Of a stretch of 1,005 nucleotides of DNA, positions 1 through 1,005 are shown piece after piece. The stretch lies in the NCBI GenBank assembly GCA_000004985.1, contig GG739627.1; one strand, given 5' to 3'. Each line of letters begins with the position of its first letter. The first letter of the stretch is position 1. The notes under the pieces are model-generated. The model was not told the DNA's origin, did not search any database, and worked only from the letters and a program-made list of their open reading frames with translations. The position numbers and the translations under genes were made by a program. This DNA is from Naegleria gruberi (lineage: Eukaryota).

Positions 1-1
1 C

Positions 2-136
2 TCGAAGGTCCTGCAAATTGTGGACAAAATAATCCACTATAATAAACATTGTTTGATGCCAAACGTTCGGGAGGTAGTCCAAACGGAGCAAGTAGGAAGT
101 AAATGCATTTTTGGGAAATACGGGGTTTCGGAGTAA
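2..136 (+). CDS. Possible 3' end of a plus-strand ORF (44 sense codons open from the window edge, stop TAA at 134-136). Weakly supported.
   Basis: Frame 2 translates to SKVLQIVDKIIHYNKHCLMPNVREVVQTEQVGSKCIFGKYGVSE*. An open frame of this length at a window edge in AT-rich DNA has roughly a 10 percent chance of arising by accident across three frames. I did not recognise the peptide. Confidence 0.2.
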   Translation, partial: SKVLQIVDKIIHYNKHCLMPNVREVVQTEQVGSKCIFGKYGVSE

Positions 137-190
137 TTTAAAATACTGTTTACAGACCGATTATTTCATCCGACATTATTTGTGGGCTTC

Positions 191-210
191 CCTTCGAATC
201 CCTTCGAATC
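191..210. repeat. Perfect 10-bp tandem duplication ccttcgaatc x2, immediately upstream of the 120-bp array
   Basis: Direct reading: 191-200 and 201-210 are identical. Each copy contains the palindrome TTCGAA. Confidence 0.9.
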
Positions 211-216
211 GGGATA

Positions 217-260
217 AAAACCCCTACAACTTGTCAATTAAAGTATATTAATAGGGTTTT
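217..260. other. Imperfect hairpin in copy 1: stem AAAACCCCTA / TAGGGTTTT with a diverged loop
   Basis: Inverted repeat aaaaccccta (217-226) and tagggtttt (252-260). The loop caacttgtcaattaaagtatattaa differs from the other copies at 7 of 10 loop positions, while the stem arms are conserved. One extra C gives a bulge. Confidence 0.45.
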
Positions 261-339
261 ATTATATTAAAAAAGAAAAATATCCCCCAAATTATGAAAA
301 AATATCCAAGTCAGGATTGAAAAATTTTCGAAAAAAAAA
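221..339. repeat. Repeat copy 1 (diverged edge copy, roughly 82% identical to consensus)
   Basis: cccctacaacttgtcaattaaagtatattaatagggtttt... aligns to the consensus with one extra C. Differences are clustered at 242-251 and 281-296. The 3' 41 bp (aaaaaatatccaagtcaggattgaaaaattttcgaaaaaaaaa) are identical to consensus. Confidence 0.9.
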
Positions 340-378
340 CCCTACCACTTGTCAATTAAGACGAGTTGATAGGGTTTT
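336..378. other. Imperfect hairpin in copy 2: outer stem AAAACCCTA/TAGGGTTTT, inner stem TCAA/TTGA, flanked by an A-run 5' and a T-rich tract 3'
   Basis: aaaacccta (336-344) is the reverse complement of tagggtttt (370-378). The inner tcaa...ttga pair sits in the loop. The hairpin is preceded by an A9-10 run and followed by ttttattatatt. Confidence 0.5.
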
Positions 379-459
379 ATTATATTAAAAAAAAGAAAAT
401 ACTTTCCCGAACTTGAAAAAATATCCAAGTCAGGATTGAAAAATTTTCGAAAAAAAAAA
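340..459. repeat. Repeat copy 2 (120 bp, identical to copy 4)
   Basis: Position-by-position comparison with 579-698 found no differences. It is preceded by an A9 run and starts CCC. Confidence 0.95.
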
Positions 460-497
460 CCTACCACTTGTCAATTAAGACGAGTTGATAGGGTTTT
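456..497. other. Imperfect hairpin in copy 3 (5' arm has CC against GGG, a one-base bulge)
   Basis: Same inverted repeat as copy 2. The 3' arm is tagggtttt at 489-497. Confidence 0.45.
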
Positions 498-578
498 ATT
501 ATATTAAAAAAAAGAAAATACTTTCCCGAACTTGAAAAAATATCCAAGTCAGGATTGAAAAATTTTCGAAAAAAAAAA
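460..578. repeat. Repeat copy 3 (119 bp)
   Basis: Same as copies 2 and 4, except that the unit starts CC instead of CCC after an A10 run. The single C/A difference lies at the poly-A/poly-C junction. Confidence 0.95.
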
Positions 579-617
579 CCCTACCACTTGTCAATTAAGA
601 CGAGTTGATAGGGTTTT
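575..617. other. Imperfect hairpin in copy 4
   Basis: aaaacccta (575-583) pairs with tagggtttt (609-617). Identical to the copy 2 hairpin. Confidence 0.5.
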
Positions 618-698
618 ATTATATTAAAAAAAAGAAAATACTTTCCCGAACTTGAAAAAATATCCAAGTCAGGATTGAAAAATTTTCGAAAAAAAAAA
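579..698. repeat. Repeat copy 4 (120 bp)
   Basis: Identical to copy 2 by direct comparison. Confidence 0.95.
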
Positions 699-737
699 CC
701 CTACCACTTGTCAATTAAGACGAGTTGATAGGGTTTT
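695..737 (-). terminator. Stem-loop followed by a T10 run on the minus strand, about 45 nt downstream of the minus-strand CDS stop. Candidate intrinsic terminator or 3'-end-stabilising stem-loop.
   Basis: On the minus strand the sequence reads aaaaccctatcaactcgtcttaattgacaagtggtagggtttttttttt. The stem is CCCTA/TAGGG plus A:T extensions, with an inner TCAA/TTGA pair, followed by the complement of the A10 run at 689-698. The stem has only 3 G:C pairs, so it would be weak as a canonical rho-independent terminator. Confidence 0.3.
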
Positions 738-741
738 ATTA
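699..741. repeat. Repeat copy 5, truncated (first ~43 bp of the unit, includes the hairpin)
   Basis: ccctaccacttgtcaattaagacgagttgatagggttttatta matches the consensus, then diverges into unique sequence at 742. Confidence 0.9.
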
Positions 742-780
742 AGCGAACAAAAATAAAGCAATTTTTTTGGTTAGAGAGTC

Positions 781-1005
781 CTATTGAATGTTTTTATTTA
801 CAGTATTTACAGACATCTTATTACGGTACCAAGATAATGCCACTAATGGTCCTCCAGGGGATCGACGAGTAGGAGGTCTTTCACGTTGATTATTTACAGG
901 TTCTTCCTCGGGTTCTTCGTAAGGTACTTCCTCTTGCTTCCTCTTCCGTTTCAATTCCTTCTCTCTTTGTTCATAAATTCCTTGTTCATGGTTAATTTCT
1001 ACAGT
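781..1005 (-). CDS. 3' part of a protein-coding gene (5' end beyond the window). The last 74 codons and the TAG stop are visible. Hypothetical protein with a charged low-complexity C-terminal tail.
   Basis: The reverse-complement frame is open for 74 sense codons and ends in TAG (complement of 781-783). The other two minus-strand frames hit stops within the first 20 codons. Translation: TVEINHEQGIYEQREKELKRKRKQEEVPYEEPEEEPVNNQRERPPTRRSPGGPLVALSWYRNKMSVNTVNKNIQ*. The codon third positions are A/T-rich, in line with the window's overall A+T richness. Rough chance estimate for an open frame this long in this composition is below 1-2 percent. I did not recognise the product. Confidence 0.55.
   Translation of the reverse strand, partial: TVEINHEQGIYEQREKELKRKRKQEEVPYEEPEEEPVNNQRERPPTRRSPGGPLVALSWYRNKMSVNTVNKNIQ

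Follow-up and report, generated by a model that had tools for sequence, protein, structure and literature searches.

The intergenic spacers of rDNA carry concertedly evolving subrepeats, such as the 60/81-bp repeats of Xenopus and the 240-bp repeats of Drosophila. The repeats closest to those described here are found on the circular extrachromosomal rDNA element (CERE) of Naegleria, of which the non-ribosomal spacer (NRS) in N. gruberi EGB harbors 7 repeat families of 34-371 bp, together with a homing-endonuclease-like ORF downstream of 28S (PMC5805870). The GenBank CERE sequences of EGB (MG699123) and NEG-M (AB298288) are 14,007 and 14,128 bp long, respectively, a difference of 121 bp. In the CERE of N. 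australiensis, a discrepancy in the number of a 360-bp repeat was settled by PCR (PMC10586121), and strains of N. fowleri differ by an indel of a 167-nt tandem repeat (PMC11075319). CERE spacer repeats have thus already been published in general terms: the open-access literature counts and maps them, and the module of hairpin, T10 run and box, its conservation across lineages and its function are not described there. For the 3′ end of rRNA transcription units, two systems are described. In yeast, the element at which Pol I stops is T-rich and follows a stem-loop cleaved by Rnt1, with Nsi1 bound 12-20 nt downstream (PMC7618708). In mammals, multiple Sal boxes bound by TTF-I downstream of the 47S unit terminate transcription and arrest replication forks (PMC5368702).

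Location of the array on the rDNA plasmid

The window (the whole stretch of 1,005 nucleotides analyzed in this study) is part of the NRS of the N. gruberi CERE, a circular plasmid of about 14 kb. It aligned with the sequences L001, L002 and L005 at 96-99% identity, and the 74-aa ORF tail encoded at its end is 100% identical to P0001 (AUH25140.1), which is named Naegleria gruberi at NCBI and matches PF05551 (E 1e-28). A word-indexed protein search with this 74-aa tail gave no match, and P0001 was recovered only by exhaustive HMMER search with the same query. From the orientation of L003, L005 and L006, the minus strand of the window was identified as the rRNA-sense strand. SSU, 5.8S, LSU, the ORF and the array are located on the same strand and in that order in L005, L003, L006 and L011, and in L003 the SSU recurs at a distance of 13,799 nt, matching a circle of about 13.8 kb. 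The order in the rRNA sense is 28S, a stretch of about 0.6 kb, a 344-aa His-Me-finger ORF, 47 nt and the array; in L006, the LSU ends at 6429 and the array occupies 8137-8777, or about 1.7 kb past the LSU 3′ end. The features of the window are as follows, all on the minus strand.

781..1005, minus: tail of the His-Me-finger ORF (PF05551, AUH25140.1), 74 codons plus TAG stop (781-783)
734..780, minus: 47-nt gap between the ORF stop and the first hairpin, 82% identical to the L006 lineage
216..741, minus: whole tandem array, four full periods (118/119/120/120 nt) plus a fifth hairpin, from Tandem Repeats Finder and the repeat search
699..733, minus: hairpin H1, nearest to the ORF and 47 nt past its stop, CCCTATCAACTCGTC-TTAATT-GACAAGTGGTAGGG
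689..698, minus: T10 run directly 3′ of H1, kept in L006 and L011
569-578, 450-459 and 331-339, minus: the other T-runs (T10, T10 and T9, respectively)
656..670, 536-550, 417-431 and 298-312, minus: box GACTTGGATATTTTT, one per unit
579..613, minus: hairpin H2, identical to H1
460..493, minus: hairpin H3, 34 nt, with one G fewer on the minus strand (one C on the plus strand)
340..374, minus: hairpin H4, identical to H1, heading the last unit, which has the variant spacer Sb
257..330, minus: variant spacer Sb of the distal unit, CATAATTTGGGGGATATTTTTC in place of CAAGTTCGGGAAAGTATTTTC
221..256, minus: degenerate terminal hairpin H′ (fold z about 0; -7.9 kcal/mol)
1..215, minus: distal flank of the array

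Five lineages have an intact ORF, with dN/dS of about 0.5; the dS of the ORF between the gruberi and L006 lineages is 0.23, and its invariant Cys and His residues cluster in the His-Me domain; a sequence search of PDB found no relative. In the distal flank, positions 1-174 are one copy of a direct repeat dispersed in the NRS, and positions 189-210 carry a tandem duplication specific to gruberi, in which the 10-bp sequence TCCCTTCGAA is present 2.2 times. A tRNA remnant considered at 189-215 was dropped after ARAGORN found no tRNA there, and searches of the short flank ORFs against Pfam, NCBIfam and PHROGs gave nothing usable. A similarity of the form TTTACAGAC...TTATT between 149-165 and 806-822 (82% over 17 nt, two copies) is most likely due to chance.

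Two other sources of the DNA were considered and rejected. The convergent ORFs and the bidirectional hairpin/T-run terminators had initially pointed to a bacterial intergenic region or to an sRNA array; no plasmid, phage, GTDB genome or IMG/VR entry matched, all the Rfam matches stayed below threshold, and a simple terminator scanner detected no site in the window. An origin from plastid or mitochondrion was dropped, the source being the Naegleria CERE.

Geometry of the tandem array

The earlier note on this DNA had proposed a 120-bp tandem array of about four copies. Both methods employed agree that it is real: Tandem Repeats Finder located it at 216-741 with a period of 120, 4.4 copies, 95% matches and a score of 922, while a separate repeat search gave five in-register copies with 119-120 nt spacing. 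The copies are arranged head to tail and share a high identity far beyond chance. Using the anchor sequence CTTGTCAATTAA, found at 230, 348, 467, 587 and 707, the periods were determined to be 118, 119, 120 and 120 nt. Periods 3 (467-586) and 4 (587-706) are identical to each other, period 2 is shorter by one base, and period 1 has diverged (106 identical among 121 columns, about 88%). The G+C content of the array is 26%, and its A/T tracts are phased.

Listing of the junctions between A-run and C-run on the plus strand (A9C3, A10C2, A10C3 and A10C3 at 328, 447, 566 and 686, respectively) bears out the claim that this homopolymer junction is the sole site of difference among the three internal units; the only such difference is the base missing from H3. 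In agreement with the earlier description, copies 2 (340-459) and 4 (579-698) are identical. The change ascribed to copy 3, a C-to-A replacement, needs correction: copy 3 (460-578) is 119 nt long and therefore has one C fewer, and its change resembles a pure substitution only when set against the A9C3 junction.

Anatomy of the repeat unit

Each unit reads, in the rRNA sense, as a 35-nt hairpin followed by a T10 run, an AT spacer of 15 nt, the box GACTTGGATATTTTT and a tail that varies. The predicted folding energy of H1 is about -20 kcal/mol with z of about -6, and both strands behave alike. Sense/antisense hairpin energies of -20.1/-19.6, -20.7/-24.2 and -23.6/-19.2 kcal/mol indicate that stability favors neither strand consistently, and a palindrome at the DNA level is thus equally possible. 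The terminal hairpin H′ folds no better than shuffled sequence; its decayed arm is the 5′ arm in the ORF sense, that is, the 3′ arm on the plus strand of the window. In the L006 lineage H′ is likewise degenerate (86% identical). In the L003 and L006 arrays, the last spacer is the ortholog of Sb.

The box starts 18 nt past the T-run, or 15 nt when the preceding CCT is counted as part of it. It was found four times in the window against an expectation of zero, and among all the CERE loci retrieved it is confined to these arrays and always located on the rRNA-sense strand. Two further candidate elements were set aside. A second hairpin in the spacer, suggested by RNAalifold, lacks double-sided changes and is disrupted in the Sb units. 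The hexamer AATAAA stands immediately 5′ of each hairpin in the window, and we give it little weight as a poly(A) signal because neither the first L006 hairpin nor the hairpins of L011 are preceded by it.

Copy number and homogenization

The same array was found at the same place in four other independent sequences (L001, L005, L003/L004 and L006). Its architecture is constant, consisting of n identical internal units, one unit with the distinct Sb spacer and the degenerate hairpin, with n = 3 in the window, n = 2 in L005 and n = 1 in L001 (all three gruberi-type), and n = 1 in L003/L004 and n = 4 in L006 of the sister lineage. The expectation of variable copy number appears to hold across these five sequences (n = 1, 1, 2, 3 and 4), the difference being possibly in part technical, because the n = 1 contigs are short-read metagenome assemblies, which are able to collapse identical units, and n = 1 is the expected result of such a collapse. 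Assemblies, for which collapse had likewise been anticipated, were directly observed to break here: the Logan contigs L002, L007 and L008 all end about 22 nt into the first hairpin, at the point where 31-mers cease to be unique. A search of a first metagenome collection with a spacer word specific to gruberi gave no match; since the word is present in L001, that collection does not include the sample of L001. In a second metagenome scan, the sole match was the L006 contig already known.

Homogenization, also proposed beforehand, is evident from lineage-specific variants that are common to paralogous copies. Four sites (columns 58, 69-70 and 79 of alignment A1) differ between the gruberi and L006 lineages, each being common to Sa and Sb within a lineage, and all three full hairpins of L005 carry a G-to-A change that no copy of the window or L001 shows. 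The array is under concerted evolution, in which copies are homogenized and whole units are probably gained and lost, and the tandem repeat itself is an ordinary case of the concerted evolution of rDNA spacers. This pattern is consistent with replication slippage, template switching or gene conversion between the plasmid copies, of which a cell has thousands. The T-run/G-run junction (A-run/C-run on the plus strand) undergoes changes in homopolymer length.

Conservation of the module across lineages

Between the gruberi and L006 lineages, the core composed of hairpin, T10 and CGAAA is identical at 50 of 50 positions, in comparison with 82% identity for the 47-nt gap, 86-90% for the spacers and 86% for H′. 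The ORF of L011 is only about 30% identical to the others, yet the module is kept there in the form AAAA-hairpin-T10-CAAAAATTTTTCAT-TCTCGACTTGTAAATTTTT; the NRS of L011 could be aligned with the others only at the 3′ ETS, the array, the 1.5 kb that precede 18S and some short patches. The L011 hairpin shows 100% pairing in the helix columns common to all lineages, and 11 of 11 tested pairs are kept in 4 distinct sequences, while slid controls gave 23-39% (the middle two pairs, register-shifted in L011, were left out of the count). In L011, double-sided changes affect two pairs (U-A to G.U and A-U to G-C), and a third pair has a one-sided change. Pairing is thus maintained through changes on both arms, as expected for a hairpin under selection, at the low power of a covariation test with 4 sequences in which 33 of 500 shuffles reached the observed score.

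Possible functions of the array

We tentatively propose, with slightly less than even confidence, that the array is a reiterated terminator or fork-pause module that would end the rRNA-sense unit, a reading suggested by its position, anatomy and conservation. According to this proposal, the hairpin and the T-run would destabilize the transcript or lead to its processing, a protein on the candidate box, located 15-18 nt further on, would serve as a roadblock, and the multiple copies would provide a fail-safe stop. The same box-bound protein may also pause forks heading head-on into rRNA transcription, as in other rDNA systems. The location downstream of LSU, the sense orientation and the presence of all boxes on the rRNA-sense strand are as expected for a terminator, and the distance from T10 to the box (15-18 nt) compares with 12-20 nt in yeast if the box is, as we infer, a protein site. 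As a counter-point, the array lies about 1.7 kb past the 28S 3′ end and behind an ORF, not directly after the rRNA gene. Counting likewise against a terminator are the negative result of the terminator scan and the hairpin energies, which favor neither strand consistently. The Sal-box sequence (GGTCGACCAG...) is absent from the array, the only matches, with 2 mismatches, being inside the ORF at 848-869, and the Reb1 site (CCGGGTAA) gave no match. By sequence, therefore, the array is not a member of either family, and at most it works alike.

The strongest competitor, which we still consider unlikely, is a neutral spacer minisatellite that arose from slippage and recombination on a plasmid of very high copy number, with a hairpin that would stall forks and so promote its own expansion, and that would serve neither the cell nor the plasmid. 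The change from n = 1 to n = 4 without visible consequence and the decay of the distal hairpin H′ agree with neutrality, as does the composition of CERE spacers, which are 18-41% repetitive with many repeat families that differ between species (PMC5805870; PMC7714845). Neutrality accounts less readily for the strictly single orientation of the box, for a core that is invariant between lineages within adjacent non-coding DNA of 82-90% identity, for a hairpin preserved through changes on both arms, and for the retention of hairpin, T10 and box in L011, in which most of the NRS is unalignable and the ORF has diverged to the above extent. The conserved internal anatomy of the unit would point to function rather than to a neutral minisatellite.

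A second and less probable view, quite unlikely in our estimate, takes the array as all or part of the plasmid replication origin or as a DNA-unwinding element. It would then resemble the tandemly duplicated origin domains present in the spacer of the Tetrahymena rDNA minichromosome. The low G+C content and phased A/T tracts of the array would suit such a role, and the module is a conserved island of the NRS. Published mapping places the single origin of the N. gruberi CERE within an NRS fragment of 2.1 kb, and vectors such as pPACeYFP.v1 use a CERE fragment of 636 bp as 'origin'; both are in favor of this view. Two exact matches to the ARS consensus flank the L001 array (1158-1168 and 2868-2878, minus strand). 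Against it, these L001 matches are outside the array, and the consensus WTTTAYRTTTW has no match in the window even when one mismatch is allowed. The array is, in addition, located at the 3′ end of the transcription unit, the usual place of terminators and fork barriers, and not near the promoter.

Two further readings bring in the neighboring ORF. The wider of them, which we regard as very unlikely, joins the hairpin-T10-box units and the His-Me-finger ORF into one plasmid-maintenance cassette, in which a plasmid nuclease or a host factor would pause forks or make breaks at the units. These events would drive recombination-dependent amplification and homogenization of the rDNA circles, of which a cell has approximately 4000, and the array itself might be the site of the one mapped origin. 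If true, the cassette would be the eukaryotic rDNA-plasmid counterpart of Flp/FRT or Fob1/RFB. The narrower one, highly improbable in our judgment, considers the units as cis sites for the His-Me-finger nuclease, which would nick or cut the hairpin or the box, and the cuts would drive plasmid recombination, homogenization or copy-number amplification. Flp/FRT of the yeast 2-micron circle and Fob1/RFB of yeast rDNA are similar in spirit. The ORF adjoins the array in every lineage seen, including L011, it is maintained intact under the above dN/dS ratio with an invariant set of Cys and His in the His-Me domain, and the concerted evolution of the array is strong, all of which speak for this reading. 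Adjacency alone is, on the other hand, weak evidence on a 14-kb plasmid, and rRNA is said to be the sole documented transcript of the CERE.

That the array is an assembly artefact, or that its true copy number is far from 4.4, is scarcely credible: short-read contigs do break or collapse at the array, and its sole variable site is a homopolymer junction, which is typical for sequencing errors, but the boundaries recur in four further independent sequences, each with at least 2.4 copies, and the array ends (the 47-nt gap, Sb and H′) are unique and conserved, leaving only the number of identical internal units uncertain.

For practical purposes, the array is a predictable point of break or collapse for assemblies of CERE plasmids, and could be used as a length marker for strain typing. 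All rRNA genes of Naegleria reside on a single small circle that is present in thousands of copies, and a short, conserved, oriented and reiterated module at the 3′ end of their transcription unit is a concrete candidate for a missing control element.

Comparison with known systems

In molecule and in kind of feature, the array agrees with the NRS repeats of the CERE in N. gruberi EGB and NEG-M, N. fowleri (168-bp tandem repeat) and N. australiensis (repeat region). As regards the tentative assignment as a terminator or fork-pause module, the yeast Pol I terminator shares with it the order and spacing in the rRNA sense, that is, a stem-loop, a T-run and then a candidate box 15-18 nt on. It differs in that the array lacks the site sequence of Reb1 or Nsi1, and in that the yeast terminator is about 90 nt past 28S, whereas the array is 1.7 kb past it and reiterated 4-5 times. 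With the mammalian Sal-box/TTF-I system, the array has in common several short boxes in the same orientation downstream of the rRNA unit; unlike that system, it has no Sal-box, and its box sits in a 120-bp unit together with a hairpin. The form of a stable hairpin followed by a U10 run is the same as that of bacterial intrinsic terminators and of the Rfam sRNA family SpF36, and this form is the source of the sub-threshold SpF36 matches (best score 32.5 bits versus the gathering score of 48). The array is nevertheless not a member of these families: it is located in a eukaryote on a nucleolar rDNA plasmid, its matches stay below threshold, and the terminator scan was negative. Finally, the array resembles the subrepeats of Xenopus and Drosophila in being tandem within an rDNA spacer, homogenized within a lineage and variable in number, with edge copies that escape homogenization; those subrepeats are enhancer and promoter duplications upstream of the promoter, whereas the array is situated on the 3′ side and contains no detectable promoter duplication.

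Structure of the tandem array

The window carries a real tandem array that lies on an rDNA plasmid of Naegleria, the circular extrachromosomal rDNA element (CERE). Tandem Repeats Finder returned one array with a period of 120, 4.4 copies, 95% matches and a score of 922, and the repeat search gave five in-register copies at a spacing of 119-120 nt. The invariant anchor word CTTGTCAATTAA stands at 230, 348, 467, 587 and 707, giving periods of 118, 119, 120 and 120 nt. The last two do not differ from each other, period 2 is one C short, and period 1 is about 88% identical (106/121 columns) to the others. From the anchor periods and the four A-run/C-run junctions, which read A9C3, A10C2, A10C3 and A10C3, the description of a 120-bp array with near-identical internal copies in the earlier note is therefore essentially right. 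The odd internal copy does differ at the junction, but by a one-base change in the length of the C-run and not by the clean C-to-A substitution that had been proposed.

Features of the window and of related CERE contigs
Window 1-174: copy of a dispersed direct repeat of the non-ribosomal sequence (NRS); copies also at L001 1760-1939 vs 3680-3856 and L006 8802-9101 vs 10722-11021
Window 189-210: perfect 10-bp tandem duplication, TCCCTTCGAA x2.2
Window 216-741: 120-bp array
Window 781-783, minus strand: stop codon
Window 784-1005, minus strand: ORF tail; ORF at L001 361-1395
Window 897-933: 12-nt coding tandem repeat inside the ORF, GAGGAAGAACCC-type
L001 2788-3054; L006 9847-10104: second NRS tandem array

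Read in the rRNA-sense direction, the array consists of three identical-type units with spacer type Sa, one unit with spacer type Sb, and then a degenerate terminal hairpin, H'. The 10-bp duplication adjoining H' is shared by the gruberi-type sequences; the L003/L006 lineage has a single copy.

Parts of the unit, rRNA-sense
1: imperfect hairpin of 35 nt, CCCTATCAACTCGTC-TTAATT-GACAAGTGGTAGGG
2: T10, after the hairpin
3: CGAAAATTTTTCAAT, after T10
4: box, CCTGACTTGGATATTTTTT
5: tail, about 40 nt, closing with ...AATATAATAAAA

In the window, each unit holds this strong hairpin between A10 and T4. On either strand it folds at about -20 kcal/mol (z about -6), and H' folds no better than shuffled sequence. 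Neither strand is favoured in stability, so that a DNA palindrome is equally possible. Matches to the Streptococcus SpF36 sRNA and mir-454 families in Rfam (window 321-382, 440-501, 559-636 and 679-756) stayed below threshold (up to 32.5 bits vs 48); they simply reflect a hairpin plus U-run and are no evidence of either family.

Location on the rDNA plasmid

The AT-richness and the strong hairpin in each unit gave a first impression of bacterial origin, which was dropped for lack of bacterial matches: the window matched nothing in plasmids, phages, GTDB genomes or IMG/VR, and nothing above threshold in Rfam. The open frame on the minus strand runs off the right end of the window, and its tail gave no match in a word-indexed protein search. 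An exhaustive HMMER search matched one protein, P0001, of 344 aa and identical to the query (100%) over residues 271-344, with a Pfam match to PF05551 (E 1e-28), the zinc-binding loop of His-Me-finger homing endonucleases; its NCBI record is AUH25140.1, 'hypothetical protein [Naegleria gruberi]'. On contigs encoding P0001 or its relatives, eukaryotic SSU, 5.8S and LSU rRNA genes lie just upstream on the same strand, and the SSU gene of the related contig L003 recurs after 13,799 nt, a distance that fits an assembly running more than one full turn around a circle of about 13.8 kb. We consider it very likely that the window is part of the closed circular CERE, and place as much trust in the overall dynamics of the array.

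In Naegleria, rRNA genes are found only on the CERE, of which each cell contains about 4000 copies. The N. gruberi EGB element measures 14,007 bp, with an NRS of 8,152 bp carrying 7 repeat families (PMC5805870). The plus strand of the window is antisense to the rRNA genes; the rRNA-sense order is 28S gene, about 0.6 kb, ORF, 47 nt, array, and a flank from the dispersed NRS direct repeat. This distal flank is one copy of the repeat (about 200-300 nt), copies of which are about 92% identical and about 1.9 kb apart. Some 1.1 kb past the 120-bp array comes the second NRS tandem array, with about 2.5 copies of 101-102 bp.

The EGB announcement described the ORF that follows 28S as 'likely a pseudogene' (PMC5805870). 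Five diverged lineages have it intact (344-355 codons), dN/dS being about 0.5 at dS 0.22-0.64 and the invariant Cys/His residues clustering in the His-Me domain, which suggests that it still codes for protein. The 12-nt repeat inside it encodes EEPE. As the L006 ORF has one EEPE more than that of L003, to which it is otherwise near-identical, the ORF also holds a length-variable repeat. In L006 the SSU gene is interrupted by a twin-ribozyme group I intron (GIR1, 202.7 bits, with a 245-aa PF05551 ORF), whereas that of L003 is intron-less although the NRS ORFs are near-identical (L006 193-1120 vs L003 1463-3482), evidence that within this lineage the intron is present in some members and absent from others.

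Apparent variation in unit number, and homogenisation

The architecture and boundaries of the array are alike in four other independent sequences, with a different number (n) of Sa units.

Number of Sa units (n=1 values are lower bounds)
Window, gruberi-type: n=3
L005 (ENA metagenome), gruberi-type: n=2
L001 (JGI), gruberi-type: n=1
L003/L004 (JGI), sister lineage with ORF 83% identical: n=1
L006 (NCBI GCA_006365155.1), same sister lineage: n=4

The sequences thus differ in apparent unit number, n being 1, 1, 2, 3 and 4 with both values of 1 as lower bounds. The warning that such arrays can collapse in assemblies also held. The repeat does break and collapse them: the Logan contigs L002, L007 and L008 stop some 22 nt inside the first hairpin, where 31-mers lose uniqueness, and a fourth, L009, ends just short of where the hairpin would start. 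Similar behaviour is on record for other species. In N. australiensis, the PacBio and Nanopore sequences showed a 360-bp discrepancy within a repeat region, and PCR gave three repeats 'in the majority of CERE' (PMC10586121); N. fowleri strains differ by a 167-nt tandem-repeat indel (PMC11075319). The EGB and NEG-M elements of N. gruberi (14,007 and 14,128 bp) are 121 bp apart in whole-element length (PMC5805870), about one array unit.

Sb can be recognised as orthologous between the gruberi and L006 lineages, which places the origin of at least two units before the split of the two. Four sites in the first spacer half differ between the lineages, with Sa = Sb within each (alignment A1, columns 58, 69-70 and 79), and a G-to-A change is found in all three full hairpins of L005 and in none of the closely related window and L001. 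Homogenisation, put forward in the earlier note alongside recent expansion, is directly demonstrated by these observations; the array is homogenised and probably also changes its unit number.

Conservation of the hairpin-T10-box module

Identity between the gruberi and L006 lineages
Hairpin + T10 + CGAAA: 50/50 (100%)
Rest of spacers: 86-90%
Degenerate hairpin H': 86%
47-nt gap after the stop codon: 82%

Over the same pair of lineages, the ORF has a synonymous divergence of 0.23. L011 is a far more distant CERE, in which the ORF (P0009) is about 30% identical. Downstream of that ORF lies a repeat of about 230 nt; in its homologous core, AAAA-CCCGGTCAGTTTGTC-TTCATT-GACACTGACTGGG-T10-CAAAAATTTTTCAT-TCTCGACTTGTAAATTTTT, both hairpin arms are altered and pairing is retained. 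For the helix columns common to all lineages, leaving out the middle two pairs shifted in register in L011, 11/11 pairs are paired in all four distinct sequences, two of them with both partners replaced (U-A to G.U, A-U to G-C) and one with a single partner replaced. Pairing falls to 23-39% in a control with slid partner columns; with four sequences only, the test has low power, 33/500 shuffles reaching the observed score. The 15-nt motif GACTTGKAWATTTTT is confined to these arrays among all fetched loci, always on the rRNA-sense strand (4 in the window vs 0 expected; three per unit in L011). The array thus carries a conserved, oriented hairpin-T10-box module. The NRS of L011 aligns with the other lineages only at the first ~230 nt after 28S, the array, the ~1.5 kb that precede 18S and a handful of short patches, and the module is therefore one of few conserved islands in an otherwise fast-evolving spacer.

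The L011 box TCTCGACTTGTAAATTTTT is itself amplified: a 29-bp tandem occupies 11764-11827 and recurs at 11994-12057, so that each ~230 nt unit has three boxes; the contig ends inside the second hairpin of this array (11637-12119).

Possible function of the array

The repeat belongs to a published molecule, the spacer repeats of which are counted or mapped in open-access papers without being dissected; as a tandem repeat of an rDNA spacer evolving in concert, it is a standard textbook case. The conserved module, with its layout like that of a Pol I terminator, appears to be undescribed in the open-access CERE papers.

That the array is a neutral minisatellite agrees with the free variation in unit number and the generally repetitive CERE spacers, but does not fit conservation of the module in L011, and we regard it as doubtful. 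Less probable still is a replication origin or unwinding element: the CERE replicates by a theta mechanism from a single origin somewhere in the NRS and the array is AT-rich, but the yeast ARS consensus is absent from the window, and its two exact matches in L001 flank the array (2868-2878, minus strand, in the second NRS tandem array; 1158-1168, inside the ORF). A nuclease-plus-target or origin-associated cassette that maintains the plasmid population is very unlikely, and even more so are cis sites for the adjacent His-Me nuclease, the sole grounds for which are the constant ORF/array adjacency and the intact ORF with dN/dS about 0.5 in five lineages. An assembly artefact, bearing only on the exact count of identical units and not on the existence of the array, is the least probable of all.

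Our tentative preference is that rRNA-sense transcription would read through the ORF and end at the module, the reiterated units acting as a fail-safe terminator or 3'-end module, and that the array might secondarily serve as a polar fork pause. Against this count the start of the array 1.7 kb past the 28S end and a hairpin that is not clearly more stable on one strand. A further point against it is that the array contains no Sal-box or Reb1 sequence, the likeness to Pol I terminators being in layout and not in sequence. In the yeast Pol I terminator, Rnt1 cleaves a 3' ETS stem-loop, termination takes place at the T-rich T1, and Nsi1 forms a roadblock 12-20 nt downstream (PMC7618708); the rRNA-sense order of stem-loop, T-run and conserved box 15-18 nt downstream fits the same logic. 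In its reiteration, the array recalls mammals, in which the rRNA unit is followed by multiple Sal-box/TTF-I sites that arrest replication forks as well (PMC5368702), and it is the yeast-like order together with this mammalian-like reiteration that leads us to prefer the terminator or 3'-end reading.

Follow-up and report, generated by a model that had tools for sequence, protein, structure and literature searches.

Genomic context of the repeat array

The stretch of 1,005 bp analysed here (the window) is part of the circular nucleolar rDNA plasmid (CERE) of Naegleria gruberi, a eukaryote. It comprises the 3' end of a His-Cys-box (His-Me finger) homing-endonuclease-like ORF (781 to 1005, minus strand), a linker that runs from the stop codon of this ORF to the first hairpin (742 to 780, minus strand; 79% identical between lineages), an array of 120-bp tandem repeats (216 to 741, minus strand), and, distal to the array, a conserved stretch of non-coding NRS (1 to 215). 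In Naegleria, the pathogen N. fowleri included, the rDNA circle carries all the cellular rRNA genes and is present in about 4000 copies. Eukaryotic SSU, 5.8S and LSU rRNA genes are located on the array-bearing contig, and the translated ORF fragment agrees at every position (100% identity) with residues 271-344 of the N. gruberi protein AUH25140.1.

The fragment at 781 to 1005 holds the last 74 codons and the stop codon (781-783) of a CERE ORF of 344 amino acids, which matches Pfam family PF05551 (E=1.1e-28). Its parent protein was recovered by a full HMMER scan only: a word-index protein search with the 74-residue fragment returned no match, and a sequence search of the PDB with the ORF found no structural homologue. 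The ORF is intact in three lineages, with a dN/dS of 0.44-0.57 and a synonymous divergence of 0.16-0.23. It is encoded on the strand of the rRNA genes, and in locus L003 it is found on the plus strand, downstream of 18S, 5.8S and 28S. The order 18S-5.8S-28S-ORF-array, all on one strand, is shared by loci L003, L005 and L007. The array lies approximately 1.7 kb downstream of the 28S gene (in L003, where the 28S ends at 9381, the array occupies 11051-11452 on the same strand), and begins 40 nt past the ORF stop codon.

The segment at 1 to 215 matches positions 3680-3856 of L001 at 92% (BLAST), and shows 85.5% identity between lineages with indels present. Positions 1-174 belong to a segment of about 290 bp that has a duplicate some 1.9 kb away in the NRS; in L005, the self-match (9284-9575 versus 11204-11496) amounts to 94.5%. 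A 10-bp tandem repeat of 2.2 copies (TTCGAATCC-like, 189-210) is absent from the second lineage. The ORFs of this segment have no match in Pfam or NCBIfam, and non-triplet indels between the lineages led us to reject a convergent gene on this flank. The barrier between converging genes that had been proposed from the letters alone is thus not supported: a single conserved ORF borders the array, encoded on the rRNA-gene strand, and non-coding repeat DNA lies on the other side.

Organization and copy number of the array

Tandem Repeats Finder (TRF) delimited the repeat at 216-741 with a period of 120, 4.4 copies and 95% matches, and the array was further defined through repeat families, unit alignment and comparison of units across loci. 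Each full unit is composed of an A9-10 run, the two arms AAAACCCTA ... TAGGGTTTT, and then TTTTATTATATT. Read in the sense direction, the array consists of three units of strong hairpin plus spacer A, one unit of strong hairpin plus spacer B, and one degenerate hairpin. Its GC content is 26-31%, and the identity among its spacers is 97-99%; a CRISPR array, whose spacers would be unique, was rejected on this basis. Kinship with the 101-bp repeat of the NRS was also discarded, the alignment score being no better than that of shuffled sequences.

The copies represent one hairpin multiplied by tandem duplication and not independent events. The start-to-start distances of the units (119, 119, 120 and 120 bp) are therefore a trivial consequence of the duplication of a single unit. 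Copy number differs between CEREs: 4.4 in the window, 3.4 in L003, 2.4 in both L001 and L005, and 5.4 in L007, with at least two strong modules kept in 5/5 CEREs sampled. By its head-to-tail unit within the 10-200 bp range and its strain-variable copy number, the array is a VNTR or minisatellite. The 120-bp repeat per se is already present in GenBank records.

Structure and polarity of the hairpin modules

The modules were numbered starting from the one nearest to the ORF, and all were assigned to the minus strand of the window. Module 1 (689 to 737) contains a hairpin at 695-737 followed by a sense T10 (A-run at 689-698 on the plus strand), and folds at -23.8 kcal/mol with its flanks (z -5.6). 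Module 2 (569 to 617) contains a hairpin at 575-617, then a sense T10, and its fold reaches -20.5 kcal/mol on the minus strand (z -4.9) and -20.4 kcal/mol on the plus strand (z -5.6). In module 3 (450 to 497), the hairpin at 455-497, which precedes a T-run, is weakened (-13.8/-14.3 kcal/mol, z -2.4/-3.2) and its outer stem carries a C to A change (GGG to GGT on the sense strand); this variant unit is also found in L003. Module 4 (331 to 378) has its hairpin at 336-378, at -20.5 kcal/mol (z -5.05), and continues into a sense T9 and the spacer-B variant. The terminal hairpin (217 to 260) is degenerate, having lost its inner stem and having an interrupted T-run, and folds no better than shuffles (-8.1/-10.5 kcal/mol, z +0.2/-0.2).

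The sequence-only reading had placed five hairpins, 120 bp apart and with the same stem-loop in every unit, within 336-737. The spacing agrees with our results, and four hairpins are located there; the fifth lies outside this range, at 217-260, and is the degenerate copy. The shared stem-loop applies to the full units, with the reservation that the one at 455-497 is weakened (-14 kcal/mol). The layout described for each unit, an A-run before the hairpin and a T-rich tract behind it, was found in every full unit.

The fold itself differs from the one first proposed. In the minimum-energy structure, most of the presumed loop of about 25 nt is paired, giving not a 9-bp stem but a stem of 17 bp (9 outer, 1, and 7 inner base pairs, 7 of them G:C) that is interrupted at one place by a mismatch or bulge and ends in a loop of 6 nt, AAUUAA. 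The stem had been called thermodynamically modest; on each of the two strands, the strong hairpins reach energies between -20.3 and -20.5 kcal/mol, with z between -4.9 and -5.7, and 0/200 shuffles were as good. Folding of both strands, the check that had been suggested, thus gave three hairpins of about -20 kcal/mol and one of -14, none of them near zero. As DNA (cruciform), the palindromes fold at -9 to -11 kcal/mol.

The modules are also polar. A hairpin with a U-run had been expected on either strand, but an uninterrupted T9-10 directly abutting the stem is found only on the rDNA-sense strand, which is the minus strand of the window. When all runs of at least seven T were scanned over the whole CERE of L007, the array modules were the strongest hairpin plus T-run sites, with T10, about -20 kcal/mol, a stem-to-T gap of zero, and all on the rDNA-sense strand. 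Further T4-T8 runs occur on the sense strand of the 70-nt spacer. No Rfam family reached its gathering threshold (the best, SpF36, scored 32.5 bits versus a gathering score of 48), and no tRNA was found in the window; a known RNA family or a tRNA remnant was accordingly rejected. A scan with a simple terminator consensus scored 0 sites.

Conservation of the core between lineages

The hairpin and its T-run are identical between two lineages at 50/50 nt, as compared to 79-90% identity in the flanking non-coding DNA (59/408 aligned columns differ). The core thus shows zero differences versus about 14% in the neighbouring spacers, and the probability of 50 unchanged positions by chance is approximately 4e-4 or less. 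Judged by this alignment, the hairpin plus T-run core is evidently under purifying selection. The terminal copy is degenerate in the second lineage as well, and is 79% identical between the two. Among strains, the sole substitution in the stem (G to A, in L003) converts a G.U pair into an A-U pair on the sense strand. No compensatory stem changes were seen across the compared loci. A more distant lineage, represented by L006, has an ORF that is 64% identical, and its contig ends exactly where the first hairpin starts. An enrichment of the motif TTTACAG was traced mostly to a 9-bp duplication within the ORF and is not conserved.

Putative function of the array

We propose that the array is a tandemly amplified termination or pausing module, similar to an intrinsic terminator, for transcription in the sense direction, and we put the probability of this reading at roughly one half. 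A role as transcription barrier had been among the first suggestions for this DNA, and it remains the best-supported one. In its favour are the one-strand order of rRNA genes, ORF and array, the sense polarity of the modules, the purifying selection on the core, the L003 substitution that leaves the stem paired, the two or more strong modules in every CERE sampled, and the convergent architecture in N. fowleri. The same pattern also recurs behind the rRNA genes, where in both lineages two sense-strand hairpins followed by U7-U9 are located 140-200 nt past the 28S end. The unit would consist of a functional core of approximately 50 nt, the 17-bp hairpin directly abutting T9-10 on the strand transcribed in the sense of the rRNA genes and the ORF, and of a spacer of approximately 70 bp, together amplified in the NRS of the CERE. 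A polymerase moving in the rDNA sense would transcribe the stem, the RNA would fold, and the oligo-U:dA hybrid past the stem would destabilize or pause the elongation complex, in a manner that recalls the intrinsic terminators of bacteria or the T-tract terminators of Pol III and Pol I. The polymerase may be Pol I that has passed the sites close to the 28S, or the one, of whatever class, by which the ORF is expressed; both termination or pausing as the selected function and the choice of polymerase are inferred. Modules in series would provide fail-safe termination, which would keep transcription from circling the 14-kb plasmid into the remaining spacer with its origin and promoter, and the number of units (two to five strong ones) would be set by replication slippage or unequal exchange without itself being critical.

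Several observations weigh against this interpretation. Eukaryotic Pol I is canonically terminated by protein roadblocks (TTF-I, Reb1, Nsi1) and not by RNA hairpins. The modules fold equally well on both strands, their loop and sequence are conserved along with the pairing, and a weakened unit (-14 kcal/mol) persists in two strains. The hairpins with U-runs close to the 28S may already terminate Pol I, leaving another job to the array. The control of rRNA transcription in Naegleria has been called uncharacterised (PMC13398248).

Since sequence and loop are conserved without compensatory change, a DNA-level protein site, which had also been among the first suggestions, fits the conservation equally well. 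The protein-bound palindrome would then serve, at the 3' end of the rDNA unit, as a polar barrier to replication forks, as a roadblock that terminates transcription, or as both; we regard this reading as rather unlikely overall. Known sites of this kind include the Sal box bound by TTF-I, Ter bound by Reb1, and the RFB bound by Fob1, and the position and multiplicity of the modules are like those of rDNA terminator and fork-barrier clusters. The two-armed palindrome (AAAACCCTA.../...TAGGGTTTT) would suit a dimeric protein, and the lineages share all 50 nt unchanged, those of the loop as well, which is more than pairing by itself would ask for. His-Cys-box enzymes are dimers that bind pseudo-palindromes, and an ORF of this type is located 40 nt from the array; in a variant of the protein-site reading it is this neighbouring protein that binds the palindrome. 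In either form of the reading the RNA hairpin would be incidental. Replication of the CERE is of the theta type and starts at a single origin (PMC13315211); one fork would therefore meet Pol I head-on unless stopped. On the other hand, no binding protein is known, and neither the Sal box AGGTCGACCAGWWNTCCG (up to 3 mismatches) nor the Reb1 site TTACCCGG (up to 1 mismatch) has a match in the window, although a Naegleria-specific terminator factor is conceivable despite the absence of these motifs. The motif AACCCTA is not clearly enriched outside the repeats, and a telobox (AAACCCTA) protein site was set aside; outside the array, the motif turns up in one other repeat and at a single further place. 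A simple site model also predicts neither the strict one-strand junction between stem and T10 nor its recurrence in the unrelated repeat of N. fowleri.

The selection on the core likewise bears on the view that the array is a neutral minisatellite, in which one ancestral hairpin, perhaps a 3'-end signal of the ORF, was copied by slippage, so that the multiplicity, and most copies, would be without function. The variation from 2.4 to 5.4 copies among close CEREs, the independent expansion in both lineages, the decay of the terminal copy, the tolerance of a weakened one, and the fact that repeats make up 31% of the NRS (PMC5805870) all agree with it. Homogenisation within the array does not, however, explain 0/50 core differences against about 14% in the spacers, every CERE seen keeps at least two strong copies, and N. 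fowleri has an analogous array; we consider neutrality of this kind unlikely. Even less probable, in our view, is that the array forms part of the CERE replication origin or a DNA-unwinding or cruciform element. The array is AT-rich, with phased A/T tracts and cruciform-capable palindromes, and the single CERE origin lies within the NRS on a 2.1-kb fragment, of which a 636-bp piece is used in vectors (PMC13315211, PMC12845041). The only yeast ACS match of L003 (10774-10784) falls just outside the window on its right side, but it is at chance level (0.48 expected), and WTTTAYRTTTW is absent from the window even with one mismatch. Moreover, rDNA origins are usually found upstream of the promoter rather than on the 3' side of the rDNA unit. 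Tandem small-RNA units had also been suggested, and these could be, for example, genes for Pol III transcripts ending at T10; a hairpin plus T10 forms the end of each unit, as it does in many Pol III transcripts. We find them highly improbable: the T5, T6, T4 and T8 runs in the spacer, on the same strand, would stop Pol III early, no convincing A or B box was recognized by inspection, no Rfam family was found at threshold, and the spacers evolve like neutral DNA. We give virtually no credence to the original frame, in which convergent genes would be separated by a bidirectional intrinsic terminator of bacterial type or by a 3' inverted repeat that stabilises plastid mRNAs. The layout of A-run, hairpin and T-rich tract and the strong folds on both strands are in keeping with it, but the host molecule is a eukaryotic nucleolar plasmid, and the frame is refuted because the locus has been identified. 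There is no second, convergent gene, and no match was found in collections of bacterial genomes, plasmids or phages, neither by blastn against plasmids and phages nor by an exact search with the repeat pattern of genome, viral and metagenome collections.

Two more speculative readings strike us as quite unlikely. The modules would, in one of them, be cis sites for plasmid maintenance that work with the neighbouring, evolutionarily retained His-Cys-box protein: the protein may bind or nick the palindromes, leading to fork arrest, recombination or rolling amplification, and may thereby set the copy number of about 4000 of the rDNA circle, in which case a domesticated homing endonuclease may have taken a role analogous to that of yeast FLP/FRT or Fob1/RFB. 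The other is factor-independent termination of Pol I at hairpin plus oligo-U, by which a eukaryotic nuclear polymerase may terminate in bacterial style.

The sequences governing transcription and replication of the rDNA circle, and the conflicts between them, have been stated to be unknown (PMC13398248, PMC13315211). Under the preferred termination or pausing reading, and under the protein-site reading as well, the array core is a concrete candidate terminator or barrier that is directly testable: one short element singled out in a fast-evolving spacer by purifying selection and clear polarity, with a counterpart of like architecture in N. fowleri. Termination that depends on the hairpin, should it be confirmed, would be unusual among eukaryotic nuclear polymerases. 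In CERE-based vectors the module could serve as a terminator or insulator cassette, or the repeat may be one to keep or avoid in constructs, and the copy-number polymorphism of the array offers a ready strain marker.

Comparison with known systems

Like Rho-independent terminators, the bidirectional ones included, the array presents a stable stem-loop abutting an oligo-U, 40 nt past a stop codon and with an A-tract on the opposite side; on the minus strand of the window, a fold of -20.5 kcal/mol runs straight into U9-10, as in an intrinsic terminator. Unlike these bacterial elements, it resides in a eukaryotic host, in which Pol I or Pol II would be the enzyme concerned, its stem is long (7/17 G:C), it is tandemly amplified, and it scored 0 sites in the simple scan. 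It differs from plastid 3' inverted repeats in that its contig carries eukaryotic rRNA genes and the neighbouring ORF encodes a Naegleria protein. As in a minisatellite or VNTR, the copies are arranged head-to-tail, the internal ones are near-identical, the end copy has decayed and the number varies among strains; in contrast to a minisatellite, one part of the unit has changed far less from lineage to lineage than neutral DNA. The STB partitioning locus of the yeast 2-micron plasmid is composed of tandem AT-rich repeats of about 62 bp beside a transcription terminator, and the array might be compared with it, as a lead only, in being an AT-rich tandem repeat near plasmid protein genes on a high-copy nuclear circle.

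The repeat of 166-168 bp on the N. fowleri CERE (feature 1 of MT741533) has been described (PMC7714845), and its copy number varies (PMC11075319). We found a 166-bp tandem repeat that starts about 150 nt past the 28S, and whose unit contains, on the sense strand, an A-tract, hairpin and T9-10 at -16.7 kcal/mol (z -6.2), as well as a second, weaker hairpin with T8-9 that is not significant (z -1.0). Both repeats are thus tandem, located on the CERE just after the rDNA, polymorphic in copy number, and built of A-tract, hairpin and T9-10 on the sense strand. They differ in that the N. fowleri repeat has no sequence similarity to the array, another unit length and weaker hairpins, and lies before the endonuclease-like ORF, the N. 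gruberi array being located after it. The likeness would accordingly be one of convergent architecture, an analogy between AT-rich DNAs in which A- and T-tracts are common.

Repeated terminators and fork barriers are well known from rDNA: the mouse Sal boxes T1-T10 with TTF-I, Ter1-3 with Reb1 in S. pombe, and in yeast the Reb1/Nsi1 site with its T-rich element and the Fob1 RFB. In the N. gruberi array, by contrast, the core is not a short asymmetric protein site but a long hairpin, in RNA or DNA, that runs directly into T10; there is no Sal-box or Reb1 motif, a protein-coding ORF lies between the rRNA genes and the array, and the whole is carried by a circular plasmid. By analogy it may nevertheless be set beside them, as a tandem, multicopy and sense-oriented element downstream of the LSU rRNA gene, whose non-template strand is T-rich and which has stayed conserved amid a fast-evolving spacer.

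Genomic context of the repeat array

The window belongs to the circular rDNA plasmid (CERE) of Naegleria gruberi, a nucleolar molecule of ~14 kb present at ~4000 copies per cell (PMC5805870, PMC13398248). A minus-strand open frame of 74 codons, with its stop at 781-783, runs off the right end of the window; it had no Pfam match and no word-index homologue, and an exhaustive HMMER scan returned a single protein, P0001 (344 aa), whose last 74 residues match it with 100% identity. P0001 corresponds to GenBank AUH25140.1 ("hypothetical protein [Naegleria gruberi]") and contains a His-Cys-box domain (PF05551, E=1e-28). On the contigs carrying P0001 or close relatives, the order 18S, 5.8S, 28S, ORF and tandem repeat is fixed on one strand, the array starting 40 nt past the ORF stop and ~1.67 kb past the 28S 3' end. 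No Rfam family reached threshold in the window and no tRNA was predicted, blastn against plasmid and phage collections gave no match to the window, and the repeat was absent from the bacterial/archaeal genome, viral and metagenome contig collections searched. The identity of the locus excludes a bacterial or plastid origin, and with it the bacterial and plastid frame in which the sequence-only reading had placed the hairpins.

The endonuclease-like ORF (window 781-1005, minus strand; 361-1395, 7861-8916 and 986-2029 on contigs L001, L005 and L006) has remained intact in three lineages (amino acid identities of 83% and 64%). Its dN/dS is 0.44-0.57 with dS reaching 0.64, no Cys or His of the zinc-binding region varies, and on these sequence comparisons it looks kept by selection. 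It was described in the genome announcement as "likely a pseudogene", and has no PDB relative at the sequence level. L003 holds one exact match to the yeast ARS consensus (TTTTATATTTA), a number at chance level (0.48 expected); it falls within the ORF, just past window position 1005 (10774-10784, minus strand) and ~270 bp off the array. The complete CERE L007 contains a GIR1 branching ribozyme (193-389, 202.7 bits) and thus a twin-ribozyme group I intron in its SSU rRNA gene; no GIR1 match was found in L005, which has the same non-ribosomal spacer (NRS) lineage and an 18S gene spanning 2020 nt, which suggests that even very close CEREs differ in whether they carry the intron.

Anatomy and folding of the repeat

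The array is a 120-bp tandem repeat (window 216-741, 4.4 copies, 95% matches by TRF). Unit alignment showed three near-identical internal units, a divergent first unit (196-319) and a last unit that ends directly after its hairpin, at 741. Each full unit consists of A9-10, then AAAACCCTA...TAGGGTTTT, then TTTTATTATATT, flanks that the sequence-only reading had described correctly. Read on the rDNA-sense strand, which is the minus strand of the window, a strong unit is AAAACCCTATCAACTCGTC-TTAATT-GACAAGTGGTAGGGTTTTTTTTTT, followed by a T-rich spacer of ~70 nt; the stem abuts the T9-10 run without a gap, the hairpin tail on the opposite strand being merely UUUUAUUAUAUU.

Folding yielded a 17-bp stem (7 G:C) with one small mismatch/bulge region and a 6-nt loop, the supposed 25-nt loop turning out to be mostly paired. 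The energy is -20.3 to -20.5 kcal/mol on either strand (z -4.9 to -5.7; 0/200 shuffles as good). The sequence-only reading counted five hairpins in 336-737. Only four are there (336-378, 455-497, 575-617 and 695-737), that at 455-497 carrying a stem substitution that leaves it at -14 kcal/mol; the fifth, at 217-260, is degenerate, has lost its inner stem and folds at the level of shuffled sequence. The even spacing was confirmed (unit starts 119, 119, 120 and 120 apart), and is the period of one tandem duplication, not of five independent events.

Adjoining the degenerate hairpin is a perfect 10-bp tandem repeat (TCCCTTCGAA x2.2, 189-210), which resembles tRNA T-arm sequence, with no tRNA predicted, and of which a single copy remains in the L005 lineage. 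The motif TTTACAG occurs four times on the window plus strand (149-155, 797-803, 806-812 and 893-899; 0.2 expected, 0/200 shuffles); two copies form a 9-bp tandem duplication within the ORF (coding VNT/VNK), the one at 149 is not kept in the second lineage, and the motif is probably without separate function. The array-distal flank (1-174) is part of a ~290-bp non-coding segment present twice in the NRS (L001 3680-3856; L005 9284-9575 and 11204-11496), its copies being ~1.9 kb apart, 92-94.5% identical and, at 85.5% between lineages, fairly conserved.

Copy number variation and conservation of the core

The layout of the array is constant: n spacer-A units, one spacer-B unit, the degenerate hairpin and unique sequence. 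The window has n = 3, L003 has n = 2 and L001 n = 1; in the second lineage (ORF 83% identical), L004/L005 have n = 1 and L007 has n = 4. Since n differs within both lineages, the array is a bona fide VNTR that expanded independently in each, while the degenerate end copy, common to both, is old. At least two strong copies are found in 5/5 CEREs, and their multiplicity is most readily viewed as a product of slippage under loose constraint. In the most divergent ORF lineage (L006, 64% aa), the contig ends (2029-2072) in ...AGTATTTTTCTTTTTTAATACAATAAA, the pre-hairpin sequence of the other lineages; judged from this end, the lineage probably carries the array too, with the assembly broken at the repeat.

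Between the window lineage and the L005 lineage, the hairpin plus T-run is unchanged (50/50 nt, 100%), compared with 79% for the stop-to-hairpin linker, 86% for spacer A, 90% for spacer B, 79% for the degenerate copy and 85.5% for the distal flank. Pooled non-coding segments differ at 59/408 aligned columns and the ORF has a synonymous divergence of 0.16-0.23; the chance of 50 unchanged positions at such rates is ~4e-4 or less. Within-array homogenisation cannot account for this identity, since the spacers of the two lineages have diverged. The single between-strain stem change, a G->A in L003, replaces G.U by A-U pairing on the sense strand. There being no compensatory double changes to use, conservation of the core fits RNA or cruciform structure and a sequence-specific protein site alike.

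Polarity and related sites

All T>=7 runs on both strands of L007 were scanned, each with a fold of the preceding 55 nt. The array modules, all of them on the sense strand, were the strongest hairpin-then-T-run sites (T10 at gap 0, about -20 kcal/mol). Next best were two sense-strand sites 140-200 nt past the 28S end (L003 9470-9582; L007 6520-6635), both kept in both lineages: a hairpin of -19.7 kcal/mol that leads into UUUGUUUUUUU, and one of -15.3 kcal/mol, CCAAGUUGAUCAGCUUGG, that leads into U8-9 (U7-U9 over the two sites). The same pattern thus stands at the ends of the rRNA unit and of the ORF. For the rRNA unit, the two sites are candidates for primary terminators or for 3'-ETS processing signals.

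In N. fowleri, the CERE (sequence from PMC13398248, supplement) carries a tandem repeat of 166 bp that begins ~150 nt past 28S. PMC7714845 describes it as a "168-bp tandem direct repeat", and its copy number is polymorphic (PMC11075319). The unit has no sequence similarity to that of N. gruberi, yet each copy contains GGAAAAAAUAUCUGU-UUUAUU-ACAGAUUUUUUUUUU on the sense strand (-16.7 kcal/mol, z -6.2), along with another, weaker hairpin that precedes T8-9 and is not significant (z -1.0). In the N. fowleri TY CERE the region past the repeats is annotated as an NRS group I intron (PMC7714845), with an ORF next, so that array and ORF stand in the opposite order to N. gruberi.

Proposed function

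Beyond the observed position, orientation, fold, polymorphism and conservation of the array, we infer, with a probability of about one half, that the conserved core acts on sense-strand transcription as an intrinsic-terminator-like module. An RNA hairpin would form, a weak oligo-U:dA hybrid would come next, and the polymerase would pause or release; modules in series would provide a fail-safe. The rDNA/ORF unit is heavily transcribed, and its read-through would in this way be kept out of the remaining spacer of the 14-kb circle, which must contain origin and promoter. The polymerase could be Pol I past the 28S-proximal sites, or the one expressing the ORF. It is conceivable that a eukaryotic nuclear polymerase terminates at hairpins in a truly factor-independent way.

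The palindrome might instead act as DNA, bound by a terminator or fork-barrier protein or by the His-Cys-box protein encoded next to the array; conservation of the entire core sequence, its palindromic form and theta replication of the CERE (PMC13315211) agree with this, but Sal-box and Reb1 motifs are absent, and we consider it unlikely. Rather less probable is a neutral minisatellite grown round one ancestral hairpin, which would explain the variable copy number and decaying copies but not the identity of the core between lineages. A maintenance or amplification system made up of the palindromes together with the domesticated endonuclease beside them seems improbable. An origin or unwinding element would suit an AT-rich, cruciform-capable array, yet there is no ACS in the window, and we give this reading little weight. 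Tandem small-RNA genes, also proposed by the sequence-only reading, are hardly credible given the internal T-runs and neutral-looking spacers.

The repeat itself is already known from GenBank CERE records and counted among the CERE repeat families; no repeat is assigned any function there, and none of the CERE papers examined treats hairpins or terminators. New here are the hairpin plus sense-strand T10 anatomy, the evidence for purifying selection on the core, the parallel in N. fowleri, and a functional assignment that is open to test. In its proposed working the module is like a bacterial intrinsic terminator, yet cannot belong to that family. Functionally, the closest known kind is the repeated terminator/fork-barrier cluster at the 3' end of eukaryotic rDNA units: unlike such clusters, the array lacks the motifs of the known factors and has a long hairpin abutting T10, while position, orientation and multiplicity are common to both.
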